NCBI GenBank assembly: GCA_016703605.1
Contig: JADJBU010000008.1
Coordinates: forward strand, 91,819-155,818
Direction of reading: 5' to 3'
DNA length: 64,000 nucleotides
Origin: Candidatus Villigracilis adiacens
Lineage (GTDB): Bacteria; Chloroflexota; Anaerolineae; Anaerolineales; Villigracilaceae
The translations under genes were made by a program, and so were the position numbers. The notes under the pieces were generated by a model that had not been told where the DNA came from, did no database searches, and saw only the letters and a list, made by a program, of their open reading frames with translations. Below, one piece after another: positions 1 through 64,000 of the stretch (positions are counted from its first letter, which is position 1; each line of letters opens with the position of its first letter).

Positions 1-789
1 TTATGCAAAGTATAGCACGAGCGCAACCGCCGCCCCGAACGCGCCACAGGAGAAATTGACCAGGTCATTGTCCAGCCACTTCCAGCCGCGGAGGTGGACG
101 GTCTCTGCGCCGCAGGTGTGGAGGGGATGTTTCTCGGTCTCTTTTTTATCGGTGGGGCAGTAGTACATGGCTTGGACGGTGCCGCCGATCAGGGAGTCGA
201 AGAGCGAACCAGCCAACCCGGAGATAGTGATCAGTGGGAGGAGTGACCAGTTCCCAGTTAAGAGAGAGGCGAGGAAGGCGATTAACGCTGATCCGGCTAG
301 GGAGGCGAGGGTGCCGACCAGCGAGATTCCGCCCGAGGTGCCTTTTTCCACCGTTTTAAATAAGTTTGTGATCATGCGCGGAGGATTGGGATTCAGCACG
401 CCGAGTTCGGTTGCCCAGGTGTCGGCGTTGACGGCGGCGAGAGAGGCGGCGAAGCCAACCCATACCCAGGGTTCGTTGGGATAAAAATAATGCAATGCGG
501 CGAAGAAGGTGGCGATGCCGCCATTGCCAAAGACCTGACCGGCATCACGCTCATGCCCTTTGGAGAATTTTTCTTCGAGAGCCGCTTTGCGTTTTTTGAA
601 GGCGCGGCTTAACGCGGAGGATGTGATGAAGAAGGTGAGCAATAGAATCGCCCATGCTAAACCGCCGATCCCGAAGATGATTGTGCCGGTGAAGGCGGCG
701 GCAACGGCTCCGCTTTTGTTGAGGCTGCGGGCTTTGTAGGCGAGGAAGGCGATGAGAAGAGCGAGGAGAAAACCGAGGAGGAGTTGCAT
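1..789 (-). CDS. DUF92/TMEM19 family integral membrane protein
   Basis: 262-aa multi-TM ORF with family-typical motifs RDAGQVFGNGG, NADTWATELG, GGISLVGTLAS and DNDLVNF. Confidence 0.85.
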   Translation of the reverse strand: MQLLLGFLLALLIAFLAYKARSLNKSGAVAAAFTGTIIFGIGGLAWAILLLTFFITSSALSRAFKKRKAALEEKFSKGHERDAGQVFGNGGIATFFAALHYFYPNEPWVWVGFAASLAAVNADTWATELGVLNPNPPRMITNLFKTVEKGTSGGISLVGTLASLAGSALIAFLASLLTGNWSLLPLITISGLAGSLFDSLIGGTVQAMYYCPTDKKETEKHPLHTCGAETVHLRGWKWLDNDLVNFSCGAFGAAVALVLYFA

Positions 790-795
790 GGAATG

Positions 796-859
796 GGTTG
801 AAGGTTGCAGGTTGAATGTTGGAAGGTTTTGAACTTGTAACCTTCAACGTTGAACTTTT
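796..859. repeat. Inverted heptamer arrays (GGTTGAA-type) forming a hairpin
   Basis: GGTTGAA GGTTGCA GGTTGAA TGTTGGA followed by AACTTGT AACCTTC AACGTTG; 796-813 matches the reverse complement of 832-849 at 15/18 positions. Confidence 0.75.
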
Positions 860-1766
860 AAACTGGTGTGGTGATGATGAATAGAACGGCTAAAAGAAAA
901 AGCAGGCTGGTGAATGTGCTCGAGCCCCAAACGATGAAGGCGAGCGTTCGTTCGCGGTCCCAGCGATAGAAGTAGAGACCGGCGATCCAACCTGCGACTG
1001 TCAGTAAAAGACTCGCAACCGGGAAGATGATCAGTTGTGAGGAGGGGACAGTTTCTAATGCGCCGCCTGATGCTTGGACACCGAGTGCCACTTGTGGGGT
1101 GGTGGGGATGATCAGGCTTGCCCAAATGAACAAGCCGATGTTGAGAAAGAGCGCCGAAAGCCACAGGTAACGCGCCATGCCGCTTTCCCATGCTTGTGAG
1201 ACGATGAAAGAAGGATAGACCGATTTGGCTTCTGCGGGAGCAAGGCTGCCCAATTCAGTGGCGCGGGCGAAGGTTTGGGTCAGCCCAGCGGGATTGTCTG
1301 GTGAAATTACAAACACGCGTTTGGCGGTTGCGACGATCAAAAGTTTTTTTGCATCTGATGCGATGAATTCCACACTGCCAAGGTCTGGGTGGCGGCGAAT
1401 GCCAAGCAACGCACCAGGCAAAGGCAAAGCAGGCAGGCGGAGCGGGTTGGTCAGATCTTCGGCGGGGCGCATCCATTCGATGTCTGAGAGGGGGATGTCT
1501 TCGACGCGCAAACCCCAATGGATGGCGAGACTGTCGCGGTCTATTTCATAACTTCCGCGATACAGGGCAAAGATGCGATATGCAAAAAAAGGAATCGGCA
1601 CAAATGCCGCCAGCGAGACCAGGAGCCAGATGAGAAAGGCGGGTCCCACGTCGGCGGCGGAGAGTTGGAAGAAGCCGACGATCACCACCGCCGTCAGCGC
1701 GAGGAGGAGGATGCCGTGAATGAGAAGTCCGCGTTGTTTGGGCGGGGGGAATTGTCCGGTGTTCAT
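858..1766 (-). CDS. Membrane protein with bacterial PH (bPH) domain
   Basis: Two N-terminal TM helices, then YEIDRDSLAIHWGLRVEDIPLSDIEWM (bPH-like), then three C-terminal TM helices. Confidence 0.6.
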   Translation of the reverse strand: MNTGQFPPPKQRGLLIHGILLLALTAVVIVGFFQLSAADVGPAFLIWLLVSLAAFVPIPFFAYRIFALYRGSYEIDRDSLAIHWGLRVEDIPLSDIEWMRPAEDLTNPLRLPALPLPGALLGIRRHPDLGSVEFIASDAKKLLIVATAKRVFVISPDNPAGLTQTFARATELGSLAPAEAKSVYPSFIVSQAWESGMARYLWLSALFLNIGLFIWASLIIPTTPQVALGVQASGGALETVPSSQLIIFPVASLLLTVAGWIAGLYFYRWDRERTLAFIVWGSSTFTSLLFLLAVLFIITTPV

Positions 1767-1783
1767 GCCGTCGGAGTTTGGGG

Positions 1784-2257
1784 TTAATCCAGAAAGAGGT
1801 CTTTGATGAAAACGGTCTTTGGGCTTTGTTCCTTGACGATCAGATTCAGTGAGCCGCCCTCGTCGATTCCGTAGACATCCGGGTTGCCCGGCAGTTTGAT
1901 GCGCGACTGGTAATCTTCTCCGTTGACTTTGTAGTCCACCACGGCGTAATAGGAATAATTGCGCCTGCCCTGATTGTTACGCGACGAGGCGGTTTCGTCT
2001 ATGCGCGAGACCCTGCCTTTGATGGTGATTCCCTCGCGAAAAACGGACGTGGCAGCCATATATCGGTATGCCGTCCAAAGAATTCCCGCCAGGCTCAGCA
2101 ACCCGAGCAGATACGGCAGGAACGGGATGGAAATCGTCTCGCCCATGAAATAGGTCGCCAGTTGAAACAGCGGGGGAAAGAGCGCCATGGCAAGCGCGTT
2201 TTTCAGGACGGAGTCTCGCATGATCAGTTTGCCGATGGCGGGTGTTGGGTTTTCCAT
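1784..2257 (-). CDS. DUF3592-like membrane protein (paralog 1)
   Basis: 2 TM helices plus a beta-rich domain with YYAVVDYKVNGEDY; RBS-like AAGGA upstream; aligns with 2515-3003. Confidence 0.6.
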   Translation of the reverse strand: MENPTPAIGKLIMRDSVLKNALAMALFPPLFQLATYFMGETISIPFLPYLLGLLSLAGILWTAYRYMAATSVFREGITIKGRVSRIDETASSRNNQGRRNYSYYAVVDYKVNGEDYQSRIKLPGNPDVYGIDEGGSLNLIVKEQSPKTVFIKDLFLD

Positions 2258-2369
2258 AATGAGTTCCTTTTATGATTACAGTGCAGGGCGTTTTTGATAA
2301 AACACCGCCTGAGTTTTGCCATCGCACAGAGAACGGCGGTAACTACTCAGCCAATTCACTACCTCGCCT

Positions 2370-2456
2370 TGTCATTTCGAGTGGCGCGAGGCGCCACGAG
2401 AAATCTTTCTCAATATTGCGCAAGATTTCTCCTCGCTGGCGCTCGTCGAAATGACA
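2370..2456. repeat. Small palindromic element (TGTCA...TGACA family)
   Basis: Perfect 11-bp terminal inverted repeat TGTCATTTCGA/TCGAAATGACA and inner inverted repeat GAGAAATCTT/AAGATTTCTC. Confidence 0.8.
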
Positions 2457-2514
2457 GGCTGGGTAGTTACGAACGGCGGCAGATTTAGCCCTGACGTATT
2501 CAGTCTCTCCGTAT

Positions 2515-3003
2515 TTAGAAACGGCTGAAATAGACGTTTTTGATCAGGACTTTTTGCGGCGAAGATTCTTTGTACATCAATTCGACTTCCTGCTTGTCGT
2601 GGATGTTATAGACGGAACCGGAATTGGGCATCCGAATTTGCTTTTTATAGGTCTCGCCGTTGACCACGTAACGGACATTGACGTAATACGAATAGCGTTT
2701 GGATTTTACGCGATTCCAATCGTCCTTTTCCTTCGTGACGTGATGATCGAAGCCTTCCACGATTCCCTTCACGGTGACGCCGTCGCGCAGGGTGGAGATG
2801 ACTGTGTTGTATCGAACTGCAAAGACAACCAGCCCCACCAAAGCGACCGGCAACGCCACGGCAAGGACGACCGGCGCTATGGCGGGGTCCGCATAGAATA
2901 CACCGCCCGAAAAAACGAGAGCGATAACCACCGCCTGTATTGCGTACGTGATCGTAAAATCTTTTCGATACAGGGCAACGACGTTCGGTATTTTGTTTTG
3001 CAT
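2515..3003 (-). CDS. DUF3592-like membrane protein (paralog 2)
   Basis: 2 TM helices plus YYVNVRYVVNGETY; aligns end to end with 1784-2257. Confidence 0.6.
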   Translation of the reverse strand: MQNKIPNVVALYRKDFTITYAIQAVVIALVFSGGVFYADPAIAPVVLAVALPVALVGLVVFAVRYNTVISTLRDGVTVKGIVEGFDHHVTKEKDDWNRVKSKRYSYYVNVRYVVNGETYKKQIRMPNSGSVYNIHDKQEVELMYKESSPQKVLIKNVYFSRF

Positions 3004-3006
3004 ATG

Positions 3007-4203
3007 TCACCTCGCGGAAAAAATTTTTATATCCCGGATTTGTTCCAGGACGATTGCCTCGGTGTTTTGCAGGTTTCTTCTTTTCAATTCTACCATCCCG
3101 CTTTGCAGTCCTTTTTCCCCAACCGTCATCCGCGCGGGGCAGCCGATCAGGTCCGCGTCGTTGAACTTGACCCCGGCGCGTTCGTCGCGGTCGTCGAACA
3201 AAACCGAAACGCCGTTGTTTTTCAACGCGTCATAAATTTCTTCGGCTTTGGCTTTCGTATCCATCGTCTTGCCCGGGACGTGCATCAGGTACAGGTCGAA
3301 GGGCGAGGCGGCGGGGGACAGGGTCAAGCCTTTGTCGTCGTGAAAAGTTTCGGCGAGGGCAAGCATCAGATTCGTAAAATCAATCTCATCGCCCGATGCG
3401 ATTTGAATCGCGGACAATATCTCGAGCGGCTTTCCACACTTCGCGCACGCATCCCCGGCTTTAACCTGCGCGAGGTCGGCGACCATGTCCGCCGCATAAT
3501 CGCGCGGAGTGTTCGTATTGAGCAGATGAAAGCCCGGCTCGTTCGCGCCTGCCGCGAGATTCTGCGATTTGGGGATGAGATCGTCCACGAGGATGAGCGC
3601 ATCCTTCAGCCCGATCGGCGACGCATACCCCGCCTCTGCCCCGGACTTTGAAATGGATTCTGCATCCGCAAGTTTTACCCCGCCGACGAGTTTTTCCAGT
3701 TTCGCTTCGCTCAACTGCATGTCGCCACGGAGGACGATGAAGACGAATTTATCATCCGTCTTGCGGACGTACATCAGCGCTTTGGCGGTTTTCTCTTTGG
3801 GGATGTTCAATAAATTCGCCAACGCCTCGATGGTGTTGCAATCCGGCGTGGACACTTTCTCCAGCGGAAGTTCCGCTTTGCGCGGCAGGGGAGTCTTTTT
3901 GAACTGCGCCAGGTCGCGCCGCTCCGTGTAGTGACCGAACGGGCAGATAGCGATTTCCACATCCCCGCTGGAGAGAGGAAAATAAATATCCTGCTCGTTG
4001 TAGCGGATCGGCAATGACAGGTCGAAGATGAAGGAATGGTCAGCCGCCGATTGTTTCAGCCGTTCGATCATCCGCTCGCCCAGCGGCAGGAGTTGATTCT
4101 CGCGGGTCAAATATCCCGCGCGGACGAGCCAGCCAAATCCCTGCGTGCGGGCGTTGTTCGGAAATTCGCGTTGAGTTTGGATTTCGAGTTCGGTGTATCT
4201 CAT
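3007..4203 (-). CDS. Prolyl-tRNA synthetase paralog: editing (INS/YbaK-like) plus anticodon-binding domains, catalytic core largely deleted
   Basis: ProRS-like N-terminus (LVRAGY..LLPLGERM), INS domain (KTAKAL, GYASPIG, AGANEPGFH) and C-terminal DDRDERAGVKFNDADLIG; class II motifs 2 and 3 are absent; 398 aa from the ATG at 4203. Confidence 0.85.
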   Translation of the reverse strand: MRYTELEIQTQREFPNNARTQGFGWLVRAGYLTRENQLLPLGERMIERLKQSAADHSFIFDLSLPIRYNEQDIYFPLSSGDVEIAICPFGHYTERRDLAQFKKTPLPRKAELPLEKVSTPDCNTIEALANLLNIPKEKTAKALMYVRKTDDKFVFIVLRGDMQLSEAKLEKLVGGVKLADAESISKSGAEAGYASPIGLKDALILVDDLIPKSQNLAAGANEPGFHLLNTNTPRDYAADMVADLAQVKAGDACAKCGKPLEILSAIQIASGDEIDFTNLMLALAETFHDDKGLTLSPAASPFDLYLMHVPGKTMDTKAKAEEIYDALKNNGVSVLFDDRDERAGVKFNDADLIGCPARMTVGEKGLQSGMVELKRRNLQNTEAIVLEQIRDIKIFSAR

Positions 4204-4286
4204 GGATGGAAAAGCCCCTTGCAAAAAGTTTATGGACTCCAACGACTCCCGTCGTTGGCTCTCAATCGTCGGAGACGTTCCGGGGG

Positions 4287-4805
4287 TTATGCCTTTTTCT
4301 TCCGCATCAATTTCTGCGTGGTCTCGACAGCCGGAGCCGGTTCCGGGATTTGGATCGGCGTCTGGGCAATGACCTCGGCTTGGGCGGCTTCCGAAGGCGT
4401 GGCTTCAGGAGCAGGCTCGAGATTAAGGTCGACCGATTCTTCCATCCGAATTTGACCGCGCAGGAACGCGCCTTCCTCGGTCACAAAGGCGGTTGTGACC
4501 ACGTCACCCCACACTCGCCCCGTCGCGCGGATTTCCAATTTTTGAGTGGTGATATTTCCGCGCACCGCGCCCGCCACAATGACGGTATTCGCGCGCACGT
4601 TCTGGCAGGTCACGCGTCCCGTCTCACCGACGACGAGCATCCCGCGCAGGGCAATCTCGCCTTCGAACGCGCCCTCGATGCGCACACCGCCCGACCCGTT
4701 GATCGAGCCGTGCCAGATCACGCCCGAGCCAAGCACGGACGTAATCCGCTCCACGGCTTGAACGGGTTGGGCTGTTTCTGCGGGTGTCGTGTTGCGTTTG
4801 AACAT
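4287..4805 (-). CDS. Bactofilin / polymer-forming cytoskeletal protein (CcmA family)
   Basis: ITSVLGSGVIWHGSI..VRIEGAFEGEI..VIVAGAVRGNI..LEIRATGRVWGDV..EEGAFLRG beta-helix signature. Confidence 0.9.
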   Translation of the reverse strand: MFKRNTTPAETAQPVQAVERITSVLGSGVIWHGSINGSGGVRIEGAFEGEIALRGMLVVGETGRVTCQNVRANTVIVAGAVRGNITTQKLEIRATGRVWGDVVTTAFVTEEGAFLRGQIRMEESVDLNLEPAPEATPSEAAQAEVIAQTPIQIPEPAPAVETTQKLMRKKKA

Positions 4806-4856
4806 GGGGGCAATTTTACCTTAAATGAAAAGGACGCTGACGATTCGCCAACGTCC

Positions 4857-4905
4857 CAACTTGTAACTTGTAACTTGTAACTCGTAACTCGTATCTCGTT
4901 ACTCG
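4857..4905. repeat. Heptamer tandem array (TAACTTG/TAACTCG) x7
   Basis: CAACTTG TAACTTG TAACTTG TAACTCG TAACTCG TATCTCG TTACTCG just downstream of the fabI stop. Confidence 0.85.
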
Positions 4906-4908
4906 CTC

Positions 4909-5700
4909 TCACTCCCCCTTCATCCCCATCTGCACGCCCATGATATTGAAACCCGAATCCACGTAAAGGATTTCGCCGGTGATCCGCTTCGAGAGGTCTG
5001 AAGCCAAAAACACTGCCGCGTCGCCCACGTCGTCAATCGTCACATTCTCCTGCATGGGAGACATATCCGCAAAGTGCTTGTACATATCGCGGAAACCGCC
5101 CACGCCCGCCGCCGCCAATGTGCGGATCGCGCCCGCCGAAATCGCATTGACGCGAATCTTCTTCGGTCCCAAATCATATGCCAGGTAGCGGGTGGAAGAT
5201 TCCAACGCCGCCTTCGCCACGCCCATTACGTTGTAGTGGGGGGCAACCTTCACCGCTCCCGACCCATAGGTCAGGCACATGATCGAGCCGCCTTCGTTCA
5301 TAACGGGCAGGAAGGCATTCGTCAACGCCACAAAGGAAAAGACCGAAATATCCAGCGCGTTCTTGAACCCATCCCGGCTGGTTTGATGATACGGCTTGCT
5401 CAACTCGTCGCGCCCCGCGAAGGCAATCGAATGGACGAGGATATCGATCTTCCCAAAATGTTTCGCCGCGCTTTCTGCCGCCGCCGCAATCTGATCGTCC
5501 TTCGTCACATCGCATTCCTCGACCCACTTGCAGTCCACTTTTTCAGCGAGCGGTTTTACGCGCCGTTCGAGCATCTCGCCCGCATAGCTGATGCCGATAT
5601 TCGCGCCTTCGCGCTTGAACGCCTGCGTAATTCCCCATGCAATTGATTTGTCGTTCGCCAGCCCAAAGACCAGCGCGTTCTTGCCTTCAAGTAAACCCAT
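4909..5700 (-). CDS. fabI: Enoyl-ACP reductase FabI
   Basis: GLANDKSIAWGI, LVHSIAFA, YNVMGVAKAALES, RVNAISAGAIRTLA. Confidence 0.95.
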   Translation of the reverse strand: MGLLEGKNALVFGLANDKSIAWGITQAFKREGANIGISYAGEMLERRVKPLAEKVDCKWVEECDVTKDDQIAAAAESAAKHFGKIDILVHSIAFAGRDELSKPYHQTSRDGFKNALDISVFSFVALTNAFLPVMNEGGSIMCLTYGSGAVKVAPHYNVMGVAKAALESSTRYLAYDLGPKKIRVNAISAGAIRTLAAAGVGGFRDMYKHFADMSPMQENVTIDDVGDAAVFLASDLSKRITGEILYVDSGFNIMGVQMGMKGE

Positions 5701-5763
5701 AACTCCTCCGAAAATGTTGCGCAGCGGGCGTTCTCTTACGCCCGCGACGTTAGAGAACGTCGC

Positions 5764-6372
5764 CTACGCCAAATTAATCTTCCAATTTTTTACAACAAAC
5801 CGCCACGGCTTGGAAAACCACGGCTCCGGTGTCTTATTTAACCCCACACGGGGACTAATCGTCACGCTTTTATCGGGGACTTTAACCCCCGCCTCGATCC
5901 ATAGACCTGAGCCTGATTCCGTTAAATCGGCATAATTCTCGCGGATGGTGATTCCCAGCGCCTGAGTCAGTTTCCCCGGACCGAACGTATCCCGCCCCTG
6001 ACGGCGCTTCATCATCACCTCCACGCCTTCCACGGGCTGAATCGCGCGGATCAACACCGCCGCCGGGAAGCCCTCCCGCTCGGTGACGACGTTGAACATC
6101 CAATGATTGCCGTATGTGAAATAAATGTATGCGTGTCCCGGCTCGCCGTACATGGGATCGGTGCGCTTCGTCCGCCCGGCTTTGGCGTGGCAGGCAAGGT
6201 CTTCCTCGCCGATATAACCTTCGGTCTCGGTGATGAGTCCCGCCAGTGTTTTGCCGCGCGAAATATAGACCAGCCGCGCCCCAAGCAATTCGCGGGCGAC
6301 GGTCAGCGTGGGACGGTTGTAGAATTTGCGGGGGAGTGGAAGAGATTTGACCACGGAGATCACAGAAGACAC
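5764..6372 (-). CDS. mpg: DNA-3-methyladenine glycosylase (Mpg/AAG family)
   Basis: VARELLG, ITETEGY, YIYFTYGNH, AVLIRAIQP, GPGKLTQALGI, PRVGL, PWRF. Confidence 0.92.
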   Translation of the reverse strand: MSSVISVVKSLPLPRKFYNRPTLTVARELLGARLVYISRGKTLAGLITETEGYIGEEDLACHAKAGRTKRTDPMYGEPGHAYIYFTYGNHWMFNVVTEREGFPAAVLIRAIQPVEGVEVMMKRRQGRDTFGPGKLTQALGITIRENYADLTESGSGLWIEAGVKVPDKSVTISPRVGLNKTPEPWFSKPWRFVVKNWKINLA

Positions 6373-6379
6373 AGAGAGG
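6350..6379. repeat. Left arm of 9-mer inverted repeat flanking the GxxExxY gene
   Basis: ACCACGGAGAT CACAGAAGA CACAGAGAGG; inverted counterpart at 6814-6841. Confidence 0.8.
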
Positions 6380-6389
6380 ATTTAGAGGA

Positions 6390-6782
6390 TCAGTTAGCGA
6401 GTCTTTTAATGCCGCCGTGTTTGAGCATTTTGACGTTGAAATTCAGCAGTAAACCGATTTTTCCGCCGGAGATTTTCAAGTAGGAAAGCAGTTGTGCTTC
6501 GTGTATGGCAGCCAGACTTTCCACAGATTTTATCTCGACGATAACGGCATCGTTTACCAGCAAGTCCAATTTGTACCCGCAATCCAGGAATATGCCTTTG
6601 TATTTCAAGGGTAGTGGAACTTCTTGTAATGCTTCATATCCGCGTTGAAGTAATTCATATCTCAAACATTTGCGGTAAGCGGATTCCAGCAAGCCCGGAC
6701 CGAGGTTTCGGTGAACCTCGATTGCCGCGCCAATAATGGCTTCGGTGATCTTATTGAGTTCATCCATGCTCAATTGTTTCAT
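6390..6782 (-). CDS. GxxExxY protein (PD-(D/E)XK nuclease-like fold)
   Basis: [10 protein letters not shown] motif, [26 protein letters not shown]; AGGAG RBS before the ATG at 6782. Confidence 0.93.
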
Positions 6783-6813
6783 CGTATCTCCTTCCTGTCT
6801 CAACTCTATTAAA

Positions 6814-6841
6814 CCTCTGTGCTCTCCGTGTTCTCTGTGGT
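6814..6841. repeat. Right arm of 9-mer inverted repeat flanking the GxxExxY gene
   Basis: CCTCTGTG CTCTCCGTG TTCTCTGTGGT; reverse complement is ACCACAGAGAA CACGGAGAG CACAGAGG. Confidence 0.8.
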
Positions 6842-6846
6842 GAATC

Positions 6847-7770
6847 TTACTTGAACCGGGAGTCGCGTTGCAGCGTCAACCTTAACCCTTCCACCAGACT
6901 GATGGAAGGACTAAATCGTAGTTTTTCCTTTGCCAGGGTCAAATCCGCTTTCATGCGCGACAGCCCGCCGGAGGTCTGGGTGTTATACACGACATTGGCT
7001 TTGCTGTCGGTCACGCCCAGCACGGTGCGGATCAAATCCTTTATCGAAGTTTCGACTCCCGAGCCGACGTTGATGACCAGCCCATTCAAATTGGGGGCGG
7101 TTGAGGTGGCGAGCATGGCGCTGACCACATCGTCCACGTAGATGTAGTCGCGGGTCTGGCTCCCGTCGCCGTGAGCGACCAGCGTCCCGCCGCGCAGCGC
7201 CTGTTTGAGGTAGTGCGGCACCACAGGCGGATGCGAGGGCGGCAGGTGCTGCCCCGGCCCATACGCGTTGAAGATGCGCAAGCTGACAGTTTCAATATTC
7301 CATAAATTACCAATGGTGCGGACGTAATGCTCTGCTGCGATTTTCGAAACAGCGTACGGCGAGCGCGGGTTGGGGGTGTCGCTTTCTTTCAAACCGCCGT
7401 CGTTCATATCGCCGTAGACCGCGCCGGAGGAGGCAAGCACAACGCGTTTGACGCCCACGTCGCGCATGGCTTCCATGAGCGCCACCGTCCCGCCGACGTT
7501 TGCGGCGTTGTAGTCGCGCGGGTATAGGATCGACTCCTGGACGGAGACCCGAGCCGCGAGGTGGTAGACCACGTCCACGTCCTGGAGCAAAGTCCACAGC
7601 TTGGGGCGGTCGCCCACATCCCCGCGGGTGAAGTGAACCTCGGAAGATAAAATCCTGGGGTCGCCGGTGGAGAGATCGTCCAGCCCGCGCACTTGATGAC
7701 CCTCGCGGGCCAGATGGTTGGCAAGCGAAGAGCCGAGGAATCCCGCGGCTCCGGTAATGAGAAAGTTCAT
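6847..7770 (-). CDS. NAD-dependent nucleotide-sugar epimerase/dehydratase (extended SDR)
   Basis: [20 protein letters not shown] (YxxxK), [19 protein letters not shown]. Confidence 0.9.
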
Positions 7771-7811
7771 AGGCAGGAGATTATACTCTCGATATTCGCC
7801 CTGCTTTTTGA

Positions 7812-7840
7812 TTGACGTATGCCGTTCCGTGTGTTATTGT
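7812..7840 (+). promoter_or_regulatory. Sigma70-type promoter upstream of cspA
   Basis: TTGACG-17 nt-TATTGT with an extended -10 TG at 7832-7833. Confidence 0.6.
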
Positions 7841-7886
7841 TGAGCCAGATAGGAAAACGGTAGGTTACGTTGGTTTGAAGAACATC

Positions 7887-7923
7887 AGCGGCTCGCGGTT
7901 TGACTGCGGGTCGCTTTGTTTTA
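7887..7923 (+). terminator. Terminator/attenuator-like hairpin in the cspA leader region
   Basis: AGCGGCTCGCGGT-TTG-ACTGCGGGTCGCT (stem with G-U pairs) followed by TTGTTTT. Confidence 0.5.
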
Positions 7924-8000
7924 TCCTCCGATGGAACAAACAGATTTGCCTATAAAATGCCCGCAAGGGTATAAAATCTCAATTGCCATAGGAGGCAAAC

Positions 8001-8213
8001 ATGTCTGACAGAATTATTGGAACAGTGAAGTGGTTCAACGGCGACAAGGGCTACGGCTTCATCGAACGCGAAGGCGGACCCGATGTTTTCGTCCACTTCT
8101 CCGCCATCCAGGGTGACGGTTACCGGAACCTGCAGGAAGGCCAGAAGGTCGAATTCACCGTCGAGAAGGGACCGAAAGGTCCGCAAGCCAGCAACGTCAC
8201 TGTTCTGGGCTAA
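8001..8213 (+). CDS. cspA: Cold-shock protein (CspA family)
   Basis: [15 protein letters not shown] (RNP1), DVFVHFSAI (RNP2); AGGAGG RBS. Confidence 0.97.
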
Positions 8214-8217
8214 AGAC

Positions 8218-8253
8218 AAAAAAGACGCCCCGCAATTTTGCGGGGCGTCTTTT
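8218..8253 (+). terminator. Bidirectional rho-independent terminator after cspA
   Basis: AAAAGACGCCCCGCA-ATTT-TGCGGGGCGTCTTTT. Confidence 0.85.
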
Positions 8254-8344
8254 GCATTAAAACCCGTGTATTAAGACTTGGTCAGAACGGACGCAGAATA
8301 ATTACAGCGTAAATTTAGTTTCTGAATAACCTTCTATGATTACG

Positions 8345-8510
8345 TATCACCCTGAGCCGCTAGGCGAAGGGTCTCTGGGATTGGCGTAGAGATGCTTCGT
8401 GGCGTCTTGCGCTCCAAAGTCTGGAGATGCCGTGCGGCGTCACGGCGCCGTTTTGGACTCCAGTTTCATCCCTTCGGCTTCGCCCAGGACAAGCCTTCGG
8501 GATGAAACTC
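8345..8510. repeat. Composite palindromic element (TCACCCTGAG...GCGAAGGG family with nested hairpins)
   Basis: Starts TATCACCCTGAGCCGCTAGGCGAAGGG (similar to 46598-46620); contains AGTTTCATCCC...GGGATGAAACT and a 40-nt segment resembling 46845-46886. Confidence 0.6.
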
Positions 8511-8555
8511 GTTTCATGAATACTCTGTGGCAAAAAAGAGTTAGGAATCAGTCTC

Positions 8556-9452
8556 TTATCGAACGCTGTTCGAGTTATCCGACCAATTCGGGGCGACATT
8601 TTCAGGGACGGACTGCTGCCCCTGCGTGTGACTCCTGTGCCAGTTCTTCAGGACGAGATAGGCAATCGGCAAGCCGACTCCCAGCGCCTTTAATTGAATA
8701 TTCTTCCGGTTATGCAGCGACAGGTTGACGAAATAATGCCTCCCATTTCGGCTCTGGGTAAACCGGAACTGGACAATGGCGATCTCGTCGGCGCGGATGG
8801 TCCTTTCGCCAAGAATGTACTTTAAACCCATTGTGTTCCCATCAAGAGTCAGCGCGCGCGGCACAGAAAAGACCATTGACCCAAAGGCAATCGTTATGAG
8901 GACAAAGACCAGCAGGGGCAGGTACTCCACGGGCGAAGTATTCGGCGAATCCATCGTCACATAAACATAGAAAAGCGAAATGCCGAGGATCAGCGTCACG
9001 AAGAGAAATATCAGGACGTAGACCGTCACCCCGCGCTTCATGTCGCTGTATTGGTTCGGGCTGAACAGGTCGGGGCGTCTGACCCCCGCAAATTCGACGA
9101 TCTCTTCGTAGCCCGGCAGCTGCGGGTTGATGGACATTTTCACACCCTCATCCCGGTCGTGAAGTTTCAACGCATACCCCCGCCCCGAAACGCGGTCCAC
9201 CTCCGCCCAGCGCAGCGATTTGACGCCAAATAAATTCTGAATGCTGATCTCTTCGTCCGAGACGGTAACTTTTGCGAATTGCGCCACGAACGCCAACACC
9301 AATAAAAGCATGATGATCGCAACCATTGGCAGAGTAAATGAAATGCCCTCCAGCCCGACCCCAAAAATGATACCGCCGAACAACAGTGCAAAAGACACCA
9401 GAAGCACAACAAAGACCATCGGAGACGATTTATAAACGCGCGGTTCCTTCAT
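8556..9452 (-). CDS. Membrane protein with two tandem (2TM + bPH-like) modules
   Basis: VTVSDEEISIQNLFGVKSLRWAEV and LTLDGNTMGLKYILGERTIRADEI, each preceded by two TM helices. Confidence 0.55.
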   Translation of the reverse strand: MKEPRVYKSSPMVFVVLLVSFALLFGGIIFGVGLEGISFTLPMVAIIMLLLVLAFVAQFAKVTVSDEEISIQNLFGVKSLRWAEVDRVSGRGYALKLHDRDEGVKMSINPQLPGYEEIVEFAGVRRPDLFSPNQYSDMKRGVTVYVLIFLFVTLILGISLFYVYVTMDSPNTSPVEYLPLLVFVLITIAFGSMVFSVPRALTLDGNTMGLKYILGERTIRADEIAIVQFRFTQSRNGRHYFVNLSLHNRKNIQLKALGVGLPIAYLVLKNWHRSHTQGQQSVPENVAPNWSDNSNSVR

Positions 9453-9538
9453 GAAAAGTTCCTTTTCTTGTGGCTAAAAAATCTGCACAACTATACAACA
9501 GAAAAGACGGAATTGGGATAACTTTCATCTCCGCGCCC

Positions 9539-9591
9539 GGAGTCAAAAGTCTCCCGACTTTTGAACCCAACGACGGGAGTCGTTGGACTCC
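9539..9591. repeat. REP-like doublet (GGAGTC head, TCCC loop)
   Basis: GGAGTC-AAAAGTC-TCCC-GACTTTT on + and GGAGTC-CAACGAC-TCCC-GTCGTTG on -; the 20-mer CCAACGACTCCCGTCGTTGG recurs exactly at 4239-4258. Confidence 0.7.
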
Positions 9592-9631
9592 GTCTCTCCC
9601 TTTCCCGCCATAACCCCTGTATAATTACCCC

Positions 9632-10951
9632 ATGTCCATGAACGACGAACCAATCCTTCCCCCACAGCCCGCGAAGGATGAATTGCCCGCCCCGCTGCCT
9701 TCACCGCGAAGGCGGCGCGCCACGCGCCGGTCGCACATCCCAACCGACCCCGAGGGACAGGCGGAGTTAATTGCATCACTGGCTCGCCGCGCATATCCCT
9801 CGTGGGAGTTGTTCGTCTATTCGCTGGTTTGCGGCGCGATCATCGGACTGGGCTATCTACTCGACTCACAGGCAGCGCTTCTCTTCGGAATACTCGTCGC
9901 GCCGCTCATGACCCCCTGGGTGGGTTTCCTGCTTGCCCTGCTCACCGGCTCGATCCGCTTCATGTTCGAAACGCTCATGGCGCTGTTCATCAGCATCATC
10001 TTCGTCTTCCTCGGCGGCTTGCTGACCGGCTTTGCCGCCCTGCCCTTCATGCCCCGAACCTTCGACAACGTCTACCTCCACTCGCGGCTTTGGATTCCCG
10101 AGCTGATCGTCTTCGCCATCGGCGCCATCACCCTCGTCATCTCATTTGCGCGTTCCGAAGAACGTCCCTTCCTGCCGAGCGTCATTGTCGCATACGCCTT
10201 CTTCCTGCCCATCAGCGCCGCCGCCTTCGGTCTTGGCTCCGGCATCCCCAATGTCTGGATGCAGGGCTTGCTGGTCTTTGCCGCCCACTTCGCCTTAACC
10301 GGCATCCTCGGTCTCGTCACGCTCTTCATCCTTCGATTGCGCCCCTCCACCGGTGGATTCATCCTGAGCGGGCTCACCCTGCTCGTCTTCAGCGGAGTCT
10401 TCGTTTTCCTCGCCGCATCAGGCTCCCCGTCCAGGAATGAAGCGGAGATTCCCCAGTTTACGCCGACAAATCAGATTCAGACGGTTCCTTCCCCAAGCCC
10501 GAGCCTGACTCTTCCCCCCAATCCAAACCCAACGCTGACAAAACTCCCCGCCACGCGCACGCCGACAGCGGACCAGTTGACCCCGGAGGGGATCACGCCC
10601 AGCCCCGTCCCGTTGACGTTGGAGATTACCCTGCCGCCGACCGAAACCCCCACCATCACGCTCACCATCCAGCCGACGCCCACGTATGGGCGGGTTGCCG
10701 CCAGCGAGGGCGGCGGCGCGAACCTGCGCGATGAGCCGGGCGGCAACTACGTCATGACCCTGCTCAATGGGACCATTGTCGAAACCTATTCTGAATTCCA
10801 GATCGTGAACGGCAGCACCTGGGTGAAGGTGTATGCGCTCCTCAACGGGCAGCGCATCGAAGGCTGGCTCTTGGAGTCGGTCATCGCCTACGCCACCCCC
10901 GCCCCCAATTTCAGCCCATCGACCACACCCACAGCGACCGTAACGCCATAG
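9632..10951 (+). CDS. DUF389-like membrane protein with Pro/Thr linker and C-terminal SH3b-like domain
   Basis: IIGLGYLLDS..GILVAPLMTP DUF389-type TM bundle; PT-rich stalk; GANLRDEPG..NGTIV..WVKV SH3-like tail. Confidence 0.65.
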   Translation: MSMNDEPILPPQPAKDELPAPLPSPRRRRATRRSHIPTDPEGQAELIASLARRAYPSWELFVYSLVCGAIIGLGYLLDSQAALLFGILVAPLMTPWVGFLLALLTGSIRFMFETLMALFISIIFVFLGGLLTGFAALPFMPRTFDNVYLHSRLWIPELIVFAIGAITLVISFARSEERPFLPSVIVAYAFFLPISAAAFGLGSGIPNVWMQGLLVFAAHFALTGILGLVTLFILRLRPSTGGFILSGLTLLVFSGVFVFLAASGSPSRNEAEIPQFTPTNQIQTVPSPSPSLTLPPNPNPTLTKLPATRTPTADQLTPEGITPSPVPLTLEITLPPTETPTITLTIQPTPTYGRVAASEGGGANLRDEPGGNYVMTLLNGTIVETYSEFQIVNGSTWVKVYALLNGQRIEGWLLESVIAYATPAPNFSPSTTPTATVTP

Positions 10952-11053
10952 ATTACAAACAGCATAACGAATAGCGCATCACGATTTTCTTTTGCGTTTT
11001 ACCATTTTCATTTCATCCATCGCATATTACAAACCACCATTCAAGGAGCAACA

Positions 11054-12502
11054 ATGCCCATTCACTTCGGCACCGACGGCTGGCGCGCCGTCATCTCGGA
11101 TAGTTTCACCTTCGGCAACCTGCGCATGGTTTCGCAAGCCATCGCCGACGCGGTCGCCTCGGACCATTGGGACAAATTCGATTCTGTGGACGCGAAAAAG
11201 ATCGTCATCGGCTACGATACGCGCTTTCTTTCAGACCGCTTTGCGGGAGAAGTGGCGCGCGTGCTTGCCGCGAACGGATTTTCCGTCCTGCTTGCCCAGT
11301 CTGATTCGCCCACGCCTGCCGTTTCGTATGCGGTCAAGAACAACAACGCCATCGCGGGCGTGATGATCACCGCTTCGCACAATGCGCCGCGTTACAACGG
11401 CGTGAAGTTGAAGGGCGCGTTTGGCGGTTCTGCCCTGCCCGAACAATGCCGCCGCGTGGAAGTGTACATCAACGATAACGAAGAACAGGCGCGCGGTCCG
11501 AACCTGATGGATTTCAAAAAAGCGCGTGAAGCGGGGCTGATCCAGAAATTCAACCCCCTGCCCGCCTACTTCGACCATCTGCGGACGCTGATCAAGACCG
11601 ATGTTATTGCCGAGAATCCCCAGCGCTTCGTGGCAGACGCCATGTACGGCTCGGGGCGCGGGGTGATCAAATCCTTTTTGCAGGGGACGGGCTGTGAAGT
11701 CTATGAGATCCGCGGCGAGATGAACCCCGGCTTCGGCGGCGTACATCCGGAGCCGATTGCCAAAAACCTTGGCGCGTTATCGAGCGCGGTCAGCTCGGGC
11801 TTTGGCAGCTTCGGCGTGGTCACCGACGGCGACGCCGACCGTATCGGCGCGATGGACGAGCGCGGCAACTTTGTAGACCCGCATAAGATCATGGCGCTTT
11901 CGTTGAAATACCTGGTTGAGAAGCGCGGCATGAGCGGCTCGGTCGTGCGGACGGTTTCCACCACGCGCATGTTGGACAGACTCGCCAAACGCTACGGTTT
12001 CAAAATCCACGAGACGCCGGTGGGTTTCAATCACATTGCCGATATCATGATGGGCGAGGATGTGTTGATCGGTGGGGAAGAGTCCGGCGGCATTTCGTTC
12101 AAGGGGCACATCCCCGAAGGCGACGGTCCGATCATGGGTTTGCTGGTCGTCGAAATGCTTGCGGCTTCGGGCAAGTCGCTGGGCGAGATGGTGGAAGACC
12201 TGCTCGCGGATGTCGGCCCCGCCTTTTACGAGCGCGTAGACCTGCGCCTCAGCCGCCCTGTTGCCAAAGCCGAGATGACAGAGTTCCTCACTAAAAAGGC
12301 TCCAGCCGAGATCGGCGGCGCGAAAGTCGGCGAGATCAGCCAGCGCGATGGGGTGAAATATATTATGGAGGATGATTCGTGGCTGCTGATCCGCCCATCG
12401 GGAACGGAGCCGGTTCTGCGAGTCTACGCTGAGGGGCGCACGCAGGAGATGGTGAAGGCGCTTTTGGGCTATGGCAGGAAGGTTGCCGAGAGCGTGGTGT
12501 AA
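11054..12502 (+). CDS. Phosphoglucomutase/phosphomannomutase family protein
   Basis: FGTDGWR, ITASHNA (phosphoserine), TDGDADR (metal loop), GGEESGG, RPSGTEP. Confidence 0.95.
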   Translation: MPIHFGTDGWRAVISDSFTFGNLRMVSQAIADAVASDHWDKFDSVDAKKIVIGYDTRFLSDRFAGEVARVLAANGFSVLLAQSDSPTPAVSYAVKNNNAIAGVMITASHNAPRYNGVKLKGAFGGSALPEQCRRVEVYINDNEEQARGPNLMDFKKAREAGLIQKFNPLPAYFDHLRTLIKTDVIAENPQRFVADAMYGSGRGVIKSFLQGTGCEVYEIRGEMNPGFGGVHPEPIAKNLGALSSAVSSGFGSFGVVTDGDADRIGAMDERGNFVDPHKIMALSLKYLVEKRGMSGSVVRTVSTTRMLDRLAKRYGFKIHETPVGFNHIADIMMGEDVLIGGEESGGISFKGHIPEGDGPIMGLLVVEMLAASGKSLGEMVEDLLADVGPAFYERVDLRLSRPVAKAEMTEFLTKKAPAEIGGAKVGEISQRDGVKYIMEDDSWLLIRPSGTEPVLRVYAEGRTQEMVKALLGYGRKVAESVV

Positions 12503-12507
12503 ATATT

Positions 12508-12796
12508 GTACGACAAGGTTCACCTTGTCCTTCTGACGGCGCAAAGTGAACTTTGCGGTACGACAAGGTTCACCTTGTCCTTCTGACGGCGCAAAGTGAA
12601 CTTTGCGGTACGACAAGGTTCACCTTGTCCTTCTGACGGTGCAAAGTAAACTTTGCGGTACGACAAGGTTCACCTTTCGACGGGCAAAGTACTTCGGTAC
12701 GACAAGGTTCACCTTGTCCTTCTGACGGTGCAAAGTAAACTTTGCGGTACGACAAGGTTCACCTTGTCCTTCTGACGGCGCAAAGTAAACTTTGCG
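12508..12796. repeat. BIME-like tandem array of a 50-nt double-hairpin unit (5 full copies plus one 39-nt variant)
   Basis: Unit GTACGACAAGGTTCACCTTGTCCTTCTGACGG(C/T)GCAAAGT(G/A)AACTTTGCG at 12508, 12558, 12608, 12697 and 12747; shortened copy at 12658-12696. Confidence 0.9.
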
Positions 12797-12797
12797 G

Positions 12798-12832
12798 CAA
12801 AAAAATACCCCGATACATCGGGGTATTTTTTT
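12798..12832. terminator. Bidirectional rho-independent terminator
   Basis: AAAAAAATACCCCGAT-AC-ATCGGGGTATTTTTTT between convergent genes. Confidence 0.85.
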
Positions 12833-12848
12833 GAGGTTGGGTAAGCAA

Positions 12849-13424
12849 CTACCGGCTGGGGACGAAGCGCAGTCTGCGGACGACGAGGATGACGATCATG
12901 AAAGCCAGCGCCATGACGACGAGTCCGGGCGCGCCGACGTCATCCACGAAACCGGTATCGGGCAGCCCGGTGGTGGTGGGGACGATGGTCAATTGCGCGA
13001 TGGCAGCCTGGGTCAACGCTGCGCCGACAGTGGCGGTTGCGGCGACTTGGGTTGCATTAAGCGCCTGCGGCGTGCCGGCGCTGGGGTCGGGTGTGTTTGT
13101 GACGGTGGGGACGTTGACGACCGGCGTGTTTGTGGGCTGCAAGGTGGCGGTGGGAACCAGGGCTGCCGCCTGCGTGGCGGTCAGCGCTTCGTTGATGAAG
13201 TTGCTGTTGACGACCGCGGTCTCCGTCAGGGCGGCGTTTTGATCTTCGACCTGCGCGGTGGTGTTCTGGGTGTAGAGATAAACGCCAACGATACAGGCGA
13301 ATGCCAGCAGGATGATCCCGCCGAGAATGCCAGCCGCGATCAGGAAGGTGCGGTTATTATTTGATTCTTCCGGCAGTTGGCCGTCTTCCGGGGTATCGTC
13401 GAAATTGGATTCTTCAAAAGACAT
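12849..13424 (-). CDS. Thr/Ala-rich surface protein with an N-terminal TM helix and a C-terminal LPXTG sorting signal
   Basis: Acidic N-tail, TM (FLIAAGILGGIILLAFACIVGV), TAT/PTNT stalk, then LPDTG + hydrophobic helix + RRLR tail; AGGAG RBS before the ATG at 13424. Confidence 0.75.
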   Translation of the reverse strand: MSFEESNFDDTPEDGQLPEESNNNRTFLIAAGILGGIILLAFACIVGVYLYTQNTTAQVEDQNAALTETAVVNSNFINEALTATQAAALVPTATLQPTNTPVVNVPTVTNTPDPSAGTPQALNATQVAATATVGAALTQAAIAQLTIVPTTTGLPDTGFVDDVGAPGLVVMALAFMIVILVVRRLRFVPSR

Positions 13425-13464
13425 GAAGCACTCTCCTGATTTTTGGTTGAAGGTGATTGGGTAA

Positions 13465-14520
13465 TTATCCCACAACTTCCATGTTTACGAGCGGGACAAT
13501 GATGTTTTCGTTGTTCTCGAGTTTGACCTCCGCAGCCGGGGCGCGCAGCCCGCTGGGCAGCGCTGTCAGCCCGGGTTTGATGGAGACGATGGAGCCGATC
13601 ATGCCCATGGCGGGGGCGCGGCGCATCCGTACCTGCGAGCCGGGGACGAAGGTCTCGGTCTCATTCGGCATGGGCGGGTCGGAGGATGTGGGCAGGGGGA
13701 TGATGATCTCGGGGCGCGAGCCTGAATAGCGGTCGAAGGTTTCGGCGTTCAGCGCCACGTCGCGTTTGGCATTGGTGCTGAGCAATTTATAGGCGACCGA
13801 GTTCATCGGCAGCGATCCGATGCCGTCTGTCACAAGGATCGGATAACGCATTTCGCGCGCTTTTGCCAGCAGACCGGGCACGATGCTGGAGGCGACCAGA
13901 CCACGGGCGGGAAGTTCCGCGAGGGCTTGCAGGGTTTCGAGGTGTTCGATGCGCCCGCCCAGAATGACTGAGCCGCGCAGGCTGACATCCACCTGGTCGG
14001 GGATCAGGACCGTGGCGGGGGTTTGCATCAGGTTGACCATCAAACCGGAGTCGATGCGTCCGTTTCCCCATACGCATTGAACCAGGCCGCCGGAAGCCTG
14101 GATGACCACGCCGCGGTTGGGGATGACCTGAATCACCGTGCCGGGGAAGCCCGCGCGCAATTCGATTTTCGATTCGCCGACTTCCAGCAGGACCTGCCCG
14201 CCTCCCACTGCCACTACGCGCGCTTCGCGCGGCGCGCGGACCGAACGCGGGAATAAGCCTTTGCCGACTGCGATTTCACTGGATGCTGCCAGTTTATCGT
14301 CCACCTGGCATTTGATCAGGCGGTCTGCCGCGGCGGGGGTGACTCCCAGTGAACGCGCCACATCCAGCAGGACATGTTCGCGCGCCCAGCGGGTTTCAGC
14401 GACGACCTCACCGGCGGTTACCTTTTGCTGCGCGCGCGCGGCGACATTGCCCGAGATGGGCAGCAACCGCTCGCGGATGATGGTGGTTAATCCGATGATG
14501 TGGTGAACAGGAGCAAGCAT
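13465..14520 (-). CDS. Conserved hypothetical protein; barrel-sandwich-hybrid-like N-terminal half and KOW/SH3-like C-terminal domain
   Basis: KVTAGEVVAE and SVRAPREARVVAVGGGQVLLE (lipoyl-like strands); C-terminal GSQVRMRRAPAMGMIGSIVSI resembles a KOW motif; 3-nt gap to the upstream gene. Confidence 0.55.
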   Translation of the reverse strand: MLAPVHHIIGLTTIIRERLLPISGNVAARAQQKVTAGEVVAETRWAREHVLLDVARSLGVTPAAADRLIKCQVDDKLAASSEIAVGKGLFPRSVRAPREARVVAVGGGQVLLEVGESKIELRAGFPGTVIQVIPNRGVVIQASGGLVQCVWGNGRIDSGLMVNLMQTPATVLIPDQVDVSLRGSVILGGRIEHLETLQALAELPARGLVASSIVPGLLAKAREMRYPILVTDGIGSLPMNSVAYKLLSTNAKRDVALNAETFDRYSGSRPEIIIPLPTSSDPPMPNETETFVPGSQVRMRRAPAMGMIGSIVSIKPGLTALPSGLRAPAAEVKLENNENIIVPLVNMEVVG

Positions 14521-14523
14521 GAG

Positions 14524-16284
14524 TTATCCGCCTCCCAGCGTCCAGTCCCATTTTTTGATGAGTTCGCGCCGGCGCACCGGGTCGGACGGCATATCGAGCG
14601 GACGCCCACGCCCGTCGAAGACGACTCCCAGGGCGCCGCCGTTGATCTGCATATTTTTCACGCCTCGCCCGGGACCGAAGCCAATATCCACGCCGCGGGC
14701 GGGCTGGATGCTCATTTTTCCGGATTCGCCGCTGCCCAGGGGCAGGACTTCGAGGAAGCCGTACTTCAGATCAACATTTGCTTCTGCGCCGGTATCGTAA
14801 ACGACTTTTGCCTTCAGGATGGTCGCGCCATATTTTGCCGTGACCACCGGGCAGACGACTGTGCCAATGCTCAGGAATGCGCCGGACTCGAGCACATGCA
14901 CCGGCAGGATGTTGTTGACCGAACCTGCCGCGCCGAGGAGGGGCATAAGGTTGTTCTGGTCGAGGATGACGGTGGAAATGCCCACGGGTTGAACCGAGTC
15001 CAGCAGCAGGAGCAGGCTCTGACCGGGGCGCGAAGCGTCGCTTAGGGCGGCGCCCCCGGCGATGATGGGGTCGAAGAGCGGGGTGAGAGTCGGCTTGATG
15101 AAGGCGGCATCCCTCGGAAAATCTTTTCGGGCTTCGCGCACGGCAAGGAACAATGATTGTTTTGCGACCGATTGCGCGATGACCAGGTCTTCCCTGGTGG
15201 CGGGGATGGTTGCGGGGTAAAGCGCCTTTTGATGAAGGAAATCGATGATGGCTGTGGGCGGGATGTCGAGCGTGGACCAGCGCAGGATATCGTCGATGGA
15301 CGTGTAGTTGAGCAGACCGGTCAGGTTCTCGCCCTGCCCAAATTGGGGATACACCTTCAGGACGGACTTGTCCTTGAATCCGGCGGCAATGACCGTGGAC
15401 GATGCGCCCAGGTCGACGCTCAAGAGACCTTTTGGCGAGCCGTAGACGTTGGAAAGAAACCGAACCATGCGCCCCGTGGCGAAGGCGGTCGGCAGGGTGT
15501 GACCTCCCGCCCACAGGTCGAGGATATCGAGCCCTTTGAGCTGCTTTTTGCGGACCTTGATGAACATGTGCGCCAGTTCGCTCTCGGCAGGCGGGATGTT
15601 TTCCTTATCGAGCGAGGGGCGGATGTTGGAACTGAAATGCAGGTGCGAGGCGAGCGAGCCAACCAATGCCTTGACTTCGTCCACAAGTTGGTCGTTGCCC
15701 GCGAAGAGGACGGCGGGGCGTTTTTCTTCGGGCAGAAGGTAGCTGGCAAGCCCGATCGGTTCGAGAAGTTTTTGAACGGAACGCGATGCGCCTCCGTTCG
15801 TGCCCCCGGCGATGATGACCATCTCGGGGCGCTGGCGCAGGATGGTGTCTATCTGTTGTTCGGGCTTGCGCTGCCCTCCGAGGCTGACGGAGTCGATTAT
15901 GCGCGTATAGGTGGATTCAGTCAGGCGGCGGGCGCTTTCGAGCGAGACGTCTTTGAGCAAGCCGACGACGAGCGTGCGCACAGCAGGACCCGCGGATACT
16001 GTGACCACCAGCGCGTCCACGCCGGAGCCGTCGGGCTGGCTTGGCAGGATCAGGTTGCGCGAGACGTCTAGCAGGTTCCTTTTTAGAATGCCCTGCAACG
16101 CCTGAATGGCATTGCGCGCGCCTTCTGAAACATCCCTGAGAGGCGATTCAGCCGTGCTGGGCGCGATTCCCGAAGCCACAAAGCGATATTCGCCTTCGAT
16201 GACGTCGAAAAGCACGGCGCGGGTGTTCGCGGCTCCGATATCGATGGCGAGCATGGAATTGGCGGTGACGATGGAAGTAGGCAT
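14524..16284 (-). CDS. GlmL/MutL(glutamate mutase L)-like ASKHA (actin-fold) ATPase
   Basis: LAIDIGAANTR (phosphate 1), IIAGGTNGG, LSVDLGASST (phosphate 2), IIAGGAAL (adenosine), GGALGVVFDGRGRP. Confidence 0.75.
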   Translation of the reverse strand: MPTSIVTANSMLAIDIGAANTRAVLFDVIEGEYRFVASGIAPSTAESPLRDVSEGARNAIQALQGILKRNLLDVSRNLILPSQPDGSGVDALVVTVSAGPAVRTLVVGLLKDVSLESARRLTESTYTRIIDSVSLGGQRKPEQQIDTILRQRPEMVIIAGGTNGGASRSVQKLLEPIGLASYLLPEEKRPAVLFAGNDQLVDEVKALVGSLASHLHFSSNIRPSLDKENIPPAESELAHMFIKVRKKQLKGLDILDLWAGGHTLPTAFATGRMVRFLSNVYGSPKGLLSVDLGASSTVIAAGFKDKSVLKVYPQFGQGENLTGLLNYTSIDDILRWSTLDIPPTAIIDFLHQKALYPATIPATREDLVIAQSVAKQSLFLAVREARKDFPRDAAFIKPTLTPLFDPIIAGGAALSDASRPGQSLLLLLDSVQPVGISTVILDQNNLMPLLGAAGSVNNILPVHVLESGAFLSIGTVVCPVVTAKYGATILKAKVVYDTGAEANVDLKYGFLEVLPLGSGESGKMSIQPARGVDIGFGPGRGVKNMQINGGALGVVFDGRGRPLDMPSDPVRRRELIKKWDWTLGGG

Positions 16285-16290
16285 GAGACC

Positions 16291-16992
16291 TTAGGATCGT
16301 CCAAATATAGACATGAGGAAGCCGACAATCGAAGCGATGCGTTCGATCAGGGCGGTCAGCGCCGCGGCGTATACGCCTGCAAAGACGGCGCCCAATGCGC
16401 TGCCGATGAAGACCCGCCCCACCCAGGCTAGCAGGTTGATGACGCCCGCCCGCTTTGCCGACCCATCGGGTTTCTGGCGCGCTCCGAAGTGGAAGTATGC
16501 CAGGGAAGTGACCGTTCCCAAAAGGATCACGCCGCCGCTGAGCGCGATCTCGAGCATTTGGTCTGCCGGTTTGGAGATCGCGCCGTCGAAGAAATTAACG
16601 GTGGCTTCGATCTGCGGGATGATGGTCCCGGTCAATGCGCCGACGATGGTCACCGCCGCGCCCACGCCGACCAGGTATGCCATGGTGATGCGCGCCGTCC
16701 CTGCCAGGCGCGGCGAGATCTTCATCAAAATAAAGGCAAAACCCAGCCACGGCGCAGCCAGCAGGATCATGCGGCTGTAATCACCGGTTTGGATGATGTT
16801 CCATGTTGGCAGGAAGAGTTTCGGCATCAGCACCTGCCAGATCACGATCGTCGCGGCATACCCCGAAGCGACGCCGACAAACAGGTAGACCGCGACCTTG
16901 AAGAGCGGGTTGTCGCCGATCAGGTAACTGAGAATCATCACCGTGAACAATAAACTGAGCGCGCCGGTGACGAGGTCGAGGGAGAAGATCAT
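16291..16992 (-). CDS. Conserved multi-pass membrane protein of unknown function
   Basis: About 6 TM helices; LSYLIGDNPLFKVAVYLFVGVASGY; likely ATG at 16992, 1 nt after the upstream stop. Confidence 0.7.
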   Translation of the reverse strand: MIFSLDLVTGALSLLFTVMILSYLIGDNPLFKVAVYLFVGVASGYAATIVIWQVLMPKLFLPTWNIIQTGDYSRMILLAAPWLGFAFILMKISPRLAGTARITMAYLVGVGAAVTIVGALTGTIIPQIEATVNFFDGAISKPADQMLEIALSGGVILLGTVTSLAYFHFGARQKPDGSAKRAGVINLLAWVGRVFIGSALGAVFAGVYAAALTALIERIASIVGFLMSIFGRS

Positions 16993-16993
16993 G

Positions 16994-19561
16994 TTATTTC
17001 CCGCCCTTCGCTGACGGTTGTTTGCGCATTCCGAGACCCCAATTGATGAAGCCTCCGCCGAGGGTAAAGACCAGCGCAAGCGCCATGCCGATGCTGTAGG
17101 CGTCCCAATATCCGCGCGAGGTGCCGGGACGGCCGCTGTTGTACTGCCGCTCGACGATCGCGCCGCCGTACAAGCCCGATACCACGCCCGCCACCTGTCC
17201 CGAGTCGTAATACGGCTGGATCAGCGGCGCGGCTTGCGCGCTGGCAACCGCCACAACCGGAACGACCCCGCGCGCGGATTGAGTCTGTTCGATCCAATCG
17301 CGGGCGGCATCGGCGTCATCGGTGACGAGGATGATCAGGGCAAACTGATTGAGGGATTTCACGTCTTGCAGCATGGGGAGGGTCCACGCGGGCTGACCGG
17401 TAATGTCAACGGGCATTGCCGCCGCGGGGTTCTGCGCAAAGGAGCGGATGCCGACCTGCCCACCGGCAAGGTAGCCCAGGTTCAGGTAGGTGACTCCGTT
17501 TTGCACATGGAACGCCAGGGGTCCGTTCATGAAGCGTTCGGTCAGGATCGAACCGGCTTCATTGCTGGCAACAAAGGTCAAACGCGGATGTTTGAACAGG
17601 ATCAGGTTATCAAACAGAGGCGCGGCGGCGGCTTCCATTTCACCGGCGCGCGAAGCGTCGTAATCCATTGCCACCAAAACAGGGGCGTTTTCCGGGATGG
17701 CTTGCGCCACCGAGACGGCAAAGGCAATCTCATTGGGAACGCCGATCGGCACCGAGAGGAACTGGCTTCCCATAAAGGAAGTGACAAGGATGACGCCGAT
17801 CAGAATCGCCGAGATCGCCCAGCGCAGTCCGCGGGACGCCCCGAGCGTCTTTTCGGTCGACAAAACCTCAGGCGCGGTTTCGGCTGCAAGAATCTGCTCG
17901 AAGATCCCGGCATGTTTCAATTGCTCATCGTCCACACTGAGTTTATTCGAATAGGCTTTGGGCTTGCTGGTCGGCGCAAACCCCGCGCCGGCAGGCAATA
18001 CGCCCTGCAAACCCGCCAATGCCCCGCGTTGTTCGAGGGTCTGATCGCTCATCAACGAAGCGGAACCGGGGATGGTTTGTTCCATGGGGCGCATGGCTTC
18101 GAGCCAGCCGGGCAGGGAACCGGAGGCAAGCGCTTCCTGGCTGACAGGTTCGGCTGCCGGTATTGACGGCGTCTCGACGGCGTTGGAAAGCCAGTCGGGC
18201 ATTTCGGTGAACAGATCATCGGAGCCGGAGGTTGCATCATCAGTGAAAGCCGCCGCCGTGAGGGGGGGAGCCGCTTCGATGCCCGGCGCAGGCTGGGCGG
18301 GCTGCTCGAAGACCATCGGTTCCGGCGCGGCAGATTTCAACCAGTCGGGCATGTCGATCAGACCGTCGTCGACTGGCGGCGCATTTATCTCCTGCGCGGG
18401 CTGCTGCGTTTTCGCCTCGTCCGCAGACAACCATGCAGGCGTGTCGGCGCTGCTGTTGTCTTTTAACCAGATCGGCGTGGAATCAGATTTTTTGGATTCT
18501 TCCGGGGCAAGCCAGGACGGCAGTTCCCCATCGGACGCGAACGGTTCAGACTCAGCCGGGGCTGGTTCGGCGAACGGAGCCGCGTCCTGGCTGGGGGGGC
18601 CACCCAGGTCTTGCAACCAGTCCGGCGAATCCACGGTATAGGCGGGCTGCCCGGATTCTTCCTCCTGCGGACCGGTGTTCATGTCGGCTTGCAATTTGCT
18701 CAACCAATCGGGCGTGTCGGAACCGGCGGCAGGCGCAAACGATTCCTGTGAACCCGGTGATGCGGCAGCGTCTGCCTGTAATTGACTTAACCAATCCGGG
18801 GCTTGGGATTCAGCGGAGGAAACGAACGGGGTCGCCGATTCAGCCGTCGGCGCGGAGGGAGCCGCAGCCGGGGGTTGGCTGAACCAGTCCAGCGTGGCAT
18901 CAGGCGCCGGTTCGCTTTTCATCTCTCCGGCATCGGCTGCCATTTGCTTCAACCAATCCGGCGTATCGTCTGAAGCGGATGGGGTGAAGGGCGGCTCGAG
19001 TTCGGAGAGGGGTTGGAATGAATTTTGGAACGGGCTTGAGGCGTTGTCCCAGTCGGATGTCAATTCGTCTTTTTTCTCGGCGCCCCCGGCAGACGGTTGC
19101 AAACCTGCCAGCCAGTCTGGAGTGTCTTCCTCCTGCTGGAAATCGTCCTTGCGCCCGGTTTCCACCCAGCGCGCTCCGGTCGGTTCGGCGGGTTCTTCGG
19201 TCCTGGCTTTTGGTTTCGAGACCCCGGTAATGCTGGCAAGCCAGTCTGGCACTTCTTCGTCGTCGTCAGCAGCGGTTTGAGATTGCAGACCCGCCAAAAA
19301 GTCTGTTGGCGACGCGGCTGGCTGGTTTTGCTCGGGTGGGTTGAGGCGTTCCTCCATCCCCGATTGCTTGGCGGTCTCGCGGGCATCCCGCAGCCATTCC
19401 GGCAGGATGGGTTCCAGTTCGCCGGTATCTTTTCTTATCGGAGCCTGCCCCGGCTGGAAGGATTCGCCGGAAAGCGGGGTCTGGCAGTTCTGGCAGATTT
19501 TCTGGTCGGGCGGGTTGATCGTTCCGCACAGGGGGCATTTCACCGTGTTTGCCATTTTCAT
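16994..19561 (-). CDS. Zinc-ribbon / acidic PxWL-repeat membrane protein
   Basis: CPLC..CQNC ribbon; 13 PxWL motifs in an acidic low-complexity region; TM near residue 580; alpha/beta domain (LVAMDYD, YLNLGYLAGG); C-terminal TM. Confidence 0.8.
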   Translation of the reverse strand: MKMANTVKCPLCGTINPPDQKICQNCQTPLSGESFQPGQAPIRKDTGELEPILPEWLRDARETAKQSGMEERLNPPEQNQPAASPTDFLAGLQSQTAADDDEEVPDWLASITGVSKPKARTEEPAEPTGARWVETGRKDDFQQEEDTPDWLAGLQPSAGGAEKKDELTSDWDNASSPFQNSFQPLSELEPPFTPSASDDTPDWLKQMAADAGEMKSEPAPDATLDWFSQPPAAAPSAPTAESATPFVSSAESQAPDWLSQLQADAAASPGSQESFAPAAGSDTPDWLSKLQADMNTGPQEEESGQPAYTVDSPDWLQDLGGPPSQDAAPFAEPAPAESEPFASDGELPSWLAPEESKKSDSTPIWLKDNSSADTPAWLSADEAKTQQPAQEINAPPVDDGLIDMPDWLKSAAPEPMVFEQPAQPAPGIEAAPPLTAAAFTDDATSGSDDLFTEMPDWLSNAVETPSIPAAEPVSQEALASGSLPGWLEAMRPMEQTIPGSASLMSDQTLEQRGALAGLQGVLPAGAGFAPTSKPKAYSNKLSVDDEQLKHAGIFEQILAAETAPEVLSTEKTLGASRGLRWAISAILIGVILVTSFMGSQFLSVPIGVPNEIAFAVSVAQAIPENAPVLVAMDYDASRAGEMEAAAAPLFDNLILFKHPRLTFVASNEAGSILTERFMNGPLAFHVQNGVTYLNLGYLAGGQVGIRSFAQNPAAAMPVDITGQPAWTLPMLQDVKSLNQFALIILVTDDADAARDWIEQTQSARGVVPVVAVASAQAAPLIQPYYDSGQVAGVVSGLYGGAIVERQYNSGRPGTSRGYWDAYSIGMALALVFTLGGGFINWGLGMRKQPSAKGGK

Positions 19562-20187
19562 TTGCCCCCGTACGGGCGGTCCATGCCGAACAATACGCGC
19601 AGACCGGTCAGCAGTGCGCCAAGCCCCACGCCGATCAAAATTCCGCGCGCCCCGCCCAACGCCCAGACCTGCGAAACCCAGGGGCGGATCAGGGTGCCAA
19701 ACAGGGGCAGGTCGCCAAAGGGCAGGGTGATGGAGCCGAGGAAGATCAATGCGGCGGTGGCGATGAATGCCACGCCCATCAGGTCGGCGCGGCGGCGCAG
19801 CAGTCTTACCGCGGCATAGAGCAGGGAGACGGCGAGCAGCCCCATCAACGAGGCTTCGACCGGGATGATGATCCCTTCGAGCAGGATGGATTGCATCAGG
19901 ATGTGCTGCGGCTTGAGGAAGAGTCCGAGGGTGAAGGCGGCGATCAAGCCCATCACAAGCAGGGCGCTGTAAATGCCGTCTTTTTTACGGCGGCGGATCT
20001 TTTCAGTGTGAACGCTGAACAGGTTGAAGACGCCGATCAATGCCGCGGCAGCCGCAAGAATGACCGCCCAGTCGAGCAGCACGGCTTGCAGCCCCGCCGC
20101 ATTGGGGAACAATTCCTGCGGAAGGAAATAGCCGAGCAGGACCAGGACACCGAAGGCGATGGCTATTACGGCGGTGATGACGCGCAT
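19558..20187 (-). CDS. Conserved multi-pass membrane protein of unknown function
   Basis: About 6 TM helices; C-terminal GGARGILIGVGLGALLTGLRVLFGMDRPY; overlaps both neighbours. Confidence 0.7.
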   Translation of the reverse strand: MRVITAVIAIAFGVLVLLGYFLPQELFPNAAGLQAVLLDWAVILAAAAALIGVFNLFSVHTEKIRRRKKDGIYSALLVMGLIAAFTLGLFLKPQHILMQSILLEGIIIPVEASLMGLLAVSLLYAAVRLLRRRADLMGVAFIATAALIFLGSITLPFGDLPLFGTLIRPWVSQVWALGGARGILIGVGLGALLTGLRVLFGMDRPYGGK

Positions 20188-20918
20188 TAGAAGACCCCCA
20201 TGAATTTCGCGGCAGACCCTGCCAGCAAGCCGAGGATGATCAGCCAGCGGAAGAGGTCCTGCGCGGACAAGCTTGCTTCATGCGCCGGGTCTGAGTTCAG
20301 GTAGGCGCCGGCGGCAAAGAGTTCTTCACCGATCAAAGGTTCCTGCGCACCGGCGAAAAGAACGGACTGCCCCGCAATATCTTCTGTGGCGCCGATCAGG
20401 GTCGTGGCGGCGCGTTCCGATGCTTCGGCGAGCAGACCCGCTTCGGGACCGAAATGCCCGAGCAGGATGTTTGTGGAGATGTTTTCGTTTTGGGGGATGG
20501 GCATGGTTCCTGCCGCGTAACTGAACGGGGTGAGCCCGGTGACGCGCCCCATCGTGTGGACGTAGGCATCCTCGACGCCTGCCGCCTGATATCCGGCTTG
20601 AAGCGTGTCCTGTGTGAGCAGCCCAAGGGTTGGGTCGCCGGCGGTGGCAACGGAGGGCATGTCGCTGACCGAGGTGCGTTCGGCGACGTTTCGCAGTAAT
20701 GCCAGCCCGGCGAGCGCCGAGCCGCCGCGTCCGTCGAACAGGCCGCCGTGACCGAGCGAGATGTGCAGGCGTTTGCCGTCTTCGATGCTCAAACCGACGG
20801 CGCGCGCCAGTGTGGTGAAGGCGGGAATCTGTCTCAGCGATCCGGGGCTGCGGCGTTTCCATAATGTGATGACACCCAGCAGGAAGGCGGCAAGTAAAAG
20901 CACGGTAAGCGGAATCAT
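20187..20918 (-). CDS. DUF6754-like membrane-anchored protein
   Basis: N-terminal TM, LRQIPAFTTLARAVGLSIEDGKRLHISLG, IGEELFAAGAYL, C-terminal TM; family name from recall only. Confidence 0.6.
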   Translation of the reverse strand: MIPLTVLLLAAFLLGVITLWKRRSPGSLRQIPAFTTLARAVGLSIEDGKRLHISLGHGGLFDGRGGSALAGLALLRNVAERTSVSDMPSVATAGDPTLGLLTQDTLQAGYQAAGVEDAYVHTMGRVTGLTPFSYAAGTMPIPQNENISTNILLGHFGPEAGLLAEASERAATTLIGATEDIAGQSVLFAGAQEPLIGEELFAAGAYLNSDPAHEASLSAQDLFRWLIILGLLAGSAAKFMGVF

Positions 20919-21160
20919 GAAGCCGTCCCTTCCCGGTTCAAATATGCCGCAAATGCCCGCGTTTCAGATTCATCCTCGAGCATTGCGGCGAGCGCGTCGA
21001 GATGCTCGTTTTTAATGAACGCGCCGCCAAAATAAATCGCCTGCGCGCCGAGCAAGGCAAGCGGGCTGCCTGCTTCGAGGAACGAGGCGATCAAATCATG
21101 AAGTTGATAACGGCGCAGGGAGTCAGCCCAGCGCTGCCAGAATTCGTGTGTTGAATTCAT
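20915..21160 (-). CDS. Small hypothetical protein, first gene of the operon
   Basis: 81 aa; ATGA overlap with the next gene; extended -10 TGcTATACT at 21171-21179 on the minus strand. Confidence 0.6.
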   Translation of the reverse strand: MNSTHEFWQRWADSLRRYQLHDLIASFLEAGSPLALLGAQAIYFGGAFIKNEHLDALAAMLEDESETRAFAAYLNREGTAS

Positions 21161-21318
21161 AGTTTTTGCCAGTATAGCATAATTTTAATGTTGACCCGCG
21201 TCGCGCGCGCCGGAAAGTATTGCAATTTTGTAATAGACCCTGAATTTTACGCGCGACGCCCGCAGATCGCATGATCGCAGGCGTCTTTCAGGCAATCTTT
21301 TGCGCTTTCGGCGCGTCT

Positions 21319-22566
21319 TTATGGCGCGATGACCGTGCCGGGCTGTATTTCGACATCCTTCGGGATGATAACGATGCCGTCGCGCACGTACCAGTTCTCA
21401 TTGTCAATGTCCACATTGCGCGGGAATGGGCGGATGACGACGCCGTCGCCGAGGCGGGCGTTCTTGTCGAGGATCGCGCCTTCGATGTGGCAGTTTGCGC
21501 CGATGCCGATGGGCAGCCCGCCCCAATCGCGCTCGTAATAGTCCGCGCCCATCACGATGCTGTCGCGGATGACGCATCCCGCCGCGATCTGGCTGCGGAT
21601 GCCGATGATGGAATGGGAAATCTCCGACCTGAGCACGCGGCTGCCTTCGGCGATCAGCACATCCTTCAGGCGGCTGTCTTCGACGATGGAGGCGGGCAGG
21701 TAGCGCGTATCGGTATAGATCGGCAGTTTGGCGTCGTAAAAATTAAAGGGCGAGTTCGACGTGGTCAGCATCAGGTTGGTCTCATAGAACGAGCGGATCG
21801 TTCCGATATCCTGCCAGTAGTCGTCGAAATCAAAGCCGTAGACGTTGTGGGTCTTGATGGCATGGGGGATGATATCCCCGCCGAAGTCGTCGTATCCGGG
21901 ATACTCGCTGAGAAAATCGAGCAGGACCTTGGTGTTGAACATGTAAATCCCCATCGAGCCGAGGAAGGGACGCGCCGGGTCTTCGCGGCTGACGAATTGA
22001 TCCTGAACCGCCGGGTCTTTTGGCTTCTCGACAAAATTGCTGATCTTCAAATCGGCTTCGCGCTTCAGAATCCCGAAGCGGCTTGCCTCCTCTTTCGCAA
22101 CCGGCTGCACGGCGACGGTGATGTCGGCGCGGTTCTGCCAGTGAAATTCCGCCATGGCTTTGTAGTCCATGCGGTATAGATGGTCGCCTGCCAACACCAG
22201 CACATACTTCGCGCCCGTCGAACGGATCTCAAGCATCTGCTTGCGGACGGCGTCTGCCGTGCCCTGGTACCAGTCGGCGCTTTCCATCGTTTGTTCCGCC
22301 GCCCAGATCTGCACCCAGCCCTGGTGAAAGGAGTCGAAATTGTAAATGCGGGTGATATGGCGGTGAAGAGAGACCGAGTTGAACTGGGTCAGGATCGCTA
22401 TTCTAAAAATTTCCGAGTTAATGCAATTGCTGATGGGGATGTCGATCAGGCGGTATTTCCCGGCGATCGGCACGGCAGGTTTGGACCGCATCTGCGTCAA
22501 CGGATAAAGCCGCGCCCCGCGTCCACCCCCAAGAATGACCGCCAGAACTTCGTTGTAAGACGGCAT
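21319..22566 (-). CDS. glgC: Glucose-1-phosphate adenylyltransferase
   Basis: ILGGGRGARLYPLT..RSKPAVPIAGKYRLIDIP, WYQGTADAV, GDHLY, FVEKP, YWQDIGTI. Confidence 0.97.
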   Translation of the reverse strand: MPSYNEVLAVILGGGRGARLYPLTQMRSKPAVPIAGKYRLIDIPISNCINSEIFRIAILTQFNSVSLHRHITRIYNFDSFHQGWVQIWAAEQTMESADWYQGTADAVRKQMLEIRSTGAKYVLVLAGDHLYRMDYKAMAEFHWQNRADITVAVQPVAKEEASRFGILKREADLKISNFVEKPKDPAVQDQFVSREDPARPFLGSMGIYMFNTKVLLDFLSEYPGYDDFGGDIIPHAIKTHNVYGFDFDDYWQDIGTIRSFYETNLMLTTSNSPFNFYDAKLPIYTDTRYLPASIVEDSRLKDVLIAEGSRVLRSEISHSIIGIRSQIAAGCVIRDSIVMGADYYERDWGGLPIGIGANCHIEGAILDKNARLGDGVVIRPFPRNVDIDNENWYVRDGIVIIPKDVEIQPGTVIAP

Positions 22567-22745
22567 GAAAAGCCTCCCGAAAGGGTATTGGAATGTCTGG
22601 CAATGGGTTTATTTTACACCCTTCATCCTTTTCAGGCGATGGAAAACATATGCAATCGGATACACCAGTAGAATGAGCATATCGAACAGCGCGAAGAATA
22701 GTTTGAGTTTCATGAAACCGCCTCCTGGCGGATCGTCGTTTTATT

Positions 22746-23732
22746 TTACCTGGCGCATCCCGCAGATAATTTTTCCACAGGCAGACCAAATGCCTCGTAG
22801 ATCGGCACGCCGTCCCATTCGGCGGGTATCGGCAGGTTCAACGCAAAGGCGGCGGTGGCGGCGGTGTCGGTGGTTGTGATGCTTGAATTCAACGCGGCGG
22901 GTTGTACGCCCGCGCCGAACGCGATCCAGGGGATGGTCATATCTTCGGGCAGGCTGTAGCCGTGGGTGGTGTCGTGCCCGCCGTGGTCGGCGGTGATGAT
23001 GAAAAGCGTTTCTTCCATCAAGCCGCGTGATTCAAGTTCGGTCACAAGTTTTTCGATGGCTTGATCGGCGCGGAAGAGCACGCTGAGTTGTTCGGGGGAG
23101 AGCCAGCCGTATTCGTGTCCCATGAAGTCGGGGGTGGGGAAGTGGACGAACATCAGTCGAAAATCGGCGGGAAAGTTTTGGAGGAGGTCTTCGGTGATGA
23201 CGAGGTCGCGGTCGTTGATGAATTTGAAGATGTCGGTGCTGGGCGGTTCGGTGACCTGGCGCAGTTTTTCCTTGCCAACGTACATTACGGTTTGCATCCC
23301 GGCGGCGTGGGCGATGTCGAAGAGGTCGGTGACCTGGGCGTAGCCGTTTTCGGGGATGTAGTCGTTCCAGTCCACTTTATGTTTGGCGGGGCATTGTCCG
23401 CTGAGCATGGAGGTGTGCGCCACGAGAGTCACGCTGGGGTAAACCGTCTGCGCGGTGAGGGAGTAGGCGGATTTTTCGAGCAGGGTCATCAGGAAGGGCA
23501 TGGGGGCGAGGGGCATGGCGTCGGGGCGGAAACCGTCAATGGAGAGGATCAGCACACGGCGAGTCAGAGGCGCGGGCGTGGGAGTCAGAGTCGGCTTGGG
23601 GGTGAGAGTCGCTGTGGGAGTCAGAGTCGGTTCGGGGGTCAGAGTCGGCGTTTGGGTTGGAATCGGCATGATCTGCGATTGACAGGCAAGCGCGGCAAGA
23701 CAAAGAATTACAACAAGGTTGTAGCGTGACAT
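22746..23732 (-). CDS. Alkaline phosphatase superfamily (NPP/PglZ-like) lipoprotein
   Basis: Signal ending LAC, PT-rich linker, LILSIDGFRPD, PSVTLVAHTSM, PDFMGH, ITADHGG; start placed at ATG 23732. Confidence 0.85.
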   Translation of the reverse strand: MSRYNLVVILCLAALACQSQIMPIPTQTPTLTPEPTLTPTATLTPKPTLTPTPAPLTRRVLILSIDGFRPDAMPLAPMPFLMTLLEKSAYSLTAQTVYPSVTLVAHTSMLSGQCPAKHKVDWNDYIPENGYAQVTDLFDIAHAAGMQTVMYVGKEKLRQVTEPPSTDIFKFINDRDLVITEDLLQNFPADFRLMFVHFPTPDFMGHEYGWLSPEQLSVLFRADQAIEKLVTELESRGLMEETLFIITADHGGHDTTHGYSLPEDMTIPWIAFGAGVQPAALNSSITTTDTAATAAFALNLPIPAEWDGVPIYEAFGLPVEKLSAGCAR

Positions 23733-23774
23733 TCGTCCATTATAAATAGTTTGGGGCGCGGGTATGATGGGAAT

Positions 23775-24515
23775 ATGGAAACGAGAATTCATAAAACATT
23801 GCACGAGGAAATTTTTCATCACAATTATACGGACCCGCACAGGCGCGGTTCGGGACTTTCGGATTTTATTTTGGGGGCGCAGGATGGGCTGGTGAATGTG
23901 CTTGGGGTCGCTTTGGGGATTGCGGCGGCGACGAACGATGCGCGGGTGGTGCTGGTGGCGGGGCTGGCGACGACCTTTGCTGAATCCATTTCGATGGGGG
24001 CGGTGGCGTTCACGACGACGCTCGCCGATGCGGATTTGTATCAGAGCGAGCGTGAGCGGGAGTATCGTCACATTGTCGAGGCGCCGGCGTTGGAGAGGAA
24101 GGAGATCCGCGATATTTATGAAAGCAAGGGCTTCAAGGGGGATTTGCTGGAGCGCATTGTGGATACGATCACGGCGAACAAGGATGTGTGGGTGGCGGTG
24201 ATGATGGCGGAGGAACATCAGCTCTCGCCGGTGGATCGCAAGACTGCGATGAAGGCGGCGTGGGTGGTGGGGCTTTCGGCGATCATCGGGTCGCTGGTGC
24301 CGATCCTGCCGTTTGTGTTTTTGCCGGTGTCGGTCAGTATGTGGCTGTCGGTGTTGGCGACCGCATTGGTGTTGTTCGGTATCGGGTTTTACAAGGCGCG
24401 GGTGACGGTGGGCAAGCCGATGCGGAGCGGATTGGAAATGATGTTGATCGGGACGGTCAGCGCGATGGCGGGGTATTTGGTGGGGGTTTTATTGAAAGTC
24501 CCGCCCCTGCCTTAG
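23775..24515 (+). CDS. VIT1/CCC1 family iron/manganese transporter
   Basis: SDFILGAQDGLV, AESISMGAV, E-rich cytosolic loop (EREREY, MMAEEH), three C-terminal TM helices. Confidence 0.92.
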   Translation: METRIHKTLHEEIFHHNYTDPHRRGSGLSDFILGAQDGLVNVLGVALGIAAATNDARVVLVAGLATTFAESISMGAVAFTTTLADADLYQSEREREYRHIVEAPALERKEIRDIYESKGFKGDLLERIVDTITANKDVWVAVMMAEEHQLSPVDRKTAMKAAWVVGLSAIIGSLVPILPFVFLPVSVSMWLSVLATALVLFGIGFYKARVTVGKPMRSGLEMMLIGTVSAMAGYLVGVLLKVPPLP

Positions 24516-24528
24516 TGGTCGTCCATTC

Positions 24529-24561
24529 AGACCTGACGGGTTTTAGAAACCCGTCAGGTCT
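24529..24561. repeat. 33-nt palindromic REP-like hairpin
   Basis: AGACCTGACGGGTTT-TAG-AAACCCGTCAGGTCT; near-identical copy at 52104-52136. Confidence 0.8.
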
Positions 24562-24889
24562 TTTTTGTTCCTTTACCGAAATATAGATTCGCGAGCATTC
24601 CCAGAAAGAAGACGAAGAGCATTGCCACGATCACTTCGGCGACCCAGCCGATGAGGGGGACAAAGGTGAGGACTTCGAGCGCGGCGTCTTTCAGCACGGT
24701 GGAAAGTCCGTAGAGGGCGATGGCGGATATTCCGATCTCTTCGATGCCCAGTTTCGCGTCGTGGATTTTGGAGAGATGCACGATCATGTACACTTCCAGC
24801 CCGGTCAGCAGGAGCGAGGTTCCGGGAATCGGCGCGGTGAGCGCGGAGATGACGCCTGCGATGAGGGTGTAGAGCAGGATCAGTTTCAT
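24554..24889 (-). CDS. Small hydrophobic protein (DUF697-like)
   Basis: 111 aa; SALTAPIPG..LEVYMIVHLSKI..TFVPLIGW pattern. Confidence 0.45.
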   Translation of the reverse strand: MKLILLYTLIAGVISALTAPIPGTSLLLTGLEVYMIVHLSKIHDAKLGIEEIGISAIALYGLSTVLKDAALEVLTFVPLIGWVAEVIVAMLFVFFLGMLANLYFGKGTKKT

Positions 24890-25365
24890 GATCGGTTCAT
24901 GAAATAGAAGGCGGCAAACGCGGCGACCGCCAGCGCGAAGCAGAGGACGACGCCCAGGATGACGTAGGTGAATGCGCCCGTCCGCCCGTCCTCTTCGATG
25001 GCGGAGGATGGCTGGGATGGGAGAAACGGCTTCGAGACGGTTTGAGGCGGCGGGGTGTTTGTGTCGGCTGGGGTTGTGAGCATTCCCATGTTGGAGAGCG
25101 TTTTGAACGCGCCATCCACAGACTGGCGCAGGTCGGGGGGGAGGTCTTCGAGGGTGTGGTAGACCTTTCCATTTACGGTGACATGCGCGTTATTTGAATG
25201 TGCCGCGAGGACGTTTTGCACCATGTCGCCTTCGAGCAGGTCGGGGATGCCGTTCCCGTTTTTGTCCACGAGCAGTTGGGATACCTGTTCGTACGCCTGT
25301 CGTTCGTTGGCGGGCATGTCTTCGATGGAGTTGTATGTCTTGCCGTTGAAGATGATGATCTGCAT
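24886..25365 (-). CDS. Hypothetical tail-anchored protein with an internal duplication
   Basis: Repeats IFNGKTYNSIEDMP and TVNGKVYHTLEDLP, a DKNGNGIPD loop and a C-terminal TM. Confidence 0.6.
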   Translation of the reverse strand: MQIIIFNGKTYNSIEDMPANERQAYEQVSQLLVDKNGNGIPDLLEGDMVQNVLAAHSNNAHVTVNGKVYHTLEDLPPDLRQSVDGAFKTLSNMGMLTTPADTNTPPPQTVSKPFLPSQPSSAIEEDGRTGAFTYVILGVVLCFALAVAAFAAFYFMNRS

Positions 25366-25469
25366 GGAGATATCCTTTGCCCCCATTTTACACTCCCCGC
25401 GGCTCGGTCCGCGCTCTCTGTACGCAACGGGTTTTCACTTCACTTTAACTCGCCTTACGCAGTTCCTCG

Positions 25470-25520
25470 GTACCGCGACATGCATGTCGCCCTGAAATTG
25501 CGAGATAAATCTCGCAATAC
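25470..25520. repeat. REP doublet (GTAN + hairpin on each strand)
   Basis: GTAC-CGCGACA-TGCA-TGTCGC on + and GTAT-TGCGAGA-TTTA-TCTCGCA on -. Confidence 0.7.
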
Positions 25521-25638
25521 CGCGTAAGGGGACCACTTAATTCTGAAGGGTCAAAGAAAAGCCCAAAACAGGCTTGGACGGAGTCGAACGTGGCGCGCTA
25601 ATGAGTCGGTTGACGCGGCGGCATTTCCTGGCGTTCGA

Positions 25639-26631
25639 TTAATTTCCCTGCCTGATGGAATATTTTTTGTCGAAGACTTTTTGCTTTTCGATCTGGTTGA
25701 CGGAGTTCTCGATCAGCTTCCCGATATATCTTGCAAAAACAAGGGCGGTTTCTTTTTCATGGTTGGTAAATGGGGAATAGGTGGCGCGGGAAAGCGAGAG
25801 CAGCCCGACGGGTCCGTTCGGGCTGATGACCGGGGCGCCAAGCCAGCACCGGGTTCTGGGTGGAAACTCTCCGCTCGACCAGCCCGGCACGCGGTTGACA
25901 TCCTCGACCACGATGGGCTGGTTTAGGGAGACCACCGAGGCGAAGATGCTGTTGCGTTCCAGCAGCCTTTGCTGGTATCGAATATTCGGATGCGCAAAGA
26001 ATCCCCCGTCTTCTTCGAGATTCAGATAGACATGGGTGTGATGGGTGGGGACCACGCTTTCCATGCCTTCCAGGATCAATTCGAGGGTGGTGGAGAATTT
26101 TCCCTGGTCGCTGCCCAGCATCATTTCGATATTGTTGAGCGAGGTGATGATTCCGCTCAGGTTTTGTGATAACTGTGACTGGCTGAGGAGAAGGACGTAC
26201 ATATCGAGCAGGCGGAGTTCTCCGTTTTCAAGTTCGACGATGATCGGATCGTAAATGCGGGTCTGGACGCGGCTTAAGGCGAGTTTTACCGCAATGTTAA
26301 TGGAAAGGTGACTCTTCAATACCAGGGCATCCGAGCCGAGGTCCTGTTCGAGTTTGAGGATGGGTCTTCTGAGAAATAACTCGACGCCGTAGCGCCTTCC
26401 AAGGCGTTCGAACATTTTTTGGCGCGGGATGATGCTTTTCACCCGCCCGTCATGCAGGATGATCGCCCCCGGCACGAGCGGATTCGAATCGAGATAAGCT
26501 GCCACCTCTTCGGTCAGGGTCTCGTCGGTGATGATATAGTCCGACATGGGCAGGTCGCCGATACAGACCGGCACAATGATCTTCCCGGTCGGGAATATAT
26601 TGAAATAGTGTGGGATCTCCGAAGGTTTCAT
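25639..26631 (-). CDS. CBS-like + GAF domain protein with no output domain
   Basis: EEVAAYLDSNPLVPGAII..IIPRQKMFERL..YGVELFLRRPI N-domain; GAF signature PIVVEDV..RCWLGAPVI..VGLLSL..FTNHE. Confidence 0.65.
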   Translation of the reverse strand: MKPSEIPHYFNIFPTGKIIVPVCIGDLPMSDYIITDETLTEEVAAYLDSNPLVPGAIILHDGRVKSIIPRQKMFERLGRRYGVELFLRRPILKLEQDLGSDALVLKSHLSINIAVKLALSRVQTRIYDPIIVELENGELRLLDMYVLLLSQSQLSQNLSGIITSLNNIEMMLGSDQGKFSTTLELILEGMESVVPTHHTHVYLNLEEDGGFFAHPNIRYQQRLLERNSIFASVVSLNQPIVVEDVNRVPGWSSGEFPPRTRCWLGAPVISPNGPVGLLSLSRATYSPFTNHEKETALVFARYIGKLIENSVNQIEKQKVFDKKYSIRQGN

Positions 26632-26750
26632 GGATACCTTCGGGATTATAAGTTTGGGTATTTAAGCTTTTTTGAAGCAGGGATTAACGACGCGTAAAGG
26701 GGTGGGATTGAAAGGTTCCTGTAATGACGGGGCTGACCCCTTCGCCTGGG

Positions 26751-27578
26751 TCAGTCTTTGCGATGCCCCGGGCTGCGCAGGTGGTTTTCGTAATCTTGAA
26801 AGTCCACCCGGGCGGTCATGTCGAGGCTGATCGGCGTGACGGCGACGATCTTCTCCCTGCGCAGGTAGTAGACGTCGGTGCCTTCCTGTTCATGCGGAAG
26901 GTTGTTGTCGTGTTCATAGCCGACGGGGCCCGGCTCGTTCCATGAAGCGCGTTTGGCGGGTGTGGGTTTGTAATATCGGAGGTGGGAAAGCCGCGAGAGG
27001 CGCCACTCCGTTTCGGGCGTGGCATGACGCGGCACTTCCACTTTCAACAGATCCACACCCTCGAAGGTTTTCTTCGCCAGCAGGATGCGGGCAAAGTAGG
27101 CGGTGAAATGCGCCGCAGCTTTAAAGTCCACGTCTTCGGAATGGGAGAGATGCAGGCGCGGATCGGTTTCGAGCGAGACAGCCAGGGCGCGGTACCCAAG
27201 CCCGGCGGCTTCCATTGCGGCTCCGACCGTGCCGGAGATGGTGATTCCCAACCCGACATTTTCTCCGTAGTTGATTCCTGATACGACAAGATCAGGTTGA
27301 TGCGGGGCGATTTCAAGGATGCCATGCAAGACAGCCTGTGCCGGGGAGCCGCCCACCGCGTACACATCCCAGGATTGTCCGTTGATTTGTACCTGTTCCT
27401 TTTTGATGATCCCATCCGATGTGCTGGGCAGGCTGCGTCCCATTCCGCTGGATTGTTCGCGCGGCGCGGCGACGGTGACGTAGCCGATCTTCGAGAGTTC
27501 GCCGGCTGCCGCCCACAAGCCGGGCGAGCGGATGCCGTCGTCATTGGTGAGCAGGATATGGGGTTTGCGTTTTGTCAT
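26751..27578 (-). CDS. surE: 5'/3'-nucleotidase SurE
   Basis: ILLTNDDGIRSPGL, VSGINYGEN, ISGTVGAAME, VTPISLDMT. Confidence 0.95.
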   Translation of the reverse strand: MTKRKPHILLTNDDGIRSPGLWAAAGELSKIGYVTVAAPREQSSGMGRSLPSTSDGIIKKEQVQINGQSWDVYAVGGSPAQAVLHGILEIAPHQPDLVVSGINYGENVGLGITISGTVGAAMEAAGLGYRALAVSLETDPRLHLSHSEDVDFKAAAHFTAYFARILLAKKTFEGVDLLKVEVPRHATPETEWRLSRLSHLRYYKPTPAKRASWNEPGPVGYEHDNNLPHEQEGTDVYYLRREKIVAVTPISLDMTARVDFQDYENHLRSPGHRKD

Positions 27579-27638
27579 GGCGGGGGATTATAACCAGGCT
27601 GTAAATAATAAACCGTCTCTGGTGTGAGACGGCTGGTG

Positions 27639-27712
27639 CGCCCTCGGACGGACTCGAACCGCCGACCTATTGCTCCGCAAGCAAGCGCTCTAATCCACTG
27701 AGCTACGAGGGC
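27639..27712 (-). tRNA. tRNA-Arg (anticodon GCG)
   Basis: Cloverleaf GCCCTCG/CGAGGGC, D-loop AGTGGATTA containing A20, anticodon loop TT-GCG-GA, T-loop TTCGAGT, discriminator G; CCA is not immediately encoded. Confidence 0.9.
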
Positions 27713-27804
27713 ATTGATTAAGCGGGCTGATTGTACTTTAATGCCCCGGGACGGTCAAGGTGCTTGACGCTCTGCCTTCCAGCATGTAAAATCGGTATCG
27801 CCTT

Positions 27805-27877
27805 GCGGGAGTCGCCAAGTGGTAAGGCATCAGCCTTCCAAGCTGACATTACGTGGGTTCGAATCCCATCTCCCGCT
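27805..27877 (+). tRNA. tRNA-Gly (anticodon TCC)
   Basis: GCGGGAG/CTCCCGC acceptor, TCAGC-CT TCC AA-GCTGA, T-loop TTCGAAT, discriminator U; 6-nt variable loop. Confidence 0.92.
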
Positions 27878-27885
27878 CTGATGTT

Positions 27886-27931
27886 CGGTGTCAAGTGTCA
27901 GGTGTCACACGACACTCCGCGCTTGACACCG
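27886..27931. repeat. Heptamer (RGTGTCA x3) hairpin between tRNA genes
   Basis: GGTGTCA AGTGTCA GGTGTCA; CGGTGTCAA (27886-94) pairs with TTGACACCG (27923-31). Confidence 0.65.
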
Positions 27932-27946
27932 GATACTTTAAGCCAC

Positions 27947-28019
27947 GGGCTCGTGGCGCAGCGGTTAGCGCAGGCGACTCATAATCGCTTGGTCGTAGGT
28001 TCGAATCCTACCGGGCCCA
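27947..28019 (+). tRNA. tRNA-Ile2 (anticodon CAT, lysidine type)
   Basis: GGGCTCG/CGGGCCC acceptor; anticodon arm AGGCGACTCATAATCGCTTGGTC matches the E. coli ileX type; no initiator GGG/CCC stem. Confidence 0.8.
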
Positions 28020-28096
28020 CCTAAAGGGGAGGAAGCAGACTCCCAATGCGTATAAAAGGCTGCTGGAAAAGATCGCCGGGAACAAAAGCGATGGAG

Positions 28097-28129
28097 AAGC
28101 GACTGTCATTTTCAAGGTGACAGTCGCTT
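28097..28129. repeat. 33-nt GACTGTC/GACAGTC hairpin
   Basis: AAGCGACTGTCA-TTTTCAAGG-TGACAGTCGCTT; also a likely terminator. Confidence 0.7.
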
Positions 28130-28137
28130 TTGTTTAA

Positions 28138-29061
28138 CTACGGCGCAGACAGGCGGAACTCGCCCACGCAGGTGAAGCCATAGGGCGCCTGGAGCGGTTC
28201 GTAACGATATTCATCGAGATACAGGACCGCGTCGAGGTTGGGACCGGTGACGTGATACACGTCCAGGATCGTGTCTCCGCTGGAGACGGAGCCTTCGCGT
28301 TCATAAGCCAGGATTTCGCCATTGGGACCGAGCAGGTTATCGAGGTAGGCGCGTTCGCGGGCTGGACCTTCGAAAAAATCGCCGCCGACCTGGATCGGGT
28401 TCGCCTCGGTGTATCCGTAGGTTTTATCTTCGCTGATGGGGCATCCGCCGCGGTTTTGAACTTCGACGAATTCGAGCGAGTCGAGCATCGCTTCGAAATA
28501 GACCGAACCGGAGGTCTGCCACACGTCTGCGCCGCTTTCGAGGTTCGACACCCCGATCGCAAAGAAGACCGAGTCGCCCGCCGGTTCGACCGCAACCGCC
28601 CGGCCTTCAACGGGGCGGTCGGACAATATTCCTTCCAATTCCACAGAAACGCCGCGCATCCCTCCCAGGGTGATCGGAACCGCCTCGCTTCGCGTGAACT
28701 TTGCTCCGCGCTCCCCAATCGCTTTGATGTAATTGTCAATGACATCCTCCAGCGAATTGGTCCTGCCGTCGTAGGGTGTCCGCATGAATGAGGCGAGGAA
28801 GGTGCCCTCCTGGTCATAGATGCCCAGAATTTTATTGGTCACCTCGAAGCCCAGCGCGTTGGGAACAAGCAGCGAGAACCCGTCTGCCTCCACTTTGACC
28901 GCTTTCGGCGCAGGCGAGGCTGTGGCTGTGGGTGCAGGCGTCGGCGTAGGAAGAGGCGTGGAGGTAAAGGTTGGGGCGGGGGAGGGCGTCGGTTCGGGGG
29001 CGGGGGTTCCACATCCCACCAGCAGGGCGGATATCAAAATAAACTTCAAAGTACGGAGCAT
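28138..29061 (-). CDS. Lipoprotein with PT linker and two extracellular domains, function unknown
   Basis: Lipobox LLVG-C, Pro/Thr linker, PsbP-like middle domain, C-domain YGYTEANPIQVGG..LLGPNGE. Confidence 0.7.
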   Translation of the reverse strand: MLRTLKFILISALLVGCGTPAPEPTPSPAPTFTSTPLPTPTPAPTATASPAPKAVKVEADGFSLLVPNALGFEVTNKILGIYDQEGTFLASFMRTPYDGRTNSLEDVIDNYIKAIGERGAKFTRSEAVPITLGGMRGVSVELEGILSDRPVEGRAVAVEPAGDSVFFAIGVSNLESGADVWQTSGSVYFEAMLDSLEFVEVQNRGGCPISEDKTYGYTEANPIQVGGDFFEGPARERAYLDNLLGPNGEILAYEREGSVSSGDTILDVYHVTGPNLDAVLYLDEYRYEPLQAPYGFTCVGEFRLSAP

Positions 29062-29240
29062 GTTTCCTCCTTTTGGGAAAGGCTGATTGCATTATAACGG
29101 CGGGATGCAACCGGCTTCCCTGGATTTGTATAAACAACTTGATAATTTTGGAAAACTGTGCTATTAACAAGCGACTAAATTTACCCTGCCTCGCCAAAAT
29201 TTGGGATACGGCAATAGGAGGCTGGTTGGAAGGCAAACAC

Positions 29241-30071
29241 ATGCACCGCGAACGAGTATCTGAAAATGTTTTTTGGTTTCAAAGCGAAGTCTATGCCCAG
29301 GTGACGGCGGGAGTCATTGTCGGACCGCAATGGGCGGTGGTCATCGATACGCTGGCGCTTCCCGAAGAGGCGTTGACCATGCGCGAATTCATCGAGCACG
29401 AGCTGGGCGTACAGGTCCGCTATGTGATCAACACGCACTACCATGCCGACCACTGCTGGGGGAATTGCTTCTTCCCCGGCGCCATTGTGGTGGGTCATGC
29501 CAGGTGCCGCCAATACCTGGTGGAGGAGGGCGTTGCCTCGCTGGAGAGCGCCCAGAAGCAGAATCCCAGCCTGCGCCAGGTGAAGATCGTGCCGCCGCAT
29601 CTCACCTTCGAAACCGGCGAGATGACCCTGCGGGTCGGCAAAAAGAATCTCATCCTTTCCACGACCCCGGGGCATAGCAGTGACGGCATCTCGGTGCTGG
29701 TCGAGGAAGACCGCGTATTGTTTGCCGGCGACGCGTTCATGCCCCTGCCCTTCATCGTGGACGGGGACGCGGACGACATGCTCGCCTCGATTAAAAAGAT
29801 CGGCAAGATGGGTCTGGAAAACATCATCCAGGGTCACGGCGATATCATCCTGCGCGGCGAGATCGACGCCGCCGTGCGCGACAACGTCAACTACCTGAAC
29901 AATATCAAGAAGGCGGTCAAGGCTGGCGGCAGGCGAAAGAATGCCGCGGAATATCTCGAGGAGATCGCCATCGAAGACTGCGGCAAAAGCCGGGTCCATC
30001 TTGGCGGGCTTGCGGAGACCCTGCACCGGCGCAACCTGCGCGCCCTGCACCGCCAGATGTTCGGCGAATAG
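29241..30071 (+). CDS. MBL-fold metallo-hydrolase
   Basis: VVIDT, INTHYHADHCWGN (HxHxDH), PGHS, LFAGD, IQGHG; AGGAGG RBS. Confidence 0.9.
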   Translation: MHRERVSENVFWFQSEVYAQVTAGVIVGPQWAVVIDTLALPEEALTMREFIEHELGVQVRYVINTHYHADHCWGNCFFPGAIVVGHARCRQYLVEEGVASLESAQKQNPSLRQVKIVPPHLTFETGEMTLRVGKKNLILSTTPGHSSDGISVLVEEDRVLFAGDAFMPLPFIVDGDADDMLASIKKIGKMGLENIIQGHGDIILRGEIDAAVRDNVNYLNNIKKAVKAGGRRKNAAEYLEEIAIEDCGKSRVHLGGLAETLHRRNLRALHRQMFGE

Positions 30072-30144
30072 CACAAGGATGTTGCAGATGCCCGCCCGGT
30101 CTGCAACATCCTGCATTTAAATGTGATTGAGTGGAAAAGCAGAC

Positions 30145-30597
30145 ATGAAATATATCCTTGAACGAAGCCGTTACCTGACCCTCGTCGGAATCCCCGCCCT
30201 GTTGACCGCCTCCCTCACCGCCTTTGCCTGGGGCGCCATCAAGACGGTGACCACCACGCTGCTGGTGATCCGTTCCCTCGGCGCGGACAGTTCCATCACC
30301 GTCGAATTGATCGAGATCATCGACATCTTCCTGATTGCCACCACCATCCTGATCTTCGCGGCGAGCCTGTACGAACTCTTCATCGACAAACTCGACCTGC
30401 CCGAGTGGATGCTGGCGCATAACCTGTACGAACTCAAGAATAAATTGAGCAGTATGATCGTGCTGGTGATGGCGGTCAAGTTCCTTCAAAAGTTGATCGA
30501 TATCAAAGATGGGACCGAACTCCTCCAGCGCGGGGTCGCGGTTGCGGTCGTCTCGGCGGCGCTGATCGCATTTGGGTATTTCGGAAAGAAGGACTGA
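30145..30597 (+). CDS. YqhA/UPF0114 family membrane protein
   Basis: IIDIFLIAT..SLYELFI..LYELKNKLSSMIVLV; 4 TM helices. Confidence 0.85.
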   Translation: MKYILERSRYLTLVGIPALLTASLTAFAWGAIKTVTTTLLVIRSLGADSSITVELIEIIDIFLIATTILIFAASLYELFIDKLDLPEWMLAHNLYELKNKLSSMIVLVMAVKFLQKLIDIKDGTELLQRGVAVAVVSAALIAFGYFGKKD

Positions 30598-30604
30598 CGC
30601 GCTC

Positions 30605-31183
30605 ATGGCAAACCCGAACCGCCTGATGACCGGTTTGCCGCCCTTTCAGCAGGGAGGCTTGGATTCCCTCTGCGGCTTGTACAGCATCATCAACGCCGAG
30701 CGCATCGTCAACCGTTCCTCCGACGATGAAACCCAGCAGCTATTCAACGACCTGATCCATTATCTCTCGCGCCGCGGGCTGTTGAGCAAATTCCTGATCG
30801 ATGGCATCATCCACAGGGAGATGCTCGTGATCCTGAACAAGGTGGTTACAAAAAAACGCATCGCCTACGTTGAAATTCCCTTTCGCGGCGTGCCCAACCC
30901 CGACCTGACCACCTTCTGGAAGGCGATGCAAGCCTTTCTCGACGGCGCCCCCGGGCGTTCGATCATCCTCGGTTTGCAGGGCTATCACGACCACTGGACC
31001 GTCATCGAAAAGATCACCAACCGCTCCATCCTCCTCTACGACTCGGCGCTCATCAAGCGGCTGCCGCGCCTCTCCTGCACCACCGTCTACGCCACATACA
31101 AACGCAAACACGTCCTGCTCCCCGCGCAGACGTACTTCCTCTCGAACGATCTACAGGGCGTCGGCAGGAGCCAGAATCTTTAG
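30605..31183 (+). CDS. Stand-alone papain-fold (C39-like) putative cysteine peptidase
   Basis: QQGGLDSLCGLYS (Q..C), HWTVI (H), LLYDS (D) in papain order. Confidence 0.55.
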   Translation: MANPNRLMTGLPPFQQGGLDSLCGLYSIINAERIVNRSSDDETQQLFNDLIHYLSRRGLLSKFLIDGIIHREMLVILNKVVTKKRIAYVEIPFRGVPNPDLTTFWKAMQAFLDGAPGRSIILGLQGYHDHWTVIEKITNRSILLYDSALIKRLPRLSCTTVYATYKRKHVLLPAQTYFLSNDLQGVGRSQNL

Positions 31184-31203
31184 CCCATCCCTTTCGATCC
31201 CCG

Positions 31204-31803
31204 CTAATTTTCCAGCGTAATGTATTTTTTCTTGGTCTTCTTTTTGGGGTTGATCCCGCTCATATTTTGAAACGCAGCCATGATCTTCGGCATATCCGCT
31301 TCGGCATCCTCCGTGGGCTGGAATACCTCGCCCACACGGGCAGTCTTTTTTACCCCGTCGATCTTCGCCATCACAATTGGGATATTCGCCTTCTGCGCGA
31401 TGTGATGAAACCCCCGCTTCCATTCGTTGACGTGATAGCGCGTCCCCTCCGGCGCGATGACCAGGATGAACTTCTTCGACTGGCTGCATATCTCCACCAT
31501 CTGCTCCACCAGCCCCGTGGACTTTTTCCGATCCACCGGCACGCCGCCGCACCAGTAGAAGAACCAGCCAAAGGGGTTGTTGAACAACTCCGCCTTGCCC
31601 ATGTAACGCACGCTGATTTTCAGGTGAAAGACAATCCCCAAAAAAAGCAGAAAATCCCAATTCGAGGTGTGCGGCGCGCCGATAATGATGTATTTCGGCA
31701 GGTCTGGCATTTTACCGTCCACGCGCCAGCCTGCCAGGCGCATGATAAGTCCGCTCAACAGGCGGAGGATGGGGCTGATGATGGGGGTGTCGAAAATGGT
31801 CAC
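31204..31803 (-). CDS. Lysophospholipid acyltransferase (PlsC family)
   Basis: APHTSNWD (Hx4D), GKAELF, PVDR, APEGTR. Confidence 0.9.
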   Translation of the reverse strand: MTIFDTPIISPILRLLSGLIMRLAGWRVDGKMPDLPKYIIIGAPHTSNWDFLLFLGIVFHLKISVRYMGKAELFNNPFGWFFYWCGGVPVDRKKSTGLVEQMVEICSQSKKFILVIAPEGTRYHVNEWKRGFHHIAQKANIPIVMAKIDGVKKTARVGEVFQPTEDAEADMPKIMAAFQNMSGINPKKKTKKKYITLEN

Positions 31804-31877
31804 GGGAAACTCTCCGCAAGGTAAAACCCTGAACTCACGCGGAAGTCTCGCCGGGGAATCTGTGGTTAAATACCCGC

Positions 31878-32723
31878 ATGTTCAAAGCATCCCTGCGTTC
31901 CGCGGTATATCAGGCTGAAAAAAAATTGCAGCGCCTGCGCTTCCCGTCCGCACCCGCAAATCTGCCCATTCTGCTCGGAATTTCCTTCCCGAAAAGCGGA
32001 ACTCACCTGCTCGACCAGATCCTGCTCGGCTTTGCAAACGTCGCGCCGTATGCCAAACGCCTGCATTCGTTTTACGCCGAATACGAAGGCGAGAGCGGAA
32101 AGAAACGCGAACCGCAACAGGCGCTCGACTGGCTCGACTCGCTTCGCCCGCGCGACATCGCCTCCGCCCATCTCTTCGCCCGACCCGAAGCCGTCGCCCG
32201 CGTCTGTAGCCCAAAATTCGCGCCCTACTTCATCTTCCGCGACCCGCGCGACGTGGTCGTCTCGCACGTCTTCTACGTCACCGACATGGAAGCCCGCCAC
32301 GTCCATCACGACTACTACCAATCCCTGCCCGACTTCAACGCGCGTCTCAAAATCAGCATCCTCGGCAGACCCGACGCGCGAGTGGAATTCCCAAACATCG
32401 CCGCCCGCTTCGAACCTTATCTCGGCTGGCTCGATCATAAGGAAGTATTGACGCTTCACTTCGAGGACCTGATCCACCGCCGCGAGTCGACTCTCCTCTC
32501 GATCATGGATCACCTCCTCAGCCGCGTCCCGCTTCCCACCAGCCGACAGTTGATCCTCGCTTCGCTTGAAGCCTCCATCAACCCGACAAAATCCCCGACC
32601 TTCCGCTCTGGCAAGACCGGCGAATGGAGGAAACATTTCACCGACGAACACAGGGAGATATTCAAAGATGTGGCGGGTGATCTGTTGGTGAAGTTGGGGT
32701 ATGAGAAAGGTGGGGAATGGTGA
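31878..32723 (+). CDS. Sulfotransferase (PAPS-dependent)
   Basis: ISFPKSGTHLL (5'-PSB), FRDPRDVVVS (3'-PB), FRSGKTGEWRKHFT; stop codon supplied by the heptamer array. Confidence 0.88.
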   Translation: MFKASLRSAVYQAEKKLQRLRFPSAPANLPILLGISFPKSGTHLLDQILLGFANVAPYAKRLHSFYAEYEGESGKKREPQQALDWLDSLRPRDIASAHLFARPEAVARVCSPKFAPYFIFRDPRDVVVSHVFYVTDMEARHVHHDYYQSLPDFNARLKISILGRPDARVEFPNIAARFEPYLGWLDHKEVLTLHFEDLIHRRESTLLSIMDHLLSRVPLPTSRQLILASLEASINPTKSPTFRSGKTGEWRKHFTDEHREIFKDVAGDLLVKLGYEKGGEW

Positions 32724-32770
32724 ATAGGAAATAGGAAACCCATTCCCCATTCACCATTCCCCATTCCCCC
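32712..32770. repeat. ORF-less inverted heptamer hairpin (AATGGTG/CACCATT type)
   Basis: GGGGAATGGTGAAT (32712-25) is the perfect reverse complement of ATTCACCATTCCCC (32749-62). Confidence 0.85.
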
Positions 32771-33718
32771 ATGCCCTGCTCCCTCATCATCCGCGCCTAT
32801 AACGAAGCCCAGCACATCGGACGTTTGCTCGAAGGAATCAAACAGCAGACCGTCCGCGATGTGGAGGTTATTTTGGTTGATTCCGGCTCGACCGACGCGA
32901 CGGTTTCCATCGCCGAATATTTTGGCGCGAGAGTCGTCCACATCCCCCCGGCGGAGTTTACCTTTGGGAGGTCGCTCAACCTGGGGATTAAGTCCGCGAG
33001 CCGCGAATTGATCGTCATCGCCAGCGCGCATGTCTACCCCGTCTACCCCGATTGGCTGGAGACTCTGCTGCGTCCATTTCAAGATGATAGCGTGGCATTG
33101 ACCTACGGCAAACAGCGCGGACACGCAGTCTCGAAATATTCCGAGCATCAGATATTTCATCAATGGTATCCAGATGCAGGTAGTCTCGATCAAGCCACAG
33201 CATTTTGCAATAACGCCAATTCTGCCATTCGAAAAAGTTTGTGGAAGCAACATTCCTACGACGAAACGCTCACTGGCTTGGAAGATTTGGAATGGAGCAA
33301 GTGGGCGAAGGGGCAGGGACACAAGATCGCCTACGCCGCCGAAGCCGAGATCGTCCACATCCACAACGAGACGCCGCGCGGAGTCTATAACCGTTACCGC
33401 CGCGAAGCCATGGCATTGCGGAATATTTATCCTGAAACAAATTTCAATTTTTATGACTTTTTGCGCCTGACCTTTACGAACATCGTCAGCGACCTTTGGC
33501 ATTCCTCGCGCGAAGGGGTTTTCTTGAAAAGTTTTATCTCCATCTTCTGGTTTCGATTCGCCCAATTCCACGGCACCCGCATGGGACACCGCGAGACCAG
33601 CCTTGTAACGCCGCAATTGCGCGAGACGTTCTATTATGCGCGGGAACGAAAGAGGAAAGAGGAGAGAAAGAGGGATGTGGAGCCGATTCGGTATAATGAT
33701 AGGAATGGTGAATGGTGA
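32771..33718 (+). CDS. Glycosyltransferase family 2 (rhamnosyltransferase-like)
   Basis: SLIIRAYNE, VILVDSGSTD, FCNNANSAIR, EDLEW; stop codon lies within the heptamer array. Confidence 0.9.
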   Translation: MPCSLIIRAYNEAQHIGRLLEGIKQQTVRDVEVILVDSGSTDATVSIAEYFGARVVHIPPAEFTFGRSLNLGIKSASRELIVIASAHVYPVYPDWLETLLRPFQDDSVALTYGKQRGHAVSKYSEHQIFHQWYPDAGSLDQATAFCNNANSAIRKSLWKQHSYDETLTGLEDLEWSKWAKGQGHKIAYAAEAEIVHIHNETPRGVYNRYRREAMALRNIYPETNFNFYDFLRLTFTNIVSDLWHSSREGVFLKSFISIFWFRFAQFHGTRMGHRETSLVTPQLRETFYYARERKRKEERKRDVEPIRYNDRNGEW

Positions 33719-33787
33719 ATGGTGAATGGTGAATGGTGAATGGTGAATGGTGAATAGGTAATAGTGAATAGTGAATAGGTAATGGTG
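33704..33787 (+). repeat. Heptamer array x12 upstream of the four-helix-bundle gene
   Basis: (AATGGTG)7 AATAGGT AATAGTG AATAGTG AATAGGT AATGGTG. Confidence 0.95.
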
Positions 33788-33801
33788 AACAGGAGTTTGA
33801 T

Positions 33802-34251
33802 GTGAGCAGCGATAATATTCAAGGGTTGGAGACATTGGAGACTTGGAAAAAAGCAAGGGCATTTTCGCTTGTTGTTTACAAGGAAGTTCTGCCGCAATTG
33901 CCTGCTGATGAGAAATGGCATTTGAATCAGCAAATTCGACGTTCCGCTCAAAGCGTCCCAGCCAATCTTGCCGAGGGACATGGACGATTTTATTATCAAG
34001 ACAACGTCCGTTTTTGCTATATCGCTCGCGGCTCGCTGACAGAGACCTACACTCACCTTCTTCTTGCTCGTGACCTGGGATATATTTCAAGCGGACTCTT
34101 TGATCGTCTGAAAAGTCAAATCGAAGAACTCATTCGAATTATCAATGGGTACATCGCCTATTTGAAACGTTCTAAACGCGGCGAAAAAGAACCCGGAGCC
34201 AATTACGCTGTTCGCGATGAATCATCAGAGTATTTGACTGAAGATATCTAA
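33802..34251 (+). CDS. Four-helix-bundle protein (23S rRNA IVS protein / Avd-like family)
   Basis: LETWKKA, LPADEKWHLNQQIRRSAQSVPANLAEGHGR, YIARGSLTET, ARDLGYI; AGGAG RBS then GTG. Confidence 0.93.
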   Translation: MSSDNIQGLETLETWKKARAFSLVVYKEVLPQLPADEKWHLNQQIRRSAQSVPANLAEGHGRFYYQDNVRFCYIARGSLTETYTHLLLARDLGYISSGLFDRLKSQIEELIRIINGYIAYLKRSKRGEKEPGANYAVRDESSEYLTEDI

Positions 34252-34256
34252 TCTCC

Positions 34257-34326
34257 CCCTATTTCCCTATTCCCTATCCCCTATCCCCCATTCCCTATTC
34301 CCTATCCCCCATTCCCCATTCACTAT
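34257..34326 (+). repeat. Inverted heptamer array (about 10 units) downstream of the four-helix-bundle gene
   Basis: TCCCTAT/CCCCTAT/CCCCCAT/TCCCCAT/TCACTAT units, complementary (about 6/7 with G-U) to the upstream ATGGTGA/ATAGTGA units. Confidence 0.92.
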
Positions 34327-34334
34327 TTCTCCCC

Positions 34335-35198
34335 ATGACCAATTCACTATTACCCTACTCACTTTCCCCCGCTTCCGCCCACCCCATCCCCGCCCTCGCG
34401 GACTTGATGACTCGCAGTTTCGAGGGCTATCTCGTGCCGATCAACATCACCGAGGCGGTCATGCACACCATGATCCGGCGCGACGGGATTGACCTGACCG
34501 CCAGCCGCGTATTGACCAAAGATAACGAACCCGTCGGCATCGCCTTCATCGCCCGCCGCGGCTGGACGAGTCGACTCGCGGCGATGGGGATCACGATGAA
34601 TGTCCGCAAGGACGGCGCGGGGACGTGGACGATGGAGCAACTCATCGAAGAAGCAAGAGGACGCGGCGAAAAGGAAATGCTGCTCGAAGTCATCGAACAA
34701 AACACGGCGGGGGTGAAGTTGTACGAGAAGGTCGGTTTCAAAAAGATGCGCAGGCTGGTGGGTTATAAACTCGACCTCACCTCTGCTCCCGCCGCCGGGG
34801 ACAGCGGCTTGAGCAAACAGATGGATATCGAAGAAATAGACATCCGCGAACTTGCCCGCACAGTCGCATACCACGGATTGAAAGACCTGCCCTGGCAGTT
34901 ATCCGGCGCGACCATCATGCAATACACCCCGCCCGCGCGCGCCTTCAAACTCAACGACGCCTATTGTCTCATCAGCAACCCCGAAGGGGCGGACATCGCC
35001 ATCCATTCGGTGCTGGTCAAAGCCCGGTCGCGCGGAGCAGGCTTGAGCGCGGTCTTGATGCGCGGTCTGTTCGCCAAATTCCCAAACAAAATCTGGCACG
35101 TCTCGCCGATCTATCCCGAAGAGATGGGCTTCATCTTCGAACACGTCGGCATGGAACGCGAGCCGCTTTCGCAGTGGCAGATGTCCCGCGTTTTGTAA
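34335..35198 (+). CDS. GNAT family N-acetyltransferase (tandem GNAT)
   Basis: RLAAMGITMNVRKDGAG, LEVIEQNTAGVKLYEKVGF; second degenerate GNAT half with ARSRGAGLS. Confidence 0.85.
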   Translation: MTNSLLPYSLSPASAHPIPALADLMTRSFEGYLVPINITEAVMHTMIRRDGIDLTASRVLTKDNEPVGIAFIARRGWTSRLAAMGITMNVRKDGAGTWTMEQLIEEARGRGEKEMLLEVIEQNTAGVKLYEKVGFKKMRRLVGYKLDLTSAPAAGDSGLSKQMDIEEIDIRELARTVAYHGLKDLPWQLSGATIMQYTPPARAFKLNDAYCLISNPEGADIAIHSVLVKARSRGAGLSAVLMRGLFAKFPNKIWHVSPIYPEEMGFIFEHVGMEREPLSQWQMSRVL

Positions 35199-35221
35199 GT
35201 CGGAATTGAATTCCGACTTAC
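35195..35221. repeat. GTAN-REP palindrome overlapping the GNAT stop codon
   Basis: GTAAGTCGGAATT-G-AATTCCGACTTAC. Confidence 0.75.
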
Positions 35222-35235
35222 GATAAAATAAGCGC

Positions 35236-35898
35236 ATGAAAATTGCCGCCCTCGTTCCCATGCGCCATCACAGCCAGCGCGTGCCGGGAAAAAACTACCG
35301 TCCCCTCGCGGGCAAACCCCTCTACCAGCACATTTTGGAAACGCTTCAAGCCGTGCCTGAAATTGATACCGTGATCGTGGATACGGATTCCGAGCCGGTG
35401 ATGGATGGAGTGCAGCGGTTCTACCCAGATGTGAAGTTGATCGCGCGCCCCGAGCATCTCCGCGCCGACGACGTTCCCATGAACGACATCCTGCTCCATG
35501 ACACGGCGCAAGCGCAGGCGGATTTTTACCTGCAAACCCACAGCACAAATCCATTGCTCAAACCCGGGACCATCTCCCGCGCAATCCAATCTCTCATCTC
35601 CAATTACCCAAAATACGACTCTCTTTTTTCAGTTACGCGCCTGCAAACCCGCCTCTACTGGCAGGACGGACGCGCCATCAACCATAATCCGCTGGAGTTG
35701 ATTCAGACGCAGGATTTACCGCCCGTCTATGAAGAGAACTCCTGCATCTACGTTTTCACCCGCGAGAATCTCGAACGCAAAAAACATCGCATCGGCGACA
35801 GTCCGATGATGTTCGAGATCAGCGCCGACGAGGCCTGGGACATTGACGAAGAACTGGATTTCGAGATCGCGGATTTTTTGATGAGAAAGAAAGTGTAG
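35236..35898 (+). CDS. Acylneuraminate cytidylyltransferase family (NeuA/KdsB-like)
   Basis: ALVPMRHHSQRVPGKNYRPLAGKPL, THSTNPL, YEENSCIY, DIDEELDF. Confidence 0.9.
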   Translation: MKIAALVPMRHHSQRVPGKNYRPLAGKPLYQHILETLQAVPEIDTVIVDTDSEPVMDGVQRFYPDVKLIARPEHLRADDVPMNDILLHDTAQAQADFYLQTHSTNPLLKPGTISRAIQSLISNYPKYDSLFSVTRLQTRLYWQDGRAINHNPLELIQTQDLPPVYEENSCIYVFTRENLERKKHRIGDSPMMFEISADEAWDIDEELDFEIADFLMRKKV

Positions 35899-35917
35899 CG
35901 CAAGATTTATCTTGCGC
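35895..35917 (+). repeat. GTAG-REP overlapping the cytidylyltransferase stop codon
   Basis: GTAG-CGCAAGA-TTTA-TCTTGCG. Confidence 0.75.
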
Positions 35918-35984
35918 ATGGCAATTGTGCCAAGGTTCCCCGCTGAGACCGGAAAATGAATTTTGCGGTACTAAAAAAATCACC

Positions 35985-38012
35985 ATGCAAACCCTAAAAG
36001 ACAAACTCGGCTCATTTCGGTTCGGCGCGTTGTTCCTGACCCTGCTCGGCGCGTTGACCTACCTGCCCCTCGCCGCGCGGATGGGATATATCAACGACGA
36101 TTGGTATTTGATGTTCGACGGCTACGTGGGGGGCGCGTCGTTCTTCCACGATGTCTTCATCGTGGACCGTCCCCTGCGCGGATATGTGATGCAGGCGGCG
36201 TTCGCGCTGTTCGGGATGAATCCACTGTATTATCACCTGAGCGCGTTTTTATTCCGCCTGGTCAGCGCGGCAGCGTTATTCTGGATCGGGAATCAACTCT
36301 GGTCGCGCCGGGTCACGTATAACTGGCTGGCGGCCTTGCTCTTCCTCGTTTATCCCGGCTTTCTTTCGCAGGTCAACCCGATTGACTATCAATCGCAGGT
36401 CTTCAGCCTCGCCTGCGGGATGGTCTCCGTCGCGTTGACGCTGAAAGCCTTGCAGGCGAAAACATCCGCGGCGCGTTGGGGATATATTGCCGCCTCTGCC
36501 GCGTTGGCGTGGGTCTATCTCGGCTTGGTGGAATATTTTCTCGGCTTCGAGGCATTGCGTTTTGCGATCATCGGCGTTTTGCGGCTGAGGCAAACTGACC
36601 AGCCCATTTTTACCCGGTTGAAATCGGCGGCTGTGGAATCGCTTCCGTTTCTGGCGGGCGCGGGCGGATTTTTGATCTGGCGTCTGTTCTTCTTTGAAGC
36701 CGAGCGCAAGGCGACCGATGTCAGTTTGCAATTGTCGTCCGTGTTCGAGTCGCCGTTGACGGTTTTGTGGTGGTTGAATTATCTGATCCAGGATGTCTTC
36801 AAGGTCGTCATGGCGGCGTGGACGGTTCCGCTGAACCTGTTCGGGTTCTCCCTGCGGCTGGGCGATTCCTTCGCCGGCTTTGGGCTGGCGGCGCTGGCTG
36901 TGGCTGTCTTGCTGGTCTTTTTGCGTCAGGGTGGGGAAATGCCCGGGGACGAAGAATCAAGCCAAAGTCTGGGTGAGATGCGTGAGCAAATCTGGCTGGC
37001 GTTCATTACCATCGTCGCCTGTCTGGTTCCGGTCATCCTCGTCAACCGCCATGTCACGCTTCCCGATTATTCGCGTTACGCGCTCGCGCCCGCGGTGGGA
37101 GTCGGCATTTTGTTCTCGGTCATTTTTGAGAGGGTGAGTTCAGTGTCGCTTCGCGCCGGGCTGGCCGCCTTTCTGTTGGGCGTTTCGGTGTTGACCCATC
37201 ATGGCAACGCCGTGCGCGTGGCGGATGAGACCGAAGCGACGCGCAATTTTTGGTGGCAGGCTGCCTGGCGCGCGCCGAAGATCGAGGAAGGCGTGACGTT
37301 GATTGCGTTGTACCCGGGCGGCTCTTTGAGCGAGGATTATTTCATTTGGGGTCCGGCGAATTTTATTTATTATCCCGAAAAGCAGGACGCGAATCCGCTG
37401 ACGATTAAACTGCCCGCCGCTGTGTTGAACGGCGAGACGGTGATGCAGATCATAACGGGCAGCGGCGTGGAGACCCCGCTGCGGCGCGGCAATTATCTCG
37501 AACGCGATTTCGGGAACGTGCTGGTGATAACGCAATCCAGTTCCGACAGTTGCGTTCGTTTTATCAACGGCGCTTCGCCGGAATTAAACTCTTTTGATGA
37601 CGGTCGCATTGTGATGGTCGCGCCGTATTCGCGGCTGGATGCGGTCACGACCGAGGGCGAAGTCCCCAACGTGCCGGTGGAAATTTTCGGCGCGGAACCG
37701 GAGCGCGGCTGGTGTTACTATTATCAGCAGGCAGACCTTGCCCGCCAGCGCGGCGATTGGGATGTTGTGACAACTCTGCTCGACGAAGCCTTGAAGAAGG
37801 GCTATTATCCCAACGACCCGCTCGAATGGATTCCCTTCATGCAGGGATATGCCGCGCAGGGGAATGTGGAGGAGATGCGCAAGATGATGAAACTGGTTGC
37901 GCTGGATAAATATCTGCGTTTGCAGGTTTGCAACAGCATGAAGTACCTGGCTGAAAACGAATCGCTTTCGGATGAGGTCAACGAATTCATTACGAAGAAA
38001 ATTTGCGAGTGA
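35985..38012 (+). CDS. Multi-TM GT-C-fold-like putative glycosyltransferase / membrane protein
   Basis: GYINDDWY loop after TM1, DRPLRG, 10 or more TM helices, extracellular C-domain. Confidence 0.55.
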   Translation: MQTLKDKLGSFRFGALFLTLLGALTYLPLAARMGYINDDWYLMFDGYVGGASFFHDVFIVDRPLRGYVMQAAFALFGMNPLYYHLSAFLFRLVSAAALFWIGNQLWSRRVTYNWLAALLFLVYPGFLSQVNPIDYQSQVFSLACGMVSVALTLKALQAKTSAARWGYIAASAALAWVYLGLVEYFLGFEALRFAIIGVLRLRQTDQPIFTRLKSAAVESLPFLAGAGGFLIWRLFFFEAERKATDVSLQLSSVFESPLTVLWWLNYLIQDVFKVVMAAWTVPLNLFGFSLRLGDSFAGFGLAALAVAVLLVFLRQGGEMPGDEESSQSLGEMREQIWLAFITIVACLVPVILVNRHVTLPDYSRYALAPAVGVGILFSVIFERVSSVSLRAGLAAFLLGVSVLTHHGNAVRVADETEATRNFWWQAAWRAPKIEEGVTLIALYPGGSLSEDYFIWGPANFIYYPEKQDANPLTIKLPAAVLNGETVMQIITGSGVETPLRRGNYLERDFGNVLVITQSSSDSCVRFINGASPELNSFDDGRIVMVAPYSRLDAVTTEGEVPNVPVEIFGAEPERGWCYYYQQADLARQRGDWDVVTTLLDEALKKGYYPNDPLEWIPFMQGYAAQGNVEEMRKMMKLVALDKYLRLQVCNSMKYLAENESLSDEVNEFITKKICE

Positions 38013-38015
38013 ATA

Positions 38016-38962
38016 ATGCCCACTGTTTTGATGACCGCCCCCTACATGATTCCTTTCCTTGACCGCTTCCGCCCGGCGCTGGCGGATTACGGCATTGACC
38101 TGATCGTGCCGGATGTGGAAGAACGCATGGAGGAGGAGGACATCCTCAAATACGCCGGTCAGTTCGATGGAACGATCTGCGGCGACGACCGCTACACGGC
38201 GCGGGTCATCGAAGCCTGCCTCCGCGTTTGAAGGTCATCTCCAAATGGGGAACGGGGGTCGACTCGATTGACGCCGAAGCCTGCGCGAAGTTCGGGGTGA
38301 AACTTGGGCGCACGCCGAACGCGTTCACCACCCCGGTGGCGGATACGGTGCTTGGCTACATGCTCGCCTTCGCCCGCCGCGCTCCGTGGATGGATCGTGC
38401 CATGAAAAGCGGAAAGTGGGAAAAAATTCCCGGCAGGACTCTCAGCGAAATGACTCTCGGCGTGATCGGCATCGGCAACATCGGCAAGGCGGTCACGAGA
38501 CGCGCCAAAGCCTTCGGGATGAAAGTTTATGGCACAGACATCATTGACGTGGATCACGTCTTCGTCGGCGAAACCGGCATCGAAATGACCAATCTCCAAT
38601 CTCTACTCTCTAACTCCGACTTCGTGTCCGTCAACTGCGACCTCAACCCAACCAGCCATCACCTCATCAACGCCGATACGCTTGCGCTGATGAAACCGAC
38701 GGCGATTCTGATCAACACCGCGCGGGGTCCCATCGTGGAGGAAAAGGCTTTGGTCGCCGCGCTAGGCTCGGGTCAGGTGGGAGGCGCGGCGCTGGATGTC
38801 TTCGAGTTCGAGCCGTTGCCCGCGGATAGTCCGCTTTTGAAGATGGATAACGTCATGCTCGCGCCGCATAATTCCAACTCCAGCCCGGCGGCGTGGGAGC
38901 GCGTGCATTGGAACACGATCAAAAATTTGGTGGAGGGGCTGGGGATGCAGGTGAAAAAATGA
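38016..38962 (+). pseudogene. D-2-hydroxyacid (phosphoglycerate-like) dehydrogenase split by a 1-nt frameshift
   Basis: 38016-38231 and 38228-38962 join into one enzyme (KVISKWGTGVD, GVIGIGNIG, INTARG, LDVFEFEP, LAPH) if one C is restored at about 38222 (CTC C[C]G CGT TTG AAG). Confidence 0.8.
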
Positions 38963-40521
38963 CGACGAAAATCCGCCTCGCGCTGCCTTTTATCTTTCTC
39001 CTGTTGCTGACGGCGGTTGTCCTCGACCTTGCCAATCCCTTCTTCGACGCGCCCGCCCGCGACGGCGGATTTTTCCTTTACGCGGGCGATCAAATTCTGG
39101 ACGGCAAAATTCCATACCGCGATTTTTGGGATTCGAAAGGTCCCGGCATTTTTTACATCAACGCGCTGGGTTTGTTGATCGGCGGCGGTTCGCGCTGGGG
39201 GGGGTGGCTGGTCGAGTTTGCCTTTATCTTTGGCGCTTTATGTCTTTTGTATTACACGCTTTCGAAACGCTGGGGCGTCGGCGCGGGCTTGTTTGGTTCG
39301 CTGCTGGCGGGGCTGGGTCTGCGTGTTGCGCTGGGCTATGGAAATTACACCGAGGAATATGCCCTGCTCTTCAACGCGGCGGGACTGACCCTCTTCCTCT
39401 CGATGGTGGACGTGGAACGGAATTATTGGAAGTATCTCTGGGTCGGCGCGTTCTTCGGCTTGAGTTTCACCTTTCGCGCGAATAACATCGGCGGGTTGGT
39501 TGCGGTCCTTGGCGCGGTGTTTTTGTTTTACATGCCCAAAAGGCATTTCCTCGAAGCCCTGCGGATCATCCTCGCCGCGCTGGCGGGGTTTGCAATTCCC
39601 CTGATTCTGTGGATGCTTTACTTTGCCGTGCCGGGCGTTGCGGGCGAAATGATCAACGCCTCGATTCTCTTCAACTTTTCCTATGCAGCCGCCAAGGAAC
39701 GCGAATGGCTCGACATCTTCGGCGGACTTGGTCGTTATGGCATGGGCTGGGTTGGCTGGTTCACGCTGGCGGCATGGTTTGTCCTGGTTTTCAGGATGCT
39801 GGTCAGTTTCGTCCAACGCAAGGTTTCCGTGTTTGAGACTTTTTTGCTCGTCTGGTTTCCCGTCGAGATTCTGCTCAGCAATCTCTCCGGCAGGAACTTC
39901 ACGCATTACTACATCAGTTGGACGCTGGCAGTGGGCGTGTATTCCGCCTTCCTGTTCGCCGAAGCGTGGCAGGCGGCGTTTCGAATCCATCCGCTCGAAG
40001 GTTTTGGCGAGAACGCGGGCGCGATGCTGACGCTTGCCCTGGGCATTGCATTGTTTGCGTTCTTTCCCTCCACGCCGGGCAGGTACATCGACTCTTTCGG
40101 CGGCGGCGAATATCCCGACCCCGTCTCAGCCTACATTCGCGACAATTCCCAGCCCGGCGATCTTCTGCTGACGTGGTATCCTGAAATGGGGGTCAACTTC
40201 ATGGCAGACCGCGCCTCGCCGGTCAAGTATGTGTATTATCCGCTTTTCCTCGACGGCTCATTGACCAAGGAAATCGAATCCCGCTACCTTGAAGACCTGA
40301 TGAAGACCCCGCCTCAACTCATCCTCGACTGTTCCCGCACCGTGGACGCCATCCCTTCGCTGGATCCTGTCACGCGCGAAATTCAATACGACATCCCCGG
40401 CGTGAAGAAAAAGATGTACATCCAGCCGGGCATGGATGAGGTCTTCGAGTTCGTGCAGGCGAATTACCAGATCGAGAACACGATTGATGAATGTTTGATC
40501 TTCAGGTTGAAAACAGATTGA
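38959..40521 (+). CDS. GT-C fold (PMT/ArnT-like) glycosyltransferase
   Basis: RDGGFFLY..G..PYRDFWDSKGPG, NYTEEY, HYY motif, many TM helices. Confidence 0.7.
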   Translation: MTTKIRLALPFIFLLLLTAVVLDLANPFFDAPARDGGFFLYAGDQILDGKIPYRDFWDSKGPGIFYINALGLLIGGGSRWGGWLVEFAFIFGALCLLYYTLSKRWGVGAGLFGSLLAGLGLRVALGYGNYTEEYALLFNAAGLTLFLSMVDVERNYWKYLWVGAFFGLSFTFRANNIGGLVAVLGAVFLFYMPKRHFLEALRIILAALAGFAIPLILWMLYFAVPGVAGEMINASILFNFSYAAAKEREWLDIFGGLGRYGMGWVGWFTLAAWFVLVFRMLVSFVQRKVSVFETFLLVWFPVEILLSNLSGRNFTHYYISWTLAVGVYSAFLFAEAWQAAFRIHPLEGFGENAGAMLTLALGIALFAFFPSTPGRYIDSFGGGEYPDPVSAYIRDNSQPGDLLLTWYPEMGVNFMADRASPVKYVYYPLFLDGSLTKEIESRYLEDLMKTPPQLILDCSRTVDAIPSLDPVTREIQYDIPGVKKKMYIQPGMDEVFEFVQANYQIENTIDECLIFRLKTD

Positions 40522-40534
40522 TTTACTTTATTGA

Positions 40535-40598
40535 TGTCATGCCGAGGGGGGGGGGGCCCCCCCCCCCCGCCCGGGGGCCCCCCGCGCTCAGGGTGACA
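40535..40598. repeat. TGTCA...TGACA element with homopolymeric G/C interior (probable sequence artefact)
   Basis: TGTCATGCCGA + G11 C12 G C3 G5 C6 + GCGCTCAGGGTGACA. Confidence 0.5.
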
Positions 40599-40766
40599 TT
40601 TCACAAGATAGCCCATGATTATCTGAATACCACAATCGGCGCGAAGCCGAATTTCGACGTAAAATATACGATAATCCCAAGAAAGGTTCACTGACTTGGA
40701 TCAGCCCAAATCCGTAACCCTTAATCTCTTTCCGTGGAATCCGTGTCACTCCGTGTACAAAAAACA

Positions 40767-41537
40767 ATGACCAAAACAATCCTCATCACCGGCGCGGGCG
40801 GCGGCATTGGGCGCGCCTGCATAAGCCATTTCGCCAAACTCGGCTGGCGCGTCATCGGCGTGGACCGAAACGCCCTGAGTGAAGTCGAAGGAGGCGAAGA
40901 CTTTCCGGCGAATGGACGCTTCATCCAAGCCGATATTTCCCAGCCCGAATCGGTTGAGATGATCTTCCAGCAGGCAAGGGATTTCCACCCGACGCTCGAC
41001 GCGCTGGTCAACAATGCCGCCGTGCAGGTCGCCAAACCGCTCGTGGAAACCACCGTCGAGGAGTGGGACGCGGTCATGGCGTCCAATTTGCGGTCCGTGT
41101 TCTTATTCGTCAAACTCGCTCATCCGCTTCTTAAAGCGGCGGGAGGCGGCTCCATCGTCAACGTCTCCTCCGTCCATGCCATGCAGACTTCCGCCAACAT
41201 CGCCGCCTATGCCGCCTCCAAAGGCGGTCTGCTCGCGTTGACCCGCGCCCTGGCAATCGAATTCGCAGCGGATGACATCCGCGTCAACGCCATTTTGCCC
41301 GGCGCGGTGGATACGCCCATGCTGAGAGCCGGCCTTGGGCGCGGACACGCCGGCTCGGGCGATATGCAGGAACGGCTCGACAACCTTGCGCGAAGAACTG
41401 TAAACGGTCGTGTTGGCACGCCCGCCGAAATTGCCAATGCCATTTATTTTCTCGCCGACAGCGAACAATCCTCCTTCATGACCGGTCAGGCAATGATCGT
41501 GGATGGCGGCGCAACGGCGAGACTCAGTACGGAGTAA
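40767..41537 (+). CDS. Short-chain dehydrogenase/reductase (SDR)
   Basis: TGAGGGIG, LVNNAA, YAASK, IRVNAILPG. Confidence 0.92.
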   Translation: MTKTILITGAGGGIGRACISHFAKLGWRVIGVDRNALSEVEGGEDFPANGRFIQADISQPESVEMIFQQARDFHPTLDALVNNAAVQVAKPLVETTVEEWDAVMASNLRSVFLFVKLAHPLLKAAGGGSIVNVSSVHAMQTSANIAAYAASKGGLLALTRALAIEFAADDIRVNAILPGAVDTPMLRAGLGRGHAGSGDMQERLDNLARRTVNGRVGTPAEIANAIYFLADSEQSSFMTGQAMIVDGGATARLSTE

Positions 41538-41541
41538 ACTC

Positions 41542-41889
41542 ATGCAAACTTCTCAATATGCTCGTTATTTGGTCCTGCTCACATCGGGAGTCCTGGCTTT
41601 CTTCAGTGTCGCCTCGCTGACACGCATCGGAGTCAACCCCGAGGCGGCGGGCTGGGTTGCCATCTACGCCTTCATCATGCTGATCGAAGCAGGCGCGCTT
41701 TTGCTTTGTTACTATCGGCTGCCGCGCCAGAAAAAGTTCATCTTCTGGCTGACCTTCATCATTCTCGCGCTGAACATCATCCTGCCGGTCTTCGACCAGA
41801 TCGGGCTGGCGGATGTCCTCTTCATTCTCCTCAACATGGCAACGCTGGCGTTGCTCTACTCATCGCGCAAGGATTTCCTCCCCGCATAA
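41542..41889 (+). CDS. Small 4-TM membrane protein
   Basis: 115 aa, hydrophobic; weakly similar to 41918-42295. Confidence 0.55.
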   Translation: MQTSQYARYLVLLTSGVLAFFSVASLTRIGVNPEAAGWVAIYAFIMLIEAGALLLCYYRLPRQKKFIFWLTFIILALNIILPVFDQIGLADVLFILLNMATLALLYSSRKDFLPA

Positions 41890-41917
41890 AGATGACCCCC
41901 AAAGGCGGCAACCCGGC

Positions 41918-42295
41918 ATGAAGAACACCAGGAAGCGAACCCGCGAAACGAACCTGTCGCGCATTTTGATCGCGCGGATTCTTTATTACGTCAACTTTGC
42001 CCTCTGGCTGGTCATGGGCGCGTATTACGTCTATAGAATGGTCGAGGATAACAACGGCTGGACCTCCGCCATGGTCGGCTTCTTCTTCCTGGTGGCGGCG
42101 TTCTCGCTCCTCTTTGCCGCGCGGATCCTCGACCAGCGCGGCAGGCGGGTATACTTCACCCTCATCTTCGTCACCGGGTTGAATATCTTCCTGACCCTTT
42201 TCGGCTTTCAGGATTTCCCGTTCATCATCGCCGCCCTGTTGGATGCCGCCACGCTTGCAAACCTCATCCCACTCAAGGATCATTACTCCGCTTGA
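41918..42295 (+). CDS. Small 4-TM membrane protein
   Basis: 125 aa; LNIFLTLF..LLDAATL resembles LNIILPVF..LLNMATL of the upstream gene. Confidence 0.55.
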   Translation: MKNTRKRTRETNLSRILIARILYYVNFALWLVMGAYYVYRMVEDNNGWTSAMVGFFFLVAAFSLLFAARILDQRGRRVYFTLIFVTGLNIFLTLFGFQDFPFIIAALLDAATLANLIPLKDHYSA

Positions 42296-43113
42296 GCATC
42301 AAACAAACCGTCAAAAGCATCATCCCCCAGCCGCTCTGGAGTTTCGTCCGCGATATCTACGACGGGTTCCGCCGCATTCCGCAGCTGCCCGCCGCGTATT
42401 TTCATCCCTGGCGGCGCGAGAGCATCAAACGTCTCGCCGCGTTGAAAGACATTCACAAAGGCAAACGCGCCTTCATCATCGGCAATGGACCCTCGCTGAA
42501 GCAGACCGATCTCAACAAGCTCAAGAACGAGATCACCTTCGGCATGAACCGCATCTATCTAGCCTTTCCCGATCTCGGTTTCACCACCTCGTATATCTGT
42601 GTCACCAACGACCTCGTCATCGAACAATTCGTCAACGATTTTCTCGCTCTGCAAGTTCCGCAATTCATCGCCTGGCGTTCGCGCCGTCACTACAACCCCC
42701 AATTACCAATCTCTAATCTCCCCACATTCGTTTACACAACATATACAGGCCCGCGTTTCGCCACAGACGTTCGCAATCGCGTCTGGGAAGGCGCAACCGT
42801 CACCAACCTTGCCTTGCAAATGGCGTATCACATGGGCATCGAGCAAGCCATCCTTATCGGCGTCGATCACAACTTCGCATCGAAAGGGGATGCCAACAAG
42901 ACCGTCGTCTCCGAAGGCGATGACCCGAATCATTTCATGCCGAATTATTTTGGCAAAGGCGTCAAATGGCAATTGCCCGATCTCGACACCTCTGAAGTCG
43001 GTTACATCATGGCGCGTGATGCCTACGTCAAAGCCGGTCGTCAGATCGTGGATGCAACCATCGGCGGCAAACTGACCGTCTTCCCCAAAGTCGACTACAA
43101 TTCCCTCTTCTAA
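42292..43113 (+). CDS. MAF_flag10/MptE-like (DUF115) putative nonulosonate-type transferase
   Basis: GKRAFIIGNGPSL, TFGMNRI, LQMAYHMG..ILIGVDH, VDATIGGKL. Confidence 0.75.
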   Translation: MSIKQTVKSIIPQPLWSFVRDIYDGFRRIPQLPAAYFHPWRRESIKRLAALKDIHKGKRAFIIGNGPSLKQTDLNKLKNEITFGMNRIYLAFPDLGFTTSYICVTNDLVIEQFVNDFLALQVPQFIAWRSRRHYNPQLPISNLPTFVYTTYTGPRFATDVRNRVWEGATVTNLALQMAYHMGIEQAILIGVDHNFASKGDANKTVVSEGDDPNHFMPNYFGKGVKWQLPDLDTSEVGYIMARDAYVKAGRQIVDATIGGKLTVFPKVDYNSLF

Positions 43114-43141
43114 TTTGACCTTCGACTTTTGACCTTTGACT
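43114..43141 (+). repeat. Heptamer array (TTTGACC-type) x4
   Basis: TTTGACC TTCGACT TTTGACC TTTGACT. Confidence 0.65.
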
Positions 43142-43146
43142 CCTCA

Positions 43147-44649
43147 ATGACCCTTTCGCTTCTTTCCCGTACCAAAACCTGGTCCATCCCCTTCATCCTT
43201 CTCCTCACCCTGGGCGGACTCCTCCGACTCCTCGACCTGACTGACCCTCCACTCGACTTTCATACTTCGCGTCAACTTCGCAACTCGCTGGTCGCGCGCG
43301 AGATCTATTACAACGCCCTTCCCTCCGCCACCGAGGAACAACGTCAGCTTGCAGCATCCTTTGCTAACTCGGTGGGGAAATATGAACCGCCCGTCATTGA
43401 AACCATTGTCGCTTATTCCTACTTCCTGACCGGCGGCGAGAACATCGCCGTTGCCCGCGTCTGGGTGACCATCTTCTGGCTCGCGGCAGGAGTTGCCCTG
43501 TTCGATCTCATGCGCCGTGTGGCATCCCCTTGGGCGGCGTTGGTCGCCCTGGCGTATTATTTCGTCCTGCCATTTTCCGTCGAAGTCAGCCGTTCCTTCC
43601 AACCAGACCCATTGATGACTTCGGCATTTATCATCGGCGTTTATTTCCTCTACCGCTGGAGCGAGGATAGTTCCCCTCTTCTCGCAGGGACGAATTCCAC
43701 GTGGAAGTGGGCGATCCTTGCAGGTGTGTTTCTTGGGTTTGCCACTTTCGTAAAGGTCATCATTGCCTTCATGGTGGGAGCCGCCGCGATTGCTCTAGTT
43801 CTTTTTACTCTCGGCAAAGATTTCTGGAAATCGAAACAAGTATGGGCGATGGCTACCATCATGGTCACCCCGGCGTTGCTGTTCTATGTAGTGCTCAGCT
43901 CCGGGCGTTCCACTGAATATTTCTTTGCATGGACGGTCGCGCTGATGAAGCTCATCACCAGCACCGATTTTTATACCAAGTGGCTGGCGTTCCTCGGCAC
44001 GCTCTTCGGCTTGACCATTCTCTTCCTCGGCATTGCAGGCGCGCTCATCGCTCCTTCACGTATGCGCTGGCTGCTCGTCAGTTTGTGGATCGGTTATCTG
44101 CTGTATGGGCTCACGTTGCCATTTCAGATGTACACACACAGTTATTATCACATTCAACTCATCCCACTCATTGCGCTGGGACTCGCTGTCGTGTTGAATC
44201 CGCTCACTGAAAGTGTGGCAGGCATGGGCGGAGTCGGACGCGTGGGTTTCATCGCATTGGTCGTGGCTGTCATTGGGTATCAAGCCTATGCGGCGCGGTC
44301 CGTTCTCGTGGCTGAAAGCTTCCGTCATGAGCCTGCATTTTGGAATGAAGTGGGCGAAGCCTTCCCATCGGATGCGAAGGTGATCGCGTTGACTCAGGAT
44401 TACGGCTACCGCCTGATGCTTTACGGCTGGCGCAAAGTGGATTTGTGGCCCCTCGCCACCGAGTTGAGCGCGGAACGCAACCCCGATAAAGACAACGCCG
44501 CGCAGTTCGATGAATTGACTGAAGGCAAGGATTATTTTCTCGTCACCGCGTTTGGGCAATTGGAGAAACAGCCCGGGTTGAAAAAGATTTTAGATACCTA
44601 TCCCATCGCTTTTGAAGGCGAAGGATTCATTCTTTACGATTTACGATAA
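43147..44649 (+). CDS. ArnT/PMT (GT39/83-like) GT-C glycosyltransferase
   Basis: DFHTSRQ loop, EPPVIE, SRSFQPDPLM, ATFVK, HSYYH. Confidence 0.8.
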   Translation: MTLSLLSRTKTWSIPFILLLTLGGLLRLLDLTDPPLDFHTSRQLRNSLVAREIYYNALPSATEEQRQLAASFANSVGKYEPPVIETIVAYSYFLTGGENIAVARVWVTIFWLAAGVALFDLMRRVASPWAALVALAYYFVLPFSVEVSRSFQPDPLMTSAFIIGVYFLYRWSEDSSPLLAGTNSTWKWAILAGVFLGFATFVKVIIAFMVGAAAIALVLFTLGKDFWKSKQVWAMATIMVTPALLFYVVLSSGRSTEYFFAWTVALMKLITSTDFYTKWLAFLGTLFGLTILFLGIAGALIAPSRMRWLLVSLWIGYLLYGLTLPFQMYTHSYYHIQLIPLIALGLAVVLNPLTESVAGMGGVGRVGFIALVVAVIGYQAYAARSVLVAESFRHEPAFWNEVGEAFPSDAKVIALTQDYGYRLMLYGWRKVDLWPLATELSAERNPDKDNAAQFDELTEGKDYFLVTAFGQLEKQPGLKKILDTYPIAFEGEGFILYDLR

Positions 44650-44651
44650 AC

Positions 44652-44677
44652 GTAGGGGCGACCCTTGCGGTCGCCCT
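44652..44677 (+). repeat. GTAG-REP
   Basis: GTAG-GGGCGACC-CTTGC-GGTCGCCC. Confidence 0.75.
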
Positions 44678-44690
44678 TTGTATTACAACC

Positions 44691-45635
44691 ATGACCCTCG
44701 TTTCCATCATCACCCCCTCGTACAACCAAGCCAAATATCTTGAGCAGACGATTCTCTCTGTCTTGAATCAAGATCATCCACGCATCGAATACATCGTCAT
44801 GGACGGTGCTTCCACGGACGGCAGTGTGGACATTATCAAGAAGTATGCTGGGAGATTGGTACATTGGGAATCAGAAAAAGATAAAGGGCAAGCAGACGCC
44901 ATCAACAAAGGATTTGCGCGTGCGACCGGTGAGATCATTGCATGGCTAAACTCGGATGATTACTACCTGCCCGGAACGATTCGCACCGTGGTAAAAGTAT
45001 TTGAAGAAAACCCCGATGTCGTTTTGGTTTATGGAAATATGCTCGCTGTGGACGAGAACGGCAAGACGTTCAATACCTTGAATTATAAACAATTAACTCT
45101 CGAAGATTTATTGTGTTTCCAGATCATCGGTCAGCCTGCCGTGTTCATGCGTCGTTCTGCGTTGCAAAAAACGGACGGTCTGGACTCTACTTTCCACTTT
45201 CTACTCGACCATCTCTTATGGATTCAAATCGCCAAACATGGGCGCATTCTGCATATCGACCAAACCTGGTCTGCGGCGCGTTACCATGCCGAGGCAAAGA
45301 ACGTCGCCAAAGCCGCCGAGTTTGGGCGTGAAGCTTTTCGTATTTTGGAAACCATCGCACAGGATAAAGACCTGGCTGCCACATTGCTGAAAATAGATCG
45401 CCGCGCGCACGCCTCTGCCTTCCGAGTGGATGCGCGTTATCTGCTCGATGGTGGGTTACCAGGTAAAGCATTGCAAGCATGGTTCCGCGCCTTGCTTATC
45501 TATCCGCCGGTGGCGTTGAAGCGCATGAATATTTTTGTGTCGGCGATTTTGAATTTGCTGGGACTGGGGAAATTACGCGAGATGATTTTGAAGCGAAGAA
45601 AAAAGAATATTAAACCAGGTGACAGTCACCTTTAA
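44691..45635 (+). CDS. Glycosyltransferase family 2
   Basis: VSIITPSYNQ, VMDGASTDG, WLNSDD. Confidence 0.93.
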   Translation: MTLVSIITPSYNQAKYLEQTILSVLNQDHPRIEYIVMDGASTDGSVDIIKKYAGRLVHWESEKDKGQADAINKGFARATGEIIAWLNSDDYYLPGTIRTVVKVFEENPDVVLVYGNMLAVDENGKTFNTLNYKQLTLEDLLCFQIIGQPAVFMRRSALQKTDGLDSTFHFLLDHLLWIQIAKHGRILHIDQTWSAARYHAEAKNVAKAAEFGREAFRILETIAQDKDLAATLLKIDRRAHASAFRVDARYLLDGGLPGKALQAWFRALLIYPPVALKRMNIFVSAILNLLGLGKLREMILKRRKKNIKPGDSHL

Positions 45636-45645
45636 GGTGACTGTC
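45621..45645. repeat. GACAGTC hairpin (likely bidirectional terminator)
   Basis: GACAGTCACCTT-T-AAGGTGACTGTC followed by a T-run. Confidence 0.7.
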
Positions 45646-45650
45646 CTTTT

Positions 45651-46589
45651 TTATTCAGGGATCGTCAACCGCGTCTTCGGCGGGATTTGTCCGCTGGCGT
45701 AAAAACTGCGGTTGGCGTTGACATAATGTGGGAAATCTTCTGTCCATGCGCGGCGTGTGTCGTAACCGAACAACTCAACGTATGCCATGAACAAGTCTGC
45801 ATTTTGGGCGGCGAAGTAATGCGGGTTGCGGAAGAACATCTCGAGATAGCCCGCCGCGAATTCACCGTCATTTTGAAAGACATACGGATGCCCAACCGGA
45901 ATCGGCTGGGAAAAATCTCCAGATTGGCGAGACAGGTAGCGCGTTAGTTCGAGGCGTTTGCCTTGGAGGAAGAGAATCCGCGCTTGAGGGGTGAAGATGT
46001 CGCCGTCGCTGACTCTTAATCCGGGGTACAGTCCCTCGCCTCGTTTCATGGACCCGGAGCCTGAGTCGAACGCATCGAGCATGTGACCCAGCTCATGCAA
46101 GAACGGACACACGCCGGGCGTGGCTTGATTGAAGCCTTCGAACAGGCGCGACATGACGAGTTGAATGCATTCGCGGGCCGGGTTGTAACATCCGCCAGAT
46201 ACGCCGCCATCTTGCTGAAAGGCTTCGGGCGTGGTGTAGAGTTGAAAGTGGCGCGGACTGGACAGAAAACGCGCAAGGATGTCGCGCCGGAAGAAGAAAA
46301 CTTCGACAAGATGCCCCGCCACGAGATGCCGCACAGACGCAGGCATTTGCGTTGTGAGATTCATTCTATTCGCGCCGATGAGTTGCAGGTCAAAGTTGGG
46401 GTGATGTGCAATGTGTTGAACGAGTTGATAAAACGAATCAGCGTCGTCAAGGATGCGCACGATGGGGAAGTAACGATCAAGTGCCCGTAGATCGCCTGTG
46501 GAGTCAAAGGTCAACGCCGCGGCTTGCGGACGGCATTGTCCGTTTGTGAGTGAGTCGAATTTGGCGGAGGCGGATTGAAGGTGGGACAT
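45651..46589 (-). CDS. Zinc-dependent peptidase (M90/MtfA-like)
   Basis: LHELGHMLD (HExxH), EFAAGYLEMFFRNP. Confidence 0.7.
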   Translation of the reverse strand: MSHLQSASAKFDSLTNGQCRPQAAALTFDSTGDLRALDRYFPIVRILDDADSFYQLVQHIAHHPNFDLQLIGANRMNLTTQMPASVRHLVAGHLVEVFFFRRDILARFLSSPRHFQLYTTPEAFQQDGGVSGGCYNPARECIQLVMSRLFEGFNQATPGVCPFLHELGHMLDAFDSGSGSMKRGEGLYPGLRVSDGDIFTPQARILFLQGKRLELTRYLSRQSGDFSQPIPVGHPYVFQNDGEFAAGYLEMFFRNPHYFAAQNADLFMAYVELFGYDTRRAWTEDFPHYVNANRSFYASGQIPPKTRLTIPE

Positions 46590-46633
46590 TTTTTGCTTAT
46601 CACCCTGAGTGGCGAAGGGCGCCACTCAGGGTG

Positions 46634-46750
46634 CATATTTATTCGGCTGGCAGCATTTTCCTGGCGAGTTCTAAAGCCTGAAATAGTTTGGTCGGACTTT
46701 GTGAAAGTTTCATGCGTTTCTGGTGAAAAAAGATTTATATAGTCCGCCAT
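46634..46750 (-). pseudogene. N-terminal remnant of a probable EVE-domain protein, truncated at a hairpin element
   Basis: MADYINLFSPETHETFTKSDQTISGFRTRQENAASRI, then the frame runs into the hairpin at 46601-46633; family identity from recall. Confidence 0.5.
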
Positions 46751-46995
46751 TTAATTCCGGTTTTCAAGATTATACCTTTCCCTGATGTGCAAGCAAAGGT
46801 TGTCAATGTGGACTGCAAAATCTCCCGATTTTGCTCGAAAGTCGGGAGATGCCGCCACGGCGTCACTCTGCGCCGCTTTCGACTCCGTGCCTGGCATGTT
46901 TTGCTTGCGCACTTTTCCCGCCATTCGATTCTCCTCTTACAAACATGCGTTAAAATACTCCAGGTTTAACAAAAAAAATTATGACGGAGGTCTCA

Positions 46996-47358
46996 ATGCA
47001 ATCCCCTGAAAAACCAACCCGCCTCGGAACGATCTCTTTTGCCCTCGCTGTTTTGGTCATCGTCATCTGGTGCGTTTACTTCATCGTCTTTGCCGCCACA
47101 ACGGAAGGCGGCTTTAACTTTGGGGCAGATGCCGAAACTGCCGGATATATGGTTGTGCTTGGCGGCAGCCTGGTCATGGGAGTTTTAACCGTTCTGATCA
47201 CGCTGGCGGGAGTCATCACGGGCATCCTTGCCTTGCGAAATAAAGACCCAAAACGGGCGCTTGCCATCAGCGGTATCCTTCTTAACTTCCTGTGCCTTGC
47301 CCCGTACTGCCTCCTTTTGATTTTCATCGCCGTTTCCGGCATGTCGTTCGGCCCGTAA
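46996..47358 (+). CDS. Small 3-TM membrane protein
   Basis: GGAGG RBS; GILALRNKDPKRALAISGIL. Confidence 0.55.
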   Translation: MQSPEKPTRLGTISFALAVLVIVIWCVYFIVFAATTEGGFNFGADAETAGYMVVLGGSLVMGVLTVLITLAGVITGILALRNKDPKRALAISGILLNFLCLAPYCLLLIFIAVSGMSFGP

Positions 47359-47427
47359 TCCTTTGTCATGAAATTGCATAGTTTGCACTCGGCGCTATCC
47401 GGTACAGTGTAGCAACGGAGGCAGGCC

Positions 47428-47742
47428 ATGTACATCTTTCAAGTCCACCACTACATTAAACCCGAGGGCATCGAAGCCTACAAAGCGGTCACCCTGGAAA
47501 ACGCGCAAAAGACCCGCCTCGAACCGGGCGTGTTGCGTTTTGAATTCTTTCAGGACGCTGCAGACCCGGCGCACTTCAGCCTGTTTGAAGTCTACGCCGA
47601 TATGGCTGCGCGTGACGACCACCTGCAAACCCAGCATTTTCTAAAATGGAAGGATGTCTATCTTGCCACGCAGGCGCGCAAAGGCGAAGGGCATGAATTT
47701 ATTGCAGTGTATCCAGAAGAAGGGGATTGGAAAAAGGTCTAG
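47428..47742 (+). CDS. Antibiotic biosynthesis monooxygenase (LsrG/YgiN-like)
   Basis: EPGVLRFEF..FSLFEVY..HLQTQHF..W. Confidence 0.85.
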   Translation: MYIFQVHHYIKPEGIEAYKAVTLENAQKTRLEPGVLRFEFFQDAADPAHFSLFEVYADMAARDDHLQTQHFLKWKDVYLATQARKGEGHEFIAVYPEEGDWKKV

Positions 47743-48710
47743 CGCGCCAATTCCACAACCAGCGTATCGAGAGCCAGGTCCAGCGCGATCTGGCTTCTTT
47801 TTACCTGCTCATCGATCCTAAGCAAACGGCGGTAAATACCTTCGAGCGCATCCATCGAAAAACGGCTCGCCTGCCCGGTGGTTTTCTCCGCCACGAAGGG
47901 ATGCACACCCAGCGCGCGCGCCACATCGTCTTTGTTCCCGCGTCCGTCCAAAATCTCGCGCGCCTGAATCAGCAAACGGAACTGGCGCACGACCATGCCC
48001 CACAGCGAGAACGCCTCTTCGTTTTCAAGCAGCCGATGCAATAACCTTTGAGCGACTTTGGCATTGCCCTGCGACAGGGCGTCCACGAAGTCGAACACGC
48101 TTTGCTGGGAGGTGACGATACAAACCGCCTCCACATCGGATCCGCGAACGGGTCGCTCCCAGTTGACATATGCCAGCAGTTTGGAGAGTTCCATGCCCGC
48201 CTGGCGGGTATCCACACCCACCATTTCGGCGAGCTTGGCGGCGGCGGCTGGTTCGATCTGTCCCTTTTGATTTCTGGCTTCGTTGATGATCCAGCCGGGC
48301 ATGTCGCGCTGCTGCGGCAGGAAAAATGCCTGGGCTTTGACGAGCGTCTTGTTCTTCTCCGCCCATTTCACCAGCCAGTGTTTCTCGGCTTCCTTCGGTT
48401 TTTCCACCGTGTCGTACAAAACGACCTTTGCTGTGTCGGGCGCCTTCTCCAGAAACTCTTGAAACTTCTTGCGGGCGTCCGGTTTATTGAATTTGGTTGA
48501 CGGGTATGCTATGAAGACCAGCCGCTTCGGCGCGAGGAAGGGCATGGCGTTGACCGCGTTGTTGAGATCGTTCTCGGTCATCGTCCGCGCTTCGAGACGG
48601 GTCGTGTTCATGTCCGCAGTGGTGGGGTCGCTGAACTCTGACTCGAAATCCTTGAGCTTGCGAGCAATGGCAAATTCGTCGTTGCCGTAGAGGAGGGAGA
48701 TGTTTGGCAT
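47739..48710 (-). CDS. holA: DNA polymerase III delta subunit
   Basis: LLYGNDEF, AMPFLAPKRLV, ELSKL, VFDFVDAL, GVHPFVAEK. Confidence 0.9.
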   Translation of the reverse strand: MPNISLLYGNDEFAIARKLKDFESEFSDPTTADMNTTRLEARTMTENDLNNAVNAMPFLAPKRLVFIAYPSTKFNKPDARKKFQEFLEKAPDTAKVVLYDTVEKPKEAEKHWLVKWAEKNKTLVKAQAFFLPQQRDMPGWIINEARNQKGQIEPAAAAKLAEMVGVDTRQAGMELSKLLAYVNWERPVRGSDVEAVCIVTSQQSVFDFVDALSQGNAKVAQRLLHRLLENEEAFSLWGMVVRQFRLLIQAREILDGRGNKDDVARALGVHPFVAEKTTGQASRFSMDALEGIYRRLLRIDEQVKRSQIALDLALDTLVVELAR

Positions 48711-48754
48711 TTCGGAAGGATGAATTAGGAATGATGAAAAGAAGAAAGATGGGG

Positions 48755-49243
48755 TTATTTTGTGACGACTCGATGAACGCCCTTGCGGACGGGCACAATA
48801 TCCACGATCTGCATATTACCCAAATCTGCCTCGGTGGTGACGTGTTTCTGGAGCCACGGTCCGAGCGGACGGCTGAGTTGGTAACCTGCGATGGCAAAGA
48901 GCAAGGCGAACGGGATGAGCAGAATCCGCCACAGCGTAGACTTCGTTCCCCGCAGCGGCATCCAGGCGAAGGTCCCGGCGAGAAGCGCGGTGGTCGCCAT
49001 GTTGGTCCCGCAGCCCGGGTGGACCGCCAATCCGCTTTCACCGGAATTGAGTCGTGTATGCGCTTCGGTTGCAGATTCCCGGATTTCCTGCGCCGTCAGG
49101 TTGCCGAGCAGAAAAAAGCCGGTCGGGTTGGAATGTCCCGCCATGCGTTTGCCCGGATGTTTATGCGCGAGCAAATGGATGGTGGCATGTTCGAGCGCAT
49201 GGTTGCGCCGGGTTTCGAGAATGAGGGGGAGGTTGAGAAGCAT
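48755..49243 (-). CDS. DUF6391-like membrane-associated protein
   Basis: RRNHALEHATIH, LAVHPGCGTN; family name from recall. Confidence 0.6.
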   Translation of the reverse strand: MLLNLPLILETRRNHALEHATIHLLAHKHPGKRMAGHSNPTGFFLLGNLTAQEIRESATEAHTRLNSGESGLAVHPGCGTNMATTALLAGTFAWMPLRGTKSTLWRILLIPFALLFAIAGYQLSRPLGPWLQKHVTTEADLGNMQIVDIVPVRKGVHRVVTK

Positions 49244-49260
49244 AGTTTGATTATAAAGTA

Positions 49261-49299
49261 AGACCTGGCAGTCGCGCTGACAGCGCGACTGTCAGGTCT
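49261..49299. repeat. AGACCTG...CAGGTCT hairpin
   Basis: AGACCTGGCAGTCGCGCTG-A-CAGCGCGACTGTCAGGTCT. Confidence 0.7.
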
Positions 49300-50263
49300 G
49301 CATAATGGGTGAGTCGTAAATAGTTTCGAGCAGTTCCAAAAACTCAGCCGACGGGCGCGAACGGAGAATTTCGCGGCGCTCGTCGCGGGTGAGATGATTC
49401 ATCATCACATATTGCACGGCATTTTTGCGGAAGAGGCGCGAACCGTCTTCGTCGCCGTAGAATTCGACGCTGCGGGCGAGATGCTTGCGGATGGTCTCCT
49501 TGACCATCTCCGGCGGGACCTGGTCGCGGTCGAGACGGGAAAATATCCACGGGTTGGGGATCGCGCCGCGCCCGATCATGACGGCATCCACGCTGGCATG
49601 AGCTTTCAAACGGTCTATATCGGCGACGGTTTTCAAATCACCGCTGCCGATGACGGGAATCTTCACCAGCGATTTGACTTCGGCAATCGCATCCCAATCG
49701 GCATTCCCAGCATAGCGTTGTTCCTTCGTCCGTCCATGGACTGCAACCAACGAGCCGCCTTCTTCTTCGATAATGCGGGCGATGAGCTTGTAATTCTTGT
49801 TGCGGTCCCAGCCGAGGCGGATTTTGCCGGTGACTGGCACGCGTAAATGCTTGACGAGTTTGCGAAATGTCCGCGCGATGCGAAGCGGAGAAGGCATCAT
49901 GCCCACGCCCGCGCCGCGGTCTGCAATCGTCTTGGCAGGGCAGCCCATGTTGAGGTCGATCACATCGGGATTATTCTCCTGGATCTTTAGCGCGGCTTGC
50001 AGGATGAGGTCCGGGTCTTCGCCGTAAATTTGAAACGTGATCGGGCGCTCCGGTTCGGTGAAATACATCCGTTTGGCAGGCTGTTTGGATTTGCTGAGAA
50101 TTTTTTCGACCTTGATGAACTCGGTGTAACTCATGGCAGAGCCAAGTTCGCGGCAGAGCGAGCGGAAGGGCCAGTCGGAATACCCGTCCATCGGCGCGAG
50201 AATCGTGTCGCCGTAGATGGGTACATCGCGGATATGGAAGTTTGGCGTCTTGTTCTCAATCAT
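49292..50263 (-). CDS. dusB: tRNA-dihydrouridine synthase DusB
   Basis: LAPMDG, IDLNMGCP, KIRLGW, AVHGRT, VMIGRGA. Confidence 0.93.
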   Translation of the reverse strand: MIENKTPNFHIRDVPIYGDTILAPMDGYSDWPFRSLCRELGSAMSYTEFIKVEKILSKSKQPAKRMYFTEPERPITFQIYGEDPDLILQAALKIQENNPDVIDLNMGCPAKTIADRGAGVGMMPSPLRIARTFRKLVKHLRVPVTGKIRLGWDRNKNYKLIARIIEEEGGSLVAVHGRTKEQRYAGNADWDAIAEVKSLVKIPVIGSGDLKTVADIDRLKAHASVDAVMIGRGAIPNPWIFSRLDRDQVPPEMVKETIRKHLARSVEFYGDEDGSRLFRKNAVQYVMMNHLTRDERREILRSRPSAEFLELLETIYDSPIMQT

Positions 50264-50302
50264 AAGTTTAGAAAGTATAACAAACTATTTTCCCCATAAT
50301 TC

Positions 50303-50335
50303 AGGTGACAGTCACTTTCAAAGTGACTGTCACCT
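50303..50335. repeat. 33-nt GACAGTC hairpin
   Basis: AGGTGACAGTCACTTT-C-AAAGTGACTGTCACCT, perfect. Confidence 0.8.
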
Positions 50336-50342
50336 TTTTTAC

Positions 50343-50894
50343 TTAAGTTGCCTGTTTCCTCCACAAGTCCTGGTAGTGCTTGCGGAACTTGCTCACCTTC
50401 GGCGCAATGACCGCCATGCAATATGGCTGGTATTGATTGCGCGCGAAATATTCCTGGTGATAATCTTCGGCGATGTAAAAATCCTTCACCGGCTCCACCT
50501 CGGTGACGATGGGCTGGTCCCAAATCTTTTGCGCGTTCAATTCCGTAATCAGCGTTTCGGCGATCTCCTTTTGCTCCGGGGTATGATAGTAAATCCCTGA
50601 ACGATACTGCGGACCCACATCCGCGCCCTGACGGTTCAATGTGGTCGGATCGTGGATGCCGAAGAAGACATTCAAAATATCGCGGACGCCGATCACCGCG
50701 GGGTCGAACTTGACCTGCACCACCTCGGCATGACCCGAATCCCCGTTGCAGACCTGCCGATAGGTCGGATTCTTCAAATGCCCATTGGCATAACCAGAAT
50801 CCACAGACAGCACTCCCTTCACTTCATCGAAAACAGCCTCCAAACACCAGAAACATCCCCCCGCCAGCGTAATGGTTTCAACACCTGCGCTCAT
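50343..50894 (-). CDS. msrA: Peptide-methionine (S)-S-oxide reductase
   Basis: GGCFWC, GHAEVVQV, HDPT, QYRSGI, AEDYHQ. Confidence 0.96.
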   Translation of the reverse strand: MSAGVETITLAGGCFWCLEAVFDEVKGVLSVDSGYANGHLKNPTYRQVCNGDSGHAEVVQVKFDPAVIGVRDILNVFFGIHDPTTLNRQGADVGPQYRSGIYYHTPEQKEIAETLITELNAQKIWDQPIVTEVEPVKDFYIAEDYHQEYFARNQYQPYCMAVIAPKVSKFRKHYQDLWRKQAT

Positions 50895-51043
50895 AATAAA
50901 TTCTCCTTTTTGCCCTGCTTCAGCGGGCTGTAACAGATAGACGCAGCGTGAGCGAAAAATATTCTTAATCACAGGTAAAAGTTTTGGATGAAAACAAAAA
51001 GCCCGCCTCACGCGGACTTTGAGCTTGCTCAGCGCTTCGTGAC

Positions 51044-52096
51044 TTATCTCGTCCCTGAAAGCGTTACCAACCCACTCGTCACCTTGAGGCTCACCAACGC
51101 CAGACCCGGAGCCTGCCGTTCGATCTGCTCGCTGAGGGATTGGTTCAGCCATGCTTCCATTTGCGCGAGAAGCGCTGTTGGGACGACCTGCTGACCGACC
51201 TGCATCGACTCGATGCTGAGATATGGGTGTTTGTTCTCACCGATGACCAACTCGCTCACCACAAGGGCAGAGGTGGAATTTTCGCTGCCGGTGATCATGC
51301 CCCAAATCTGCACCTTTCCATCGCGGAGGTAAACCTGCACCTCGCTCAACGGCAGGTCGGGGTTGTTCTTCATCTCCAGCGCCAGCCAGGAGGAAATCTG
51401 CTGTTCGGTGATTGTGACCGATGTCATGCTCCCCGGCTGGGGCAGGCTGTTCGCCAGCATGTCCTTTGTCTCCATTGCCGCGCTATCCGAGGTAAGGATG
51501 CGGTCACCGGGGCGTTCGGGCGCGCCGTCCATGCCGCTGTTGGTATTTGCGACAGCGAAGCCAAGGAGGGCATCCACCAGCGGGGCGTATTCGGGATGAG
51601 ACTCGTTGATCTCCGCCCGGGTTTGTGGGGCGACATCGTCCGGGAGGGCGGCGTTATCGAAGACCGTGGGCGTGGCAACCGCAAAAATTTGCGCGACCTG
51701 CGAGCCGGGGTTGTTCCGCGCGAATGCAAAGGCGGTCGTCCCAAATAACAGGAGTCCCACCAGAGTCAACAAAGCGCCGCGCAAGACATTCCCTGCCCGG
51801 CTGGTCCTGGGTTTCTGGCTTTTTATTTGTTTCGGCAGCGGAAGGGTGGGGCTGATCGAAGCGCGCACCCGCACAATGGCAAGTTTGGCTTCGTCGTTAC
51901 GCGGGTTGATCTTCAAGACCCGCTCATAACATTCGATCTTGCGCTCTTTTTCCTCCACCACGCGGGCGAGGAGCATCCACGCGGCTTCATCGTCAGGGTA
52001 TGCGTTGAGAAGATCGGAAAGATACTTCTTCGCCAGTTCGCGGTTTCCGCGCTGGAAGGTGTAATCGGCTTGCTTTAAAAGTTCCTGTTTGTTCAT
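51044..52096 (-). CDS. TPR + TM + LmeA/DUF2993-like extracellular domain protein
   Basis: N-terminal TPR (AWMLLA..CYERVLKINPRN), one TM, beta-rich C-domain; start at 52096. Confidence 0.6.
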   Translation of the reverse strand: MNKQELLKQADYTFQRGNRELAKKYLSDLLNAYPDDEAAWMLLARVVEEKERKIECYERVLKINPRNDEAKLAIVRVRASISPTLPLPKQIKSQKPRTSRAGNVLRGALLTLVGLLLFGTTAFAFARNNPGSQVAQIFAVATPTVFDNAALPDDVAPQTRAEINESHPEYAPLVDALLGFAVANTNSGMDGAPERPGDRILTSDSAAMETKDMLANSLPQPGSMTSVTITEQQISSWLALEMKNNPDLPLSEVQVYLRDGKVQIWGMITGSENSTSALVVSELVIGENKHPYLSIESMQVGQQVVPTALLAQMEAWLNQSLSEQIERQAPGLALVSLKVTSGLVTLSGTR

Positions 52097-52103
52097 CTTG
52101 AAT

Positions 52104-52136
52104 AGACCTGACAGGTTTTTAAAACCTGTCAGGTCT
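52104..52136. repeat. 33-nt palindromic REP-like hairpin
   Basis: AGACCTGACAGGTTTT-T-AAAACCTGTCAGGTCT, perfect. Confidence 0.8.
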
Positions 52137-52145
52137 GAGTGGCTT

Positions 52146-54629
52146 TTATAAACTCGGCTCGACGATCGCCTCAGATGATTTCGCCAGCGCGATCTCGCCG
52201 TCGTCATCGACGACAATCGTGATGTTATCGCCATCGACGAATTCGCCGGAGAGCAATTTATCGGAGAGCGGGTCTTCGACCTTCATCTGGATGACGCGGC
52301 GTAACGGTCTTGCGCCAAACTCGGAGTCGTATCCCTGCTCTGCCAGAAGAGACAGGGCTTCCTCGATTGCGATCAGTCCCAGGTCGTGGTCTGTGAGGCG
52401 TTCGGCGACCTTGTCCAGTTCGAGGCTGACGATTTTGCGGATGTCTTCCTTGTTGAGGGCGCGGAAGATGACCACGGCATCCACGCGGTTGATGAACTCG
52501 GGGCGGAAGGCGCGTTTGAGCGATTCGTTCAACTTCTTGCGCATGTCTTCGTACGAAAGTTTCTCCTCGGTCTCTTCATCGCGTTTGAGCGCAAAACCGA
52601 GATTGCTCTGGCGTTTAATCACATCCGCGCCGATGTTGGAGGTCATGACGATGATGGCGTTGCGGAAGTCAACCTTGTGTCCCTTCGCGTCGCTGAGGTG
52701 ACCTTCTTCCATGATTTGCAGCAACATGTTGTGGACTTCGGGATGCGCCTTCTCGATCTCATCAAAGACGACGATGGAATACGGGCGGCGGCGCAGGGCT
52801 TCGGTCAGTTGACCGGCGTCTTCGTAGCCGATGTATCCGGGAGGGGCGCCAACCAGGCGCGAGGCGGTGTGGCGTTCCATGAACTCGGACATGTCGAGCA
52901 TCACGGCGGCGTCTTCGCTGCCAAACATAAATTTGGCGAGAGCCTTGGTCAATTCGGTTTTGCCGACGCCGGTGGGTCCGAGGAACATGAACGAACCGAT
53001 GGGGCGTTTGGGATTCTTCAACCCGGCGCGGGCGCGGCGCACGGCGCGGGAGATGGCAATGATGGCGTCCTCCTGCCCGACGATGGCTTTGCGCAACTCT
53101 TCTTCCATCTTGAGCAGGCGCTGCGATTCGGCTTCAGTAAGCTGCATGAGCGGAACGCCCGTCCACATCGAGACGACTTCAGCGATATCTTCGGCAGAAA
53201 CGACCGGGCTGCTGGCGCGGTCCCAGCCGGTGCGCAGGCGTTCGATCTGCTGACCAAGGTCGATCTCGCGTTCCTCCCATTCGCGCAGGTCTTCGGTGTT
53301 GCCCTCTTCATTGGCAAGTGAGCGGTTCTGGCGCGCCTGGCGCAACTGACTGAACAAATCCTTGGCTTGTTTCGCGGCGGGGCTTTTGTACATGCGCACG
53401 CGCGAGGATGATTCATCAATCAGGTCGATGGCTTTGTCGGGTAAAAACCGTTCGGTGACATAGCGCGACGATAAATGCGCGGCGGCTTCGAGCGCATCGT
53501 CTGAAATGACAAGGTGGTGGTGTTCTTCGTAGGCGGAGCGAATGCCCTTGAGGATTTGGATCGTCTCTTCTTCCGAGGGTTCATCCACCTGCACGGGTTG
53601 GAAGCGGCGTTCGAGCGCGGCATCCGATTCGATGTGTTTGCGGTATTCGTCCAGCGTGGTCGCGCCGATGACCTGCAACTCGCCGCGCGATAATGCCGGT
53701 TTGAGGATGTTTGCGGCGTCGACGGAGGAGCCCGCGGCTCCCGCCCCGACCAGCATGTGGACCTCGTCTATGAACAGGATCGCCCCCGATTGTTTTAACT
53801 CATCTATGATTCGTTTGAGTCTTTCCTCGAATTGACCGCGATACATGGTGCCCGCCACGAGTGAGCCTACATCCAATTGAAGCAGGCGCTTGTTCATGAG
53901 CGGAGCAGGCACATCGCCGTCGACGATGCGCTGGGCGAGCCCTTCCACGATGGCGGTCTTGCCCACGCCGGGTTCGCCGATGAGGGCGGGGTTGTTCTTG
54001 GTGCGGCGCGCCAGAATTTGAATGACGCGCTCAATTTCCATCTGGCGGCCGATGACCGGGTCGAGTTTTTTCTCTTCGGCTTTGGCGGTCAGGTCGCTGG
54101 CGAGTTGGTCGACGAGCGGGGTTTTGGGATTCGCTCCCGGGGCAGACCTGCCCGGTTGGGGTCCCGCAGGCGTCGGCGCGGAGGTCGAGGCGGACTCATT
54201 AAGGACGCGCCGGGTCTGGCGGCGAATCTGGTCTGGAGTCACGCCGAGTCGCCTTAAGGCTTCCAAGGCAGTCGAATCCACGCGGACAAGCCCGAGCAGG
54301 ATGTGCTCGGTGCCGATGTAGTGATGCCCGAGTCGGCGGGCTTCGTCCACGGCATATTCGAGAACCTGCTGGGTCTCCGGGGCAAGTTCGACGCGGTTGG
54401 GATCGAAATTGGCGGCGCTGCCCGAGATGCGGTTGATCACGTCACGCACCCGGTCGGATGACATGCCAAGTTCGCGCAGGACGCGTCCCGCCACGCCGCC
54501 CTCTTCGTCCATGAGACCGAGGAGCAGGTGTTCGGTGCCGATATTATTCTGCCGGGCGCGTTCCGCCTCCTGATGGGCGAGGGAAAGCACGCGCCGTGCC
54601 CTTTGTGTAAATCGTTCCATGCCAGCCAT
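52146..54629 (-). CDS. clpC: ATP-dependent Clp protease ATP-binding subunit ClpC
   Basis: Clp N repeats, [37 protein letters not shown]. Confidence 0.97.
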
Positions 54630-54997
54630 AATTTTCTCCTAACTAACTATCGGGATTCTACCAAAAAGCGGGGAGGCGGGTGTAGGAAAAAGGTTAGAGT
54701 TTCCTTACGGGAGTGAATTTTGGTCGTGAAAAATTGATTTTTTATTACATACCTGGACAAATGGGTAGGTTCTTGAATAGACCTTTTGGAAAAGTTCCAG
54801 CCAAACTCTTCATATAACCTTTCCACCACGAAAGCAAGGAGCGCGGAGTTTTTGAATTCTTTGTGCGTCCGTGTCTCACGGTTGGGGCTTGTATCTTTTC
54901 AGCGTTCCCAATAAATCTCCATGCCGCAACCTGCTTTTCAAGATGGTAAGAATTCCGCCCGGGGTATAATGCGGAAATTTTTCACAGCGGACATCCC

Positions 54998-56176
54998 ATG
55001 AATCTCAACACACAATTCGAACTCATCCGGCAATCTGCGACGGTTGCCATGGCGGACAGGATCCTGGCGCTCAAGGCAGGCGGAAGGAACATCATCGGTT
55101 TGCAGGTCGGCGACCCGGATTACGGCACGCACCCCGCCATTGCAGAAGCGGCGCTCAAAGCGATTCAAAGCGGGTTGACCCATTACGGTCCTTCACGCGG
55201 ATATCCAGACCTGCGTGAAGCAATCGCAGCAAAATTGAAACGCGATGAAAACGTGATTTACGATCCCGCCTCGGAGATACTGGTCACCCACGGCGGCATC
55301 CATGCCTATTACACCGCCATGCAGTCGATTCTCAACCCCGGCGACGATGTCTTGATCCCCGACCCATCCTGGGCAACCCATTCCAATATGGCGATCATGC
55401 TGAGGGGAAACGTGATCCGCGTGCCTGCTCCGGCGGAAAACAACTTCATCCCGCATTTCGAATCTTGGGAGAAGGCTCTCACACCCAAAACACGGATCAT
55501 CGTGTTGAACTACCCCTCCAACCCGACCGGCGCATACCCAACACGGGACTATCTGCAAAAATTACAAGGCTTCGCAAAGGCGCATAACCTGTGGATCGTC
55601 AGCGATGAAGTGTATGGAAGTTTGTATTATGGAGGGAAGCCGACATGTGCCGCGGCGTTCGAAGGCGCAAAGGAGCGGACGATCCTCGTCAACAGCCTGT
55701 CGAAGTCTTATGCGATGACGGGCTGGCGGGTCGGTTTTCTTGCCGCGCCCGCATCCGTGATCGATAACGCCTTGAAAGCCGGGCAAAACTCGATCACCTG
55801 TGTCGCCCCTTTCATTCAAAAAGCCGCCGCGTTCGCATTGACCGACCCTGAGATTCAACAGGTCACAGCCAGGATGCGAGCCGGGTATGCCCATCGCCGC
55901 GAATCGGTTTTGAGGATCGCGCGCGAACTTGAAAGCGACAAAGTCCTCGTTACGCCTCCGCAAGGCGCGTTCTATTTCTTCCTCGACCTGCGTCCTTTGA
56001 AGATGACCTCGCTCGATATCTGCGAAAGAATCCTTGATGAAGCGGGCGTGGGACTGGTTCCCGGTTCGGCGTTTGGGACCCAGGGAGAAGGTTTCGTGCG
56101 GATGTGCATTGCCGCCTCCGATGAAGATGTGGAGAATGGGTTTCGGAAGATTGTGGAGTGGGCGGAGAGACGTTAA
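54998..56176 (+). CDS. PLP-dependent class I/II aminotransferase (aspartate/aromatic)
   Basis: GDPD, NYPSNPTG, SDEVY, SLSKSYAMTGWRVG. Confidence 0.92.
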   Translation: MNLNTQFELIRQSATVAMADRILALKAGGRNIIGLQVGDPDYGTHPAIAEAALKAIQSGLTHYGPSRGYPDLREAIAAKLKRDENVIYDPASEILVTHGGIHAYYTAMQSILNPGDDVLIPDPSWATHSNMAIMLRGNVIRVPAPAENNFIPHFESWEKALTPKTRIIVLNYPSNPTGAYPTRDYLQKLQGFAKAHNLWIVSDEVYGSLYYGGKPTCAAAFEGAKERTILVNSLSKSYAMTGWRVGFLAAPASVIDNALKAGQNSITCVAPFIQKAAAFALTDPEIQQVTARMRAGYAHRRESVLRIARELESDKVLVTPPQGAFYFFLDLRPLKMTSLDICERILDEAGVGLVPGSAFGTQGEGFVRMCIAASDEDVENGFRKIVEWAERR

Positions 56177-56178
56177 GT

Positions 56179-56276
56179 AGTTATCAGTGAGTAGTGAGTA
56201 GTGAGTAGTGAATGGTGAATGGTAAGTAGTGAGTAGTGAATGGTGAATGGTGAATGGTGAATAGTGGATAGTGGAG
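56179..56276 (+). repeat. Heptamer array x14, all units RGT-N4
   Basis: AGTTATC (AGTGAGT)3 AGTGAAT GGTGAAT GGTAAGT AGTGAGT AGTGAAT (GGTGAAT)3 AGTGGAT AGTGGAG. Confidence 0.92.
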
Positions 56277-56281
56277 ATGAT

Positions 56282-57094
56282 ATGAGAGTTGCATTTCAGG
56301 GCGAACCGGGGGCTTATTCGGAACAGGCAGTGTTCGAATATTTTGGCGAGGTGGAAACCGTCCCTTGCGAATCTTTCGATGTGATGTTCGATTCGGTCGC
56401 CTCGGGCAAAAGCGACGCCGCCCTCGCCCCCATCGAGAATTCCCTCGCCGGGAGCATTCATCAAAACTACGACCTGCTCCTGCGCCATTCCCTGCACATC
56501 ACGGGTGAGTATTTTTTGCGCGTCCGGCATTGTCTGATCGCAAACCATGGGGTCAAGAAGGAGGAATTAAAGAAAGCCATCAGCCATCCGCAGGCTTTGG
56601 GTCAATGCGCCGGGTATTTGCACAGCTGCGGCATCAAAGCGGAACAGGTCTACGATACGGCGGGAAGCGTCAAGATGTTGAAGGAATCCGGCGCGCGCGA
56701 CACTGCCGCCATTGCATCGAAACGCGCTGCAAAGTTATACGGAATGCAGATATTGGAAGAGGGAATTGAAGACAACGCCGAGAACTACACCCGCTTCCTT
56801 GCTGTGCAGCGCGAACCTGTCGCCCCGCAAGGCAACGCAAAAACTTCCATTGTGTTTACCCTGAAGAATGTCCCCGGGTCGCTTTTCAAAGCCATGAGCG
56901 TCTTTGCCCTGCGCGACATCGACCTGACCAAGATCGAATCGCGCCCGCTGGCGGGCAAGCCCTGGGAATATTTGTTTTATATCGATTTCCTCGGCTCTAT
57001 CAATGAAGAGCCGGCCAAACGCGCGCTCGATCATCTCGGCGAATATGCCATCATGCTGCGCGTGTTGGGTTCGTATCCGCGCTTCATCCCTTGA
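56282..57094 (+). CDS. pheA: Prephenate dehydratase
   Basis: VAFQGEPGAYS, PIENS, SHPQALGQC, NYTRF, LTKIESRP ACT domain. Confidence 0.95.
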   Translation: MRVAFQGEPGAYSEQAVFEYFGEVETVPCESFDVMFDSVASGKSDAALAPIENSLAGSIHQNYDLLLRHSLHITGEYFLRVRHCLIANHGVKKEELKKAISHPQALGQCAGYLHSCGIKAEQVYDTAGSVKMLKESGARDTAAIASKRAAKLYGMQILEEGIEDNAENYTRFLAVQREPVAPQGNAKTSIVFTLKNVPGSLFKAMSVFALRDIDLTKIESRPLAGKPWEYLFYIDFLGSINEEPAKRALDHLGEYAIMLRVLGSYPRFIP

Positions 57095-57518
57095 TGATCT
57101 CGACCAATCCCCTCAAGCCCAATTCATAAGAGCGCCAGCCGAAGCCGGTTACTTTGCCTTTACACACGGCAGACACAAATGATGTATGCCTGAATTCTTC
57201 ACGCGCATACACGTTCGAAAGATGCACTTCGATCACTGGAATCACAATCGCTGAGATTGCATCACGCAACGCCACAGACGTATGAGTGTACCCACCCGGG
57301 TTGAAGACCACGCCCGAAGCCCATGTCCGCGCATCGTGCAGGGCATCGATCAACGCGCCTTCATGGTTCGACTGCAAACAGCTCACTTCGGCGCCCAACT
57401 CCTTGCCCAATGCGATCATCTTCTGGTTGATGTCATCCAATGTCATCGAGCCGTACACATCCGGCTCACGTGTGCCAAGTAAATTTAAGTTTGGTCCGTG
57501 CAGGATCAATATTTTCAT
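57084..57518 (-). CDS. aroQ: Type II 3-dehydroquinate dehydratase
   Basis: LHGPNLNLLGTREPDVYG, SNHEG, NPGGYTHTS, EVHLSN. Confidence 0.97.
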   Translation of the reverse strand: MKILILHGPNLNLLGTREPDVYGSMTLDDINQKMIALGKELGAEVSCLQSNHEGALIDALHDARTWASGVVFNPGGYTHTSVALRDAISAIVIPVIEVHLSNVYAREEFRHTSFVSAVCKGKVTGFGWRSYELGLRGLVEIIKG

Positions 57519-57574
57519 TCAGCCTCTCGTACTGCAAAATTTATTTTGCAACTTCACACAACCTGAAGGTTGCG

Positions 57575-59089
57575 CTACAAAACTTCTTCCAAATCATCCA
57601 CGTTCACCAACTCCACCCTGCCGATCTCAACTGGCAAAGCAAAGCGAATGGATTTTGCATTCTTCTTTTTATCCACCCGCATGGCTTGGATGATTTTCCC
57701 GCGCGGCATTTCAGCAGGGATTTGGATGGGCAGTCCCAACGCTGACAACGTGGACTCAATCGCCTCAACTGTGCTTTGACTTGCCAGCCCAACCCGAGCC
57801 GCATACCTCGCCTCAGCCGCCGTGCCGATGGCGATTGCCTCGCCATGCCGCAGCTCAAACTTGCTGACAAGTTCCACCGCATGTCCAATTGTGTGCCCCA
57901 GATTTAATTTCGCGCGGTCTCCCTTTTCATACGGGTCTTCTTCGATGACTTTTATCTTCACCGCCATTGCGCGTTTAACGACTTCTTCCAGATTCGACTT
58001 AACCCAGTCCATGCCCTGCTGGCACATGGCGAAGAGGTCTGGGTCTGAGATGATGCCGTGCTTGACCACCTCCGCCATGCCGGAGCGGAGCTCGCGATCT
58101 GTCAGCGTAAGCAAAAGGCTTGGGTCTGCAATGACCAGCTTCGGCGGATGGAAAGAGCCGATGAGGTTTTTTCCTTCCGGTAGATCAAAGCCAGTCTTCC
58201 CACCCAGCGAAGCATCCACCATGGAAAGCAGGGTCGTGGGAACGCCGATCCAATCGATGCCGCGCATGTAGGTGGACGCGGCAAAACCGGTCATGTCGCC
58301 GATCACGCCGCCGCCGAGGGCAATGACGGCGCTTTTGCGGTCGAGCCCGTTTTCGAGAAAAGCTTTCCACAGGCGCGAAACGGTTTCGAGATTTTTATGC
58401 TCTTCGCCCGCAGGCACGATAACGGATTTGGCGTTGAAGAGCGTTTGAATTTTTTCGAGATGATGCTTTGCTACGTTTTCGTCAGTGACGATGATGGGGT
58501 TTTGCAAAGATGGCAAGTTGAAAACTTGCCCTACGATGATGTCATATTCACCCATCGCGGAGAGATGATGCCTGCCGAGTTTAATTTGGGCTTCGCGCGC
58601 GTTTTGCTCGGAAGGCTTGTTGTCAACATGGTGTTTTAGTGTGAACGAGTTGTAATGTTCTTTGCGTTTTTCAAGCAACGCCGCGAGTTTATTTTTGAGA
58701 TCACCTGCCAACAGCGGACGTTTGCCCGGCTCATGCTGAATGCGGTTGAGCAGGGTTGGGAGTTCCGCCATGAGCAAAAGGATTTTGCCATTCGCTTCGG
58801 CGTAGTCACGGTTTTCATTGCGCAGCAACGCGCCGCCGCCAAGGGCGATGATTTTGTGTGAGTCTGTCACGCTGGAAGCGTGACCTACAAGTTCTTTTAA
58901 CGCGGCAGTTTCCATGTCACGAAAAGCGGTCTCGCCCTGCTGTTCCATGATCTGCGGAATGGACATGCCTGCATTTGTTTCGATCACGCGGTCAAGGTCT
59001 ATGAACGCGAGTTTGAGACTCCGCGCCAGAAGTTTGCCGAGGGTGCTTTTGCCCGTGCCGGGCGGTCCGTAGAGGAAGATATGTTTCAT
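57575..59089 (-). CDS. aroB: Bifunctional shikimate kinase / 3-dehydroquinate synthase (AroK-AroB fusion)
   Basis: GPPGTGKS..DLDRVIE..GGG (AroK), then GGGVIGD, PTTLL..DAS.GGKTG, NLGHTIGHA (AroB). Confidence 0.93.
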   Translation of the reverse strand: MKHIFLYGPPGTGKSTLGKLLARSLKLAFIDLDRVIETNAGMSIPQIMEQQGETAFRDMETAALKELVGHASSVTDSHKIIALGGGALLRNENRDYAEANGKILLLMAELPTLLNRIQHEPGKRPLLAGDLKNKLAALLEKRKEHYNSFTLKHHVDNKPSEQNAREAQIKLGRHHLSAMGEYDIIVGQVFNLPSLQNPIIVTDENVAKHHLEKIQTLFNAKSVIVPAGEEHKNLETVSRLWKAFLENGLDRKSAVIALGGGVIGDMTGFAASTYMRGIDWIGVPTTLLSMVDASLGGKTGFDLPEGKNLIGSFHPPKLVIADPSLLLTLTDRELRSGMAEVVKHGIISDPDLFAMCQQGMDWVKSNLEEVVKRAMAVKIKVIEEDPYEKGDRAKLNLGHTIGHAVELVSKFELRHGEAIAIGTAAEARYAARVGLASQSTVEAIESTLSALGLPIQIPAEMPRGKIIQAMRVDKKKNAKSIRFALPVEIGRVELVNVDDLEEVL

Positions 59090-59166
59090 AATGAAGAATG
59101 CAGAATGATGAATGAGGAATGGGGCGTGTTTACTTGTTTACTTGTCTACTTGTTTCCATGTTTACT
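59090..59166. repeat. Heptamer array (AATG-N3 x5) followed by an octamer array (TGTTTACT-type x5)
   Basis: AATGAAG AATGCAG AATGATG AATGAGG AATGGGG; TGTTTACT TGTTTACT TGTCTACT TGTTTCCA TGTTTACT. Confidence 0.85.
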
Positions 59167-59169
59167 TTC

Positions 59170-60345
59170 TTACTCCCAAAACACATGCGGAATATTATCC
59201 ATCGGCAGGTCTTCGAGGGTGGCTTTGCGCAAGGACTCAAAGCGCGGTTTCATTTCGTTCATTGAGTCACCGCCGAGTTTTTCGAGGAGCGCATCTGCCA
59301 AAACGAAGGCGACCATTGCCTCAAGAATCGGCACCGCGCGCGGAACGGGGCAGAAGTCGGAACGTTCGTATTTGGTGGGGGCATTCTCGCCAGAAGCAAG
59401 GTCAACGGTTTGTTGTGGGACGAGGGTTGTAGCAATCGGTTTCATCGCAGCGCGGATGATGATGGGCTGTCCGTTGCTTACTCCGCCTTCGGTGCCGCCG
59501 GCTCTGTTGGTTGAACGTTGAAGGTCGAAGGTTGAAGGTTGAAGGTTGATTGGGTCATGCGCTTTAGTTCCTAATCGTTTTGCATTTTCAAATGCGTCGC
59601 CGACTTCGACACCTTTGATCGCTTGAACGGACATGATGGCATGAGCCAGTTTGGCTTCGAGGCGTTTGTCCCATTGCACGAAACTACCCAAGCCAACGGG
59701 TAGATTGAGCGCAACGATTTCAAGGACGCCGCCGAGGGTATTTTTGCTGTGGATGGTCTTTTCGATTTCGGCGCGCATCTTTTCAGCGGAGGATTCGATT
59801 GGGCAACGGATATCCGATTCTTCGGCGCGAGTGAAGCGTTCTTCATAGGGCAAATCGCCAAAATCGGTTTGCACTTCGCCAATTGACGAAACGTATCCGC
59901 CAACGATGATGCCGAACTGGGCAAGGAAATGTTTACACACAGCTCCAGCCGCAACGCGCATGGTGGTCTCACGAGCGGAGGCGCGCTCCAATGCAGGGCG
60001 CAAATCTTTATAGCCATACTTGACTGCGCCGGTTAAGTCCGCGTGACCTGGGCGGGGAGCGGTCATCGGCTCGATGGCTTTGCCCTTCCATTTGACATGG
60101 TCATCGTTTTGCACGAGCAAAGCAATCGGCGCGCCGGTGGTTTCGCCGCCCATCACGCCGCCGAGAATTTGCACCGTGTCTTTCTCGATCTTCATGCGCC
60201 CGCCGGAGCCGTATCCCTGCTGGCGGCGGGTGAGTTCTTTGTTGATAATGTCTGGCGAGAGGGGAAGCCCGGCGGGGATGCCATCGAGAATGGTGGTGAG
60301 TGATGGTCCGTGGGATTCACCGGCGGTGAGAAAGCGTAAGGGCAT
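59170..60345 (-). CDS. aroC: Chorismate synthase
   Basis: LRFLTAGESHG, PRPGHAD, ERASARET, NRAGGTEGG, KPIAT, RSD; contains an in-frame heptamer tract at 59509-59550. Confidence 0.96.
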   Translation of the reverse strand: MPLRFLTAGESHGPSLTTILDGIPAGLPLSPDIINKELTRRQQGYGSGGRMKIEKDTVQILGGVMGGETTGAPIALLVQNDDHVKWKGKAIEPMTAPRPGHADLTGAVKYGYKDLRPALERASARETTMRVAAGAVCKHFLAQFGIIVGGYVSSIGEVQTDFGDLPYEERFTRAEESDIRCPIESSAEKMRAEIEKTIHSKNTLGGVLEIVALNLPVGLGSFVQWDKRLEAKLAHAIMSVQAIKGVEVGDAFENAKRLGTKAHDPINLQPSTFDLQRSTNRAGGTEGGVSNGQPIIIRAAMKPIATTLVPQQTVDLASGENAPTKYERSDFCPVPRAVPILEAMVAFVLADALLEKLGGDSMNEMKPRFESLRKATLEDLPMDNIPHVFWE

Positions 60346-60355
60346 GGGGTCTCCG

Positions 60356-60418
60356 AGTGGAAAGTGGTGAGTGGAAAGTGGAAAGTTATCAGTTGTCAGT
60401 GAATAGTGATAAGTATTC
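60356..60418. repeat. Heptamer array x9, all units AGT-N4
   Basis: AGTGGAA AGTGGTG AGTGGAA AGTGGAA AGTTATC AGTTGTC AGTGAAT AGTGATA AGTATTC. Confidence 0.88.
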
Positions 60419-60446
60419 AAAAGAGGAAAGAAGAAAGAAGACGGAA

Positions 60447-61271
60447 TTATGATTCGATAGCTTGATAAAGAATGTCGCGCGGCGGGTTGTGTCCTGTCCA
60501 TTTTTCGAAGGCGAGGGCGGCTTGTTCGATGAGCATGCCCAAGCCGGTGGAGGCGTTCAGTCCCTGGGCGCGGGCGTCGCGGACGAGTTTGGTCTCACGT
60601 GGGTTATACACTAAATCATAAACGAATGTGCGTTTCGATAAAACCGTATTTTCAGGCAGGGGTGAGGTTTCGATGTTGGGTGTCATGCCGAGAGGAGTGG
60701 TGTTGACGAGTAAGTGGAAAGTTAAAAGTGGAAAGTCGGCGAGGTTGGTAATTGGTAATTGGTAATTGGTAAATGAGTCTGCGAGTTTTTGCGCTTGTTC
60801 AATTCGACGGGCCGCAATTGTGACGTTCCAGCCATCGTTAAGCAAAGCATAAACAACGGCTCTGGCAGAACCTCCCGCACCGAGTACCAACGCAGAATGC
60901 GGAATGATGAATGATGAATTTGAAACCCTCTTCAAATCGGAAAGGAAACCTGGCGCGTCGGTATTGTCTCCGATGAGTTTGTCGTCTCGCATATAAATGG
61001 TATTGACTGCGCCAATGGATTTTGCTGTTTGCGTGAGTTCATCCATGAACCCGATCACATTTTGTTTATGCGGAATGGTGACATTGAGTCCGTGGATTTC
61101 GCCTGCACGGACACGGGTTAGGAGATTAAAAAGTTCTTGCTTATCATCCGGGTGAATGGGGAATAGAGAATAGTTACCTTGCAAGTTAAACGCACTCAAA
61201 GCAGCCGTATGAATCTTTGGCGAAAGTGAGTGTCCTAAAGGGTAACCGATCAAACCGAGTTGATAATTCAT
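60447..61271 (-). CDS. aroE: Shikimate dehydrogenase
   Basis: GYPLGHSLSP, NVTIPHK, GAVNT, NTD, LGAGGSAR, DLVYNP, GMLIEQA; two in-frame heptamer tracts. Confidence 0.95.
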   Translation of the reverse strand: MNYQLGLIGYPLGHSLSPKIHTAALSAFNLQGNYSLFPIHPDDKQELFNLLTRVRAGEIHGLNVTIPHKQNVIGFMDELTQTAKSIGAVNTIYMRDDKLIGDNTDAPGFLSDLKRVSNSSFIIPHSALVLGAGGSARAVVYALLNDGWNVTIAARRIEQAQKLADSFTNYQLPITNLADFPLLTFHLLVNTTPLGMTPNIETSPLPENTVLSKRTFVYDLVYNPRETKLVRDARAQGLNASTGLGMLIEQAALAFEKWTGHNPPRDILYQAIES

Positions 61272-61281
61272 CTTTACCTGT

Positions 61282-62637
61282 TTACTTGTTTCCTTGTGTA
61301 CGTAATTTCTCAAGGACTTCAAAGTAGTTTGGGAAAGTCTTGGAAACACAGGAGGGATTTTCGATGGTGACGCCGTCAACGCGCAAGCCGATGAGGGAGA
61401 ATGCCATTGCCATGCGGTGGTCGTTGTAGGTTTGGATGGTTGCAGGTTTGAAGGTTGAAAGTTGAAGGTTGAAGGTTGGGTGGATGGTCATGCCGTCTGC
61501 GTGTTCTTCGACTTGCACACCTAAACGGGCGAGTTCGGCGCAGGTTGCGTGGACACGGTCTGTTTCCTTCACACGGGCGGAAGCAATGCCGCGAATTCGT
61601 GTTGGTGACGAAGCGAAGGGAGCGACGGCGGCGAGGGTTTGGGCTGTGTCTGGGATGTCGCGCATGTCTACGTCTACGCCGTGCAAGAGCGAGTGACCAG
61701 TGACCAGTAAACAGTTATCAGTTTCTTGTACAGTACAGCCCATTTGTTGAAGGACATCAAGAAAGGCGATGTCGCCTTGAACAGACTTGCGCGAGATGTT
61801 CTCTACTTTGACAGTCCCACCGCAGATGGCAGGGGCAGCGAAGAAGTAGGAGGCGGCGGAGGCGTCACTTTCAAGAGGATACGAGTTACGAGTTACAGAT
61901 TGCGTAACTTGTAACTCGTAACTCGCGGGCGGCACACGAAAAAAATCATAACCACGCCGTTCCACTTCCACGCCAAAGTCTTGCATGATGGAGAGAGTCA
62001 TATCCACGTAGGGTTTAGAGTTGAGGTCGGTGGTGAGCTTCACTTCAACGGGAGTTTGAGCGTACGGGGCAACCATCAATAAAGCCGATAAGAATTGAGA
62101 GGAAATATCTCCCGCAATCGTTGTCCTTCCGCCCTTCAAGCCCGATGCCGTAATTTTTACTGGCGGGCAAATCTGCCTTCCGCCTTCCGCTTTCTGCATT
62201 GGCTGAATATCACACCCCAATTGTGCCAATGCCTCCACCAAATCCCCGATCGGACGTTCGCGCATTCTAGGTTCGCCATCCAGAATATATTCGCCGTTTC
62301 CAAGAGTCAGAAAGGCGGAAAGGAATCTGGCGGCAGTGCCTGCGTTGCCAATGAAGAGTTCCGCTTTCTTTGCAGGAATTTTCCCGCCCAGCCCGGTAAC
62401 CGTCATGGAGAAATTTGCTTCATCCAGTTGAACGTCGAAGCCGAGAGTTTGCAGGGCTTTGGCGAAGTAGCGCGAGTCGTCGGAGAAGAGGGCGTTGGTG
62501 AGATGAGTTGTCCCGTTTGCAAGGGCGGCAATGAGCAAGGCGCGGTTGGTGAGGGATTTCGAACCGGGCACGCGGACGGTGGCGTTGAGGGGGTGGTGGA
62601 TGGGGGGGATGCGGAGGGAAGGGGGGAGAGTGGGCAT
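61282..62637 (-). CDS. aroA: 3-phosphoshikimate 1-carboxyvinyltransferase (EPSP synthase)
   Basis: PGSKSLTNR, GNAGTAARF, SSQFLSALL, KETDR, DHRMAM, KTFP; three in-frame heptamer tracts. Confidence 0.96.
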   Translation of the reverse strand: MPTLPPSLRIPPIHHPLNATVRVPGSKSLTNRALLIAALANGTTHLTNALFSDDSRYFAKALQTLGFDVQLDEANFSMTVTGLGGKIPAKKAELFIGNAGTAARFLSAFLTLGNGEYILDGEPRMRERPIGDLVEALAQLGCDIQPMQKAEGGRQICPPVKITASGLKGGRTTIAGDISSQFLSALLMVAPYAQTPVEVKLTTDLNSKPYVDMTLSIMQDFGVEVERRGYDFFRVPPASYELQVTQSVTRNSYPLESDASAASYFFAAPAICGGTVKVENISRKSVQGDIAFLDVLQQMGCTVQETDNCLLVTGHSLLHGVDVDMRDIPDTAQTLAAVAPFASSPTRIRGIASARVKETDRVHATCAELARLGVQVEEHADGMTIHPTFNLQLSTFKPATIQTYNDHRMAMAFSLIGLRVDGVTIENPSCVSKTFPNYFEVLEKLRTQGNK

Positions 62638-62714
62638 GGTGGGGAGTGGAAAGTGGGGAGTGGAAAGTGAATAGTGAATAGTGAATAGTGAATAGTGATC
62701 AGTGAACAGTGAGA
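62638..62714. repeat. Heptamer array x11 (RGT-N4) between tyrA and aroA
   Basis: GGTGGGG AGTGGAA AGTGGGG AGTGGAA (AGTGAAT)4 AGTGATC AGTGAAC AGTGAGA; contains the tyrA stop codon. Confidence 0.9.
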
Positions 62715-63556
62715 GAGTGGTAGGCGGATTGTGATTCGTTGAGGAGCGATTCAAGTTTGGTGAAATCTTCTGAAGATAACGCAGACTCGATCTCTGCCAG
62801 TTGACTTTGCATTCCACGCAGAGCATTTAATACATTTTCGCGGTTGGATTGTAAGACGCCCAACATCATGGAAGATGATGTGCCTGCGAGTCTACTCGTG
62901 GACTTGAAGCCGGGTCCAACAAAAGGGGCGACGTCTTCGGGTGTAGTGCGTGCCAGTGCAGACGAGATCAGAAATGGCAGATGGCTTGTGGAAGCAAGGA
63001 TGCGGTCATGGTCTACGGCATCCAGCGTTTTGCCTTTGGCACCGAGGGCTTCGATGATCTGATATGCGGCAGAGATGGCGCGAGGCGATGTGCGATCCAG
63101 CGGAGTCAACAAAAAAGGCGCAGCGTAGTAAAGCGTTCTCTCTGCATTCGCCAGCGAAAGCTTTTCTTTGCCGCAAATGGGATGCCCGCCGATGGGGTCG
63201 AAGCGTTCAGGCAATTTTGCCATCGCTTCGACGACCAATCGTTTTGTGGAGCCCAAGTCCATGACGATGCAGGGATGGGGAATGGTAATTGGTAATTGGT
63301 CAATGAGTGTGATGATTGACTGGACTGGCGCTGACAGAATCACAACATCAACATCGGCGGGGAGGGTGGCAGGGTCGCTGTCGGCGTAGTCCACGATATG
63401 TTGGGACAGAGCAAGCTCGAGCGTGGCAGGATGCGGGTCAATTCCATAAAGAGCCGCACATTTGCCGCGCAGTCCCAATGCCAACGAGCCGCCCATCAAG
63501 CCCAATCCGATGATGGCGATTTTTGATTCGGAGAGTGTAAAGTTTATGTCTTCCAT
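62699..63556 (-). CDS. tyrA: Prephenate dehydrogenase
   Basis: [30 protein letters not shown]; start at 63556. Confidence 0.92.
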
Positions 63557-64000
63557 TGGGTAATTGGTAATTGGTAATTGGAGATTACCAATCTCCTCTC
63601 CACCGCCTCCGCCACCGCTTTGACCTGCTTCACCATTTTGGCAAAGGCTTCGGGTGTGAGCGACTGCTTGCCATCGGAAATGGCGTGTGGCGGGTCTTGA
63701 TGGACTTCGACGATGAGACCGTCGGCGCCAGCGGCGATGCTTGCTTTGGCAATGGATTGCACATACGCCGAGTCGCCGGTGGAGTGGGATGGGTCCATGA
63801 CAACTGGGAGATGCGTGAGTTTCTTGAGCACGGGCACGGCGTTGATGTCGGTGGTGTTGCGCGTGGCGGTTTCGAATGTGCGGATGCCGCGCTCGCAAAG
63901 AATGACGCGATGATTGCCGCCGTTGAGAATGTATTCGCTCGCCATGAGCATTTCTTCGATGGTGGCAGACATGCCGCGCTTGAACAAGACGGGCGTGCGG
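63544..64000 (-). CDS. aroF: DAHP synthase (type I-beta), C-terminal part; the gene starts beyond the window
   Basis: [33 protein letters not shown]; C-terminus ([13 protein letters not shown]) is encoded by a GGTAATT heptamer tract. Confidence 0.9.

Follow-up and report, generated by a model that had tools for sequence, protein, structure and literature searches.

A translated heptamer hairpin in the aroA gene of Candidatus Villigracilis adiacens, probably an old and exchanged allele of a repeat-written protein loop

The aroA gene and its hairpin

The window, i.e., the entire stretch of 64,000 nucleotides that was analysed, comes from an uncultured member of the Anaerolineales and contains an aroA gene for EPSP synthase whose reading frame runs through a hairpin built from seven-nucleotide units, see Table 1. 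The original prediction described perfect reverse-complement arms around a 12-nt loop inside this gene, and both the repeat search and the reading of the sequence bear this out. CGAGTTACGAGTTACA and TGTAACTCGTAACTCG are exact reverse complements, and the repeat search reports the arms as 16 nt, 100% complementary and 12 nt apart. It also finds an alternative register of 17 nt with 94% complementarity and a 7-nt loop. TRF detects two arrays of period 7 at the hairpin, TACGAGT with 2.4 copies (61880-61896) and CGTAACT with 3.3 copies (61903-61925). Read on the coding strand, the hairpin consists of three AGTTACR units followed by two GTAACTC units, all of them head-to-tail copies. The pattern GTAACTNGTAACT has seven matches within the window, while 0.05 are expected.

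Table 1. Positions in the window of aroA, the parts of its hairpin and related heptamer tracts
Feature	Position	Strand	Description
aroA (EPSP synthase) CDS, 451 aa	61282..62637	-	ORF translation; phmmer match to EPSP synthases of solved structure, E = 1e-111
5' arm in the mRNA	61910..61925	-	Coding strand CGAGTTACGAGTTACA; codons A-S-Y-E-L-Q; direct AGTTACR units
Hairpin loop, 12 nt	61898..61909	-	Coding strand AGTTACGCAATC; third direct unit and centre CAATC
3' arm in the mRNA	61882..61897	-	Coding strand TGTAACTCGTAACTCG; codons S-V-T-R-N-S; two inverted units that end at the conserved Tyr codon TAT
Surplus of 21 nt (7 codons) over short-loop alleles	61882..61902	-	Coding strand CAATCTGTAACTCGTAACTCG; codon-wise comparison with L014 and L039
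Patch of ~210 nt around the loop	61825..62034	-	Closest relative G004, unlike the rest of the gene; recombination tract or old allele
Second in-frame heptamer tract in aroA	61438..61478	-	TRF GGTTGAA x5.7; encodes FNLQLSTF
Third heptamer-like tract in aroA	62175..62194	-	GCCTTCC x2.9
Intergenic array, unit family of the aroA hairpin	4858..4905	+	GTAACTY x6.9, one orientation only

The predicted RNA fold of the 84-nt hairpin context has an energy of -28.2 kcal/mol, compared with -15.9 +/- 2.8 for shuffled sequences (z = -4.4), and none of the 200 shuffles is as good. Only one of the six frames is open across the hairpin. A third inverted unit would put a TAA in frame, and this confines the inverted arm to two.

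In favour of an artefact there is only the general risk that an assembly contains fold-back chimeras. However, homologous hairpins are found in 13 independent assemblies from different projects, which refutes this reading, and only about 0.04 perfect 16-bp stems with a loop of up to 40 nt are estimated for 4.4 Mb of random sequence. A chance palindrome or an assembly artefact is therefore extremely improbable.

At the protein level, the hairpin encodes residues 239-253 of AroA, and translation of the ORF confirms that the peptide SYELQVTQSVTRNSY directly precedes ESDASAASYF. In the AlphaFold2 model (mean pLDDT 94.1), residues 236-251 form a coil and block 241-250 has a pLDDT of 77, i.e., the peptide is located in a low-confidence coil ahead of the catalytic ESDAS motif. 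Judged by this model, the hairpin is most likely a tolerated passenger of the protein. At the FNLQLSTF tract, AroA is five residues longer than all orthologs, and the GGTTGAA unit of this tract is also present in a tract of aroC (59509-59549). The loop encoded by the GCCTTCC tract varies in length by up to ~20 residues between congeners.

Genome-wide, there are 815 arrays of period 7 in 190 unit families, against 159 arrays of period 6 and 258 of period 8. Where neighbouring arrays are separated by less than 100 nt, 34% repeat the same unit in inverted orientation, compared with 4.4% of random pairs. Arrays are depleted in ORFs but do occur there: for 27% of them the surrounding ORF extends by at least 100 codons to either side, while the value for random sites is 46% (ORFs defined by stop-to-stop span). 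Heptamer hairpins are found at 67 loci, only four of which are deep in ORFs, compared with the same 46% of random sites, a depletion in genes of about 8-fold. The intergenic array said to share the unit of the aroA hairpin does exist. Roughly a dozen loci in the genome have this unit, the array among them, and it shows no specific tie to aroA.

A heptamer-written loop across the genus

The loop before ESDASAAS was compared in 44 congeneric or related genes, where it is written in the units AATTACC, AATCTCT, AATTACG, CTTTCCT and CCACTTT. Nearly all congeners have heptamer-like DNA at this position, with lineage-specific units, while in more distant relatives and in E. coli the loop is non-repetitive and of similar length. 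Among the 120 closest AroA clusters, the segment spanning the loop has 32 residues in 51, 33 residues in 51 and 39 residues in 13. The 39-residue class consists of 12 clusters of the hairpin type Y[EK]L[QR]xTQxV[TI]RNSY, including the host genome, and one direct-repeat expansion (P0114). Another hairpin allele, P0067, carries an additional nested insert, which extends its segment to 47 residues. In total, 13 of the 120 clusters have the hairpin allele, which is 21 nt (7 residues) longer than the common forms. At the DNA level, in a first congeneric set of 20 loci, the segment was 54 nt in 17, 57 nt in three and 75 nt in two; at one related locus it is 87 nt, and a nested insert adds 24 nt to a further allele. 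Phase-variable contingency loci shift the frame or switch expression through changes in unit number within a population; between the lineages compared here, all differences in loop length keep the reading frame. A change of a single unit would break the essential aroA gene.

The aroA hairpin allele is an old, shared variant rather than a fresh insertion, and the proposal that a complete element had landed in aroA is not supported. No direct repeat or target duplication flanks the 44-nt hairpin in the comparison with orthologous loops, the allele comparison reveals no foreign core inside it, and the genome search finds no second copy of it in the host genome. Furthermore, nearly all congeners already have heptamer DNA at this site. 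The condition that was to refute the original prediction has a mixed outcome. Close orthologs do lack the palindrome and have a shorter loop; however, that loop is heptamer DNA of other units, and no clean empty site was found among the orthologs, as other heptamer tracts occupy the position.

The alignment of AroA orthologs, suggested in the original prediction as a way to define insertion boundaries and a target duplication, instead reveals an inverted copy of neighbouring sequence without any duplication. The short alleles used for this comparison, L014 and L039, are of the AATTACG type, and the placement of the surplus is ambiguous inside the repeat. The 21-nt surplus amounts to exactly three units and is the reverse complement of the adjoining upstream units, with 16 of 16 positions matching and then two of the next five.

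The patch around the loop has a different closest relative than the rest of the gene. In blastn searches, the patch is 84% identical to locus L009 of G004 and the next best match has 74%, but in all remaining segments L009 comes 10th to 30th. Sliding-window and protein identity profiles agree with this discordance. The two closest proteins, P0003 and P0005 (89% and 87% identical), are without the hairpin and differ mainly in the patch: per window, 18-20 of 20 residues are identical outside it but only 3-11 of 20 inside, with the breakpoints mapped at the protein level. It therefore seems that a patch of ~200 nt has been moved by homologous recombination. Hairpin carriers are scattered over the gene tree; the tree built without the loop requires 10 changes for 13 carriers, compared with a shuffled mean of 12.6. 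In an AU test on the DNA tree outside the patch, G000 and G004 as sisters are not formally rejected (p = 0.125). This leaves the tree undecisive, so the mosaic argument is carried by the segment-wise comparisons. From the mosaic pattern, we infer that the loop patch may travel between lineages in this way.

Origin of the inverted copy and role of the stem

We suggest that the in-frame, translated hairpin is an old allele class of a heptamer-written loop, locally derived and exchanged by recombination, and we hold this to be the probable explanation. The starting state could have been a pre-existing AGTTACN/AATTACG tract in a disordered loop at the surface of EPSP synthase. Neighbouring units would then have been copied there in inverted orientation, either through a strand switch (fold-back copying) or by taking over a short patch from a similar array. 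The inverted copy would have been constrained by the sole stop-free frame and by the TAA that caps the inverted arm at two units, and the outcome would be the present layout, in which the centre CAATC lies between three direct AGTTACR units and two inverted ones. The allele could then pass between lineages as a patch of ~200 nt, and it would put a predicted stem of about -26 kcal/mol on the aroA mRNA. The surplus is the reverse complement of directly adjoining sequence, as expected from a template switch.

Within the genus, related hairpins are not confined to aroA. Among other genes, aroC (G054, G085 and G076) and two zinc-finger genes, putatively hypF-like by motif, contain in-frame hairpins that share the core. 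This supports the earlier claim that coding sequence can harbour heptamer hairpins and tolerate them. The aroA allele L103 and the aroC gene of G085 have an identical core of 37 nt, ACGAATTACGTAATACGCAATCCGTAATTCGTAATTC. The centre ACG-CAAYM-CGT is common to the aroA hairpin and its relatives elsewhere in the genus, and the centre TACGCAATCC is present at at least 10 unrelated loci, while a reversed control gives no matches. With heptamer arms, TACGCAATCC is found in aroC of three genomes, in both zinc-finger genes, in several further ORFs and, in G046, at a site that seems to be intergenic, and the coding copies all read ...LRNTQSV[IMT]R[NK].... The shared core and the recurring centre point to copying between loci and not to a purely local origin. 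In addition, a 24-nt element, CTGAGC-N-GTCGAAGG, has ~70 copies compared with 2 in the control, and in one relative it is nested within the aroA hairpin. A pattern search of the genus sequences also found unrelated CGTAATY hairpins.

These observations, i.e., the identical core in the aroA of one lineage and the aroC of another, the centre shared by genic and apparently intergenic sites, the conserved peptide and the nested 24-nt element, are what would be expected if a small mobile palindromic element had entered heptamer tracts. It could be MITE-, RPE- or REP-like or a cargo-less PF05635 cassette, and inside genes it would survive only where the insertion falls in the single open frame. The arms, complementary at 16 of 16 positions, are terminal inverted repeats as in MITE/RPE-type elements, and Rickettsia palindromic elements are a precedent for in-frame palindromic insertion (PMC10969869). 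Further, inverted heptamer arrays enclose eight of the ten PF05635 four-helix-bundle genes in the genome, in each case with a unit particular to that gene, and the aroA stem is built in the same manner. However, there is no target-site duplication, the arms vary by locus, the host genome has one copy only, and the insertion is exactly three units that match its neighbours. The shared centre can also be interpreted as a pair of inverted units that have degenerated, with TAA changed to CAA, and selection for an open frame would be expected to give such centres again and again. In line with this, a loose pattern search of the genus matched mostly plain direct CGTAATN arrays, so the hairpin centre is readable as degenerate units, which weakens the case for a mobile element. 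On balance, we regard such an element as an unlikely, although credible, origin.

The hairpin was originally described as a cassette architecture without cargo. The architecture itself is present, as the array and the inverted array after it enclose no ORF, and there are 67 such hairpins in the genome. The 12-nt loop leaves no place for a PF05635 ORF, and all ten PF05635 genes are located elsewhere. Each PF05635 cassette has arms specific to its locus, so the proposed minimal element is not a defined sequence. No dispersed foreign core was found among the 67 hairpins of the host genome; the candidates for a shared mobile core turned out to be only unit-derived centres (AATT-core flips) and two duplicate pairs near contig ends. 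A link to RAYT/Y1 transposases was rejected as well, as neither heptamer arrays nor hairpins are found within 600 nt of any of the six PF01797 matches.

The hairpin arms evolve in concert. Across the 13 alleles, 88.7% of the stem cells are paired, compared with 17-37% in slid controls. Changes on both sides are seen in four pairs, G-C to A-T twice in L102 and L103, which were counted as one event, and T-A to A-T in L108. The covariation score is 0.122 versus 0.078 when shuffled and one of 500 shuffles is as high, although the relatedness of the alleles inflates this test. The concerted change can be due either to arm-to-arm correction or to selection for pairing.

If pairing is selected, the stem would be a functional nucleic-acid structure. 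It could act in the mRNA, as a hairpin that determines aroA expression, or in the DNA, as a cruciform that favours recombination at this site. The mRNA hairpin could be cleaved by RNase III or another double-strand-specific enzyme, pause the ribosome between folding units or be the site of a heptamer-recognising protein. The compensatory changes in three lineages, the stable fold and the mosaic patch agree with this, and RNase III acts on the inverted-repeat stems that flank S23p genes in the intervening sequences of 23S rRNA (PMC4990558). The identity of synonymous codons is 0.85 in both arms, above the immediate flanks and the gene mean of 0.55, and only eight of 411 windows are as high. This conservation could also come from a younger, recently exchanged patch. 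The direct arrays of other allele classes likewise look well conserved between species. Against a selected stem, ~89% of the closest AroA lineages do without the hairpin and have unrelated direct repeats instead, seven of the 13 alleles have a mid-stem A-C mismatch, and the allele of G004 pairs at 13 of 16 positions. A stem of 16 bp is short for RNase III, hairpins are depleted in genes, and concerted repeat evolution can mimic such a constraint. We therefore consider a functional stem improbable.

A more far-reaching idea is that the heptamer arrays and hairpins of the genus form an active, self-propagating and homology-guided system, possibly tied to PF05635, in which arms are kept complementary and alleles recombine between species. 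This is speculative and rather unlikely. If true, the repeats would write themselves into loops of essential enzymes that tolerate them (those of aroA, aroC and hypF-like genes, among others), the arms would stay complementary by arm-to-arm correction or by selection for structured RNA, and loop alleles would circulate between species. The aroA hairpin would then be a living, datable case and no passive microsatellite.

Heptamer repeats have long been noted in several bacterial phyla and are still unexplained. The aroA gene provides a natural allele series at one loop, with at least five direct unit types, the hairpin, a form that has a second array and others in which mini-elements are nested. 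The series shows that heptamer repeats are translated and tolerated and that hairpin arms change together, and it suggests that loop alleles are swapped between species far faster than the remaining gene diverges. Both the origin of the repeats (local strand switching versus copying between loci) and a role of the stem at the RNA level are testable, as the gene can be complemented in E. coli aroA mutants. For annotation, the series accounts for odd low-complexity inserts in proteins of this group, for example NYQLPIT, SSFFPLS and RNTQSVIRN.

Likeness to known repeat systems

The aroA hairpin can be regarded as a variant of STRR-like or RPE-like repeats. Heptanucleotide tandem repeats, the STRR, were reportedly described in cyanobacteria by Mazel et al. 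in 1990. Mrazek and colleagues found that "long" simple sequence repeats show an excess of 7-nt units (summarised in PMC4679880 and PMC4692102). Repeats of TAACTGA are present in Beggiatoaceae, Cyanobacteria and Bacteroidetes (PMC4679880). MacGregor lists 10 arrays inside ORFs and one inverted repeat. The arrays studied here share the period-7 excess, the range of 2 to 15 units, the many families and an apparent intergenic enrichment, often at gene junctions. In contrast to the known cases, about a quarter of them lie deep in ORFs and are translated, the same protein loop holds different units in different species, and arrays are often paired with an inverted copy. The host belongs to Chloroflexota, outside the scope of the cited papers, and a literature search found nothing specific on heptamer repeats in Chloroflexi/Anaerolineae.

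Rickettsia palindromic elements insert in frame into unrelated metabolic genes (PMC10969869). As in these, the palindrome is translated in housekeeping enzymes at positions compatible with the fold, and the coding copies share an LRNTQSVIRN-like peptide. However, RPEs are ~150 bp long and form defined sequence families with many near-identical copies per genome, while the aroA hairpin is 44 nt, made of locus-variable 7-nt units, single-copy and located at a site that already bears repeats.

The intervening sequence of Coxiella has a 28-bp terminal stem that is cut by RNase III, and variable heptameric repeats are found upstream of its S23p/PF05635 ORF (PMC4990558). Inverted arms made of or containing heptamers are common to these cassettes and to the bracketed PF05635 genes here. 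The aroA stem differs in that it encloses 12 nt and no ORF and that its mRNA must stay intact. REP/BIME and REPIN repeats are mobilised by RAYT (Y1) transposases (PMC3116915). They are likewise short, dispersed, hairpin-forming and mainly intergenic, but the heptamer hairpins lack a conserved REP sequence and do not flank the six Y1-transposase genes.

Quasipalindromes offer a further parallel, in that a short inverted copy of adjacent sequence is made without target duplication and later correction from arm to arm is possible. Such template-switch mutations are said to have been described by Ripley and by Lovett and colleagues as single events in laboratory reporters. The product in aroA is instead a long-lived, recombining allele in a repeat tract.

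A translated heptamer hairpin of a genus-wide class

The original prediction placed a perfectly paired stem inside aroA, and the two arms, CGAGTTACGAGTTACA and TGTAACTCGTAACTCG, are indeed exact reverse complements separated by a 12-nt spacer; the tract also has a tandem-repeat period of 7. The host gene lies on the minus strand and has 451 codons, and its product matches solved EPSP synthases with E = 1e-111. On the coding strand, three direct copies of AGTTACR are followed by the centre CAATC(T), two inverted copies, GTAACTC, and a conserved Tyr codon. Only the aroA frame is open through the hairpin, as the other five contain stops, and a third inverted unit would bring an in-frame TAA to the position of the conserved TAT. 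The RNA of this region folds with -28 kcal/mol (z = -4.4 vs shuffles). The feature is a real, translated heptamer hairpin within a tolerant loop.

Compared to E. coli-type enzymes, the loop between the beta-strand and the catalytic E-x-D-A-S motif is longer by 6 residues in this AroA. The AlphaFold2 model (mean pLDDT 94) has residues 236-251 as coil, and only one internal block is weaker than 241-250 (pLDDT 77). At the protein level the hairpin is probably neutral. A second surface loop of AroA varies up to about 20 residues in length among congeners, and several of its inserts appear repeat-coded, e.g., TDNWSLVTDYS and DDRPQTTSSALNGQQSE.

The assembly (4.44 Mb, 55% G+C) contains 815 period-7 arrays in 190 unit families, far above the neighbouring periods, and the most frequent unit is AATTACC with 86 arrays. 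Of neighbouring arrays separated by less than 100 nt, 34% carry one unit in opposite orientations, vs 4.4% of random pairs. The genome has 67 hairpin loci, counted wherever a heptamer array had its inverted copy no more than 40 nt further on and the perfect stem measured 12 bp or more. With ORFs delimited by stop-to-stop spans rather than gene-caller output, about 27% of arrays, vs 46% of random sites, are embedded 100 codons or more within long ORFs; among the 67 hairpins, only four are. Apart from aroA, the genes concerned encode a molybdopterin oxidoreductase, a GMC oxidoreductase and a B12-binding radical-SAM protein; by Pfam, all four products are continuous multi-domain proteins. The aroA hairpin is a member of a genus-wide heptamer-hairpin class, rare yet recurrent in genes.

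Two further claims of the prediction concerned related loci. The cassette architecture stands, since inverted heptamer arrays with locus-specific units flank eight of the ten PF05635 (23S-IVS four-helix-bundle) genes in this genome. The reported sharing of the unit with an intergenic array in the window holds in that the unit family recurs there, but the genome has about a dozen such loci, of which this array is one. Heptamer arrays also occupy the tyrA-aroA and aroF-tyrA junctions and lie within aroE and tyrA; these arrays give rise to peptides of the NYQLPIT type and to spurious ORFs extended far at the N-terminus.

Positions of the features (window positions unless a contig, C, of the same genome is named)
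Feature	Position	Remark
Hairpin arm, CGAGTTACGAGTTACA	61882-61897	
Hairpin arm, TGTAACTCGTAACTCG	61910-61925	
21-nt surplus of the hairpin allele	61882-61902	
Patch around the loop	61825-62034	210 nt
Second AroA surface loop	62167-62202	residues about 146-157; TRF 62175-62194
C-terminal aroA tract	61438-61478	unit GGTTGAA
aroC tract	59509-59549	unit GGTTGAA, direct array x6, AroC loop before NRAGGTEGG
Intergenic array	4858-4905	
Arrays at tyrA-aroA and aroF-tyrA junctions and in aroE and tyrA	62639-62712, 63283-63300, 63559-63581, 60712-60772	
Hairpin, molybdopterin oxidoreductase	C13:61396-61450	Pfam domains unbroken both sides
Hairpin, GMC oxidoreductase	C5:95826-95874	Pfam domains unbroken both sides
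Hairpin, B12-binding radical-SAM	C26:363255-363317	Pfam domains unbroken both sides
About-24-nt element, GCCCTGAGTGAAGTCGAAGGA	40872-40892	
Palindrome run	C26:242977-243213	
PF01797 (Y1 transposase) match	C26:243584-243898	
Tandem repeat, 50-nt unit	12508-12797	about 6 copies, 90% match

Allele classes of the loop and the extra 21 nt

The corresponding aroA loop consists of heptamer-like DNA in 44 congeneric or related genes. The units vary: AATTACC (loci L004, L005, L020; peptide NYQLPITNY), AATCTCT (L006, L012, L013), AATTACG (L014, L039), CTTTCCT (L003, L008, L011; peptide SSFFPLSS) and CCACTTT (L002). In the most distant relatives the loop is non-repetitive and of about equal length. Among the 120 closest AroA protein clusters, the segment spanning the loop is short in most, with 32 aa in 51 clusters and 33 aa in another 51. 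The 39-aa class comprises 13 clusters, of which 12 are of the hairpin type Y[EK]L[QR]xTQxV[TI]RNSY, our genome included, and one is a direct-repeat expansion (P0114). Longer segments are found in three clusters with an AIPKRSGAD insert (42 aa), one with a second array, AACCTTC (43 aa), and one of the hairpin type with a nested 24-nt insert (47 aa, P0067). This makes the site a hot spot of repeat turnover, with the hairpin as one among several allele classes. The nine-residue insert (P0031, P0117; AIPKRSEVD in P0033) lies in the middle of the heptamer-coded loop and may be a further nested mini-element.

A codon-wise comparison with short AATTACG-type alleles locates the surplus. Our allele reads GTG CCG CCC GCG AGT TAC GAG TTA CAA GTT ACG [CAA TCT GTA ACT CGT AAC TCG] TAT, with the 21 nt in brackets and the hairpin tract running from GCG to TAT, while the short allele L039 reads GTC CCA ATT ACG AAT TAC GAA TCA CAA ATT ACG TAC. 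Read as its reverse complement, the surplus matches the units immediately upstream (16/16), and the comparison revealed neither a flanking duplication nor foreign sequence inside it. The 120 clusters also include short alleles with similar flanks that encode VTSYQLPVTSY, the peptide that a direct AGTTACC array would encode. The hairpin form represents an old allele class that exceeds the common forms by 21 nt and has no target duplication. It probably arose by inverted copying within a pre-existing tract, through a strand switch or by copying of a short patch from a similar array.

Mosaicism of aroA and covariation of the arms

Twelve further hairpin alleles were obtained as DNA from independent assemblies. 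The genome G004 carries a homologous 75-nt version (L009), in which only 13/16 stem positions pair. The patch around the loop is 84% identical to G004 (next best 74%), while in the gene halves and flanks outside it G004 ranks only 10th to 30th. Neither of the two closest proteins overall has the hairpin: P0003 (89%) and P0005 (87%, with about 140 identical residues at the C-terminus) show differences from our AroA that are almost confined to loop patches. The aroA gene is a mosaic around the hairpin.

Trees of this recombining gene are weak evidence: on the loop-free tree, hairpin presence in 13 carriers requires 10 changes vs 12.6 with shuffled labels, and the remaining allele classes are equally scattered; a careful DNA tree groups G004 with G013 (support 98/95) and our genome, G000, with G007, G012 and HK-STAS-CHLO-4, and the AU test does not formally exclude G000 with G004 (p = 0.125). 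We read the distribution as short-patch exchange by homologous recombination, or as long-standing polymorphism, rather than repeated origin. The hairpin alleles have their flanks and the centre ACGCAATC in common. The hairpin allele would then have spread by recombination.

The two arms co-vary. Across 13 equal-length alleles, 88.7% of the cells of the 17-pair stem are paired, with a mid-stem A-C mismatch in 7 alleles; sliding the partner by 1-3 columns lowers the paired share to 17-37%. Four stem pairs have changed on both sides, and of 500 shuffles 499 gave a lower covariation score, though L102 and L103 are near kin. These two alleles have AATTAC/GTAATT in the arms instead of AGTTAC/GTAACT, i.e., two G-C pairs became A-T, while L108 has AGATAC/GTATCT. 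Synonymous-codon identity is 0.85 per arm vs 0.55 gene-wide, a level reached in only 8 of 411 six-codon windows; however, a recently exchanged patch would likewise appear conserved, and repeat homogenisation can slow divergence without selection.

Copies at other loci and known systems

In pattern searches of 95 genomes of the genus, the centre TACGCAATCC, flanked by heptamer arms, turned up at loci besides aroA, with no matches in the reversed control. In the AroC loop of three other species (L133/L176 in G054, L136 in G085, L188 in G076) it encodes ...ELRNTQSVIRNS... directly ahead of NRAGGTEGG. It is also present in two zinc-finger proteins (putative hypF-like, by motif), in several further ORFs and in a G046 hairpin that appears to lie between genes (-29 kcal/mol). 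The aroC of G085 and the aroA allele L103 share 37 identical nt, and the genome with allele L107 has the same unit family in its AroC loop, in one orientation only. In the window, the aroC tract and the C-terminal aroA tract have the unit GGTTGAA in common, and unit sharing at distances of 1-3 kb is 2.3 times more frequent than in random pairs of arrays. These observations point to copying from one locus to another. However, an alternative parsing splits the centre into two degenerate inverted units (CGTAATA, CGCAATC) with TAA changed to CAA, exactly the change required by any in-frame copy, and dispersal is therefore not separable from constrained convergence. Within our genome no foreign hairpin centre common to different loci was found, nor any transposase association of heptamer hairpins.

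Our genome has about 70 copies, vs 2 in the reversed-sequence control, of a dispersed element about 24 nt long, (CTTGCC)CTGAGC-N3-5-GTCGAAGGG, which is frequently nested within heptamer arrays; the same 21-mer as in the window (GCCCTGAGTGAAGTCGAAGGA) also lies in the aroA hairpin arm of a relative (L111), encoding PALSEVEG. The 50-nt tandem repeat in the window carries two short palindromes per unit (ACAAGGTTCACCTTGT, GCGCAAAGTAAACTTTGCG). On contig C26, 14-bp palindromes (CAAACTTCAGTTTG / CAAACTGAAGTTTG), at least five in succession, alternate with spacers of two types beside a PF01797 match; the run resembles a REP/BIME cluster adjoining a RAYT-like gene and has no relation to the heptamer hairpins.

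We found no published description of heptamer hairpins within genes of Chloroflexota. In cyanobacteria, Beggiatoaceae and Bacteroidetes, the known heptamer arrays lie mostly between genes (PMC4679880, PMC4692102), and palindromic elements occur in frame in Rickettsia (PMC10969869). In the Coxiella IVS, stems with variable heptamers flank the S23p gene and are cut by RNase III (PMC4990558).
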